From Schmidtea polychroa (Eukaryota): a stretch of 64,000 nt of DNA. Positions 1 to 64,000 of the stretch are shown here, in pieces; the stretch's first letter is position 1, and every line of letters begins with the position of its first letter. The position numbers and the translations under genes were made by a program. Under the pieces are notes generated by a model that made no database searches, was not told where the DNA came from, and was given only the letters and a program-made list of their open reading frames with translations. The DNA is taken from assembly GCA_044892525.1 (NCBI GenBank), contig CM097887.1, positions 80,206,397-80,270,396 of the forward strand. Direction: 5' to 3'.

Positions 1-1
1 A

Positions 2-328
2 AGTGTACCCATATTCACTAATGGATTCATCTGATGCTTGTATTCTTTGAAAAAATGTTTTCTTCGTCATCCTTTTAATATCAGGGCATATAAATTTACT
101 TTCCAACGTATCTTTTAATTTATTCCAGTCATTTTCAACTATTTTCTTATTTATTTGCTTCCAGACTTCTTTGGCTGTTCCTTTCAAATATAACGGAAAT
201 CTTTGCACCATTATCTCTTCTGACCATCCATATGCTGACGCATACATATAGTAATCGTCCATAAAATCAGCGAACTCAACAGGGTCTCCTCCATATTGGT
301 TGACTGGTAATTTTTGGCAACTAGCCAT
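2..328 (-). mobile_element. gag: Gypsy-type LTR retrotransposon gag N-terminus, open to the window edge
   Basis: Minus-strand ATG at 328 reads MASCQKLPVNQYGGDPVEFADFMDDYYMYASAYGWSEEIMVQRFPLYLKGTAKEVW...FFQRIQASDESISEY, a retrotransposon gag pattern. It lies downstream of a PBS and an LTR. Confidence 0.8.
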
Positions 329-867
329 TTGGGTTTGTTTCTGACTTCTGAGGTTATATCGATTCACTTTGGGCTAAAATTCAAACGGTAAATAATAATT
401 TAAATTCACTTTTCCTAAATCAAATTCTTTAATCAATTCAATCTTCCAATAATGACCTTCAATATTTATCTCGTCAATACTATTCTCCAATACATTTTTT
501 TTAACTACTTCCAATTATTCTCCACCGACTGAGATCACGTCTGTACTCTTTTCCCAAATATTTTTGCAATAATTTTCTGCCGACTTTCTATCACGACGGT
601 ATTATTTTCCAAAAAAAAATTTTCCACTACTTTAGATAATTTTCCTCCGACTTCCAATCACGTCTGTAGTACTTTTCCAATAATTAACTTTTTCACTAAC
701 TTTAGTAACCTTCCGCTGACTTTCGATCACGTCGGTACTAATTTTTTAATAATTTCTTTTTCAGTAGCTTTCAATAATTTTCCTCCGACTTTGTATCACG
801 TCGGTACTATTTTTTTTTCAACAATTAATTTTTCCACTAACTTTCAATAATTTTCCGCCGACTTGCA

Positions 868-885
868 ATCACGTCGGGCTCACCA
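868..885 (-). promoter_or_regulatory. Primer-binding site, tRNA-Trp type
   Basis: The plus strand reads ATCACGTCGGGCTCACCA, one mismatch from the animal tRNA-Trp 3' end ATCACGTCGGGGTCACCA. It sits 7 bp from an LTR end. Confidence 0.8.
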
Positions 886-892
886 GAATATA

Positions 893-1951
893 TGTTGGGT
901 TTTGGATTATTTCAAGTCGGTTCTCTCTGACTCCTGTGTTCTTTAAATCAAAACAATGAACGACCCAACGTATATTGAAACAACAGGTTCACAATTTATT
1001 ATCACGCTACAATTACTGATCAAAGTTTTATACGATTCTCCGCTCGGCGTTGATGCTTTGCAAATAAATAATATTCACCTTTCGATCCTTTCGATTCTCT
1101 TGACTCTCGTTTTCCTCGGTTTCTGTTTGGTTTGATTCCTTTTCACCTTTTCGTATTCTTAATTCTATTTCTTCTTTTCCCTACTTCCCTAAATTCGTTT
1201 TTACCTCTCGACTATTCTCGATTCTTCTTACCCTACCTGAGGCAAAATGCCGATTTTCTCTGATTTTCCCTTTGCTTATATACTCCTCGAAATCAGGATG
1301 ACAAATGGTTATTGCCGAGCCAATCTTTCGTTTGACATTTTCTCCTACGTGTTTGCTTCGGCTGTCACCCATAATGGTCCAACGAATCCAGATAATTAAT
1401 GGCCCTACCGGTCTTCCTACGCGCGCTATCTTCTCCTTACTCTTTTCCCATTAATCTTTGTGTCAAGCTAATGGGCCCAAATCTTCCTTTTGTTTGCCTT
1501 TCTTCTTGTTTACCCAGCTCGGGTTTCCTTTATCTCTCGGGTTCTCCATTGGCTCGGGTTTCCCATTAGCTCGGGTTTTCCATTAGCCAATTAATTAATT
1601 AATTAACGTTTTCTGTTTCCATACGTTTGAATGTTTTTCGACTCTCCCTAACCCTTTTCTGATAAATCCCTAACCATCATCTTGTTGACCATTAGCTAAT
1701 CTATACCTGTCCCGTTTTTCCCATTCGATTTCGATGATTTTTCCCTTTATTGATTTTTCTCGGATTTCCGGATTCTCGCCTTTCGTAATTGCTTTTGGCA
1801 TTTTCTAATACTGTTTCCATCACACTTTCCTTTACTATTGATTCTGTGCACGATCCCGCTTTTATTTGCCTTTTTTCCTCGCTTACTTTCCATTTGAATT
1901 ATTATTCTAAATTTTATTTAAATTTTCAATTTTAATTTACGGACCTCAACA
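893..1951 (-). mobile_element. 5' LTR of the Gypsy element
   Basis: TGTT...AACA termini adjacent to the PBS. The U5 end is similar to the LTR end at about 7550-7618. Confidence 0.65.
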
Positions 1952-3233
1952 GGTAATATAATCAATCTGTTATCTCGCAAATAGAAAATTTTGAATAACT
2001 TGAAATAAATAATTGAAAGTCATGATAGTAAACCAAAAAAACTTTTGGTATATTTCGCACCTTTCAACGCAAAAAGTTATCGTGCATTTGGGTCATAAAT
2101 CATTGCGTGTTTACAAGTTTATTGATTTTAAAGTGCAGTTATTAATTGTTACTATTGTTTTTAAATACAACTATTAATTTTTGAGTGCAAAAATGTGTAA
2201 TAATAGTGCGGAAATTCGCATTTTTGTTATATTTCACTATAGTATGGAGGTCGTTTTTCCTTTAAAAAGCATCGACATGCACATTTTCTGTCTATATCCA
2301 CAAGGTTTTAGTGTATTATTGATTTAAAAGTGTAAAAAGTACTAATGATGTCTACACATAATATTTTTGTAACCTTTGATGAAACTTGAAAACCATCACT
2401 ACTGATTTTTAAGTGTAGTGATGATTTTCTGGTACACAGGTGAATAAAGTGCAAAAATATTTTTCTATGCAAATATGATCAAATCTTTGTAGATTCATGT
2501 TGATGCTTATCGATATCTAATTTTTTGTAGTTTCTAAATTATCTACTCCACATATTTTAACCAAATATACCTTGTTCGACTCCAAATACATAAAACTTCT
2601 TTTGGTCATAAATATTTTCAAGATATTGATTTTTAAATATTTTTGTTTTTAGAAACAAACAAAACAACGTATATAATTATTTTGTACATCGTTAGACTTG
2701 CAATGAAGTGCTTATTAATATAATATAAAAATTATTTAAAAATTGTTTTTTCAAGTTCTCAAAATATTTCCCAACATATTTCTACATCATTCAATTCGTA
2801 ATTTAATTTTAAAAAATTACCGATATACCAAATTATGTTTTTTCAATTTATTTTGACCTGATAATAAAAAACAATATTAATTCGTAACATAACTAATTTA
2901 TTACAAATTTGCCACTCATAATCTTCCAAATGTTCAAAATGGTAGAACTTGGTGCTATTTAACACTAGATTTACGATATATATATAATACTGACTTATTA
3001 TTTTTTGAATAAATATGTTGGTTTTTAGATACGTCATGAAATATAGGTAAATATTAATTACTCTCCTCTACCGACTCCCTCATTTCGCATATCGAATTAG
3101 GTATACGAAATATGTATATCACCCGTCAAATCAACACCCGTAAATCTAGTGTTAATAGTCTTGGATTCTGCCATAAATACAGCTGATTTTTGTGGGAAAT
3201 ATAAACTGGTTAAAATACTGTCTGCTCCGTCCA

Positions 3234-4260
3234 GGCCCGTTCCTGGCGGGGGTGCAGAAGGTGCCTCCACACGTGAGCGGCCAAGTTGAAGTGCGGCTGG
3301 CAACCTGCTATTATTATATTTACAAAAATTGATTTTAGATAATCTAACAAATAAAGTATACTTAATAAAAGTAAGTTTTACAATTTAGAAATTTTATTAT
3401 GAATAAGAAAATATTACACCTTCTTATATGTCAGAAAGAAAAACAAAAAGGAAATCTGGTACTTATTATCGAAAAAACAAGGAAATAAAATTAAAAGAAA
3501 TAGAAAAACTAAGTGGATCTTTAACACAGTTTTTGGAATCCTCAAAAAATTCATCTGAGGCAAGTACGTCAGATAAGCTCTAATACAGAAATTTATACTG
3601 AAGAGCCTGATACATTTCTGGATGTACTAGATTCGTGTTCAAGTCATACAAAGAAACCAGAACAGCCGCAAGATGACTCATCATCTTCAACATCAGAGTC
3701 AGAAAGTCCGAAGAAGAGTTTTCTTATGAAATAGAATCAGTAAGTTCGTCTTTAATGCTGGCAGATCCAGGAACATGGCCTGAATCGATAAATAAACAAC
3801 TTTTAGAAATTTTAGTGAAGAAAGGAACTGTGCAACTTCGTGATAGTGTTCATTTCCCATCGGATACACAAACAGAAGATTTTCTGCAACATATTTTTTT
3901 TAGAATTTTAGAAAATGGTGAAACAATTTCCAGAAACTGAATAGTTTACTCTATTAAATTGAATATGGTATTTTGTTTTTGCTGCAAACTATTCAGCAAA
4001 AATATTATTAAGCTGACCAGTGGTGGATATTGTGATTGGTGACATGCAACAACGTATTTTGTTCAACATGAAAACAGTGCAAAACATATCGAATGTTCAA
4101 AAAAGTGGTGTGAATTAAAATTGCGGATGCAAAAAAACTGCACAACAGATAAAGAGCTTCAAACATGAACTCGCTTTTGAACATGGTGACTTCAGTATCG
4201 TAAGATGTGAAAATATTGGAATCTTTATCTGGAATAACTTTGATCATTAACTTCTTTTGG
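3234..4260 (+). pseudogene. Decayed hAT (Tip100/ZMYM1-like) transposase N-terminus
   Basis: CAGGCCCG TIR-like start at 3234. Broken frames give DPGTWP...NGETISRNWIVYS...VFCFCCKLF...HENSAKH, a TTF-type zinc finger with stops and frameshifts. Confidence 0.7.
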
Positions 4261-6464
4261 CAATCGAAGACGGATGGGTCAGTCTGGATTGTGGATTAGT
4301 ATTCTAAGTAAAATTTCTTTGGTTGATTAGAAGGTGTTGATGATTGTTAATAATTGAAGCTTAATTATCTAAAAATATATTCAAATACAAATTGATTGCC
4401 TAAATCTGGTATTATTAAAACAACCGATTTAAAAGGCGAATTAATTAATTTAATAATAATGATAATTATGTGTGCCAGCATTTATACTTATTATACTTTT
4501 ACTATATAATAGAATTTGATACTTATAATGCAATATATATTTTATTTATAAATTAATTATTTTAATATCCCTAACAATAATCAAGCTTATCAACAAAGAA
4601 ATCTCAGCTAGGGAAACAAAGATTTCAGCTTTACGAATATTTTGCATATTTTTTTAATTTATTTTGATGAGAGTTAACGATTGAGACGTCGAAAGATGCA
4701 TGAATTGTTTATGATGAGTTTGAATAAAAAGAATATTTAAACAATTATTTTAATTTAATTAATTTAATAATATATAATAATAATAATAATGATAATAATA
4801 ATAATATATTTTAATTTTAATTATTAAGTTGATATTTTTATTAATGTGTAAGTCGGAGGCACTACATTGAGTGGCACAAAAGGCTACACCAACAACAACC
4901 TTTGAAAAAATAGGAAACATTTATTAAGAACAAGATGGGATTTAGAGCTCACTTGATTTTAGTTTTACAAACTTGACAAAAGTTTCAATATTATTTTTGT
5001 GTCTTTATTCTCCGATGGGCAACATAAATACATTTCTAAAGAAATTCGGAATCTTGGAAAGAATTTTTCTCAAAAGGCAGGGTTAAGAATGTAGCCTTGA
5101 TGGCTAACATCCCATTATTGTTGATATTTTAATTCAGGTTATTTTGCTTTCACAGTTTAGGATTTTCATAAATAATAATTGAAGAAATAACAAATTTTTG
5201 AAACTTATTTAATTTAATATTTACTCGAGTAATCATACAAATAATTATTCTGAGCAATTCTGAATATTTCATCGTTCCATAATTAACGGATTCACAAAAA
5301 CAAAATCCAGAAATTTAAATAAAATTTTTAGAATAGTAAAAAATTGAATTTTCGGGAAATTAAATTTAGATCATGCAGCTCCAAATATGCTAAATTGGAT
5401 TCGCAATCAAAATATTTAAGAAAAATTTATTCAATTACTTTCAAGGAAAAATATTTTACTTCTTTGTCAATCATCCNNNNNNNNNNNNNNNNNNNNNNNN
5501 NNNNNNNNNNNNNNNNNNNNNNNNNNNNNNNNNNNNNNNNNNNNNNNNNNNNNNNNNNNNNNNNNNNNNNNNNNNNNNNNNNNNNNNNNNNNNNNNNNNN
5601 NNNNNNNNNNNNNNNNNNNNNNNNNNNNNNNNNNNNNNNNNNNNNNNNNNNNNNNNNNNNNNNNNNNNNNNNNNNNNNNNNNNNNNNNNNNNNNNNNNNN
5701 NNNNNNNNNNNNNNNNNNNNNNNNNNNNNNNNNNNNNNNNNNNNNNNNNNNNNNNNNNNNNNNNNNNNNNNNNNNNNNNNNNNNNNNNNNNNNNNNNNTT
5801 TATTACTACTATTATTAATTTTCACCCCGGAAACGCACTTTTAAGCGGATCAATTAAATTTTGACAACAACCTCAGAATTTTTCTGATCCTCTTCATGGG
5901 AAGATAATTAAAAAGTGAAATAAAATTCGTTTCTAAAAAAATATTTCGGTAATTTAATTATAAAATTGTTTCCGGTAAAATTAATCGCGAAAATTCTGGT
6001 GGAAGGGCAAATAATTTTTACCAAAGGATTGAAATGTGAATTTTTATTAAAAAGTTTTTTGAGGAAATATTTCGAAAGAATAAATATATTTCGAAAGTTA
6101 TCCACGGCACTTATCAATTTGAAATTTTCAACGCTGTTAGAATACTTTCGTTTCCGTTTCTGTTTCTTTTGAAGAGAAAAGACCAAAACCACCTACCAGG
6201 TCTACAATAAATACATGATTAATTCCAATTTTTGAAGAACAAAGGCTAGGTTTCTAATTTCTGATGAAATATGAAGGAGACATATATCATCTAGATGGAT
6301 GGATCTCTGACTCGCGAATGATCTTCTATCCGGATTGGCCAGACTGGGATTTCAGTGATACCTCAATGCAGATCTATATAGTTTTGGGAACAACACGACT
6401 CTTTATATATCCCTCCCATTATACGTTGTTTATACCAAATTCCGCTGAAATACACCCTCTATAG

Positions 6465-6759
6465 CAGTAATACGCAAACTATTTTAAAGAATTTAAAATG
6501 TGCCGCTAATGCGAAAATATTTTTTTTAGTTATATAATAAAAAAAAGAAGTTAAAATATTTTTTTGTAGTTATTTGCGACAAAAAACAAGCGCACTCATC
6601 CAATTAAATAAAATATATACATTTAATTTCATTTTATTAAAAAAATTCTATATAAAAGATACATTCTTTCTATTTGTGCCTTGACTTTTTTTTTCTATTT
6701 TGTGCCTTGACTTTTTTTTTCTATTTTGTGCCGGGAGGTAAAAAGTTTGCGAACCACTG
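6465..6759. mobile_element. hAT (Buster-like) MITE
   Basis: TIRs CAGTAATACGCAAACT / AGTTTGCGAACCACTG and an exact 8-bp TSD CTCTATAG at 6457-6464 and 6760-6767. Confidence 0.85.
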
Positions 6760-6786
6760 CTCTATAGTATAAGAAAAAACCAATAA

Positions 6787-7618
6787 TGTTATACTATAGA
6801 TACATACCTCTCGCTCTGATGTTATTTTTTGAAAGTTTAATGATATACACTCTACTCTACAGAAATTTAAAAAGTGAGATAAAAATTTAATATTACATAA
6901 TACATAGGGTTGGGGTTAGTCCAAAAACCAAAAAAAATTATATTAATTAAAACTTGCTACAAATCAAAAATCAATATTGAACCGAGGTACCGGGTATGGT
7001 TGAACGCCAAATTGATAGACAAGTTCAGGAATTATAATACAAATTTAATAAGGTGTTCACAGGGAAAGTTAATACTAAAATACAAATTAATTAAAAGTAA
7101 ATAATCTGTAATGGAAAGTGAACCCATGGGAAACCCGAGCGCCGAATGAATCGCGATGCGCAGTGAGACCCGATCGGTCAGATAAGAGAGGGAATATTTA
7201 GGATAAACAAATTAAAACAATCTGGAAACCCCCAAGTGATTCCCGGGAGATAATTTATTGCAATTCTTTAGATAATTGTCCTTTCAGAAACAGTATAAAA
7301 AGAGAGCTGAAAAACAGACAAGCTGCCAATTGGTCGAAGAAACAAAGAGAAGTTCAGAGAATTAGGCGATAAGTGATCAGAAAAAGAAATATAGTAATTC
7401 GAAAAAAGTTTAATCCTCGTACCAGAAAAGGTGATTGCCCATTGGGTTATCTACCTTATTGAGTGATAATTATATTGAGCGAAAGGTGCAAATATAGTGA
7501 CAAACTGTAATTTGATTGAAATTGAATAAAGTTATTCCGTTTTGGGCTTCGACTTATTTGTTTGAATAAGAACACGATGAGTCAGAGAGAGAACCGACTT
7601 TAAAAATAAAAGTCAACA
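6787..7618 (+). mobile_element. Probable solo LTR related to the 893-1951 LTR
   Basis: The 3' end GAGTCAGAGAGAGAACCGACT...AACA matches the reverse complement of about 893-950, and both share the GGGAAACCCGAGC motif. The 5' boundary is uncertain and there is no clean TSD. Confidence 0.5.
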
Positions 7619-10600
7619 ATAGTAAAAATGCAAACAAACATACAATGCACATTTATGACAGTTTTTGAGACAGTTTTTAGAAAAAACGTATGGCGGAAAA
7701 TTTATTAGATAACGATTTCGAGGCCTCCACTTTGAGTTTTCGTGAAAATGAGGAGATATCATCGCAAAATTTATTTAAAGTTAAAATTAATTAAATATTT
7801 CTAGCATTTCAGACATATCTGTCAAAACCCTTGCATTTTTTGAATGTAAAGAAATGAGTTTGTAAGATTTATTTATGTTATAGTCAATTTTTTATATCCA
7901 TAGGATTTCAGATATTGCTGGACCATCTACAATTAATAATATCGGAACAAAAAAACATAGATTGTAAATTTTATTTTTAAGTTTGAAAAATGTAATATTA
8001 TTATAGAATTTCGGAAATTGACAAAATCCGACTAATAAATACCATGGAAAATGGCGAAGATTATTTCCATCTTGAATTAGGGATCCCCAAAAATTCAATC
8101 AAATCGATAATTTTTAAATATGAAAAATATGGAAAATGGTCACATTGGAGATAGGTAGGAAGAACGATGGAATCAGTTATTGGATTTTGTAGAAGAAAAT
8201 CTTTGCGCTTCAATAGAAGAAATTAGGAAGTTTTTCATTTTAGAACGATTTCTAGGTTTTAGAAAAGCCCATATATACATTGAGATTGGATATAAAAGAT
8301 AAATAGATTAAATTGGTTTCTCTCAACAAATCAGTTATTGTAGATGGTGATATATCATATTTCTGTGGAATAAGAGCTTCATTATTTTTCTTAAAGTTAT
8401 TAAATTTAAAATGTTTTATATTATTAACCTTTTCCGTGTTTTTGTCGAATATATCGATGCCAGTCGATTTACTTTAATTATTATTAAGTATGAGCATGAT
8501 TGAGGTGATGATAACGGCGGATAAAATACTACAATTTGATTGAATAAATTGCATATTCAAAGTGTTCGAACCATTTCCAAAAAATATTTCTATAAAATAA
8601 TTTGTGCATAATAATTAAAAATATAAATTGCATGGTTGGTTAATTTTTAATTTTGTTGATCAACAATTTTGTAGATCAATTTAAAATTAAGCTATAAGTG
8701 CTCAAGTTTTGACGCCAAAGCATAATGAAGTTAAATAAAGTCTTTACATCTAGTAAAAATCAAAATTTTAGTTCAGATCCTTCAGCCACGAAAATTGTGT
8801 CGACATTTCATGTGGAAGTCTACATAGAACACTTTGCCTAACAAGGTTTATTTCATCATCTACCGAAGGACGAGCATCACATTCCAATTTTCCAGGCATC
8901 CAACATCTTCGTCTTGTTCACCTTTCAACTTCAACTCGCCATCGTATGCATCTGGTTTTGGCTTTTTCCACAGAATTTACGCACAAGTCTTGACGAATTT
9001 CTTTAAAATTTATTTCCAATGATTCCAGATAAGGGGCAGCATTCTGAATAATTTATTTTACATAAAATGGTGTCCAGAGATACAATAGAACAAGGAAATT
9101 AAAATTTAAAATTTTTGCCAATAAACTGTTTGCATCGCTTCTTATTTCGTGTGTCGCATTTACATCATCTGATGTAAAAAATATTCACTTAAAAAATATA
9201 AAGTTTTCAAACCAGATTTGGGTCCTCAGGGAGATTTGTTCCCCTTAGCTACGCCTCTGAATTATACAAGTCTTTTCGACAGCGTCGCTGATTAAGAATG
9301 AGTTCGTGTCTGGTTACGGAGATCCTAGAGATTTGTGTAAGTTTACACTTGAGTTTGACAGAAAGATTGCCAGATTTATTTGTCAATAGATGCAAAATTG
9401 CAATTTTCATCGGATCGAAAAAGAGACCGAAATAATTTCCTCTCAGTCAATTTGATTATTTTCCTTCAATTCATTTCAATGAAGATTTTGTTTATTTCGA
9501 CTGATAAATGGTGGAATGATATTTGTCTTTTCACTTTGTTTTGTTTTGTTAATTATCCGAATATTTCCTGGCAAAATTTAAACAATTTATATCATGATAG
9601 GCGGCAAACTTTCTGTAAATAATATGGTTATTTGTTAAATCAAATTATTTGTTGTTTTGTGCAAATTCCGATGCGTTTTATCTTTTGGGATCATGAATTA
9701 GTGATCTGTTTACATCATATATACTGATACTGACAATTACAATATATCAAAATATTCTGTAGGACAGAATTTATGATCCAATTTCTCGTGTTTTCTATCA
9801 AAATAAGAAACTCAACACAATACGTTTAATTTGTACTACAAAATCACAACTGTTGCGAATTAATATGTTTAATTTTGCTTTCCACCAGAATGGAAAATTT
9901 AATCAAATTCATGTTCTTTTTAATATCCTTTTGTCGAAATAAGTCATCATTCTTTGGAGAGCCACATCAACGATTCTCCCAAATGAAACAGAAACTTCAC
10001 AAAATGTTAATACGCTTGTCATACTCGGCAGTTTTGTTTTACTACTAAGATGATTATTGTAATTAATTAAAATTAATTAGTTTGTAACTATGAAATTTCA
10101 TTACCTAAGAATTGTCCTCTCGTCTTTTGAAATTCTAAATTTTATATATCATCTAGGAAAACACAGGGGAACAACATAGAATTTAGCAGTAAAATCTATT
10201 TGTTATATCATAAATTAACGCTTTTTGAAATTTTTTTTATTGGAACCTGATTCTAAACTGATCGCTAATCATTCGATTGTATTCGTTCTACTGGAGCTTC
10301 TCAATTATTGTCAAGGGTACGCAAATTTCATTTCATGTTGAATTTTACATTATACACCTCCACTCGAGTATTAATAATTCTTATTGTAATACTCACTAAA
10401 GTCCTAGCAAAGGAATTAGGAATAATAGTAGCCGCTATTTGGCTTCCACTATTGCGTTTAAATATTCGGTACACCCATCATTTATTTCTTTCACTTATAT
10501 CAAACAGTCGAAGGTTTTAGAGCCAGCATTAGTATTTAGAAACACCTTTAGGACGATTTGGTAAAACCGATCTCAATCTTAGTTTAAGAGAGCGACCCAC

Positions 10601-11186
10601 GAAATAACTAACCTGTTAAATACTCATTTAATTCATATTGTGTTATTTATTTGTTAAATTCCGAAAAGCGAATCACACGCACACATTTAATAAATTGCGG
10701 ATTACCTTTGGAATGTCTATGTTATCTACCCTATCCCACTTTAGTATTAAAGTATTAATAAATAGTAATAATATTTATTCGAAGACTTTGCAGACATATA
10801 ATTTATTAATATCATAAAACTGATTATCCCTCCGGAGGAAATAATTATATTGTAAGTATCTTGAGCAAGATACACACATCCATCATTAATACAATATTAC
10901 ACCTCTGACACTCCAACGTACATTATATAATAATAAATTCAACATGCAACAATAACATTTCAAACAAGTGTTATTTACAGTTATCCTACAATACTAAAAT
11001 GGTACCAGACAAAAAGCCTCGTATTAATTTATCAAGAAATTACAAACGCGTGGAAGACATCAAGGAAATTGTTCTGTAATTAATTTATATCTACAACAAC
11101 ATATTTAGAAGACTAATTTTAATATTGTGATTATATTATAATTAATTTATCAAATATATTATCAAGTGCAGTATAAAGATATAGAA

Positions 11187-11533
11187 CAGTGTTTCTCAAT
11201 TAATATGAAAGCACGGAACACCATTCACATGATTTTTCTTACGAGGAACACTGACAAAAAATACTTGCCCACAATGAGTGACCAATCACAAATTACTATA
11301 AATCTGTCGCAAACGTAACCAATGCCTTCTTATAAGCAAAGAAAATACCACGCGCAACAATAACAAGCAATAAAAACACTTTTATATTTGTATGTTTATA
11401 TATCTGTGTAACGGCTTCCTTATTGAATCATCCTATAAAAAAATTAATTGAGGTTTTTGATGATATGTATCTTAAATGCAAATTTAAAAATAAAATATCA
11501 TTTTTTTCGAGGAACACGGGTTGAGAACCACTG
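11187..11533. mobile_element. hAT Buster-type MITE
   Basis: TIRs CAGTGTTTCTCAA / TTGAGAACCACTG and an exact TSD ATATAGAA (nnnTAnnn Buster pattern) at 11179-11186 and 11534-11541. Confidence 0.9.
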
Positions 11534-12496
11534 ATATAGAAGATGTTTTAGCTACTGTAAATTATTGGAATATTTCAATCGGCAAATATGTAATACCCTT
11601 TCATGTGATGATCAAGAAATAAAGTTTGCCTTTTATGATCGAAATGAAAGAGTGATCGGATTTATTTTTTCCAAAGCAAAATTCCTGTTAGGAATAAATT
11701 TTTTAATAATCTGTAAACTTCTATAGACTTAACACAACTGAGGAAGTTTAGATATTAATCATTAAATTTTATGATAGATATGGAACTGCAACTCTTAAAA
11801 ATATAATGAATTTTACTGATATCTGTATCCCTGCCACACTTTCGAAAAAGCAAGAAAGAAGCGGTTACGTAAAAATATAAATTCAAACATCATTATCATT
11901 TATTAACCAAGTGAAGATTATTTTTATAATCAACAATTTTTTCATTTTATTCAATTTATACTTTGCAACAAAGGCTTATATTATCTTTTACTTGTTGAAC
12001 ATTTGATTAAGAAATNNNNNNNNNNNNNNNNNNNNNNNNNNNNNNNNNNNNNNNNNNNNNNNNNNNNNNNNNNNNNNNNNNNNNNNNNNNNNNNNNNNNN
12101 NNNNNNNNNNNNNNNNNNNNNNNNNNNNNNNNNNNNNNNNNNNNNNNNNNNNNNNNNNNNNNATACAAAAGATGTAGCACTGACTCACTAGAGGAATATT
12201 ACGAGAGCAAGAGAATTCTGCAACAGACAAGGCATCATAGAATGACCAAGAGATCGCTGCCAAAGTAATCCAAATGATTCATAATGTGAATGCGACATTG
12301 ATTCATTGTAAAATCGATTACGTAATTGTCATTGTGACTGATGGTGTATGCATGCTACGTCATATGCTGCCCTCAATTGCTTCCATTAATCATGTAATGA
12401 CTATCTATCAATTTTGATTGGTTGATTTTCCCACAATCGATTTTTATTTCTGTATTGATTTTTATTTTGCCGTACGAGTTATCAGTTAAAAATCGC

Positions 12497-15145
12497 ATGG
12501 TTTTCAAGGAGTTTCTCGATTATTTGAATAAATTCAATTTCATTCATGCTTGTGGAGTTTATGATATTTTTGATCGCTGTGTCTACATATTGACTTTCAC
12601 TTTGCTTCTCGTTTGTTCTGCAACAGTTACTATAAAATCTTATGTGCTGGAACCGATGACTTGTTATGCTCCCTCAACAATTAGCGGATCAAATGTCCTG
12701 CCATACATCAACAATTATTGCTGGATTGTTGGAACGATTCCGAAAGCTGTCCATGAACACGATTTCGACAATGAAGAATATTGGAAGTGGTTGGAGTCCA
12801 GAAAAATAAGTTAGATTTTTGAATATATTGATTATATAATATAAAGTAATATTACGACGGGGAGTGATTCAGGGATTTACTTCTGGCATCGGAACTCAGT
12901 ATTGGTAACATTCATATCTAGAATCTTCCACAAAAGGCTAATAAGAAGGATGAAATATCCACCCTATAAATCTATTTTCGATCCTACATTTTTTAACAAA
13001 AACTAAAGGTTTTTTTAAGATTATTAAAATGTATTTTATTGAATTTAAATAAAATAAATTATTGAAACCCTTAAATATGTAAATTCTTAATTTTTTAAAA
13101 TAAATTAAAGAAAGTTTTAATAAAGTCAATAAAATTTTATAAATTTTTAAATTAATAATAATTTATTTTTTACATGATTTATGCTTAATTGTAAATAAAT
13201 TTTGTCAATTATGCTCTTTTTCATTTTTTTTATTGTTCGAGGATGGGATTATAAAAGACGTAAACTGTATTTCTCGTTCTATATTTTATTGATAAAGCCA
13301 AAGAATTATAATCTCTTTAACGAATCATTTCCAGTTGTATTTTCATGATTCTATATAGTATTTATTAAAAAGCTTGACTATGAATCAGTAAATATATCGA
13401 TGTTTTTGATATTCACAAATTTTCGGTGCTGCCGTTTTCAAGTAATTTCACGAAATTCACTTGAAAAAAAAATGGAAAAGAGATCAGTGGTGAAATTTGA
13501 ATAAAAAGTTCTTATTATATATATATATATATATATATCGTTGGTTTACAAGCAAAATTCACTAAGTACATTTTCCAAGATTTTGATTTTTTGTACTAAA
13601 ATAATTTTTGCAAACCTTTTGAAAACTAAACTTAGAAGCCTAAAAAACTATTTTTTATGCACAAATTGATAGTAAATACAATTACTAAATTTTCAGATAC
13701 ACAAACTTCTTAAATATCGATTTACTAAAAACTATGTTTTTTGACTTAGTGATTTCTGCTTTTAAACCGACTATATATTGTATATACACTCATACCTCGC
13801 TTTACGGCCTAGATACGTTCCAGGAAAGTTGGCCGCAAAGCGAAACGCCGCATAACGAATGAACGCCGCAAATATACAATTCCATATAAATTCAATAGGA
13901 TTTTTGGCCGTATAACGAAACATTTTAGGCCGTAAATCGAAAAAGTGCCGTAATTAAAGTAGGCCGTTATTGCGAAAAGCCGTATAAAGAGCAGCAGTAT
14001 AGCGAGGTATGAGTGTATTGTATTTATTAGAAATTTTTGGACTATGGACCAGTAAAGATATCGATGTTTTTTTATATCTTTATTGATTCATAGTCAAGAT
14101 ATTTTTAATAAAAAGAATGTCAATTGAAAAGAAATCACGGTGAAAATTAAAAAACTTCTTATACTAGATATATTATATATAATAATATTTATTATATATA
14201 TAATAATTTCCTTTATTTACAGATTATTACCAGTGGGTTCCTTTTGTATTAGGATTACAGGCCGCTCTTCTATACATTCCCTATGTGTTTTGGGAGTGCC
14301 TCATATACAATCGACTGGGCACAAATTTACAATTTTTAATCGACCTTGCTCGAAAAGCATCTTTGGATTTCGGAGAAAGTCGACAGAGGAAAATCTCACA
14401 AATGGCCGGAAGTATATTTATCCTATTGACAACACGCAAAAGAAAGTCTAAAAAAGAAATGGGAATTCTGTCGAAGTTACCTATTTATAAAATGGAGATT
14501 GTTCTCCATTATTTATTATTGAAAGTGATCAGCATCATCATGATTTGCTCACAGTTTGTCATAATGGAGAAATTACTTAACATGAATGGCAAACATAAAT
14601 TGTTTGGGATAACATTATTGAAGGATCTCCTCAATGGCCGTTATTGGGATGTTACGAACTTGTTTCCACGAATGGCATTCTGTAGGGTTCCTTTCAAAAT
14701 GCAGAATACGAACGTTGTTAACATCACGACTCAATGTTCTCTGTCAATTAATCTCATCAATGAGAAAATATTTATTTTTCTTTGGTGGTGGTTTAGTTTA
14801 GTTGCAAGTTTACAAATTATCTCTTTATTTATCTGGGTAGCTCGATGTTTATCGTCAGATCGAAGAGTTCAGTTCATTAATCACAGTGCACAAATTAGTA
14901 GATCCTTTCCTTCCCACAGCGAACATCTCATAAAACAATTTGACAGGGATCTCATCTCAGTTGACGGAATATTTCTCATTCACATGACCAGAATCAATTG
15001 TGGTGATCTCATTTGTAATGAGCTTATCCACAAGCTTTATGAAATCCACACTGCAAGCTTGGCAAACCGAGATGATCTCAACGACTCGATTTCTCACAGT
15101 TCAGTGTACAAGGCCAAGGATATTGAAACAACTATGTTTATCTAA
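12497..15145 (+). CDS. inx: Innexin (gap junction protein); exons 12497-12809 and 14223-15145, 411 aa
   Basis: A GT-AG phase-1 join reconstitutes KINYYQWVPF. EL1 cysteines (MTCYAP, NNYCW), FPRMAFC and QCSLSINLINEKIFIFLWWW are present. The spliced length of 1236 nt is divisible by 3. Confidence 0.93.
13787..14015. mobile_element. pogo/Tigger-like MITE in the innexin intron
   Basis: Perfect TIRs CACTCATACCTCGCT / AGCGAGGTATGAGTG flanked by TA. Confidence 0.85.
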
Positions 15146-15729
15146 TGGCGGGATCAAATTTTTTGAAGTTGCATATTTTATACTCCATATCTTTATGCTA
15201 AACCTTTCATTCTGACACAATTTGTGCAGGAAATAAAACTTTTGATTTAGGAATCTTTTGATAAACTCTTAAATATTAAAATGACCTCAAATTAGAGGGC
15301 ATTGTTCTTTCAAAAGTTGTAAAATTATTATTATACTAATTTAGCTGGCGAATATATGGCCCCTCAGCTTTTCCTCTGGGCGTACTCGGGTCTCCTATAA
15401 TATTTGGCTGATTGTATCATATATAAAAATTTGGATATCTAAATTATTTCTTGTCAAGGGGATGACACTCAAACATATTAATAGCTGGAATTAAATTCAA
15501 ACAAGTGGAAAAACAGGAATTAAAAACTATAAAATGAACCAAGACAACCCCAAAATCGATAACATACTGATTAATTAGTCGAAATGTTTATGAACATTTA
15601 GCAGAAAAAAAGTCTTTGATACCCATCACATGTAGGTTGCTTTGAGTGCAAGATATTGTAAAGTCATCACGGAATACCATTGCTAGTCATGATAATAAGT
15701 TACATATGCACGGTCATCATAGTTGTAAC

Positions 15730-16072
15730 CAGGGGCGGCTCAAGAAATTTTGTCCAAGCCTAGCGCCCAAGGCGAATTTTTATGAAGCGCCTACCTTAAA
15801 GAATGCCAACTCTTAATTCAACGAGTAGGTATTTCATAATAAATTTTTTATTGAGTGAAATAAAAAATTTGTCCAATTCAAAATATAATAATATATGCAG
15901 TTTCAAAATACATAAATAATAGTACAAATTAATATAGGAGTGACAATTGTGAAAGAGAAAAATTAAAGATATCATAATAAATATTTTTTTTATATATTCG
16001 AGAAATAATTTAGAAAACTATTTTTGCGCCCTAGGCGGCCGTCAATTCGCCTATATGGTAGAGCCGTCCCTG
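15730..16072. mobile_element. hAT MITE
   Basis: TIRs CAGGGGCGGCTC / GAGCCGTCCCTG and an exact TSD GTTGTAAC at 15722-15729 and 16073-16080. Confidence 0.9.
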
Positions 16073-16484
16073 GTTGTAACTAATTTAAATCAAGTTTAGG
16101 AGGAAAAGTTTAAATGACGATAAATTGACAATTTTCATTGCAAGATATCCAAAAATTAGAAAATGTTAAAAGGGCACAACGTAGACAGGGTAAATAATAA
16201 AAAAGGTTAATTAAAAAAGTAAAAATTTGTATTATGCCTGTTGAGTTGAAGTTAAGTGTGCAATCTCCAAAAATAGAATAACGTCAATAAAATAAATCAA
16301 TAATTTTAATAATATTTTAATAATTAATTATATTAATTTTAATAAAATTAAATTAAAATAAATTTGAAATTGAATAATGGAGATCTAAAATCATTGATGA
16401 GAGACTCCATATAGAAGTGCAAGAAAAATAGAAGAATTGAGAAAGGATAGAAGTGTTATTAGTATTATTGAGAAATTTAAGAAA

Positions 16485-16605
16485 ATGCAGATATTTGTGA
16501 GAACTCTGACAGGAAAGGCAATAACTCTAGAAGTAGAAATGTGAAAACGTGAAATTAAATATAGAAAACAAAAACGGAATCCCTATAAGCATACAAAAAT
16601 TAAAA
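16485..16605 (+). pseudogene. Ubiquitin-like segment, frameshifted
   Basis: MQIFVRTLTGKAITLEVE (16/18 identical to ubiquitin), then a short deletion and frameshift, then ENVKLNIENKNGIPISIQKL aligning to [20 protein letters not shown]. Confidence 0.85.
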
Positions 16606-16619
16606 ATGAAAAGAAAATT

Positions 16620-18835
16620 CAAACGGATTACAAAGGAGAAGGAGAACAAAGGCAGGATTAAAGCAATTATTTAACGCAGTCAATGAACATTTAATGGCAG
16701 AGAATATCATTGAACGACGAAAAACGTACGAAGAAGATTATATGAGATTAATTGACGAATTCGAGGAATTAAAAATGCTATATGAAGTAAGTAAAGATGA
16801 AGCAAAAGTGAAAGTTTGAAAAAGAACTAAAACAATAGAAATTTGTTTTGAAGGACTGAGTAGAATGTTCGCCAAGAAAGCTGAAGAAAGCTTACAGGGT
16901 AACAAAACTTCTATCACCGACTTAACATGTGCACAAAAAAGGAGTTTAAGAAATCTCAAAAAGATAGGTATACCGATATTTCAAAAGAAAAGTAATGAAT
17001 ATGAGAGATGGAAAACGTTATATATGACTTGCGCAGATGAAGCTGAAGAGCCAAAGACTCAAAAGATGATATATTTAAAAATTTATGCAAATGGAGAACC
17101 AGTCCGGATTATAAGAAATTTAGGATATTCAAACGAAGCTTATGATTTTAGAAAACTATTGTAGTGGAGAAAAGCGTAGCTATCAAACATGGGAAATATA
17201 TTCAGGTCTATTAGAAATTATGAATAAAAAGATTTAAAAACTTTCGCTGAAATGATCGACACTAATAGTGAGGCTCAAAAATATAAAACGAGAAAACGAA
17301 CTAAGAAACGGCTTCTTTTTTTTCTTTTAGAAAAAAATTTGGAGAATGACCGGAATGAAAGCATAAAAGCGGATAACAAATTCTGAAAGATTGTTGGAAA
17401 GTATTTCATTGGAAGATCGAGCTTCAAAATTGAACATTGATAAGGAAGGAAGCATGACAGTAAAAACTTTAAGATTAAGATGGTTAACAGGACCGGACAA
17501 TTTTGAGTTTTCAGTGAAACAATTTCGATCGAATAAACTAACAAAAGAACCTCATTAAGTTGAATAGCTAAAATATTCGATCCTCTAGGATTTTTAAGTG
17601 CCTTTGTAGTAAGAGGAAAGCTGATAATGCAATCAACTTGGATGTCCAGAATCGATTGGGAAATAGAGATGAGCACATAATTTTGGTTTGAAGAAGAAAT
17701 CAATTTAAATGAGCTTAAAATACCTAGATGTTTAATTTATTCTGTGAATAGCGTGTGGAGCGTTCATATATTTTCCGATGCCTCTGAGAAAGCTTACGGA
17801 GTGATAGCGTATTTAAGAGAACAAACTAACAAAACCATAGAAACTAGATTTATAGCGGCTAAGTCAAAAGTCACTAGTTAAAATGGTTAGTATTCCGAGG
17901 ATGGAATTGCTAGGAGCTTGTGTCGGGTTAAAACTAGCAAAAAAAGATATCGAGAGCGATACATAATTATATCAAGGAAGTTTCATTCTGGACGGATAGT
18001 ATGGATGTTCTATATCGGATACGACATCATGCTCGAACATTCAAACAGTTTGTTAGTAATAGAGTTGGAAGCATACAGTTTGAAAAATCAGCTAACTTGT
18101 GGAAGCATGTGTTTACGAAGGAAAATCCGGCAGATCTTATTTCCCGAGGAATGTCTGCTAGGGATCTGCAAGATAAAACGGAGTGGTTGAAAGGACCAAC
18201 TTTTCTCCAATTAGGGAAAGACGAATGGCCAAAAACTGAATTTATCGACAGGCCAAAAACATGTCAAAAAATTGAGAGAGTAGTTATGCACACGAATAAG
18301 CCAGAACTAAAGAATCGGAACTTTAAATAATGTGTGAGCTGTTTCGAACCAGAATCTTATTCGGACTGGTGACAATGCGTATACGCATGAGTAGTCAAAT
18401 ATATTAACAATTGCAGATGTCAAATTGAAACAAGAAGAAAGAATCAACTGAAATTTGAAGAAATCTAAGATATTGAAATTAGAATAATCAAGGAGGATCA
18501 AGAAAAATACTTCGAAGAAGAAGTCAAACAATTGAAAAAGGTAGATCCGTTCAAGAAAAGAGTAAGTTGATAAAACTGAATCCAATTTTAGATAACGATG
18601 GCATTATCCGATGTAATAGTCGTATAGTGAACGCTGAAATTCAAACAATTAAAGCAATGTATAATTCTGAGCAATAAGAGTTGGGTCACCAGACTAATCA
18701 TTAAAGATTATCATAGGAAAGATAATCATTATGCTGGGGGTGGGGATATTAAGAACAAGACAATTAATCAAAGAATGTGAAAATAATTATCAGAAATGTA
18801 AGAGAAGAAAAGTTAAGGGAATGGAACAAATAATG
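16620..18835 (+). mobile_element. Decayed, internally deleted BEL/Pao LTR retrotransposon (gag, RT C-terminus, RNase H, integrase start)
   Basis: DUF1759-like IPIFQKKSNEYERW...KMIYLKIYANGE. Pol motifs KIFDPLGFL, HIFSDASEKAYG, SIPRMELLG, FVSNRVGSIQ and NPADLISRG. Many stops; truncated at a Buster TIR at 18836. Confidence 0.88.
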
Positions 18836-19620
18836 CAGTGTTTCTCAAAAGTGTGCGGTGAGGTTGAGCCCCGTGTGCCGCGAGACTTTTTTTCTCAAAA
18901 AATTAGTAATAAAAAAATTTTACAAAAACTATATCAAGCTTTTTACTATGAAAAAGTCGCTTATGTGGATCAAAATTACAAAAAATTTCCCAAAGAGAGG
19001 AGTGCACAAAAAATAAAAATTTAATTATAAAGAACTACCAATTTTTAAAATTTTGCACTTTTATTAGAATTTAAAGAACATGATTTTTCTTCTTTCATTA
19101 GCAGTATTCGTCACGTAAATTTACAATAATTAAGATCGATATTATAAATTTTTCAATGTATTAAAGCTTTAAAAAAATATTAAATGCTCATAATTTGATT
19201 TTTCATTGGTGTGAGCTTAGAACTTATCAATAGATTTCTTTATTTAGACATGGAAAACTTCTCTCAAAACTGAGAGTAAAACGAAAATTCAAATCTAGTA
19301 CATCAAATATGGATTTATAGCATCGGATTCCAATGGAAATCAAGTTCCGTTTTGCTTAATATGCAATGTGGGTTTGTCTAACGAAGCGCTTGTTCCGATC
19401 AAGCTTAAAAAGACATCTCGGGTCAAGGCATCCAGCTGTAAAGGACCGGCCAGTTGACTATTTTAATGGTCTTGCGGCACAGCAAAATAAGCAAGTCGCC
19501 AATTTCAGGACTTTTTAAAGGTAAATGAAAAGGCTCTGGTTGCCAGCTATAAAATCGCTCGCGAAGTGTAAGAAAGCGCACACCGAGGCCGAAATGATCA
19601 TTGCACATGCATTGGCGATC
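18836..19620 (+). pseudogene. Decayed Buster hAT 5' end with BED-finger transposase fragment
   Basis: TIR CAGTGTTTCTCAAAAG at 18836. About 19290-19620 reads YGFIASDSNGNQVPFCLICNVGLSNEALVP.KLKRHL..RHP and ALVASYKIA...KCKKAHT, with frameshifts. Confidence 0.75.
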
Positions 19621-19639
19621 ATCTTACATTATAGAAACA

Positions 19640-20140
19640 TACATACTTACTTTGATTTCACGTTGATGTTCTCATTTATAGCTCAATGAGATACATTTTA
19701 TACTATATAAATCTGAAAAGTGGAAGAAAAATTAAAAACTGCACATAAACGCAACACATATTAAAAAACACATACAAACTTTTGATTCATAGAAATATAA
19801 CGATGAGATACGTTAATAATAACTTTCTTTTAGACAATTTTTAGAAAAAAAAGATGGTTGAAAATTTTTAAAATCATATTTTTAATGAAAATATCAATAC
19901 CAGATGAATTTGGTTCAATACCTTTTCAATCCAGATTTGATTTCCCGAAAGAAGCCCCTCATATTGAGCTCAGAAAAAAATTACAAAAATTAAAAAAATT
20001 ATTTTAATCAGCGATTTTTCCCAAATGTTTTAAAAAAATACATATTTTTGGTGATTGATTTATTTATTTAATTAATTATAATTAAAAATATATCGGACAT
20101 ACATTTTTTCGAAATAATTCCAAGATAAATGTCATAAAAT
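19640..20140 (+). repeat. Dispersed repeat; inverted copy at about 30840-31290
   Basis: Long reverse-complement similarity, for example CAATCCAGATTTGATTTCCCGAAAGAAGCCC...GAGCTCAGAAA versus TTTCTGAGCTC...GGGCTTCTTTCAGGAAATTAAATCTGGATTG. Confidence 0.75.
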
Positions 20141-20699
20141 TCCTAAAAACCCTGAAAATTAATAAAAAATAATTATACTGTTGATCAAAAGTAATATTTA
20201 AGAACTTGAATAATGATCTCATATCTCATATGGATCAGAATTCAAGTCTTAAAATTTACTCCAAAAATTGACAGACCTCCACTGATAGCAAATATGTTTC
20301 TTTTCTGCAGTTTTTGCTCAATCATTCTGTGTACAGTTTACTTCCATTCAGATAACAGTAAAAATATAGCTAGATTATGACTGGTGGGTTACAGGTACTG
20401 AAAAATCTTTACCCCCTCATGCTGTTTCCAGCGTAACCCAGAATACAATTTATAGCTGACCACTTGATACCCGTTGAGCAATCAACGTTGGTACTGTATC
20501 AAGGGCTTGGGCACTAGCAAAAAGTGAGCATGCTTAGCATACTATAATTGTCTAGTACCCACTGGGGTTCACGGACTGCCGATAGAAGGCCTATGTCCGT
20601 TTTTCTTTGTCCCTATTCCGAAAATCAGCATTATGGCAAATTCGAAATACCCAGACATGAATACACCCATAATATTTATTCACAACACAAAATCAAAAC

Positions 20700-21161
20700 T
20701 CATAGGGTTATAGTCGGTTCTTTCGGTGCAGACTCTGACGAAGTAGCCTTGAGCGTCGCTTGGGCCTGACAGGCTTGGCGGATTTTCGCCCGCGCCGCTT
20801 TACCCGGCCGGATCTTCTTCTTCGGGATCTTCGACGCTGCGCATTCCTTTCGTTGGTGGAGCTGCTCATCCATAGGACGGATCCTGGAGATGACCTCTCG
20901 ATCAAGATTTTGTTGGTGCGACTGGACTTCTAGCTCTCTCACCCTCAGGCGGAGGGCCCGCAACTCAACTTGATCTTGGGCGCTCTGGAGTTGCAACTGG
21001 GTGATGAGTTTCATTCGCTTCTTCATCTCTGTGGGCGGGAACCAGGTGCCCTCGAAGTTTCGGCAATGGGCCTTAAGTCGCATTAACTTGGCCCGATACT
21101 CTTCCACCTGTTGTTGCGCCCTCTCTCTGTCGGCTCTCATTTCTTCCAGGAGTTTTATCAC
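20700..21161 (-). CDS. Orphan coiled-coil/basic ORF (about 153 aa) in a GC-rich island
   Basis: Stop-free GC-rich frame preceded by the acceptor TTATTTATTTCAG and followed by AATAAA about 20 nt after the stop (plus-strand TTTATT at 20675-20680). No recognised family. Confidence 0.55.
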   Translation of the reverse strand: MIKLLEEMRADRERAQQQVEEYRAKLMRLKAHCRNFEGTWFPPTEMKKRMKLITQLQLQSAQDQVELRALRLRVRELEVQSHQQNLDREVISRIRPMDEQLHQRKECAASKIPKKKIRPGKAARAKIRQACQAQATLKATSSESAPKEPTITL

Positions 21162-21588
21162 TGAAATAAATAAAAATTAGTATCTTTTCACACTTTCGTC
21201 AAGTATCCACGTCATATCGCTAACACCATTGTGGCAAAAGTTATAATCTCCCCGTCGCAGCCCGCATCCGTGCGCACCTAAACCCCAACTCCGGTCTTAT
21301 GAGTTTCACTAAGATGTTATGAGGTTGGTGATAATAGTCAACATCTAAAGGAATACCAGTATATACGTATACAATAAGGAAATTCGAACAATTAACTTAA
21401 TATTAATAAACAAAACATAACATAATAACATTTTCACATAAGTTAAGAGAAAATCAAATGCAGAATTGCAAGACAATCACACTTTACACTGCGAGGATAA
21501 CGAAGTCGAGACATGCTAATCATTATAGTGAGTAAGAGTCCACTCGAAGTCGTATCACAAGGCGCGGATATTTGGCCCGGCGATTATC

Positions 21589-22047
21589 TTAGTTGAAGTG
21601 GGCGGTTTTCCGCGGACGCCCACGTTTTCTCGCCGGTTCCGCTCCCCGTCGAGAAGTTCCTAAGTACTCCAGCTCCCGGCGAAGAGCTGCGGTCCGCTTT
21701 GGGTGGCACTGGGCTCGGGCGTAGCCGTCGATGTCTTCCAACTCGCCGGCCAGGACTGAGGTTTCGAGCCGGTCCAGCCGGTCCACCGCCTCCTTCACAT
21801 TGTCGAAGGCGTCACTCAGAGCCAGTGACGTATAATTAATATACGGTTCGATCTTCGGGGTCACTGGAACCACATTCTGATAGGTCCAATCGTGGATTTT
21901 GTACCATATCCACCGGGACCTTAGGCGGGCAACCTCGGCATCTTCCCGTAGTCGTACGGCTTCGTCTGTTTCCTCGCTTGGTGGTCCGCGGCTTGAATCG
22001 GAGGATGAGGGTCCGGCCTGTGCGTTCCATATCATGGTGTTGGGCAT
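21589..22047 (-). CDS. Orphan ORF (152 aa) with a C-terminal AT-hook-like RKRGRPRK
   Basis: Stop-free GC-rich frame with the acceptor TTTATCATTACAG just upstream of the ATG. No recognised family. Confidence 0.55.
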   Translation of the reverse strand: MPNTMIWNAQAGPSSSDSSRGPPSEETDEAVRLREDAEVARLRSRWIWYKIHDWTYQNVVPVTPKIEPYINYTSLALSDAFDNVKEAVDRLDRLETSVLAGELEDIDGYARAQCHPKRTAALRRELEYLGTSRRGAEPARKRGRPRKTAHFN

Positions 22048-22179
22048 ATCTGTAATGATAAAGGGACATTAACACGACTCCCTGTATATACATACTCCCT
22101 ATATATACATAATATACATTTCACCCAACAGTTCACCCACTCGACAATAGTCTTACGAATTTGATAATTAATACGATAA

Positions 22180-22420
22180 AAATGGGTAATTTACATTTTA
22201 TAAATTATATTTATAGTTCAATTTTAATGAAATAAATTTAAAGTCACCCTTACTGCTTTAGTAAGTAATACCCTAAAATTGGGTAATTTACATTTTATAA
22301 ATTAAATTTAAAGTCCGATTTTAATGGAATAAATTTAAAGTCACCCTTACTGGTTTGGTAATTAATACCATAAAAATGGGTAATTTACGTTTTATAAATT
22401 AAAGCTAAAATTATTCATTT
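22180..22420. repeat. Degenerate tandem repeat of about 100 bp, about 2.3 copies
   Basis: Recurring TAAAAATGGGTAATTTACATTTTATAAATTA...TAAATTTAAAGTCACCCTTACTG. Confidence 0.75.
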
Positions 22421-23643
22421 TAGAATCCGTTGTTTAAGTTAATTAAAATTTTAATTTGTTAACTTACTATATAGCCAGTAAATTAAAAAGAAAAACTTGG
22501 AACCAATATGGTCAGTGGAATTTATGCTGCTCTGACCCACTATGGAAAGCGGATATTGCAAATTGACTGAATTTACATTCAGCTCTTTGTGAATCCCTGA
22601 CCATAGTGGTTGTAAGTGGCTCATTCATCAGCTGATATTCGACGGGTAAGTCAACCTTTCATTTTTTAAATTTGTCTAGTTTTAGGAATGGGTTTTCAAG
22701 CCATCCATTTTGGACATGGCATTTCAGGCAGTTAACGTGTTGGGTTTATTGTCGCTTGGTATTAATCCCAGATATGCCTATATACTCAATTCGTGGGGCA
22801 TTTAAGTGGGAATTTTGGAAATTTATATTTGTTTCGGAAATTTTTCTTTCCTCGATCTATATGCCATGGGAATTTAAAACAACAATTGGACCCCGAGGGT
22901 TTCCGAGTAGCCCTCTTCTATTCATTCCTTGGTATTACTGGTGAGACTCTTTTACTTGCTAGAATGGTTTCGTAAGCAAATATTGTTGATTTCATTAAAT
23001 ATATTTTCACTTTTGTTGCATCTCATTTAAGTAATTTTTATGTATCGTAAAGTAATTTATCCAGTAATTTGGTTAACTCTTCCGGGAAATATGCATAATT
23101 AGCAATCATGAATTATTATTATTCCCAACTTTTGATCCTACTGGGCAGGTATTCTAATTCAGGTCGTTGCTCTCGGGGACCCGGTCCCTTGGCATACATG
23201 AGATCTACTTCTGGGTAACAGGGTCAAGTCTGCCAGTGTCCTGGTTTTTATATACAGATTGGAGTTATCACCACTTTAGTTGACGTTGATTGGTCCGTTC
23301 TTGAGAGAGTATGTATCACCCATTCGGTTAGTTAGGAGTAGTTCGTAGGGGTTAACCCTTGGTTTGTAGGGTTGTTACTAATAATAGAAGCGGTATTATT
23401 GGTCTAACTTTGTAACAAAAAAAAATCGATATTGTCGGTTTCGAATTTTCCTATTAATAGTAACATGCCNNNNNNNNNNNNNNNNNNNNNNNNNNNNNNN
23501 NNNNNNNNNNNNNNNNNNNNNNNNNNNNNNNNNNNNNNNNNNNNNNNNNNNNNNNNNNNNNNNNNNNNNNNNNNNNNNNNNNNNNNNNNNNNNNNNNNNN
23601 NNNNNNNNNNNNNNNNNNNNNNNNNNNNNNNNNNNNNNNNNNN

Positions 23644-23766
23644 TGATAATAATGATGGTAATGATAATCGTAATGACAATAACAACAATAATTTTTGATA
23701 ATAATGATTATAGTAATAGAGATAGTAATAATAGTGATACTTTACCAATAATAATAATGATAATGC

Positions 23767-23833
<67 letters not shown>

Positions 23834-23890
23834 CATAATCGTAACACCGAAGACAATACAACAGCAATGTTAATAATGGCAATAACGATA
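23644..23890. repeat. (AAT)n microsatellite next to an N gap
   Basis: Pure AAT run at about 23770-23832 with degenerate flanks. Confidence 0.9.
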
Positions 23891-24064
23891 AGGTTAATCC
23901 TGATAAAAAGTGTAAGTTTTATGCAGTGGGTAATAGATGTATAATCCAGGGGGGTATTCATGAAATTATTAGTTTACCATTTTAAAGACTAAGTATATAT
24001 TGCATAGGTTACTCTCAGATATTAGTATAATAGATAATGAAGGTAGGGTTCAGGGGGGGGGGAT

Positions 24065-24480
24065 GTTTATGAATATTTATAAATTAGGGATTCCATATTA
24101 TATAAGCTAAATATATATAAAAATAAGTGAACCTAGGACAATTAGGTAAATATATAATTTAGGGGCTAATTATGTAGATTTATAAATTATCATTTTAACA
24201 TTTTGTAAGTTGAATATATATCAAAAATAAATTAGGATATCTAGGTATTGGACGATAGATATATAGTTCAGAGGATCATCTATGAAAATTTATAAACTAT
24301 CATTTTTATATTTTATAAGTTAAATATATATACCCAAATAAGTTAGGATCTTTCTATATGAAAATTTATAAACTGTTATTTTAATATTTCATAAGTTAAA
24401 TATATACATCAGAATAAGTTAGGATATTGATGAATAAATATATAGTTCAAAGAACCATTTATGAAACTAGGTAAGTTATA
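24065..24480. repeat. Degenerate AT-rich tandem repeat, several copies
   Basis: Recurring TATGAAAATTTATAAA...TAAGTTAAATATATA...AATAAGTTAGGAT. Confidence 0.65.
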
Positions 24481-27327
24481 CATATTCCAGTGGGGTTATA
24501 ACCACGAACTGGTGGTTTGACGACTTTGTGACATTGGCAAGAAAGATTACCTTTTCTTTAAGTTTAATATACCGCTATATGCAATTACATACTGATGGTC
24601 AGGACACACTCTCTATGAAGATAACGAGAAAAGGGTGTTGAGGATAATGATAATAATCCTGGAGGTGATAGTACTATTAAGGCAAAATAGAATTCTTAAG
24701 GATTTCAATACCCGTAAGGTAAGTATAAAGACTTGTAATTAATACATCATTGAACGTGATTATCTTTAAAATCGAACATAATTATGAATAATATCAATAA
24801 AATCTAATAACAATAGTTAATATTGAGCATATTGAATAATAGTTTGTGCAATTAGCCGACTACTTGATAACTTTTGTGATAAATTGAGTCTGGGATCTTT
24901 CCCGTTTAGCTGTTCTTAATGATGTATTTCCTATAGAATATTTGAGTGTGTATTTTAGATGTGTCGTTTACCGGAAGGTCGAATTAATTAAAATTTTCCT
25001 ACTTTCCCGATTCAACTGAATACGGTACGATAGGCCTTATTGTAATATGTTTCCCGCGATTACTTGCCCGCATTTTATTTCGTCCGCATAGTCCCTGCGA
25101 CTATGCCAACTACCTGGATGGATTTACCGCCCTACTCCTGGTTAGAAACCATTTGTTCGTGGCGACCTTCCGGTTAAAAAATTGAAATTTGGTGCATGTG
25201 AGGTCGTAGACCCGTATAGTGCATGTGAAATAATTAGTGGGAGCAAGGCTGATCAGCGTCGTGGATGCCATCCGTTTACGACGACGCTGGTCACTCTTGT
25301 TCAGTAAAAAAAAAATCAACAAGATAAAAATATAATGAACATAATAATAATGCAATACAAATAAAAATGAAATTAATCAACAGTCCTTACTTTCAGTGTG
25401 GTCCAAAATTTCGGAAAAAAAATTTTTGGCATACAAGAATATCTGAATTGTGACGAAAATGCGTCGGTATATATACCTATTTTGTACACGTGTATGTATT
25501 GATGCATTAAAACAAACTCGAATTCTTTTTATTCCAGAACTTTCTATTTTGTAATTTTGATATTTTTAATGGCTTTGCGTCATAATTTTTATTTTTATTT
25601 TTAAAATTTTATTTCCTAAATATTTTTTGCTACTTTTTCCTCCATGATGGATTTGGAACGGTTCCAGAACATTCCATATTACTTTTAATTCAATTTTATT
25701 TTTAACTGATATTCTACGAATTTCTTTTTAAGAAATTTTATTTTTAATACTAATTTATTTATTTTCTACATTTTATTGTTTAAGGTAGCTTTTATGATGG
25801 TCATCGCCATTTTTATGGAATGTTCTGGGTTTTTCGGGATTTTTTTGCTATTTTTACCGTCTTTTAAGTTATTCGAGTTTGTTTTTTGTAACTCTGTGTT
25901 TATTTGGCTATTTTGAGTTAGATTTTGCATATCTTCTTGTTTTTGTATAATTTTATTTAATTTCTGTGTTTTAGGTTTTGTTGTTTTTTTTTTTTTTTTT
26001 TTTTTCCTTTAATTACTATTGGTTATTTGGTGTAGTTTTTAATATTTAACTATACTTTTTGCTTTCTACATGTTGTGTACCTACGCATTTCAGTCACAAT
26101 TAGAAGTTTGGGTCTAGAAATCAGTTCTAGCCCAACATGACCAAGAAATTAATTGAAAATATTGACCAAAAAGAAATATAAACTCACCTGTTTCTTATTG
26201 CAAATTAGCCATTCGCCTCAAATATTTCAGCTTGTCCGGTTCTTCTTGATACCCTTGCACAATAGTAGCTACTTGTTCTGGTTACCCCATTCTAGCTTTT
26301 TTTCAAAACAAATTTATTATTTGTATTATTAATTGTTTTTTTATAATTAATAATTAATACAATTAATAAATTTTTTTAAAAATCCTTAATTTATATAGTT
26401 ATTGTATATAGTTATCATATAGTTAATTTATATAGTTATCAGCTGAGAATTGAATATTTCAATGATTTGTTAAGATAATTTTAAATGATAAATAATGGAC
26501 TATTAAAATTAATTTTAAAATAATTTTTAAATTAAAAAGAGATTTTGTTAAAGATAAATTTTAAATAAATAGGTTTTTTAAAAGAAGTTTTATTAGTAAA
26601 TAATTTTTAAATAAATACATTTTAAATATCGAAAATTTTAATAAATTGTTTTGAAAATATTTTGTTCAATGCTGAAAATTTGCTTGAAAATTATACAATA
26701 TTTCATTAAAAATAAATACTTGGAATTGTGAAGTTGTCTTTTGAACCTGGTTTAAAAAATAACTTAGAAGATGTTCTAGCAGCTTCTGCAAGTTATTATA
26801 TCCCACCTGATGATGACAGGAAAACTGTCGAAATATATAGTGAAAAGAATGTTTGATTGGCGCTTTCTTATATTTAGATAAATTATGCAAATTATAAAAT
26901 GAAAAGGAAAATTAAAAATAAAAAAACTAATATCAAAAGTCGACAAAATAGTTATAGAATATTTTTCTGTATAAAAAATTCATGTAAACTAAAGAATAGT
27001 CCTATTTACAAACGTTCTATCAAAACGGGTTGTGATGGTAAGCCAACAGCGGTTAGAAATGCACTTGCTTATCTTAAATTCTTTTCACCCCAATTTCCTT
27101 TCTTCATATATGATTGACTCCTTCAAAACTTATAACCGATAAATTTGGATATAGAGAATCATTTGAAACTGTATTATCCTCCTAATAAATTCATTAAAAT
27201 GATAGCCATAAGATGAAAAGATAAGCAATTGAATAGTTTGGAGAATTATAATTGACAGGAGTTCAATTTATATAATGCCTCTCATGTCCAATCTATAAAT
27301 AAGACAGGCATTAATCAAAAACTTTAA

Positions 27328-28023
27328 ATGCTTTGTATGTTTTTCCTAGCTCTAATAGCAGACAATTTAGTCTGCCAAGATATTTATTCAAGAATAATGT
27401 TTCCAAGTTGCTTATTAAGAGAAATGATGAAAACGGTCAAGACCAACAATAATATTAATAATCTCAAATGTGGTACTTTGTGTTCTGAAGAAGGTAAGCT
27501 ATGTTCCGGATATTCATTGAGTTCATTAGGCTGCGTCACCTATATAAATCAGGCCACACTAGTTTCATTCAAAAACTGTACAGGCCAAAATGTTATATTT
27601 TATAAGAAAAGATTCAGCAATGATCTTGATGATTACTTGAGTGTAAAAAATATATATATTTATTGCAAATCAGCATATTCTTACTCAGCTGCTGATTCAT
27701 ATTGCAAAAGTTCAAATGAAACACTTGCTGAATTAACTAGTCCTAATATCTATTTCCATTCTCCAAATTGGGCTATTGAATTCGGCGGTTCAATTTGGCT
27801 TGGAGCCTCTTGTACTTCTGGACGAACAGATTTGAAATCATGTTATACTTGGAACATATCACAACGACCTTTCAATGCATCAATGTGGGAAACTAATCAG
27901 CCAGCTAACATTGCAGGTCCAGCATATGTTATGGTCACTAGAAATGGATACAAAGTTGGCCTTATTTCTGATACTGTTCGTTGTTATGCATGTGAAGTAA
28001 TTTTAACCGCACCTTATTTTTAG
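27328..28023 (+). CDS. Secreted protein with PAN/Apple-like and C-type lectin-like domains, intronless, 231 aa
   Basis: Hydrophobic N-terminus; KCGTLCSEEGKLCSGYS...GC (PAN-like); SYSAADSYC...LAEL, IWLGA, WETNQP and terminal CYACE (CTLD pattern). Confidence 0.75.
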   Translation: MLCMFFLALIADNLVCQDIYSRIMFPSCLLREMMKTVKTNNNINNLKCGTLCSEEGKLCSGYSLSSLGCVTYINQATLVSFKNCTGQNVIFYKKRFSNDLDDYLSVKNIYIYCKSAYSYSAADSYCKSSNETLAELTSPNIYFHSPNWAIEFGGSIWLGASCTSGRTDLKSCYTWNISQRPFNASMWETNQPANIAGPAYVMVTRNGYKVGLISDTVRCYACEVILTAPYF

Positions 28024-28261
28024 GTGTTATTTAATGTAACGGATTCCTAATCACCGTCATGCGTTTCTACTTTCGTATATTTGACACTATTTTCCCAATA
28101 CATTTAAAGTTATATTTGCACTTAGTATATCATATTACTGTTTTTTATGTGTGTTCCCTATAGATTGCACGTATAAGAGTTTTATAATAGATGATTTTGT
28201 CTTTTCTAAAAATTGTTTAAAATAAAAATATGTTTAAATTATTGTAAATCAATTATCTAAT

Positions 28262-28870
28262 ACAGTGGTGTCAAACGTTTGGGTCAAATCAAAACTTTCC
28301 AAACATTTGGCGGGCCTAAGATCAAAATTGTTTTATATTCTAGACTAGAATGAGATTAAATTTTACTTACTACTAAACTCCACCAATGCTTATTTGTAAA
28401 CTTAGAATTAAAAATTGTATTTTCTCATAAAAATAAACTCGGTTAAACTATATGCACTTGGTCAATTCAAATGTATGAGCAACTCCTGTAATAATTAATA
28501 AGAAAATTACAATATCAAATTTAATTTAGTTTAAAAACAATTTTAAAATTATATATTTTTATTGACAAGACTGTAATTGCAAATTCAAATAGAATATACA
28601 CATTTTGAAAACGTCTTATAGGACCTAATCGTACTAACACAAGCCCCCAGAACTTTGAGGCCAGCAAAAATAATTGTTTCATATCAGAAGTAGTGGTAGA
28701 AGCTTGCCATTGTTTATTTTTTAACTAATTTAGAAATTTCCGGTTTTAAATTAACGCCAGAGCAACTCTTAGATTTGCATGTAAATTTGCTTCTGTTAGA
28801 GATGATCTTAACTTTATCTTCACTAATGGCATTTTTGAGAATGTTTATTTGCAAGACTAATGCAGAAGAA
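28262..28870 (-). pseudogene. hAT (SPIN/Charlie-like) 3' end with transposase dimerisation-domain remnant
   Basis: TIR CAGTGGTGTCAAAC at 28262. The minus strand at about 28690-28860 reads approximately C.*TFSKM...K.RSSLTEANLHANLRVA...PEISKLV. Confidence 0.55.
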
Positions 28871-28964
28871 AACCATCTAAAAACTTAATTTATAAAAGAC
28901 ATATTCAATTTAAAGTTAAATATTTTTTGGATATTCAGAAATTGATTCTAAATATTGATCAAAA

Positions 28965-29337
28965 CAGGCCCGGCTCGTGGTTTTTTTTGTGTGTGTGCGA
29001 AAAATGTTTGGCGCCTTTGATTTTTTTTTCAATAAGGTACCTACTTAAAAGGTATATTATAAGCAAATACCGGTCACTATTTTCTGTGGTCTTATGTTAT
29101 TATCGTTTAAAAGTAAAGTGACGTCATTGTCAATTTTTTTATGTTTGATAATTTATAATTGTCAATTTATTTTAAAATTCGGTTATAGTCTATAAACTAT
29201 AATATTTTGATTATAATTATTTATAAGGCAAATTAAATACATTTATGACAAAAAATTAAACAACAAGAGTTTTGATTAAATTTCATATCATCTTGTAGGC
29301 GCCTTTTAATTTTCGAACACGCTTCGAGCCGGGCCTG
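28965..29337. mobile_element. hAT MITE
   Basis: Perfect TIRs CAGGCCCGGCTCG / CGAGCCGGGCCTG and an exact TSD GATCAAAA at 28957-28964 and 29338-29345. Confidence 0.9.
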
Positions 29338-29828
29338 GATCAAAATCACAACAAGTAGAAAAGTACTGCAATCACATAAAAATAATTTTCCAGAAATTTT
29401 TTGTGAATAAAATATTAAGAATTGCTTTAAAAATCTGTAAAACTTTAATAAATTAATAAATAAAACTTTTGAAAATTATCATAAATAACCTGAAATTCAT
29501 AAAAAAATACGAAAGTTTAATTTCATAAAAACATTATCAACATTAAAAAATTCAAATGTATACACCACATCTATAGTGGTGGTTGGCGTGTACAGCAATT
29601 GCTCACTCACCAATTTAATGAATTCCATTTATATGTATGAATTGTTCATCATGAAATTTATTTTAGCCAAGATGTTTAATTTTAAGTAAATTTTAAGGCT
29701 TGAAGTTTGATACATATAGATATGAGATCATTATTCAAGTTTTTAAATATTACTTTTAGTCAACAGTATAATTATAAATTATTTTTTATTAATTTTCAGT
29801 GTTTTGTTGGGTTGGTGATAAATTTAAA

Positions 29829-30819
29829 TGTTACTCTGACTCCAAACGTGTATTCATACGATTTAATAATAACAATTGACAACAGAAATCTTTATTGATA
29901 ATCACAAATAAACTTTCACTTTACACTGAGAATCAATTTAACACTCTGCTTGGTGACTATACTATGCTTATTACAACACTCAGTGAGGAAATCCACTTGC
30001 GTATAACACCGGATTAAAAGATCACAAATTACTGATTGATTTATCAACTAGGACTTTGAGCTGGTTGTTTTCTTTGACCTTCTTCACAAATATATTCAAA
30101 TACTCAAGTAACTTCTTTTCGTTTACTTTTCAACCAATTCTCTTCTTCAAATCTTCTCCAATAAATATTCACAATTATTTTCTTTACAATTCTATTTCAC
30201 AAATCGTTTCTCCAATAACGTTTCGTTCGACGTTGTCTAATTTTTCTTTAATAATTTTATCTCTCAAATTATCTCTCAAATTGTCTCTCAAATTGTCTCA
30301 CAAATTTTCTCTCAAATCGCCTCAATTTGGCGTCACTTTTTGTCTCATTTTTTTAAATTTTGTCTCTGCTAGTTTCTCTTTATATAGTTTGCTTATATTG
30401 TGGCATTCAAGATAATCAAGTGTTTTTCCAATTTCCTTCTCCTCCTTTCCCCGACTGTTCCATTTTTATCTCTGGCTGCTGTCAAGTTATTTCCCCCTTT
30501 TCCTTTTTTGTTTAACCGCCTTCTTCCAGTAATTCTGTTATCACTGGCAAGCTGTCGAGATAAGGTTATTGCGTTTTCCTTTTTTCCCGATTTCGAAATT
30601 CCTTTTCCTTTTTATACTAATTAAATAGTACTGACCTTGGTTTTTCTTTTCTTGTTTAATTTCTTTTGTTTCCTTCCTCTTTCTCATTTCTCATTTCTTT
30701 TTACTTACGTTTTCTTTTCTGAGTTCCCATCGATCATCCCGTTTATCATGACGATTACCCCCCCCCCCCAGGTAATTTTATTTATTTATTTATAAATTGT
30801 TATTTAGGTATCCTAAACA
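29829..30819 (-). mobile_element. Probable solo LTR; related fragment at about 46080-46437
   Basis: TG...CA termini. The terminal about 150 bp (GATCATCCCGTTTATCATGACGATTAC...GTATCCTAAACA) match 46360-46437. No TSD was found. Confidence 0.55.
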
Positions 30820-31269
30820 GTTTTATAGGAATCTATGACATTTATTTTTAAGTATTTTGGAATTATTTCGGTATAATGTGAGTCAGATTTATTTTTAATT
30901 ATAATTAAATAAATAAATCAATCACCAAAAATATGTATTTTTCTAAAAAATTTGGGAAAAATCGCCGAGAATGAATAAAATAATTTTTTTAATCTTCTTT
31001 TCTGAGCTCAGCATGAAGGGCTTCTTTCAGGAAATTAAATCTGGATTGAAAAACATTGAACCAAATTCACCTGCAATTGATATTTTCATTAAAAAAATAT
31101 TTTTAAAAATTTGTTGCCAACTATTTTTTTCTCAAAATTGTCTAAAATAAAGTTATTATTTAAATATATCTCAGCGGTACATTTTTATGAATCGAAAGTT
31201 TGCATGTGCTTTTTAGTATGTGTTGTGTTTGCGTGCAATATTTAATTTTTCTATCACTTTAGATTTCTA

Positions 31270-33077
31270 TAGTGTAAAATGTATTTCATTACACTATAAA
31301 TGAGAAAGAACCTACACCTTCTCCTTTTCCTGATAATACCAAACTCTTAAATCAAACGAACCACTGTCAACTCTATAACCTAGGTAAAACGTTTTTTATA
31401 GATATTCATAAAATTCTAAAGAACAATCCTAAACTTACTAACCTTTATATCATCAAAGACTTTTTTCTAATCTTAAGACTTAAAGAAAGATCCCTTAGAA
31501 ATTCCTTACTTGTTCCTCGTACGAATAGGTACCACCCTAATAAATATGCCAATAGTAATCTCCACACTATCGCCTATAAACCAACACCACCGACTTATGA
31601 TCCAAAAACACCTTTAACTGTTCTAGATACTTCCGATCATCAAAAAAATAAATTTGGTGAACCTGATCAACTTAACGAAGACTATCCAACTTCCATATCG
31701 AATATCAACGACTTCGAAAATACTACGAATCCGAGCAATGGAATGAAAGCCAATTTAAATGAACTTATGAACTCTATCATTTCAACCTATCCAGACCTCT
31801 CCGAACCCCTAGCTACTGAACATCTGAATCAAATATCCAGACTTATTCACCAAAATTCCCATACAGAAGAAATTGATCAACTTAACGAGGACCATCCAAC
31901 TGCCATATCAAAGACCAACGACGTTGAAATTACTATTAATCCGAGCAATGGAATAAAAGCCAATTTAAATGAACTTATGAACTCTATCATTTCAACCTAT
32001 CCAGACCTCTCCGAACCCCTAGCTACTGAACATCTGAATCAAATATCCAGACTTATTCACCAAAATTCCCATACAGAAGAAATTGATCAACTTAACGAGG
32101 ACCATCCAACTGCCATATCAAAGACCAACGACGTTGAAATTACTATTAATCCGAGCAATGGAATAAAAGCCAATTTAAATGAACTTATGAACTCTATCAT
32201 CTCAACCTATCCAGACCTCTCCGAACCCCTAGCTACTGAACATCGAAATCAAATATCCAGACTTATTCACCAACAGACCCAATCATAAGAAACTGATCAA
32301 CTTAACGAGGACTATCCAACTGCCATATCAAAGACCAACGACGTTGAAATTACTATTAATCCGAGCAATGGAATAAAAGCCAATTTAAAATAACTTATGA
32401 ACTCTATCAGCTCAACCTATCCAGACCTCTCAGAACCCCTAACTACTGAACATCTGAATCAGATATCCAGACTTATTAATTCAACTACCAAAAATTACAA
32501 CGAAAATAATTCAAAATTGCCAAAATCATTATGTGGGCCGATTTTTAACTCCAACACCGACTTCGACAACAATGACAATTCGATCAACACTGCCTCTCCA
32601 GAAATCCTTACTCCTGATGACATGATAGCCGAAATGAATATGATTGTTGATTCAGTTATCAACTCAAATTCTGACTCCAAAAACACTGCGAGCCCGCTTA
32701 TACAAATCAATAAAATTATCAACTTGATAACCTCAGCTCAAAACATATCTGGACCTCTAACTCCTGAACATATGAATCAAATTAAAATGATTATGTCTAC
32801 TTTCCATAATCACAAAGACAATAATTCGTCACAACCAAACCTACAATTGACTACCAAACTTATTTCATCTATCAACACCTCAAATTCTGACTTATCCGAA
32901 AATCTAACTCCCGATGACATGGATCAATTGACTATGATTATTAATTCAGCGGTCATTGCCAATTCCGATCCCATAAATTTGCCTCTAACTGAACTGGAAA
33001 AACCAAAGAAAAATGGTAAAAAGAAGAAAAAAGGCGACATTAGGCCTTCTTACACAACTGTCAATGGGTACTTGTAG
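31270..33077 (+). pseudogene. Reading frame of about 600 codons with 201-bp (67-aa) tandem repeats and two in-frame stops
   Basis: One frame runs from about 31270 to 33077 with stops only at 32286-32288 and about 32391. About four near-identical 201-bp units span about 31660-32480. It ends in KPKKNGKKKKK. Confidence 0.6.
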
Positions 33078-33304
33078 GGATCCTTGTATGGATCCTGCCC
33101 ATTGATAGTTAATTCTTTTTATCTAGTGTCTTACTATCTATATTATATCTTTCTCTTACTATTGACACTCTATATACTATATTATATTATTATTATATAT
33201 TATCCAACGCTACAAATATTGCCAATGGAGTCTTTCTACTTCGAAAAAACTAACCATTTCTTTAGAAACCTCATTAACACTGAGGCTGGAAATGTCCAAA
33301 CTAT

Positions 33305-33690
33305 GCTAAAAAAACTTCGAAATCCATCCTGACCTGATTGGAACATCTCCTCAGAATTCAATTAGATCCGGCTGAAACCCAAACTCATCAGACAGAGGAT
33401 GGACTTGCTCTGCCTCTTCTAATCAACCAACCTTCAAAATGATTGAATACCTGAACTATGAAAAAACTTCGAAACCCGTCCTAACTTGATTGGAAAACCT
33501 CTTCAGAATTCAATTGGATCCGGCGGAATCAAATAACCTTCAAAATGATTGATTACCAGAAAAAACTTCGAAATCCGTCTTGACCTGATTGGAACACCTC
33601 TTCAGAATTCAATTGGATCCGGTGGAAATCCAAACTCATCAGACAGAGGTTGGACTTGCTCTGCCTCTCCTAATCAACTAACTTTACAAT
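33305..33690 (+). repeat. Three degenerate copies of an approximately 100-150 bp unit
   Basis: AAAAAACTTCGAAA...TGATTGGAA...CAGAATTCAATT.GATCCGG at about 33310, 33462 and 33562. Confidence 0.75.
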
Positions 33691-34777
33691 GAATGAATGC
33701 CAGGTGCATCTATATGGGCCATGGCTGATCATGTTTATGATTAGCCTTGATTATCCCCTACTCCGCCCAATGATGCTTACCTGGAAAATAAACGAGAATG
33801 ATCAATTGTCAGGAGCTTCAGAAAGGATCCCCACAACAAACCTGACTGAAGTTTTCAGGAAAAACCTCGTTTTGATACCGGAGTTTATAACTCTGGTATC
33901 CATTGATTATTGGAATAAAAGCTGCAGATTTCATAAGGGTGAGAATCGATCTCCTCTTCTTGGCCATGTGGCCCGTGAATTGCATAAAATAAAATTTGAT
34001 TTTTTTTTAAAGTAAGTATGTATGTTTCTATAATGTAAGATTATTGATCCTTTTCTTATAATATAGGAAATGTATCTCAGTTGTGTTTTGTGTATTTAAT
34101 GAAAAACATAAATTTTAACTTACAATCGGCTCATAATATTTGTCTGTATTGCACATAATTTATGCACTTTTTGAAAACAATGTAATACTCAACGCACAGA
34201 AATTAGATGAGCAAAATACAGCATCACATAATTTACACACTTTATTAAAATTATAACTTTGCAAGCTTTCTTTAAAGTAAATTCAACAACAATAGCTTGC
34301 TACTTTGTGTTTATGGATAACCCAGAAAATCTCTTGGATCATTGATAAGCAATTCCTTCTTTTACCACGTTGTATTTAAAAAAGCTTCTGATGCCACCAA
34401 CAACCTGAGAAAGAAAGTGGTAATAATGTAAAAAATCACTATAAATGATCTAAATGATGCTATTATTCTAAATAATTAAAAATTGTATGCCTGTACCGAT
34501 CATTAAAAATAGTTTTCGTTATCTGAACATGAATTATTCAATATTTGTTTCACGTACATGAATGCCTAATAATACGTGATCAGTTAATGTTTTCATCGAA
34601 CAGTGAGTAAATAACACCTTTGAACGTATGTTTGTTGGAAATTTGTATGCTTTGATTCAAAATCCATTAGAAGTCATTTGGACTGGATCGAATCTCTGCA
34701 TCAGATACTAAGATGGCATCATTTGACATGAAACTATTGAGCAAATTGTTGATATTATTTTCTTGATTCATTTACTG

Positions 34778-37372
34778 CAGGGGTTCCCAAACTTTTACCA
34801 GTCGAGACCCACTATTTAGACCGCAAAGTTTTCGCGACCCACCTGTAAATAAAACAAGAAAAAAGCTAAAAATGTTGATTTACATATTTATTTAACACGC
34901 ATATTTAAGAATAATTAATAGGATGAATGAGATGAATGAGCCTGCTTTCTATTTTTTGCAATAACATCTTCGACATCTACTTTTATATTTGTTGTTATTA
35001 AGCGAAGTGAGTTTGATAGCTGTAATTTGTTGCGATATTTATTTTTTATTGCAATCATTGACGAAAATGCAACCTCGCATAGATAAGAAGTTGTGAAAGG
35101 AAGCAATACTTTTAACGCTGCGGTGTGTAAAGTTGGATATGTGTTTTGCACCGATAACCAAAACTGTAACAATTTCGTACCGTCAAAATGTAATTTAACA
35201 ACACTATCTTCGAATAGCTCAATTAATTCCTCATCCGCTATCGTCGATATACCGGTAACTAAACCACTTTGAAATGGATTTTGAACCCATGTATATTTTT
35301 CTAGATTTTTCATTTCTCCATAGAAATAAAAATCAAAATTTTCTTTAAGTCTGTCCAAATGCTCAATTATTAAAGAAATTAAATCGTTATTGGGCGTTAC
35401 TTCATTTTCAATGATAAAAGTTTGGAATGTATCAAAGCAGTCATATTTATTTTCTTGAACATTATTTTTCCACAACATAAGTTTTTTTGTAAAAGCTTTT
35501 ATTTTACCATGAACTGAAAATATATCAATTCCATTTGTTCCTTGTAATTGTAAATTTAAATCGTTCAATTTCGAAAATATATCTGCTAAATAAGTCAGCA
35601 AAACTACATATTTCACATCGCGCAAATTTGATGTGTACTCATGTTGTTTATGTTCATGTAAATATATTGCTACTTCTTCGCGAAGTTCAACAAGTCTTGT
35701 CAGGACTTTGCCTTTCGATAGCCAGCGGACTTCTGTATGCAGCAGAAGAGATTTATGTAAACTTCCCATCTCTTCGCAGAGTTTTTGAAATAATCGTGAT
35801 TGTAATGGTTTGCTCTTAATAAAATTTACAATTTTTATAGCAGTGGTCAAAACAGTATTTAGACTTTTTGGTATATTTTTGGATACTAACGCTTCTCTAT
35901 GAATAGTGCAGTGAGTCCACGTTGCATTTGGACATTTTTGAAGACAACGTGTCACAGCACCACACATTGCTTTTGCACCGTCGCTACATATTCCGACGCA
36001 GTTTTTCCAATCCAGTTTTTTCAATGTTATATAAGTGTCGAGCGTATCAAAAATTATTTCACTAGTTCCTCGAATGATTGGTTCACAAAATAATATGTCT
36101 TCAAAGAACTCGTTGCACCATATAAAACGTATGAAAATAATTAGTTGGGACAAACCTTGTACATCGGTTGATTCATCCAGTTGCAACGCAAAAAGTCCAC
36201 TAACTTGAATTCTATGGATAAGCTTATTTTCTACCCATTCGGACATTTCATCAATTCTACGAGCAACTGTGTTATTAGAAAGTGGAATTGATTCAACTTC
36301 TTTTAAGCTCTGCTCTCCAAACATAATTCCAACAGCATCTTTTATAGCTGGAAGTACTAATGACTCTCCAATAGTGTGCGGTTTACCGGATTGTGCAATT
36401 CGCAAACTAATGAGATACGAGGCGAACATAGCCTTTTCATTAATGCTGATGAAGCGAGAAAAAAGATTTTTTGAATTATTTAATTCCTGTAATTTGGTTT
36501 TAAAATAATCAATAGGCTTATTTTTTAAATCGGAATGTTTCGTCTCAAAATGTCGTATTAATTTGTTAGGTCGCATACTTTCATTAGCCAGAATTTCTTG
36601 ACAAATAACACACTGTGGGCGTGGATCATCTTCTTTTCTATTCCATGTAAATCCAAATTTTAGATATTCAGAATCATATTTTCTTTTGCCACGTTTTGAT
36701 GATTGCGAACTTGTTGAAGGATTCTCACCAAATTTTCTCTTATTATCTGTTTTTGTTGCTACAGAACCTTCTTTTTCTTTTTCATTTTCAATTGTTTGAT
36801 TTTGCCCAGGAGTCTTTTTCAACCACTTATCCATCGCAGCAATGGTTCTTTAAAAATAAGAATATTAAGAACTTTATTTATTACATGAAATACTATAGCA
36901 CTAAATTTAAAAAATACTTACATTTGATTTTAAATTATGTTTTTTTATTAACGAAACACTTTTATTAACAATATATATAAACTTTTTTATTAACAACACA
37001 ACAGCGTACTTAGTCCAAAACAAAATTTGCACTGGTTGTCTGAATATTTAAAGTTTGTAATCCTAAATTTCTAATTAACCGTTATTTGTGTTTGGTTGCC
37101 TGGTTAAAATGTAGAAAAGTGGTTGCTATGATGCGATTATTAAAAACAAGTTCTAAATACAAAAATTTGCTAAAAAGAAGTTTAATTTTTAAACCACCTA
37201 AAAATATGCAATAATTTTTTGTCGCAAACCTACTTATATATAAATATTGTGACAAGTTAAGTAAAAGCAAATTAATATGCTCAGTAATACAAATATTAAA
37301 TTTTTGGCTAAATATTAAATTTTTGGCGACACACCGAAAATAGCTTCGCGACCCACACTTTGGGAACCGCTG
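34778..37372 (-). mobile_element. Full-length Buster-family hAT transposon (2595 bp)
   Basis: TIRs CAGGGGTTCCCAAAC / TTTGGGAACCGCTG and an exact TSD ATTTACTG at 34770-34777 and 37373-37380. Confidence 0.95.
34915..36834 (-). CDS. Buster/ZBED5-SCAND3-like hAT transposase, 639 aa
   Basis: BED finger (PQCVIC...RHFETKH), LQLDESTD, CSDGA, HCTIHRE, EVRWLSKG and YLCEVAFS, with no stops. Confidence 0.95.
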   Translation of the reverse strand: MDKWLKKTPGQNQTIENEKEKEGSVATKTDNKRKFGENPSTSSQSSKRGKRKYDSEYLKFGFTWNRKEDDPRPQCVICQEILANESMRPNKLIRHFETKHSDLKNKPIDYFKTKLQELNNSKNLFSRFISINEKAMFASYLISLRIAQSGKPHTIGESLVLPAIKDAVGIMFGEQSLKEVESIPLSNNTVARRIDEMSEWVENKLIHRIQVSGLFALQLDESTDVQGLSQLIIFIRFIWCNEFFEDILFCEPIIRGTSEIIFDTLDTYITLKKLDWKNCVGICSDGAKAMCGAVTRCLQKCPNATWTHCTIHREALVSKNIPKSLNTVLTTAIKIVNFIKSKPLQSRLFQKLCEEMGSLHKSLLLHTEVRWLSKGKVLTRLVELREEVAIYLHEHKQHEYTSNLRDVKYVVLLTYLADIFSKLNDLNLQLQGTNGIDIFSVHGKIKAFTKKLMLWKNNVQENKYDCFDTFQTFIIENEVTPNNDLISLIIEHLDRLKENFDFYFYGEMKNLEKYTWVQNPFQSGLVTGISTIADEELIELFEDSVVKLHFDGTKLLQFWLSVQNTYPTLHTAALKVLLPFTTSYLCEVAFSSMIAIKNKYRNKLQLSNSLRLITTNIKVDVEDVIAKNRKQAHSSHSSY

Positions 37373-37401
37373 ATTTACTGTATTATCATATTTATCAAGT
37401 A

Positions 37402-39112
37402 CAGGGTTATGACGAAATATATTTAAAATCTTGAAATAATATATTTAAAATCTTGAAACAATATATCTAAAAACTTGAAACAATATATTTAAAATCTTGA
37501 AATAATATATTTAAAATCTTGAAACAATATATGTAAAAACTTGAAACAATATATTTAAAATCTTGAAATAATATATTTAAAATCTTGAAACAATATATGT
37601 AAAAACTTGAAACAATATATTTAAAATCTTGAAATAATATATTTAAAATCTTGAAATAATATATTTAAAATCTTGAAACAATATATCTAAAAACTTATAT
37701 TGAAATTTAAAAACTTACATCGATATTTTAAAAACTTCCAAACAATAAATATTAGATTCAATCCAAGAAGCTTTAATGCGCAGTCCATTCTTTTTAAACT
37801 AATTCATATATAACAAAGAAATCACAAATAACGAAATATCGATTTATTCAAATAAACTCTTGTCTAGCAAGAGCTTTTTCAATATATTTCCTCATGTTAG
37901 CAAACCAACCACCAAAATCGATTCCTTCATTATCCAGTGTAGTCCGTATTCTGGTTTTCAATTCATCTCGATTTGCAGCCGAAGGATGAATGGCAAATAG
38001 CACCGATTTAAAATGGCTAAAGTAGTCTTCAATCGGATTTAACTGGGGGAGTAAGGAGGTAAAAATCGAAAATTAATATTATTAGACTCCAACAGACTAA
38101 TAACAGTTCTGGAATGGTGAAACCTACAGTTATCCATTATCAATACGTCATTCGGATTAGATCTAAAATGGCTCAACAACTTTTCCTCAATAAACCACAA
38201 AAACTTTCTCTGTTAAAAGCACCATCTTTGATTTCATAAGAAACTATTCCAGATTTCTTAATTGCCACCATACAACTGATATTAGTACCACGATTGCCTT
38301 TAACGATTTTGTAGGCTTTTGAATTTTTGGGCGAGTAACCGTAGTTCCTGGTTTGATGCAAATTCAATCCGGTTTCATCCAAAAAAACCAAATGATCATT
38401 CGAGATAAAATTTGTTTCAACGGGTGTATCTTTGCCTTAGATCGATATTTTAGGGGTGTTTCGTTCCTATGGAATTCTGACCAGTCGTTTCCTGGTATAT
38501 TCCATCTTTTTAAGTATTTTAGAAACAGCACTCGAGCACCTAGTTATTCCGGAGTGTTGCAACTCTTCGGATAGTTCGGGCTGGGTAAATGAGGCGCCTC
38601 TTTGTAAAATTTGGCTTATTTTGGATTTCACGACGGACAAATCTGCCATTTTCCTTCCTTTCTTCGGACCGCAGATTTCTTCGTCCGTTGCGCCGTCGCA
38701 TAGTTTTCCGACCAGGTTATATGCGGTCTGCAGACTAATCTCTTGCTCGGAGGCGATTGTTTTTGTATCGGTATTTTTTTCAACCGATTTTCGGACTCGT
38801 TTTATGATTTCGAGCGTAACAGTTTGCCGCCTTTTTCGAACCCTGACATCTTGGCGCTCTTCGGAGGTTTGTTCAGTGCTGTTGGACATGGTTGAGGGAT
38901 TTAGTTTTGAATGCATAAATTCCAGTCTTAAAATATATCGATGTAGGTTTTTAAAATTTCAATATAAGTTTTTAGATATATTGTTTCAAGATTTTAAATA
39001 TATTATTTCAAGATTTTAAATATATTATTTCAAGATTTTAAATATATTATTTCAAGATTTTAAATATATTATTTCAAGATTTTAAATATATTATTTCAAG
39101 ATTTTAAATATA
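37402..39112 (-). mobile_element. Tc1/IS630-type DD34E element with long inverted arms of 22-bp tandem repeats; transposase disrupted
   Basis: TA-CAGGG left end. The minus strand gives HTH region (38467-38916), FLDETG, and MDN-(34)-FLPPYSPQLNPIE, with stops and a frameshift near 38190. About 13 units of ATATATTTAAAATCTTGAAA(T/C)A lie on the left and about 6 inverted units on the right. Confidence 0.85.
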
Positions 39113-39329
39113 TATAAATATATAAACATATAAAGACATGATGCATACATGAGTCATAAGATGAATGATTAAACACACTGTGGACTTTGAATTTATGACC
39201 CCAAAATTAGAAAATTTTATTCACATTATTATTAATTACACATCGCTGAACTTCATAAATTCATTTATTAAAAATATTGCGTTAGATTTCAATTTACTAG
39301 TACCCAATAAATTTATTATTTATTATTAG

Positions 39330-39796
39330 CAGTGCCGGATTTAGATCTGATAAGGCCCTAGGCTATTTAAAATATGGGGCCCTTTATAAGACCAGATATC
39401 ATATCTCAGCGCCAAATATGATTTTCGGATACCTAGAGGGATAAACTGAAATACAATTAAGAAGCATAAACACATGAGACTGAGGGAACATAATTTATCT
39501 TGAGTCATTGTTTTCTAAATCCAGAAGCTGTCGAAATTTATCAGTAATCTCGGTTGTCATAATTATGACTAAACAAACCCTAGGCACAATAGCGCTTTGC
39601 CTTTGTTCTTCGAAATGACGTCCTAAAAAAAATTCGATGAAAAGTATGGGACGTTTCAGACATGTGGCAGTAGGAAAGATTATGCTGCAGTATATTTAAG
39701 TCAACATGACAATTTCTCATTCGAACTCTTTTTGGGGCCCTGAGAAAGCAAGGGCTCTAGGCCCTAGGCTGTGTAGCCTATACGTAAATCCTGTAC
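39330..39796. mobile_element. Old hAT-like MITE
   Basis: Degenerate TIRs CAGTGCCGGATTTA / TAAATCCTGTACT; no TSD recovered. Confidence 0.45.
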
Positions 39797-42700
39797 TTAT
39801 AATTTATAAGTAATAAAATTAAAAACTTACATATTTTCANNNNNNNNNNNNNNNNNNNNNNNNNNNNNNNNNNNNNNNNNNNNNNNNNNNNNNNNNNNNN
39901 NNNNNNNNNNNNNNNNNNNNNNNNNNNNNNNNNNNNNNNNNNNNNNNNNNNNNNNNNNNNNNNNNNNNNNNNNNNNNNNNNNNNNNNNNNNNNNNNNNNN
40001 NNNNNNNNNNNNNNNNNNNNNNNNNNNNNNNNNNNNNNNNNNNNNNNNNNNNNNNNNNNNNNNNNNNNNNNNNNNNNNNNNNNNNNNNNNNNNNNNNNNN
40101 NNNNNNNNNNNNNNNNNNNNNNNNNNNNNNNNNNNNNNNNNNNNNNNNNNNNNNNNNNNNNNNNNNNNNNNNNNNNNNNNNNNNNNNNNNNNNNNNNNNN
40201 NNNNNGAATAACATTTAAAATGTTTTGACGAGAAATCGTTTAGTAACACGTTCAAAGAAACAAGTCCAATAAAGAAAATAATTGAAGAACCAAAGAAAAT
40301 GAAATCAATCCAAATCAAGAAAAATGTTGATATCCACCCAGTACAACTGTGTCATAACTATAAGATGTATTTCTTGGTAGATGATGTTCCATATTCAAGC
40401 TTCATTGAATGTTTAGCAAAAAAAGATGTTGCTACAATAAATAAAATTTTGGTGAAAATAAATATGAATCTAAGTTGCAATGAAAATATATTCATCAACA
40501 ATCAAAATTCCCGTTTTCATGATGTCTTTGAAGAAATAGAAAAAAAATTAAAAAGAAAGCTGGTTACTCAAAATAGCAATACAAGGGCGTAAATTGATGA
40601 TAAAGATGTAATATCACCAATTTAGAAAAAACGAGTGCTCGAATTTCTTTAGGATTTTAATATAATATATAATAACTGTTTAATTTAATGATTTTTCTTA
40701 TTTTTATTTGTTGTTAGTGTTATTTGAGATGGTATATTAATTCAATGATATTTAAAATTTCGATTGAAGCCGAACGGTGACAGGGCTCTCGGAAAATTAT
40801 CATGCCTTTGTAACGTAATATCCCTTTGTTATGTAGTGCACACATCTGTCTACTTGCACGTTTTTTCTAACGATTTTGACTTAAATTGAAGGGTCTTCAC
40901 ATATAAGTGTAACAATATATAGACAGAATTTAATTCTCTACAAAATGGCAGGATACAAAATATGAAATGTTGTTTGCTTACACTACACACATGTTTTGTC
41001 GTGATGTTAATTTATTTGATGCCATTTTGTAAGGAATAAAATTCTGCTATAAATTGTTTGAGTGAAAATATTTCAAGTGTTTTAAAATTATATGTAAATT
41101 TAAAAATAGTGTACTAGAAATGAAATTTAAAAAATTTTGATTACATCATAGGCTCAATAAATAGAGAATTTAATTTGAAAGTTTTCAAAGCTCTTATAAA
41201 AAATTAAAATTAGAGAATGAGTGATTTAAACAATTAAATAAATATTAAATATTATGTAATCAACGATTTAAACGAAAATTAAAATTTGTATATTGTATAA
41301 TAATCATTTTAAACAAAATTTAAAATAATATTATGTAATATTGTTCACTTGAAAAATATTGTTTTCACTTGAAAAAGGCAGTGCCGAAAATTTGTGAATA
41401 TCAACAAACATCGACATATTACTGATTTATAGTCTTCAAACTCTCTTTTCAATTTAATATTGTTTTGTTCTGGAGATCACACATTTGTCTATTTGCAGTT
41501 TCCTTTTCTTACATAGTTAAACAACTTTTATTTAAATATAAATTTTATTGTAGTAAAATTCTATTATAAGTAATCATATTAGTGGAGTTACCAGAACATC
41601 TACAAATTTACTAAATCAAAGTGTTAAACAATGATTAATTTTATCAGTTAAATAATTATTTAAATAATTAATTCTCGGATGTAGCACGCCTAAATGTATA
41701 GTATACTTTTAAGGAGAGCCGGTTTTGGTTGTAGCTAATATTTGTAAACCCTAATGAAAAGTATAATGTCCTAAGGAAATCCTGGTTTCAGCATCTCAGT
41801 GCTTCTATTCAACCTTTCCATCCTACCGCAGAAACCTTTGTAGAAATGGAATCGAAACACAATATTGGATGATGAAGATGTCCATCGATTCAATAGTTCT
41901 ACCTGGATACAACCCACCAGCCCATGATAAATCTGGAAATAATAAACTGTGCAAATAAATCAAATAGTGATGGATATTTATGCTATGGATGAAGAATGCA
42001 ACGTTTGCGATGTTTGCATCTCCATGTATGACGAGTTTCCGCCAATCCTGACTTTGTTTATGCACTCTGTATATTTATAATTTTCGTCGAAAATGAATGT
42101 ATATATATTTTAATTACAAAATAGTCGAATTATTTAATGTAATTAATGAATAATCTCTTTGTAATGCGTTTCCTGTTTGAAATACATCGATACACAATAA
42201 TATTGTTGGAACATGAAGGAAAGAACCTTTTGCTTCTTGCATCAAGTATACTGTTGTAATTTTATATGCATGATCATCCTAAGTACGTATTTTCAACCGT
42301 CACATAAGAAACAAGGGAATGAGTTATCTGAATAAATTATGATTGCTTAACTTCAACCCTACCAATAATTTTCAATGGTGGAGCATGACATCATTCTAAA
42401 AAAAGGATTAAAATTTATCATAATAAATTCGGGTGTGCGGAAACAGAGCAATTCGATATGGGAAATACATAGACGCTCAGAAATCTGGGAATTCCTTTGA
42501 CAAATAAAACAATAAAACCAATAAATTTATTTATTGAGCAATGCGAATGTATTTTCTGTTTTTGATAAATAAAAATATATAAAGGAAAACAAAAGGATTA
42601 GTAAAAATTATTTTAGAAATCATCAAAAAATGCTCATCGTCGTGTTAAACCTGCAATAATANNNNNNNNNNNNNNNNNNNNNNNNNNNNNNNNNNNNNNN

Positions 42701-43357
42701 NNNNNNNNNNNNNNNNNNNNNNNNNNNNNNNNNNNNNNNNNNNNNNNNNNNNNNNNNNNNNNNNNNNNNNNNNNNNNNNNNNNNNNNNNNNNNNNNNNNN
42801 NNNNNNNNNNNNNNNNTGATGGTTTCATGGTAGCTAAATAAGCTAAATATTAAATAATTAATAATTATGGGAAAATCTTTTGTTGAAATTTTTAAAAATT
42901 CATTATGTGAAAAATTTCGCTTTTGAAAAATTATTTTCAATCTACTTCATAAAATAATAACGGAAATATACAACGNNNNNNNNNNNNNNNNNNNNNNNNN
43001 NNNNNNNNNNNNNNNNNNNNNNNNNNNNNNNNNNNNNNNNNNNNNNNNNNNNNNNNNNNNNNNNNNNNNNNNNNNNNNNNNNNNNNNNNNNNNNNNNNNN
43101 NNNNNNNNNNTTAACTTTATGTCAATTTAAAGTTAAAGTCCTATAGAAGTTTAGTTACTATTATTTAGTTACCATGAGCATGACTATCATACAGAAATTC
43201 AAATCAATGAGCTAAGTTAATTTAAAATAAGTTTTTAATATTTAACATTGTATAACAGTTTTTAAATAAATATTTATCAGGAATTGAACAATTGAAATCA
43301 ATTTACAAATAACATTTGAATAAAAATGTCGATTAAAATTTAAGTTATTGTATCGTA

Positions 43358-44739
43358 CAGTTACCGCGGAACAGTTTTTGAGCTGGGGGGGCTAATATCA
43401 GCAAGTCGTAAAGTTCGATAGACCTCTATCTAGAGAAGAGGAAGGGCAATTGTAGAAATCACCGCTGTTTGTATTTTATGGATCGTTTTTTGGGAAACTC
43501 ACGAAACCAACAGCTCTGAAATGACCGATTCTGCTTTCCAAAATTTCTTTTCGGAAATTCAATATTCATTGGTTGGAATAATTCCATGTTGGGTTGTTGA
43601 ATAGTACTGGTTAATTCAATAAGTTTATTGCTTTTCTCAGGATGATTTCTTTCTGAACATGGATGAGAACTTGGTACTATTTCTTTTTCAATAACTTCTT
43701 GTGGTAACGTTATCATATGACTTTCCTCGTTAATCTCCACAGTACTGGTTGTTTGAAGCGGAGTAAATTTGGAAACAAAAATATGAGTGTGGACTGCCTT
43801 CTTTTCTTGGGAGGAGGATCTGTAAAGATAAAACAGTTATGTTTGAACATTTATAAAACATGAATTCTAATTCCTAATAATATGTCAAAATTTATATTAT
43901 TACTTCCTTTTTGTTTCGGTTTTACGCTAAAAAGTATATGGTAGGATAGCAGGCGTACAAACTTACGTAGACTTGTCCTGGGAGCAGTCGAGGCACGAAT
44001 CAAACAAGTAATTAGCTAACCAGCATCCATAAATTTATCTTAACACTTAGTGATTGAACGAACCGAAAGCATTTAAATAACTAAAAACGATACCGTAGCT
44101 TTTGAAAATTTTCATGTTCCCGAAGCACAGAAGGACAAAATCCAACCCATATAGGGATGCTACTTTTTATTATATTTAAGAATTGCACAAAATGGGAATA
44201 TGAAAATACGTGAAAATTAAATAGATCACAATTCTTGAAAATTTGGTTGTGAAGCAGGCTTACAATAAATATCCTCAGAATTAAAAATCCATTTTTTAAA
44301 TAATAAATTGCTGTTTTTAATTCAAGAACTTCACGTCAAAGCAATCGGTTCATTCATAATAAAAAACTGATTATCATACATTATTAATTGAAATAATGAT
44401 TCAGTGCTCACCTGTCATTGTTAATACTCGAATAAATAAATGAATTCAAAACGCGTAGTAGTAAGTTAGTAGTGCGATAAAACAATTAAGAAGTCAGTTA
44501 TAAAATATATAAATTGAATAAAGTCAAATGAAATTATGCAGTACGATTGATAAAACCAGCAAGTCTTTAACTCTTAATAAATTTCAATATGTTTCTTTTA
44601 AATCATAGGAACATACTGGCATACCATACACTGCCAAAGATCGCTGTGCTATGTTCACAAGATTTAGTGACTGAAAGGAAGGGTCCAATTTTTTTTCTGT
44701 GGCAAGATAAGTGGGCCCCCCCCGGCTCCGCGGTCCCTG
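43358..44739 (-). mobile_element. Internally deleted hAT (Tip100-like) element with transposase N-terminal remnant
   Basis: TIR-like CAGTTACCGCGGAAC / GGCTCCGCGGTCCCTG. The ORF at 43459-43740 contains FPKRNFGKQNRSFQSCWFREFP (TTF zinc-finger start). No TSD. Confidence 0.6.
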
Positions 44740-45003
44740 TAGTAGGTAGTTATCTAGAGTAGTTATCCACCATTAGTTACCACCCACTGATAGAGGCCCT
44801 ACCCTACCCCTTCAAAGTCAAGTGGCGCTTATTGATTTAAATTTTTATTGATTTAATATCGAAATTTTTGATTAAAAAGTGCAAATATTGATTTTAGAGT
44901 GAAATTTTACTTTTTGTTTTATATCGCTCTAGCGCGGATGTTTATGATTTTCAAAAAATTATTTCAACTAAATTAGAGAGAAGGAAGTCACCTATATCTT
45001 TGC

Positions 45004-46040
45004 TTGCTGTTAAGCATTCTAGCTGTTAAGCATTTTGATCACAATTTAGAAGGTAGACAATTCACAGTCTTCACTGATCACAAACTTCTTATCCACTGCG
45101 TCACCATGAAAGACCCATCAAACAGGGTACATCGTCAGATAACATACCTATCATCTTTCTACATTAAGTTCTCCAATGTCTCCGGTAAAGATAATGTAAT
45201 CGCTGACTATCTTTCCAGAAACATTTCAGCATCTATCTCATCAACCCCAGTAATTACTCAAGATGTTCTCTGTTCAACCCTACCGATATCAGAAGATCTC
45301 GTTCATTTCAAAGACAACAGACGCTATACATTATGATACAATGTATAAAAACACTCTCAGACCAATTCTACACGCTTCGCTTCGGAAGGAAGCATTTCTC
45401 GCCATTCATAACTTGCACCACCCAAGAATTAAGCCACATACCATCTCCTCCGCCAAAAAGTCACATGGTTCTCATTATTCAAAGATGTAAAAATGTGGGT
45501 GTCTGAATGTGAAGGCTGCCAACAATTTTAAAGTGAATCGACACACATAAACCACCAATCACTCCTTTCCCAACGGGTTCGAGATTCGACACACTTCACA
45601 TTGACCTAGTCGGTAAACTACCAGCAGACGACGGATTTTGTTATATCCTGACAATGATTGATCCGAAAACACGATGGTTTGAGGCCGTTCCTGTCCGTGA
45701 CATCAGCGCTCACACGGTCGCACAACCTTTAGTATCCACCTGGTTTCCACGTTATGGAATTCTGACCTCTATTATCACTGACCAAGGTGCACAATTCCAA
45801 TCGGATCTTTTTGAACATCTTACATTCAGCCTCGGCATGAAACACTTAAGAACCAGCTCTTACCATCCGCAAACAAATGGTCTCGTCGAACGCGCTCATC
45901 GGACTTTGAAAGCATCTCGCAGAATACTCTCAACTTCAACTTCATGGGTCAAAGCGTTACCATTTGTTTTACTAGGATGGCACAACACACCCAATCGTTC
46001 AAGCGGCGTGTCTCCTTCACAACTTTTGTTATCTCATCTT
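45004..46040 (+). mobile_element. Gypsy pol remnant (RNase H and integrase)
   Basis: LEGRQFTVFTDHKLL, GKDNVIADYLSR, TDQGAQFQS and SSYHPQTNGLVERAHRTLK, with frameshifts. Confidence 0.88.
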
Positions 46041-46439
46041 TTTTGTTTTTTCAAATTGTCTTTGGGACACTGCACATAATTTTTGCTTCTCACTATCTCT
46101 GACGGGTGTCGAGATAATTTATAATTTCCCTTTATTATTTATCCGCCCTTTTCATTCGAATCTGCTATCTCAGTCAGGCTGTCGAGATATGTATTGTTCA
46201 GATTTTGTTTATTGGAATTTGAAATTCCTTTTTCCCCTTTTTGTACTTCTTAATTAACGATAACCATTGTTTTAATTTCTTGTTCGCTTTCTTTTGTTTG
46301 ATTCCTTTATCTCATTTTTCATTTCTTTTACTTCTGTTTCCTTCTCCGAGTTCCCATAGATCGTCCCGTTTGTCATGATGATTTGCCCACAGGTAATTTT
46401 ATTTAATCAATTATTTATTATTTAAGTATCCTCAACACT

Positions 46440-46770
46440 AGTGGCACACTGTTTTTGCATCGAGAATCTCTTGTATAAAACACTTTAACTGCCTCATTAA
46501 AATCGGCCTTAGACCAAATAGTTAGCATAGCAAATTATATCAAATCACGACTTTTGCAAACACGATTATTTAAAAAACTTTGTGCATCTATGGAAACTCA
46601 ACACGAATCTTTACTTCTGCATACTGAGTTACGTTGGTTATCACGAGGCAAAGTGTTGAATGGAATTTTAGAACTGAAGAATGAATTATCCATACTTTTT
46701 GAAAACGAAGATAACAAAGCTTTGAAAACTTATTTAAGAAGCAATATTTGGTGCATGAAAATGGCATAAT
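46440..46770 (+). pseudogene. Buster transposase internal fragment
   Basis: HRESL...NYIKSRLLQTRLFKKLC...LLLHTELRWLSRGKVL. Confidence 0.8.
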
Positions 46771-47540
46771 TTAGCTAATATTTTTTCAAGTTACGAAAAT
46801 GCTTTCTTCAACAAAAATGTATTTCACGCAGAGCCTTTTGCATGATAAGGTTCCGGAACCTGGCGCCATTTATGGTAATAATATCTGTTTTTTTTGTATT
46901 TTTGACTATCTTCCAATAAAATTTCGAACAAGTTGTGGTTAGTAAAGTTGTAGGGCTTGTAACTATTCGTAGTTCGAAAAAAGAAAATTTCCAAAATTTT
47001 AAAGATTCTTGTTCTAGTCAAGATTTTCTCTTTAAAAAATTAAAATTTTTCACCAGAAAAATCTTGAAGATATACAAAAATGTTGTGGCATGCAAAGATA
47101 TATATGATTTCATCCTCTATATTTTAATCGAAATAATTTTTTGAAAATCTCAAACCCCCGAGCTAGAGCGATATAAAACAAAATGTAAAATTTCACTCTA
47201 AAATCAATTTTTGCACTTTTTAATCAATAAATACACATTTAAATTAAACTTGAATTTTTTTGAAAGATTTTCACTTAAAAATTAATAAATGCACTTTTAA
47301 ATCAATAAAAATTCAAAATTTTAAAAATCAACAATCCCGACAACCGATAATCGTGAAAATCAATAATCACGACTTTATCCTAAAGATGGGAAGGGGGCTT
47401 CTGTTGTTAACCAGTGCGTGGTAACTAATGGTGGTGCCCGGGCCTGAAATCTACTTACTATATATAATAAATCGCAACGTCTTGCTATCGGATCAACGAT
47501 AATATTATAGCTAGTTTTATGAAATACTGGATCAACTTAC

Positions 47541-50500
47541 TGGCATTATAATCATATGGATGCGTCTCATATTTATTCTCGCTATCAACACTCTGTTCAT
47601 CAGACCCCATATTTTCATTTTCTCTAATATATCATCAGTCTTTTAATAATATTGTAAACTTTGCTTTTACTCTCGTTCATAATGTTTGAATATTTGTTCT
47701 TGCATTTCTTTCTCGGGATTATAGCCGTGCCGACGCTCCATCTTGTCCACTACAATATAATAATCTCTTTTCAAGGATACTAAAATGATAAAAGTCTACA
47801 TTGGTAGGTTTCTCCTTTATTTTTATTGAAATGGCGTACAATCAGTACGCCGATTAGCAAGATAACTACCAATACCAGGATGACGGCCACAACCCAGTAG
47901 ACGTATGCTGAATCTACCTTTTACATAAACCACGCACAATTCTGAAGAATCTTACTTATTGGTTGATAGTCCAAGGTTATTATAGCTTTCATTTTGAATT
48001 TCAAGGAGGGATCATTGCTGGAATAGTATGTATATTTCGGCACTACATTTGGGGATGATTTAAAATCCACGTGGCATTCTATAAAAGTGTCTTTGAGTGC
48101 TTCTTTAACAGATTCGTCGCTTTTGGTATTATTGGACTTAATTGGATGCAGCGTCAATTCATTCTGAAATAGTAATAAAAATCCTCATAAAATGACAAAT
48201 TAATGAATATTATTTATTAATTAATCCTTGTCTATTTTCGGTATATTTTGATTCCTATGCATGCCCCAATGTGTCCCAGAGTACTTAGATACTTTAATAT
48301 ATACAGAAAAACAGATAAAGGTGACCAGACAGGTGTTTACTTTAATTAAAATGCTTTTAAAATCAATATTTATATTATCCGTTGATTTGTTGATCGACTT
48401 TCTCCTCAAATTCACTAATCAAAATTTTGTTGGGATATTTTGTTGAGGCTATTTTGTCGGTTTTCATCTAACTGATCTGTTTTATCCGGGTTGTTTTGTT
48501 GAAGTGCCACGGATAAATATACTAGTTAGAAACACACGTAATTAAGTTAAAACATCCTTAGACTCGCATATAAATATTAAAGTTAGAAGAAAGTTATTTT
48601 ATATTTAATATAAAACACATATAAAGGTTATAAATCTATAATTTGTTTTAATGCATCAATATTTAATTTCAGTCATTCAGCGACTAAAAATAAATATTTG
48701 ATGCAATGGAATTTAGAAACGTAATTCGGTTTTTACTTTTAAAGGAGCTAGAAAAGAGAAATTATTCAACAGATAGAAGAACCATAAAAATGAATAGCTC
48801 CTTTAAGAGCAACAATATATAACTGGATTCGTGAGTTTTCGTCAGATAGAACAAGTGTTTTTGATAGTCAATAAAGTGAAATACCAGTAGAGATTGATTG
48901 AGAAAACTTAGAAAGAAAAAGGTAATTGTGTCTAAGAATAGGAAGATCACAGATGGAGTAGTCTCTAAAACAAATGTTTGCAAGAAAACAATGCAGCTTA
49001 TGTTGAATCAATTTCAGGAAATTGTGCAGCAGATTCGTTCCACGGTATTTAACGTTAGGGATAATGGAAAGACTAAATGTTGTTTGGAAACATTTTACTA
49101 TTAGATTAAATTAAAAGCTTTATATATTAATGAATGAAGAAATGGGCATATAATTATTAATACAAGTTGTTATTCACTGCAACATTATAAAGAATAAGAA
49201 CTGAGTTATTTTTTATACAATTTATAGGTAATAATAAAATTGCACATTTTTTTCAGTGGGCATTCCAAATTAGGCCTCAAAGAGCTTGAAAATCATTTGA
49301 ATAACAATCTCTTTCCCAAATGGGACAAATGAGCCTTTCACTTATCATGGAAATTAAATTCATATTTTTTTCAAAAAAGTTCACTTCGAAGTCACAACTC
49401 GTCTAAACTGTGAGAATCAGGTGGCAGTTTTCATTTCATTTTGTGATTCACTTACAATTTTCATGGACTTTGTCGATGAATTTTGGTTTTTAAACACAAT
49501 AACAATAATATGCTTAGGTTGTTTTAAGCGATATAAGGAACATAAACAAAATCAAATATAATTACCGTAGCTGTATCGAGGGTGAAATAAGGTGCAAATA
49601 GATTGTTAGTATTCGGTCCAAGTCGGTGACCCCTTACCATCCAATAATAGTCAACCTCTAGTTCTTTATTTTCATATTGCTCCACTCGTACTCGACATTG
49701 GAATTTATGAGAAACCAGGCTGCTACAATCAGTAGTGCAATTATACGATTCAGGAGACGAATCTATCAGATTATTTAAATTCGGAATGACATATATTGAA
49801 CTGGTTTTTAGGTTGACGCCGAATTCATTTTTCACAAGGAACATGACTGTATGATCTTGATATTGTGTTTGGCCTAGAGATTTCCTCAAATTGAACGCTT
49901 GATATACTATAGTAACCGTATCTGACGGAAGCTGGGGGAAAGATTGAATTGTAAAATTCAATTCAGTTAAATACGAATATGACTTTTTGAGGCTAGCAGT
50001 TGACACACCCAATGATTGGCCGAATATAATATTTTCANNNNNNNNNNNNNNNNNNNNNNNNNNNNNNNNNNNNNNNNNNNNNNNNNNNNNNNNNNNNNNN
50101 NNNNNNNNNNNNNNNNNNNNNNNNNNNNNNNNNNNNNNNNNNNNNNNNNNNNNNNNNNNNNNNNNNNNNNNNNNNNNNNNNNNNNNNNNNNNNNNNNNNN
50201 NNNNNNNNNNNNNNNNNNNNNNNNNNNNNNNNNNNNNNNNNNNNNNNNNNNNNNCTAAGAAAGATGCTTATATTAAGAAATTATTTGGAATTATGAAATT
50301 TAATGTTGATATATATGTATGATATATGAGTAAGGTTGATTTGTCTCAAAATGAAGTAAGTATTTTGAAATATAATACAAATCGTGTGTAAAAACGAACA
50401 AAAAATTTGAACATTTATATTTTCATATATTCCTATCAATGAAAAAGATTAATACTAATTGCAAGACTTTCTTATCTATGGTTGGCCCTACTCAGAATAA

Positions 50501-53500
50501 AACAGCTAAAATTTTGGATGGATTATTAAAACCTTTAATGAGATCAGAGTCTGGATTTAAAGATAATTTGGAATTTGTTTCCGGTATTTCATAGATGAAT
50601 GGACACAATGTGAATAAGATTATGATTCCGCTTGAAGTTCATAGTTTGTTTATTAATGAATCACCAATGAAACCATTGATTTGTGTTGTTTTATATGGGA
50701 TAAATATCTCAACATCATATTTTGTATGAAAGGGCATTTTTAGAATGTTTTGAGGTTGCTAGTTTAAAAGCCAATTTTGTTTTAAATAATGAATGGTATC
50801 ATGAAATATAGAGTTACTAAACGAGTACTCGTTTACCAATAACGATGGCATCATTATTTTTGACAAGCCAGGAAAAGCGAATTACTTCGTTCCAAATTGA
50901 GAAACTCAATGTTTATAAACGGCATTTGGATGATATTTGTCTTATAATTGAAATCCAGGGACATGTAGAGCAGTTTTTGCGTTATATGAATATCTAGGTG
51001 TAATTTGACTAAATTGGATGGTGAGGTAAATAACATTAATAGCGTGTGTAAGGATGATGAGCCATAATTTGTGTTGGTATTCCTATAAATTTGGAAGCTA
51101 TGGAAATTATAAAATTAAAATAAACAAAATGTTGATCAATATAAATTATAAGATCATCTCTAATTCTTGTAATGTACACAAAGAATTTTTCAATCAATTT
51201 TTTGACATTGCGTAATCCAATACAATTTGTTAGTGATTACCCAAACTCTACTATTTACAGCGTTGCACATTTATATAAATTAATAAATCTTAAGATGGAC
51301 TAATATGCTCTAACTATTCATATTATTCTTAATGTTAATTATTACGGATAAATTTATTAATAATACTAATAAAAAAGTCAAACTTTCACAGATCGTAAAG
51401 GTCCATATAAATGTTACGCCAAGTTGTCTCCATGATCAAATATTACTGAATTGATACCCGTTTAATTCGGGATATCAGAAATATAATAACTTTTTTTAAT
51501 ACAAATACTTTTAATTTAATAGCTACCCTAAAAATGTCCATTTCATAGCAGTAATTGGTTGAGAATAGAAAAATATATTTAGCATGATCTCAAATTTACT
51601 CTTGGTTAATTTTCCAAATAAGTGTTTCCGAAAACCCTAACCATGACATTTATCATCGCGAAAATAAAATAATAGTCACCATAATTTATTTTTATCATTA
51701 CGACCAAATATCCTTTCAAAATATTTTTGTTTTGGAATTAAATTTTTCATCCATTTTTTCGGAACTACAGTACGATTTTCCAAAAATTAGCAATACAATA
51801 ATATCATTAAAACAAATATAATAATATAATAAAAAAATATAAAATATAAAATATAATAAAATATAAAATACAAATATAAAATAAAAATAGTAAAATAAAT
51901 TTAAAAATAAATTACAAAAATAAAAAAAATATATAAAAAATAATAAAAAAATTAACAATAAGATAATATTATTAAAAAAAAGTAATTATTATAATATTAT
52001 TACAATATTATTACATGTAATATTTTTATTAATATTAAAATTAAATAATTCTAAAGAATTATTAAAAATAGTGGTATTAAAAAATTTGTCGTTCACAATT
52101 TTATCATATGTATTAATCTCCCCTTTCTAATGTCATTTCATACACATCTGGAAACGTGCGGGATACTTTTCAATAATTCTTAAATTTATACAAAACTAGA
52201 AAGTAATTTTTAATATTGTTTTGTATATTAAAATCAGGACATTTGTGAATTTTAAATTATAGCGAAAAAAGTGGAGACAGTTACGCGGAACGTGGCATGT
52301 ACTAATACGTACATATAGGATTTGTAAAAATTTGAATGCGGTTTATCCGTCAAGAGAAAAGACGAGAAATACAAGAAATTGAATAGGCTAGTTACCTAAA
52401 GCATAGGTGACTTCCTTTATATAAGATTAGATTATTGCAGAAATGGAATAGAAATATCACCAAAACAATTAAAATAATTACCAATAATTTCGGTTGGTTT
52501 TTATAGCTGCATCTGAAAGATGTCGAAGCGGATTCCTTCACATATTGGACCATGGGCATGCAATTGGAATCAACTAATATTGGGGGTCCCAGCACTTTGA
52601 CATTGAATGTAAATGTCAGTTTATCTGCCCCGTCCGTCACATCTAGAGTATAAGTGCCAGCCATCCCTTCCGTGATGCCCGCAACAAATTTCACTGAATA
52701 TTTATCAGGTTGGATAGTAGTACCGGAATTCAACTGCTCTCCATTATATTGCCAAAACCATTTTGCTGCAGACGATGCTTGATATAATGCAATGAGTGAA
52801 ACTACTCTAGTTTTGGAATCGTCTTTTACAATCTATAATAATATAATAATCAATAATAATAATAATCAATAATAATAATAATCAATAATAATAATAATCA
52901 ATAATAATAATAATAATCAATNNNNNNNNNNNNNNNNNNNNNNNNNNNNNNNNNNNNNNNNNNNNNNNNNNNNNNNNNNNNNNNNNNNNNNNNNNNNNNN
53001 NNNNNNNNNNNNNNNNNNNNNNNNNNNNNNNNNNNNNNNNNNNNNNNNNNNNNNNNNNNNNNNNNNNNNNGCAGCAGTATTTATTATTTAAAACAATAAA
53101 GTGATAATTTAAGCCTTTTGCTGCGAATAATGTATTTAATGAAAAAAGTTTCGACTAGAAGATAGTCCTTGTCAATCAATTGACAATGACTATCTTATAG
53201 TCGAAAATCTTTTCATTAAATACATTATTCGCAGCAAAAGTCTTAAATTNNNNNNNNNNNNNNNNNNNNNNNNNNNNNNNNNNNNNNNNNNNNNNNNNNN
53301 NNNNNNNNNNNNNNNNNNNNNNNNNNNNNNNNNNNNNNNNNNNNNNNNNNNNNNNNNNNNNNNNNNNNNNNNNNNNNNNNNNNNNNNNNNNNNNNNTTAG
53401 GTAAAGTTCAACATTCTGCTTCAACGGACTAATGGCCTTTAATGGAATTGAGTAACTTGAAGGAGTTCCAATGAAAGGGACTCCGGAGATAATTTCATTT

Positions 53501-54510
53501 CCTGTGAATGATTGAATGTAGGTGTTAATGGGAGTGGCGCCATTATTCCCTTTGATATAGCACATGAGAGCATATGTCACATCTATCTGACTTGTATCAA
53601 TTTTCATGTCATATATTTGCAGATTCCCATCATTATCCACATAGCTAGTCAATCGAATCATGTCATAAATGGCTGTCGGCCTTATAGCATCATCTCCTGA
53701 GAAAATCTGAGTTGTATATCTAACGCACTTGTCAAATGTTTGCTTCTCTTTAGCCTTTAATGTCTCAAAGTTAGGCTTGACTGGACATACGCTCCATTCG
53801 ACAGGATTCAAAGGCAGCTGTTGATACCAATTTGGTTTTCCTGGATTATACATCAAGCCATTTTCTGAACATTTGAAAGTGATTGGCAGCTTGTCTCTTG
53901 TTACATTGGTTGGATAAATTGTTTTAATGTTGCTATTGTCGAGTACAATATCTGATCAACAATCATAATTAATCACAGTGCAAAATTGAATACTTTGTGA
54001 CCAATAGTAAGTGTCCCTGATTTGAATATCATTAGATCTCACCATGAATTTCCCAACCCTGTCCTGAACTTCAATATGGTAATTTCCCGATGAATCGATA
54101 GAACTGCTAGGGAACTGCAATTGTAATACCAATCCCATTTTGCCGGCTGGGTTTTTAGCTCTTGATATTTTGTATCCAAACATCTGAATATTAGTAAATA
54201 ATTCTGTTTCTTTCCACTCGTTTGGACACGTATCTTCCTGATAATAATGACACATGTAAATACTCCTATGGCGGGATACAGGAAATTACTTTGCAGAACC
54301 TGTATACCAAGTCGCTCTTGTTCCCGTATCCTGATACCAAGCAATATATAGTGAATGGGCTGACATATGTGCCTATGTCCTTATAGATGATGACCTGGTC
54401 CCCTGAATATACATCAATCGCCGGATCGCTGGGTGTCAGAGATAACGCTACTGGAGAATCCAACAGCTTTGATTCCCCAGACGGACCCCATCGCAAACAG
54501 GAGATTTGAC
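47541..54510 (-). CDS. L1/neuroglian-like Ig-superfamily type I membrane protein (partial: 5' exon(s), gap-hidden exons and last exon unresolved)
   Basis: Exons 54510-54290, 54237-53994, 53951-gap, 52832-52482, gap-49566, 48163-47956, 47913-47800, 47749-47671 and 47623-47541, with GT-AG phase-consistent joins where both ends are visible. Ig motifs (DNDGNLQI...ALMC; WFWQYNG...GTYTL), TM WVVAVILVLVVILLIGVLIV, tail NKNKGETYQLDKMERRHGYNPEKE...SVDS..KY. Confidence 0.75.
50480..51000 (+). mobile_element. Decayed Penelope-like reverse transcriptase fragment (intronic)
   Basis: GPTQNKTAKILDGLLKPL...KDNLEFV...EVHSLFIN...ETIDLC and YKRHLDDIC resemble Penelope RT motifs. Confidence 0.65.
53106..53249. 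repeat. Near-perfect 144-bp palindrome
   Basis: Arms of about 70 bp (AATTTAAGCCTTTTGCTGCGAATAATG... / ...CATTATTCGCAGCAAAAGTCTTAAATT) with a few mismatches. Confidence 0.85.
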
Positions 54511-54758
54511 CTGAGTAATGATCAATTTAATAATAATTTATTTTATATTCAGTAAAACAAAATTTACTAAATAATAGGTTAGTAATTATAATTACTCCAA
54601 TCATTTATTAAATTTGGATTTAATCCGCTTGATATAAATATCGCTTGCTAATTTATAAATGCATTTGATTCATTTAAACAAAGATTGATAATTTTTTTAA
54701 TTTATTAGAAATGATATGTTAAAATTTGTTTGAATTAATAAATTTTGGTTGTAAATAT

Positions 54759-57700
54759 TTATTTTGTAAAGTGAAAATATATATTTATTACGAAATAGTG
54801 AGAAAAAACACAGCTTATATCTAGTTTTCTGGTGATGTATTTGAATATTTGGGATTTAAATTGCACTCCATGCTCTGTTACGATGGTTCTTGGAACACCA
54901 TAACGTAAAATCCAGTCTTGGACGATTTTGATTTCCAGGCTTTTGGATGTGATAGTTTTCAATGAACAAACGTGTCTTTCTATCGATCATTGTCAATATC
55001 TACTGGATCAACGTGTACGACGTCAAACCGATTTCCAGTTGGATAATTCATTATTGGCTGTTTGATATTTTTATTTATTTTGTTTTGTTGACATAGGAGG
55101 CATTGTGATACCCATTCTTTTACGTTTTTTCTCATGTAAGGCTACCCAACTCTGGTGCGTAGGAATTCATATGTTGATGAAGAATCTGGGTGGTGTAGAT
55201 CGCGGATTGCTGAAAAAGCTTATTTCCTAAACGGTGCTGTGAGTATAGGTCTCATGCAGCGTGGGATTAAAATGTCATAGTGGATATCTTCCAGATTAAG
55301 ATACTCTGATGAGAAAACGGATATATCTTCATCTGTTGGCTTGTGTCTCTTGAGCTCATTGATTGAAAGAAGTGGTTGGTGAGTTATTGCGCAGGAATTT
55401 CTAGAAATTAATCTGCAACAATTTTCTCTCTTCCAGCTAAATATGGAATAATTGTCGAGGAAATGGGTTTTTAATGGTTATGGCGTGTACCAAAGGTCTG
55501 TGATCTGTGAAAATGGTGAGGTTTCTTACCTACAAGAAATATGAAAAATGTTTGATGAAGAGGTAAACTGCTAAATGTTCGCGGTCGAAAGTCGAATATT
55601 TCTGTTATGCCGCATTGAGTTTTGTGAGTGGAATTACAATAGTTCTGGTGTTCCTTGATTGATATGATGCAGGACAGCTCCGAATGCTATATTCGATGCG
55701 TCAGTAGTCAAGGTGATTGGAAGGTCTGTTTGTATTTTTAATAGTTACTCTTTAGCTCGATCAAAAGATTGTAAAGCTTTATTGCTCCATTTAACTATTT
55801 CATTTCTTTTCCCATTTGACAAGTTCGTCATTGGCCCTAAGATTTCCGATATCTTAGATATAAATTTGTGGCAGCAGCTTATTGTGCCTAGAAAGCTTCT
55901 GTTTTCGGCAGTTTGAAGTTTTTGATGCAATTTATTTTTTATTGCAATGACTTATCCTAAGAAACGTGCTTCGTCTTGAAAGAACGAACAAATTTTGTAG
56001 TGCAGTTGTAGGTTATTGTAATGTAATGCCTGAAAGACCAAAGTAAAGTGCTTTTATTGCTCAGTTATTTTTGGAACCTATTAAGATATCATGTATATAG
56101 GCGACAAAAAGTTGAATTTTTTAAGTCTGTTGTCAATATGTCTCTGGAAAGTTTGTGATGCCTTCCTAAGTCCAAAAGGGATGTAAAGATATCCATATAA
56201 CCTTATCGGTGTGATTACTGCAGTTTTGCAGACGTCCGTGGGATTCATTGGGGTTTGGTGGTAATCTTTCTGTAGATCGATCATTGAGAACATGTTGGCA
56301 TTCGACATGGGGTATGGCATTGTGTATGAGTCGTGAATGGTTATATTGCTGAGTCTTCTATAATCAACACAATGTCGGTAGGTACCATCTTTCTAAAGTA
56401 CTGGGTGTATTGGTGATGCCAGGGAGACTTTCTGACAATACCACTCTCCTTGAATTCTGAACATTCTTCCCGAATAAGTTCCAGTTTCTCAATGTTAGAG
56501 TTGTGATAATTGAATGCCGATAAATTCCAGTATTATTTACGGGATTATTAGTCCTTATTTTGGTATTGTTAAAGCGTTCTTGAAGGGTTTAAACATATGG
56601 GTGTAAGGTTATGTTTGACAATGCTCTTTTGTTTTGATTTGAATGATCTTCCTATATTGTTTTTACAGTTTCAGTTCTGATAGTCTTACATTATATTTTG
56701 AAGGTTTTGTGGTTTTTGCAATCGACTAAAAGATTGTATATAGCTAAGAAATCGGAGCCTAGAATTGGATAAGCGACATTTCCTATATGGAATGTCCATT
56801 CAAACGTGTTAGGTATTTCGTCTATACGAAATGTGATGTGTTTTGTTCTAGTAGTATATACTTGTGAACCGTTTGCTGCGCTCTGCTGAATTTGTGTATG
56901 TGAAACTGGTGGGTAGTAACGAAATACTTGAACTAGTATCAATGAGAAATTTCAAACAGCTTAGAGTTGATAATGAATTGGTGAAAGAAGGAGAGAAAAC
57001 GCAAAGTAAAAATGAAGAAGAGAGAGATGAAATTTGATTTCTGTCAATTTCTGTTTTGGTTGTTTCTTATCAAACCGCATATTATTGTTGGTTGAATTTG
57101 CGACTTATACCCTTCAAGAGATTTTCTTGCCTGATTTTTGTAGCGAGTATGGTAAATGCAAACGTCGAGTATTTTGTTGACAAAACATACGACAGTTTTT
57201 GAGTGTAAGATTCGGTGTGATTGCCTTTTATGAGTTGTCAGATTTTTAATAAATCCTTTATTGGAAGTGTCCAAACACTATGGTCTTCATCACAACATTT
57301 GAGTTAAACCAAATGGTGTTATTCAAATGAACCTTGCTTTTCACAGAACAAAAATCAAATTTTGAATGTTTGCGGTTACCCAAAAAATCAACAATGATGG
57401 CATCATAGAGAGTTTGAGCATAAAACTTATAGATTACAGATACTTCAGCCCTTTTGTCAGGAGAACTGAGATTTTGTTGACAAGCATATTCACGTCATTC
57501 TCCTTGAAGAATATGTATATCATTGACTAAATAAAAGTCGATTATTAATGTCTGACCTCTAGCGTAATCAGAGTGATAATTAGATGACCACCTCCACTAT
57601 TCAACTTGAGTATGAAATGGAAAATTGCTGATACAATAACGTTTTTCTCCATTTGAAGATCTATATCCGGTAAAGATTGATCAAAAGTTCTTTGTAGGCT

Positions 57701-57884
57701 ACTAAATAATTTTGAAGCTTGAATCTTTGGACACTCTTCAACAAATATTCCTTGAACCAATTCTTTGAATGAAGTTATACATGAAATAAGATAATATTAA
57801 ATATTCCCATAATAATAGTTACCCATTTGCCATTGCTATTTAAAACATTCCAGTGGCTGATTGGAGATCCCACTTCTGACACCA
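54759..57884 (-). mobile_element. Decayed Gypsy retrotransposon internal region (PBS, gag, protease, RT, RNase H, integrase)
   Basis: PBS at 57867-57884 (TGGTGTCAGAAGTGGGAT, tRNA-Leu type). Motifs PILGSDFL, IDLQKDYHQ...KTAVITP...PFGLRKASQTFQR and WILRYGVPRTIVTEHGVQFKS, with many lesions. Confidence 0.88.
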
Positions 57885-59633
57885 CTTTTAATACTATATA
57901 ATTAACAAGTATTAAAGCTAATTAAAAATTGACTTTGTATTTATTAAAAAGCTTGATTATGAATCAGTAAATATATCAAAAGCATCGATATTTATTTACT
58001 GATTCATAGTCAAGCTTTATAATAAGTGCAATGTCAATTGACAAGAAATCAGTGGTGAAATTTGAAAAACGTTCTTATAATTAAAAATTTATTGATTAAA
58101 ATATTTTTGATGTGATTCCACGCACAACGTTTTAAACAATTCAACAGAAAAAGAAATGAGTTAATTACATATAAAAGTTATTAAACATTTTTGATAAATT
58201 CTCATAAAATTGCACCACCTTTGTAAATTCGCTAGACCGTACCTTAGATTGACGACAATTTATACCTAAAAAGTTTCTAATTTTCGTTACATAAAGCAAT
58301 GAAAGTTGTAAATGGGGTCTATAATTTATTAGATCTATCCCCTCGTGAAAACGGGAAAAGGTGGGAGAATCACAAACTGTACCATACTCATTAAACAACA
58401 GCAAAAATCCAGATTTTACCATAGTTCCATCATAATATAACAAAGACAATGAATTTATATTTAGATAAGCGTAATCCTCAAATCAAGACATATCTAACCT
58501 TCATGCTATATCTATTAGGTATATTTCTCTGATATCCCATGAGATTTTAAAAATTTTCGCTTTAAATTAATTGATATACAAGCTTGAGAATATCAAAATT
58601 GTACTCCTGAGAACTGTTAATAAAAAAGTACGAAAATAAGTCATACTAAACTACAATTAAAAGATCGCTTTTAAACAGCAGGCTATAAAAGTTGCTGATC
58701 ACGTATTAGATCATTGGGAGGAAGTGGCTACAGAGGTCACTACATGTTTACTGTTGCGCACCGGATAGCTGAGAGTGGGTGCTTGCCGAGACGTATTGAT
58801 ACATGTCTAATTTGAAGCCTTTATAAGCATCGAGCCGGTTTGCAGGTTGCCATTCAATAGAAGAGAGTAGTTGTTGATGGACATCGACTCGTCTACTTTT
58901 TAGTAAGGTAATATTATCTATTATAAATTATAGTTATTTTTTTTTCTTTCTCCAAACATATTCATAAAACTTCTTTGTCCTACAAATGTCTAAAAGGCGC
59001 GTCAAATCACTAGCTGTGGAAGAGATTCTAGCTACACTTGAAGAAGTGCTGGGCCAGGATCAATAAAAACTCTGATAATCAGTTTTTTTTCTTAGCTACC
59101 ATTCTAGGTGTAATATTTTGTTTCTTTTCTAAGACAGGGATACCAGCATGAGAGAATCAACTAATAAAATAATAACGTAACAAAAATAATAATAAATAAA
59201 TAAACATAGAGTAATAATTTAAAACAATAATAAATAAAATAGATTAAAGATAGTAATTAAGTTAAAACGAAGACAAATAAAAATAAATTAAAAGCAGTAA
59301 TTAATTTAAAAACGATATTAAACCAAACTAGATTAAAAAAATATTAATAAAATTAAATAACTGGAATTTGGATTAAAAATAATTATTAAGTAAAAAATAA
59401 CAAAAATAGAATTTTTTTTAGATTAAAAATCAAAATAAAATCAGAAAAATACAGAATGAATGCCAGTCAGGAATAGGTAGATAAAATTAATTAAGGAAAA
59501 ACATAGTTAATAATTAAATTAGCAAAATAAAGCAAATATATTAAAAAGGGAACATTAAAATAGTAATTAAAATAGAAAAAAAGTGCAATTTGCACAACTG
59601 CTTAATCCTGATTGGATAAGACAGTATTAAAAT

Positions 59634-59635
<2 letters not shown>

Positions 59636-59724
<89 letters not shown>
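59636..59724. repeat. (TA)n microsatellite
   Basis: Pure TA run of about 90 bp. Confidence 0.95.
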
Positions 59725-59725
<1 letters not shown>

Positions 59726-60540
59726 CGGCGGATCCCAGCGGAAAACCTTGGAAGATAACACTTGAAAACGTCTAGAAATGAGGACCACAGTTAAATGAAG
59801 ACTTGACAATAATATAACAAAAGAATAGATTCTGAATAATGACGTAAGACCTTCTATCGGTAGTCCAGATCCCGAAAAGAAAATACAACGAGGAATAGTT
59901 TTAGGAATAGAGCTCACCTGCTCATGGATTTTCTGCCATTGTGTAGAGCACTAACATGGTCGTTACCATGGGTACATAGATGGTCTAAAGTACAATAGTC
60001 ATGAAGGCGTTTAGGAAGGAGTCAATTCAACATCTATAACTACCCCTAACACATTTAAAAATAAAAGGACACACCACTAAACCCAACACTTGTTATGTAG
60101 CGACGATAAAAACTCAAGATTTTTCCTGTAAATATCCTTGTATTATATTATTATAAAGTGATGTGACCTACATATTTTTAAAAAATTTTGATTGGGCATA
60201 TCAATCTAATTATTATTAANNNNNNNNNNNNNNNNNNNNNNNNNNNNNNNNNNNNNNNNNNNNNNNNNNNNNNNNNNNNNNNNNNNNNNNNNNNNNNNNN
60301 NNNNNNNNNNNNNNNNNNNNNNNNNNNNNNNNNNNNNNNNNNNNNNNNNNNNNNNNNNNNNNNNNNNNNNNNNNNNNNNNNTAAATTTAGATGAAATCTT
60401 TAATTTATAGTTTATTTACCAGAACCATCACATTATTGGTTGACGTGGTTCTACTAGAACTCAAGCTTGGTAGGGTGGGTGGAGTAGGCTTTAACATCAT
60501 ATCTAAATCTGAAAATTAATTTGTCATCACATTTTCTCAA

Positions 60541-62041
60541 ATGTTGTCAGTTTTACGACAAATTAGCCATGCAAAATCGGTATAGCAAACAATTGTTATT
60601 TAAATTTAACATATTATATTAGGCCTTTTCTTCAAAAATATCGGTAGTTCAACTTTCAAAATATTTCAGTCATTATTCATGTCACGATGAAAGGAAGCAG
60701 ACCTCTCCGGTTTGGGCTTGGAATGAATGGGATCCACTGGAAGAAGTTGTTGTCGGTGTTCCAAATAATGCAACTTTACCATTTCCATCACAGGAAGTAG
60801 CAGTAAGTAGTGAAACTTTGCGTTCGTTTCTTCAATAATTTGTAGGCCACATTTGGACCCCCTAGACTTCCATTTTTTCAAAAACATGGTGGGAAAAAAT
60901 TCTCACAAGTTATGGGCCAAGATATGTGGGGGAAAATTGAAAATGAAATAAAAGAATTAGTAAGAGTATTAGAGGGAGAGGGCGTGAAAGTTGTTCAACC
61001 GGAGGCCATAAATTACGATCAAAAGTGGACTACGCCAAAGTTTTCTTCCACAGGCATTAGGATTTATGTAATTTATTAATTTGTATAAAAATTTTATAGG
61101 TTTGTATGCTGCTATGCCAAGAGATTTTTTGCTTATTGTTGGCGATGAAATCATCGAATCCCCTATGGCTTGGAGATGTAGATATTTTGAATATGAAGCT
61201 TACAGGCCTCTTATTCGAAAATATTTTAATGATGGAGCCAGGTGGACATCAGCTCCTAAATGCACCATGGAAGACGCTCTTTACGATATGGTTGAGAATA
61301 ACATATAGACCATTATTATTATTACTATTGTATTTTATTTAAGGAATTCGATGTCGCGCAAGAGAAACCCTTCGTGTATGTAACAACTGAATTAGAACCA
61401 TGTTTTGATGCGGCTGATTTTACAAGAATTGGCAGGGATATTTTTGGTCAAAGAAGTCATGTAAATTTATCTATAGGAGTATTTTACATTTAAATGAATG
61501 TCAGGTGACAAACAAAAAGGCTATTCAATGGCTCCGACGTCATTTGGCTCCTAGTGGAATCAGAGTCCATGACATAGAATTCGACTCTCTCTATTCAATG
61601 CATATTGATACCAACTTTTTCCCTGTGAAGCCTGGTATGTTTTTGCTTAAAGATGGACTCAATTGTAAAACCCCGGATCTATTAAAAAATTCTAAATGGG
61701 ACATAGTGACTATGCCAAAAGGACCTCACCGAGATGGTAATGAATATTTGCAAAAGATTTAACTTGAAGGTTTTGTAGAGCATTACAAATGGATGAATTA
61801 TCACGGATTACCGAACAATATGCTCAGTATAGATACAGAAAGGATCCTAGTTGAGAAAACTGAAGAATACATGATAAAATTCATGCAAGAAATTGGATTC
61901 AAACCGATTCCAGTTTCTCTTCAATTTGCTAATAACCTTGGAGGTGGTTTCCACTGCTGGACTGCAGACATTAGAAGGCGAGGTAAATTAGAAAGCTATT
62001 TTGAGTGGCCAGATGAGATTTTGGAGCGACTGACCCCATAA
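60541..62041 (+). CDS. GATM: Glycine amidinotransferase (AGAT)-like, mitochondrial; exons 60541-60579, 60623-60802, 60846-61053, 61100-61290, 61344-61460, 61505-61736, 61779-62041; 409 aa
   Basis: The spliced length is 1230 nt. Motifs [30 protein letters not shown] and LGGGFHCWT are present, with a transit-peptide-like N-terminus [18 protein letters not shown]. Introns are 42-53 bp, one of them GC-AG. Confidence 0.92.
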
Positions 62042-62979
62042 TTTGGAAATATTAAATTATAAAATACTTTAAAAGTTATTTTTGTAAAATTTTTGTTTTG
62101 ATGATTTTTTTACTTGATGTTTTATTTAAATTTAAATATGTTTGTGATTTTCCTATGCTATGTGACTTTGTCTCGACAGATCACTTATTGTTTAACGTTA
62201 ATTATTCATTTGAATTAAGTGTTCACGTTACCCTGGGCATATATAAACTGTAAACGAGTATACTCTGGTGGAAATAAAATGAAACGGGCAGCGCAGAACT
62301 CCATTATATTTAATATGGAGTTTGCCCGATTTTGCTTTTTTTATTGCCCAAGTATACTCGGGTAAGACCGTAAAACGGTTACTCATACACTTGTATCTCA
62401 TTTCACATGTGTTTGTTAANNNNNNNNNNNNNNNNNNNNNNNNNNNNNNNNNNNNNNNNNNNNNNNNNNNNNNNNNNNNNNNNNNNNNNNNNNNNNNNNN
62501 NNNNNNNNNNNNNNNNNNNNNNNNNNNNNNNNNNNNNNNNNNNNNNNNNNNNNNNNNNNNNNNNNNNNNNNNNNNNNNNNNNNNNNNNNNNNNNNNNNNN
62601 NNNNNNNNNNNNNNNNNNNNNNNNNNNNNNNNNNNNNNNNNNNNNNNNNNNNNNNNATTCTTAATTTTCCGACTAATTTTTTATTTACTATTATTAAATA
62701 ACAAATTTTAGTTAGTCTGTACACTTTAAAAACCAAGAGCAAGGGAAAAAAGGAATGTATTAAAGAGTAAAACTAAAGGCATCATAAAATTTAGCATGAC
62801 GGACACTAAAAAATCATGTTGTTCCCTCTTGAATATGGGTATTGATTTTTATCTTTTCTAAATTTCTAACCCCTGACACAACAACCTTTCCGCTACTGAA
62901 AATATTAACACATGTAGAATTATATTTAAAGTCACAGAGCAGGAAATAATTCGGGTTCGAACATGCATTAGTAGGTAGT

Positions 62980-63100
62980 TAGTGGCGTACGGCAGCAATG
63001 ACCCCCCCGGGGGGGGGTCATTGCTGCCGTAATTTTTTGCTGCAACTTTTTATGACGCAATTGCTGCCGTAGGCCACACATATTTTTTTCAATACATTTA
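62980..63100. mobile_element. Probable hAT-like terminus containing a perfect hairpin
   Basis: TAGTGGCGTAC start resembles CAGTGGCGTA-type hAT TIRs. A 21-bp perfect inverted repeat spans 62988-63031. Confidence 0.45.
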
Positions 63101-64000
63101 GATAGGCCCTATACAAAAAGGTGGTCTACACTAAAAAAGCATAGAATTTTCACACTATAGTGAGGGGGTCTCGATGGTCCTGGGATTTTCAATACAAAAA
63201 AAATTTTTTCAATACAAAAAGGTGGTCTACACTAAAAAAGCCAAGGATTTATCACACTATAGTGAGGGGGTCTCGATGGTCCTGGGATTTTCAATACAAA
63301 AAATTTTTTTCAATACAAAAATCCGACTACCACTAAAAAAGCATGGAATTTTCACACTATAGTGAGGGGGTCTCGATGGTCCTGGGATTTTCAATACAAA
63401 AATCCGACTACCACTGAAAAAGCATAGAATTTTCACACTATAGTGAGGGGGTCTCGATGGTCCTGGGATTTTCAATACAAAAAAAATTTTTTCAATACAA
63501 AAAGGTGGTCTACACTAAAAAAGCCAAGGATTTATCACACTATAGTGAGGGGGTCTCGATGGTCCTGGGATTTTCAATACAAAAAATTTTTTTCAATACA
63601 AAAATCCGACTACCACTAAAAAAGCATGGAATTTTCACACTATAGTGAGGGGGTCTCGATGGTCCTGGGATTTTCAATACAAAAATCCGACTACCACTAA
63701 AAAAGCATAGAATTTTCACACTATAGTGAGGGGGTCTCGATGGTCCTGGGATTTTCAATACAAAAAAAATTTTTTCAATACAAAAAGGTGGTCTACACTA
63801 AAAAAGCCAAGGATTTATCACACTATAGTGAGGGGGTCTCGATGGTCCTGGGATTTTCAATACAAAAAATTTTTTTCAATACAAAAATCCGACTACCACT
63901 AAAAAAGCATGGAATTTTCACACTATAGTGAGGGGGTCTCGATGGTCCTGGGATTTTCAATACAAAAATCCGACTACCACTAAAAAAGCATGGAATTTTC
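63100..64000. repeat. Satellite with a 283-bp higher-order repeat (102+100+81-bp monomers), continuing past the window edge
   Basis: The core CACACTATAGTGAGGGGGTCTCGATGGTCCTGGGATTTTCAATACAAAAA starts at 63151, 63253, 63353, 63434, 63536, 63636, 63717, 63819 and 63919. Confidence 0.93.

Follow-up and report, generated by a model that had tools for sequence, protein, structure and literature searches.

Two genes under purifying selection inside the long terminal repeat of a Burro-type giant retroelement of Schmidtea polychroa, with a predicted spliced leader and a proposed regulatory role

The window, a stretch of 64,000 nucleotides of Schmidtea polychroa DNA, carries on its minus strand two co-oriented open reading frames of about 150 codons, here called ORF A and ORF B. 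Stop to stop they extend over 21589-22068 (159 codons, with an ATG at 22047) and 20700-21176 (158 codons). The first-pass annotation, made from the letters of the window, had described them correctly in most respects; both the RKRGRPRK of ORF A and the KKKIRPGKAARAKIR of the basic tail of ORF B are present, a pyrimidine tract and a CAG splice acceptor precede each frame, and an AATAAA follows the second one at 20680-20675. The exon of ORF B is, however, predicted to begin at 21160 and not at 21163 as had been suggested. The two frames and their signals are as follows.

21589..22047, minus strand: ORF A, 152 amino acids; variable N-terminus rich in Ser, Pro and acidic residues, helical core, C-terminal AT-hook-like motif
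21601..21630, minus strand: AT-hook-like motif RKRGRPRK, residues 140-149 of ORF A
22050..22051, minus strand: splice acceptor AG of ORF A; exon from 22049, two bases ahead of the ATG
20700..21160, minus strand: ORF B, about 153 codons from the acceptor; long predicted helices, coiled-coil-like, basic tail
21161..21162, minus strand: splice acceptor AG of ORF B; exon from 21160, first bases TG, phase 1
20675..20680, minus strand: predicted poly(A) signal AATAAA, conserved in 25 of the 27 diverged copies that align here

Both frames are far richer in GC (58.8% in ORF A and 54.8% in ORF B) than the window as a whole (31.3%), while the DNA between them has 38.3% and the pol region of the parent element described below 39.2%. 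The island had also been called CpG-rich, and this part did not hold: the observed/expected ratio of CpG is 1.12 in ORF A and 0.90 in ORF B against 0.93 in the whole window. The CpG richness is thus GC richness alone, and that the frames stay open despite it, which had been taken as a sign of recent arrival or of selection, therefore argues nothing.

The borders first given to the island, 20560..22130, were too narrow, since the repeated unit continues for 4 kb further upstream. The TGTTGGG at 22130, which had been read as the start of the block or of an LTR, is an internal match. The true first bases of the LTR are the TGTTGGG at 26137, its last base is 20382, and the ORF cassette sits inside it.

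20382..26137, minus strand: solo LTR of a Burro-type giant Ty3/gypsy element, ends as in both LTRs of full-length copies
20378..20381, no strand: target-site duplication TGAC, left copy, 4 bp
26138..26141, no strand: target-site duplication TGAC, right copy, 4 bp
22152..22442, no strand: tandem array of three AT-rich units, 97 bp each, in the predicted intron

These borders were set by comparing four same-strand pairs of copies with the window. They delimit an LTR of 5,756 bp with TG...CA ends and a target duplication, and neither flank is related to the interior of the element, making it a solo LTR. An empty-site joint between 20376 and 26137 is seen in the public runs X1 and X2 (X2 is possibly the source of the assembly itself); the 5,760 bases skipped equal the LTR plus the 4-bp duplication. 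A DNA search of the same genome, in which 40 of 979 candidates were scored, returned 41 matches: the window, 39 copies at 98-99% identity and one partial match at 75%. There are hence at least 39 other copies, and the term orphan ORFs does not apply. Sixteen of the 40 scored copies form eight same-strand pairs 30-44 kb apart, and the LTR copies are spread over all four large contigs, with target duplications of their own.

The surroundings of the LTR contain several further features. It adjoins a repeat at 19670-20150, of which an inverted copy of 83% identity is found 11 kb off, at 30853-31306. Pieces of an innexin gene (Pfam PF00876, E 2e-53 for 14207-15142) are found at 12401-15145, 5 kb to the left of the LTR. 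Long ORFs with four 210-bp (70-aa) tandem units and no Pfam match at E<=0.001 occupy 31278-33077, an intact-looking ORF of 644 aa, judged by eye to be hAT-type transposase-like, occupies 34915-36849, and an element at 37350-39135, by eye foldback or Tc1-like, has inverted 22-bp tandem units at both ends and a 163-aa ORF (38467-38958) inside.

The parent of the window LTR is a 37-kb Burro-type Ty3/gypsy element. A full-length copy (G000:C2:45265266-45302137) measures 36.9 kb and has LTRs of 5.7 kb, which agrees with the length above 30 kb and the multi-kb LTRs of the Burro elements. According to Pfam the paired LTRs enclose zf-CCHC, MATH, a mononegavirus-type fusion glycoprotein, protease, RT, RNase H and integrase, as well as ankyrin, TRAF/MATH and BIR-RING domains of the kind carried as cargo by Burro. 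One open stretch of 2,601 aa (L016) holds zf-CCHC, MATH and Monjiviricetes_fusion (E 9e-66), and the protease lies in the adjoining stretch (L015), so that gag, MATH and glycoprotein come before the protease as in Burro; the PR-RT-RH-IN order of Ty3/gypsy is found in L015 and L020. The interior ORFs have the orientation of ORF A and ORF B. A matching domain layout has been described for Burro/GYPSM1, the giant gypsy-like LTR retrotransposons of planarians (PMC6431247). No BCL2-like domain was detected by Pfam at E<=0.001 in the parent element. The three full-length elements checked with LTRs of the window type (family 1) all have 4-bp duplications (ATAG, AAAG and GTAG), and in one of the LTR pairs the two LTRs are 99.8% identical.

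Some other properties of the interior may be mentioned. In the full-length element a 160-aa RING-finger ORF (L017:187-666) follows the 5' LTR and precedes gag, and three ORFs of 341, 261 and 533 aa lacking Pfam matches are located between the BIR-RING gene and the 3' LTR (L014:6345-9927); two of these are coiled-coil-like, and one has a hydrophobic stretch near each end. A purine-rich tract is absent immediately 5' of the 3' LTR (L014:5999-6040 and L017:1380-1405), and the sequence preceding this LTR is partly complementary to a PBS-like stretch that starts with TGG, 8 nt past the 5' LTR.

More diverged copies were collected with the protein sequence of ORF A. This search gave 150 scored matches out of 1,896 candidates, with 70-100% identity, of which 141 are stop-free, and 40 of the 150 were fetched, picked to span the identity range. 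ORF B is found downstream of ORF A on the same strand in 38 of these 40 family-1 copies. The AG at -4/-3 of the ORF A start codon is also kept in 38 of the 40, and the ORF B acceptor AG followed by TG in all 38 copies that have ORF B. By the method of Nei-Gojobori, for pairs with dS>0.15, ORF A has dN 0.158 and dS 0.716, a ratio of 0.22 (0.125 in the core), in a set of the window and 39 copies from which the frameshifted L072 was dropped. ORF B has dN 0.122 and dS 0.743, a ratio of 0.17 (core 0.095), in a set of the window and 33 copies, seven having been dropped as broken or absent. dN is lower than dS in every pair with dS>0.15 (726/726 for ORF A and 475/475 for ORF B), where it should be kept in mind that the picking of copies by protein similarity biases dN/dS downward and also biases the counts of open frames, and that the pairs share ancestry and are not independent. 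The synonymous excess is large despite this bias, and both ORFs are under purifying selection. The genome harbours diverged subfamilies, with dS of about 0.7 between them.

A distant relative of ORF A, 33% identical in local alignment and 36-43% in multiple alignment, served as seed for a second family. Its ORF A search gave 150 scored matches of 2,625 candidates, 145 of them stop-free, and 20 loci were fetched. When compared to the window LTR, the family-2 LTRs are alike in the first 730 and the last 220 bases, at about 80-88%. Family 2 retains ORF A, ORF B (39-47% identity), their order and their acceptors; the AG followed by TG of ORF B is found in 16 of 18 rows, and in 14 of the 18 an AATAAA is no more than 200 nt from the stop of ORF B. 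L118 gave no match at the expected place, and L134 has no ORF B.

An element with family-2 LTRs (L115 and L147-L149, G000:C3:110706834-110742442; duplication CTAC, LTR pair 99.7% identical) was compared with one with family-1 LTRs (L014-L017). In this one pair the interiors are 93-95% identical in DNA, and the RT is identical over 159 residues. Because both LTR types flank such similar interiors, the cassette appears to be exchangeable, and this element pair suggests that the middle of the LTR has been swapped as a module, probably through recombination in the shared ends. The mosaic N-termini of ORF A in L070, L071 and L074, as well as the family-2-like leader found on a family-1 LTR in L028, agree with such modular exchange.

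When it comes to expression, a promoter and a short leader exon are predicted far upstream of the cassette.

25468..25475, minus strand: TATA-like box, predicted LTR promoter from which the putative start site is placed
25391..25455, minus strand: leader exon 1 (predicted; its 5' end is an estimate), start codon ATG at 25432 and donor GT at 25390
24972..25295, minus strand: possible optional non-coding exon 2, a weak candidate with an AAG acceptor near 25296 and a donor at 24971

The TATA-like motif is kept in the 29 family-1 and 17 family-2 loci that have the promoter within the fetched stretch. Together with the leader it lies 3.3 kb upstream of the ORF cassette, and the ORFs themselves are 3.4-4.8 kb downstream of the box, which would set them apart from U3 genes of the MMTV sag type. 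In a set of 29 diverged family-1 copies the donor at 25390 is kept in 20/20 of those aligned and the one at 24971 in 22/22. The distance from leader ATG to donor is 28, 40 or 43 nt, with the frame open and in phase 1, in 27 of 29 family-1 rows (from 28 loci, as 12 of the 40 family-1 loci have no promoter match inside the fetched stretch), and it is 43 nt in phase 1 in 7/7 sibling LTRs. The window has 42 nt compared to the 43 of its siblings, and its leader is therefore out of phase; both of its ORFs are intact. Of 17 family-2 rows, just 5 have a leader ATG frame that is open and in phase. The last base of the leader exon is an A in 54/54 rows while base -2 takes all four letters, and the leader phase fits the acceptors of both ORF A and ORF B. 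A Met is absent from the first 40 conserved residues in most family-2 rows of ORF B.

A contig of run X1, which is RNA only by guess, stops aligning at 24975, close to the 24971 donor, and at this position 33/33 genomic copies align onward for at least 50 nt; this is a weak hint of exon 2. Among the contig rows listed, from runs that are RNA only by guess, there are no splice joints at the predicted sites. Parts without cover in runs X1, X6 and X7 were left out of the evidence, and a joint from 21168 to 21695 in X1 was not counted as a splice, being off the splice sites and with intervening letters unknown. A coding leader at 22604-22541, in phase 1 in the window, was discarded: 11 of the 40 copies could not be aligned there, and of the remaining 29 it has a shift or a stop in 12. 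Intron 1 of the window LTR does not end in a duplicate of exon 1. At 11 internal ORF starts of the parent element, at most one plausible phase-1 acceptor with a good pyrimidine tract was found (that of the 261-aa ORF).

One genomic copy looks like a fossil of splicing. L130 (G000:C1:74856277-74863639, sense 4267-6509) is a 2,242-bp family-2 solo LTR whose target duplication is AGTC. Its four nearest relatives among the fetched loci are 94-96% identical, and against them it lacks to the base a GT...AG stretch of 3.2-3.7 kb reaching from the leader to ORF A. Such a precise loss implies that an RNA spliced from the leader to ORF A was reverse-transcribed and integrated, and it places this part of the LTR inside a transcript. 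A microhomology deletion at the five shared bases was rejected, as it would retain the G of the acceptor, and this G is gone. Among 40 scored matches the junction is spanned by L130 and by an identical match on C611 alone; the searched 120 bases at the junction do not differ between L130, on C1, and the C611 match, and the two are probably one locus. Genome pattern searches found neither processed copies of a leader-to-ORF B RNA nor any processed family-1 copy; of the three proximity patterns, two matched nothing and one matched two unrelated places. The loss of the intron is one event, in family 2 and for ORF A only. Together with the in-phase leader exon it supports the early suggestion of alternative splicing from one leader.

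ORF A is predicted to form four helices (25-57, 72-99, 106-113 and 116-132) flanked by a disordered N-terminus and tail, in a model with a mean pLDDT of 66.6 and a pTM of 0.24. Hardly any variation is seen in the Trp-rich stretch R41-W54 or in RKRGRPRK when both LTR types are aligned. The Pfam model AT_hook (PF02178) hits ORF A with E 0.012 and 15.8 bits, below its cut-off of 17.4, and reaches E<0.1 in 12 of 29 ORF A members. AT-hooks bind AT-rich DNA. ORF B is predicted to have three helices, one of them 68 residues long (pLDDT 82.6, pTM 0.38), and its basic tail is found in both LTR types.

Profile and structure searches, as advised in the first-pass annotation, yielded no informative homologue or fold for either protein. 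The homologue search returned none for ORF A and, for ORF B, one ENA cluster at 78% belonging to the same family. An ORF A profile run against 1.84 billion representatives found one protein, matching the basic motif only. The Atlas gave nothing for ORF A and generic coiled coils for ORF B, and Foldseek at E<=0.001 gave no match for ORF A (PDB and viral sets) or ORF B (viral set). Pfam, sequence and fold comparisons did not detect homology of either ORF to regulators of the Rev, Rem or CERV type, and neither Pfam, sequence nor Foldseek searches gave an informative homologue or fold backing any function for them.

The identity and the ends of the LTR, its parent element, its copy number and the purifying selection on both ORFs are established, as are the conserved donor, acceptors and phase and the one intron-less leader-ORF A copy of family 2. 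The proposal that the cassette consists of accessory genes of a giant retroelement is supported, the unit being the LTR of a Burro-type element. The preferred explanation, given a probability of roughly 0.6, is that the window holds a solo Burro-type LTR with two selected genes which are likely transcribed from the LTR promoter and likely spliced to one short leader, and whose products are predicted nuclear regulators of the element.

The transcriptional part of this explanation is likely. RNA polymerase II would start right after the TATA-like box at 25475, and the leader exon, in phase 1 and ending in A, would be joined to ORF A, which has its own ATG. Alternatively the leader would be joined to ORF B, where its last A together with the TG would make a start codon or the first shared codon. 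Both RNAs would terminate past the AATAAA at 20680. It is an evenly balanced proposal that ORF A, by way of its AT-hook-like motif, influences transcription of the LTR, and that unspliced RNA is the target of ORF B. A donor, two acceptors and a poly(A) signal within the 5' LTR imply that the element needs some of its RNA kept unspliced and unterminated. ORF A may bind AT-rich LTR DNA in the manner of a transactivator, while ORF B may oligomerise by its long helix and bind nucleic acid by its basic tail, so that unspliced genome-length RNA could avoid being spliced or polyadenylated within the 5' LTR and leave the nucleus, as happens with Rev or CERV.

A more tentative idea, to which clearly less than even odds are given, is that the LTR middle is a swappable and self-contained module of transactivator-like and Rev-like proteins, made by splicing to the LTR's leader, with their cognate DNA or RNA sites, present as diverged types on near-identical backbones. 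The proteins and the surrounding non-coding DNA appear to have been exchanged together, which fits protein-site pairs but falls short of proof. If the module idea is true, regulators would be supplied in trans by hundreds of solo LTRs, each a complete transcription unit, and a regulation like that of complex retroviruses would have arisen independently in an invertebrate Ty3/gypsy lineage.

The LTR genes might instead be directed at the host and not at expression of the element, either as anti-silencing factors or as cell-survival effectors like the BIR-RING cargo. This is rather improbable, though it is the alternative to be taken most seriously. The element does carry BIR, RING, TRAF/MATH and ankyrin cargo, the Burro1 BIR-RING protein is reported to protect stem cells (Lee 2026, as cited in PMC13465017), and two very different cassettes on one backbone would fit an arms race with the host. 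However, domains associated with apoptosis, ubiquitin or silencing are absent from both ORFs, purifying selection within a family constrains both cores strongly, and the basic motifs point toward nucleic-acid binding. The predicted long helix and basic tail of ORF B, and the envelope-like protein encoded by the element, would also suit structural or packaging helpers such as a nucleic-acid chaperone and a virion-associated coiled coil. It is unlikely that the ORFs have this role and are not regulators, as Gag already contains CCHC knuckles, and nuclear regulators would be a better fit to an AT-hook-like motif and to expression from a spliced RNA of its own made early.

Captured host genes or an unrelated nested element, riding passively in the LTR, would account for the contrast between the 55-59% GC of the cassette and the 39% of the element pol, and no relatives were found outside LTRs. 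Against such riders stand the purifying selection across subfamilies with dN/dS well below 1, the matching layout in two LTR types, the lack of inner terminal repeats or a duplication around the ORFs, and the splicing to the LTR's own leader in L130; the explanation is highly improbable. The independent endogenous viral segment, recent horizontal arrival and contamination considered at the outset can, together with misassembly, be given practically no weight. Nothing but the GC contrast with the surroundings speaks for them, while hundreds of candidate copies lie on four large contigs with target duplications of their own, the subfamilies are old, with dS of about 0.7, and contigs of X1 and X2 cover parts of the LTR and show the empty-site joint.

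The preferred explanation, element-directed regulators made from leader-spliced RNAs, would have several consequences. The literature searched gives no account of how Burro elements, which rank with the largest LTR retroelements, regulate their own expression. Two selected genes past the promoter would explain part of the LTR size. As the ORFs lie downstream of the predicted promoter, on the R/U5 side, a solo LTR would contain a transcription unit in full, and every solo LTR would potentially express protein. The ORF A and ORF B transcripts would be two small RNAi targets for studying how the element is switched on, and the two very different cassettes on one backbone constitute a natural test of specificity.

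Burro/GYPSM1 shares with the parent element described here the length above 30 kb, the CCHC Gag, MATH, the fusion glycoprotein between gag and protease, PR-RT-RH-IN and the ankyrin, BIR and RING cargo (PMC6431247), but the sections of that account considered here name no LTR-internal genes. Genes inside Burro LTRs are likewise not described in the covered parts of PMC6431247, PMC8532177, PMC13465017, PMC11410931 and PMC7264820; the primary Burro papers lie outside this set and may annotate them. Very long LTRs, of 1.9-6.5 kb, are also found in Ogre (PMC6431247). Plant LTR elements resemble the present one in having extra ORFs of unknown function that have been proposed to be regulators (PMC6431247 and PMC7264820, each in part), but these ORFs are in the internal region, and a location within the LTR is not mentioned in the covered part of PMC7264820.

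In Cer1 of C. elegans export is handled by CERV, which is made from a spliced RNA (PMC10309623, in the part covered). An LTR-element gene without known homologues is common to Cer1 and the Burro-type LTR, and for the latter a spliced RNA and an intron-containing RNA to be exported are predicted as well. CERV differs in being large with three predicted domains, while ORF A and ORF B are two proteins of 150 aa inside the LTR; no similarity in sequence or fold was found between them, and the likeness of the proposed regulatory role to that of HIV Rev and MMTV Rem is one of analogy. MMTV sag is an accessory gene that adds to the length of its LTR, as the LTR ORFs do, and its RNA is spliced, as is predicted for theirs, but it overlaps U3 and encodes a membrane superantigen, whereas the LTR ORFs encode predicted basic helical proteins (PMC9147501, in the part covered). 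The element family is already known, and genes encoded by LTRs have a U3 precedent in MMTV sag (PMC9147501); what is added here is the phase test of the leader, the copy that lacks the intron, and the finding of one backbone with two types of cassette.
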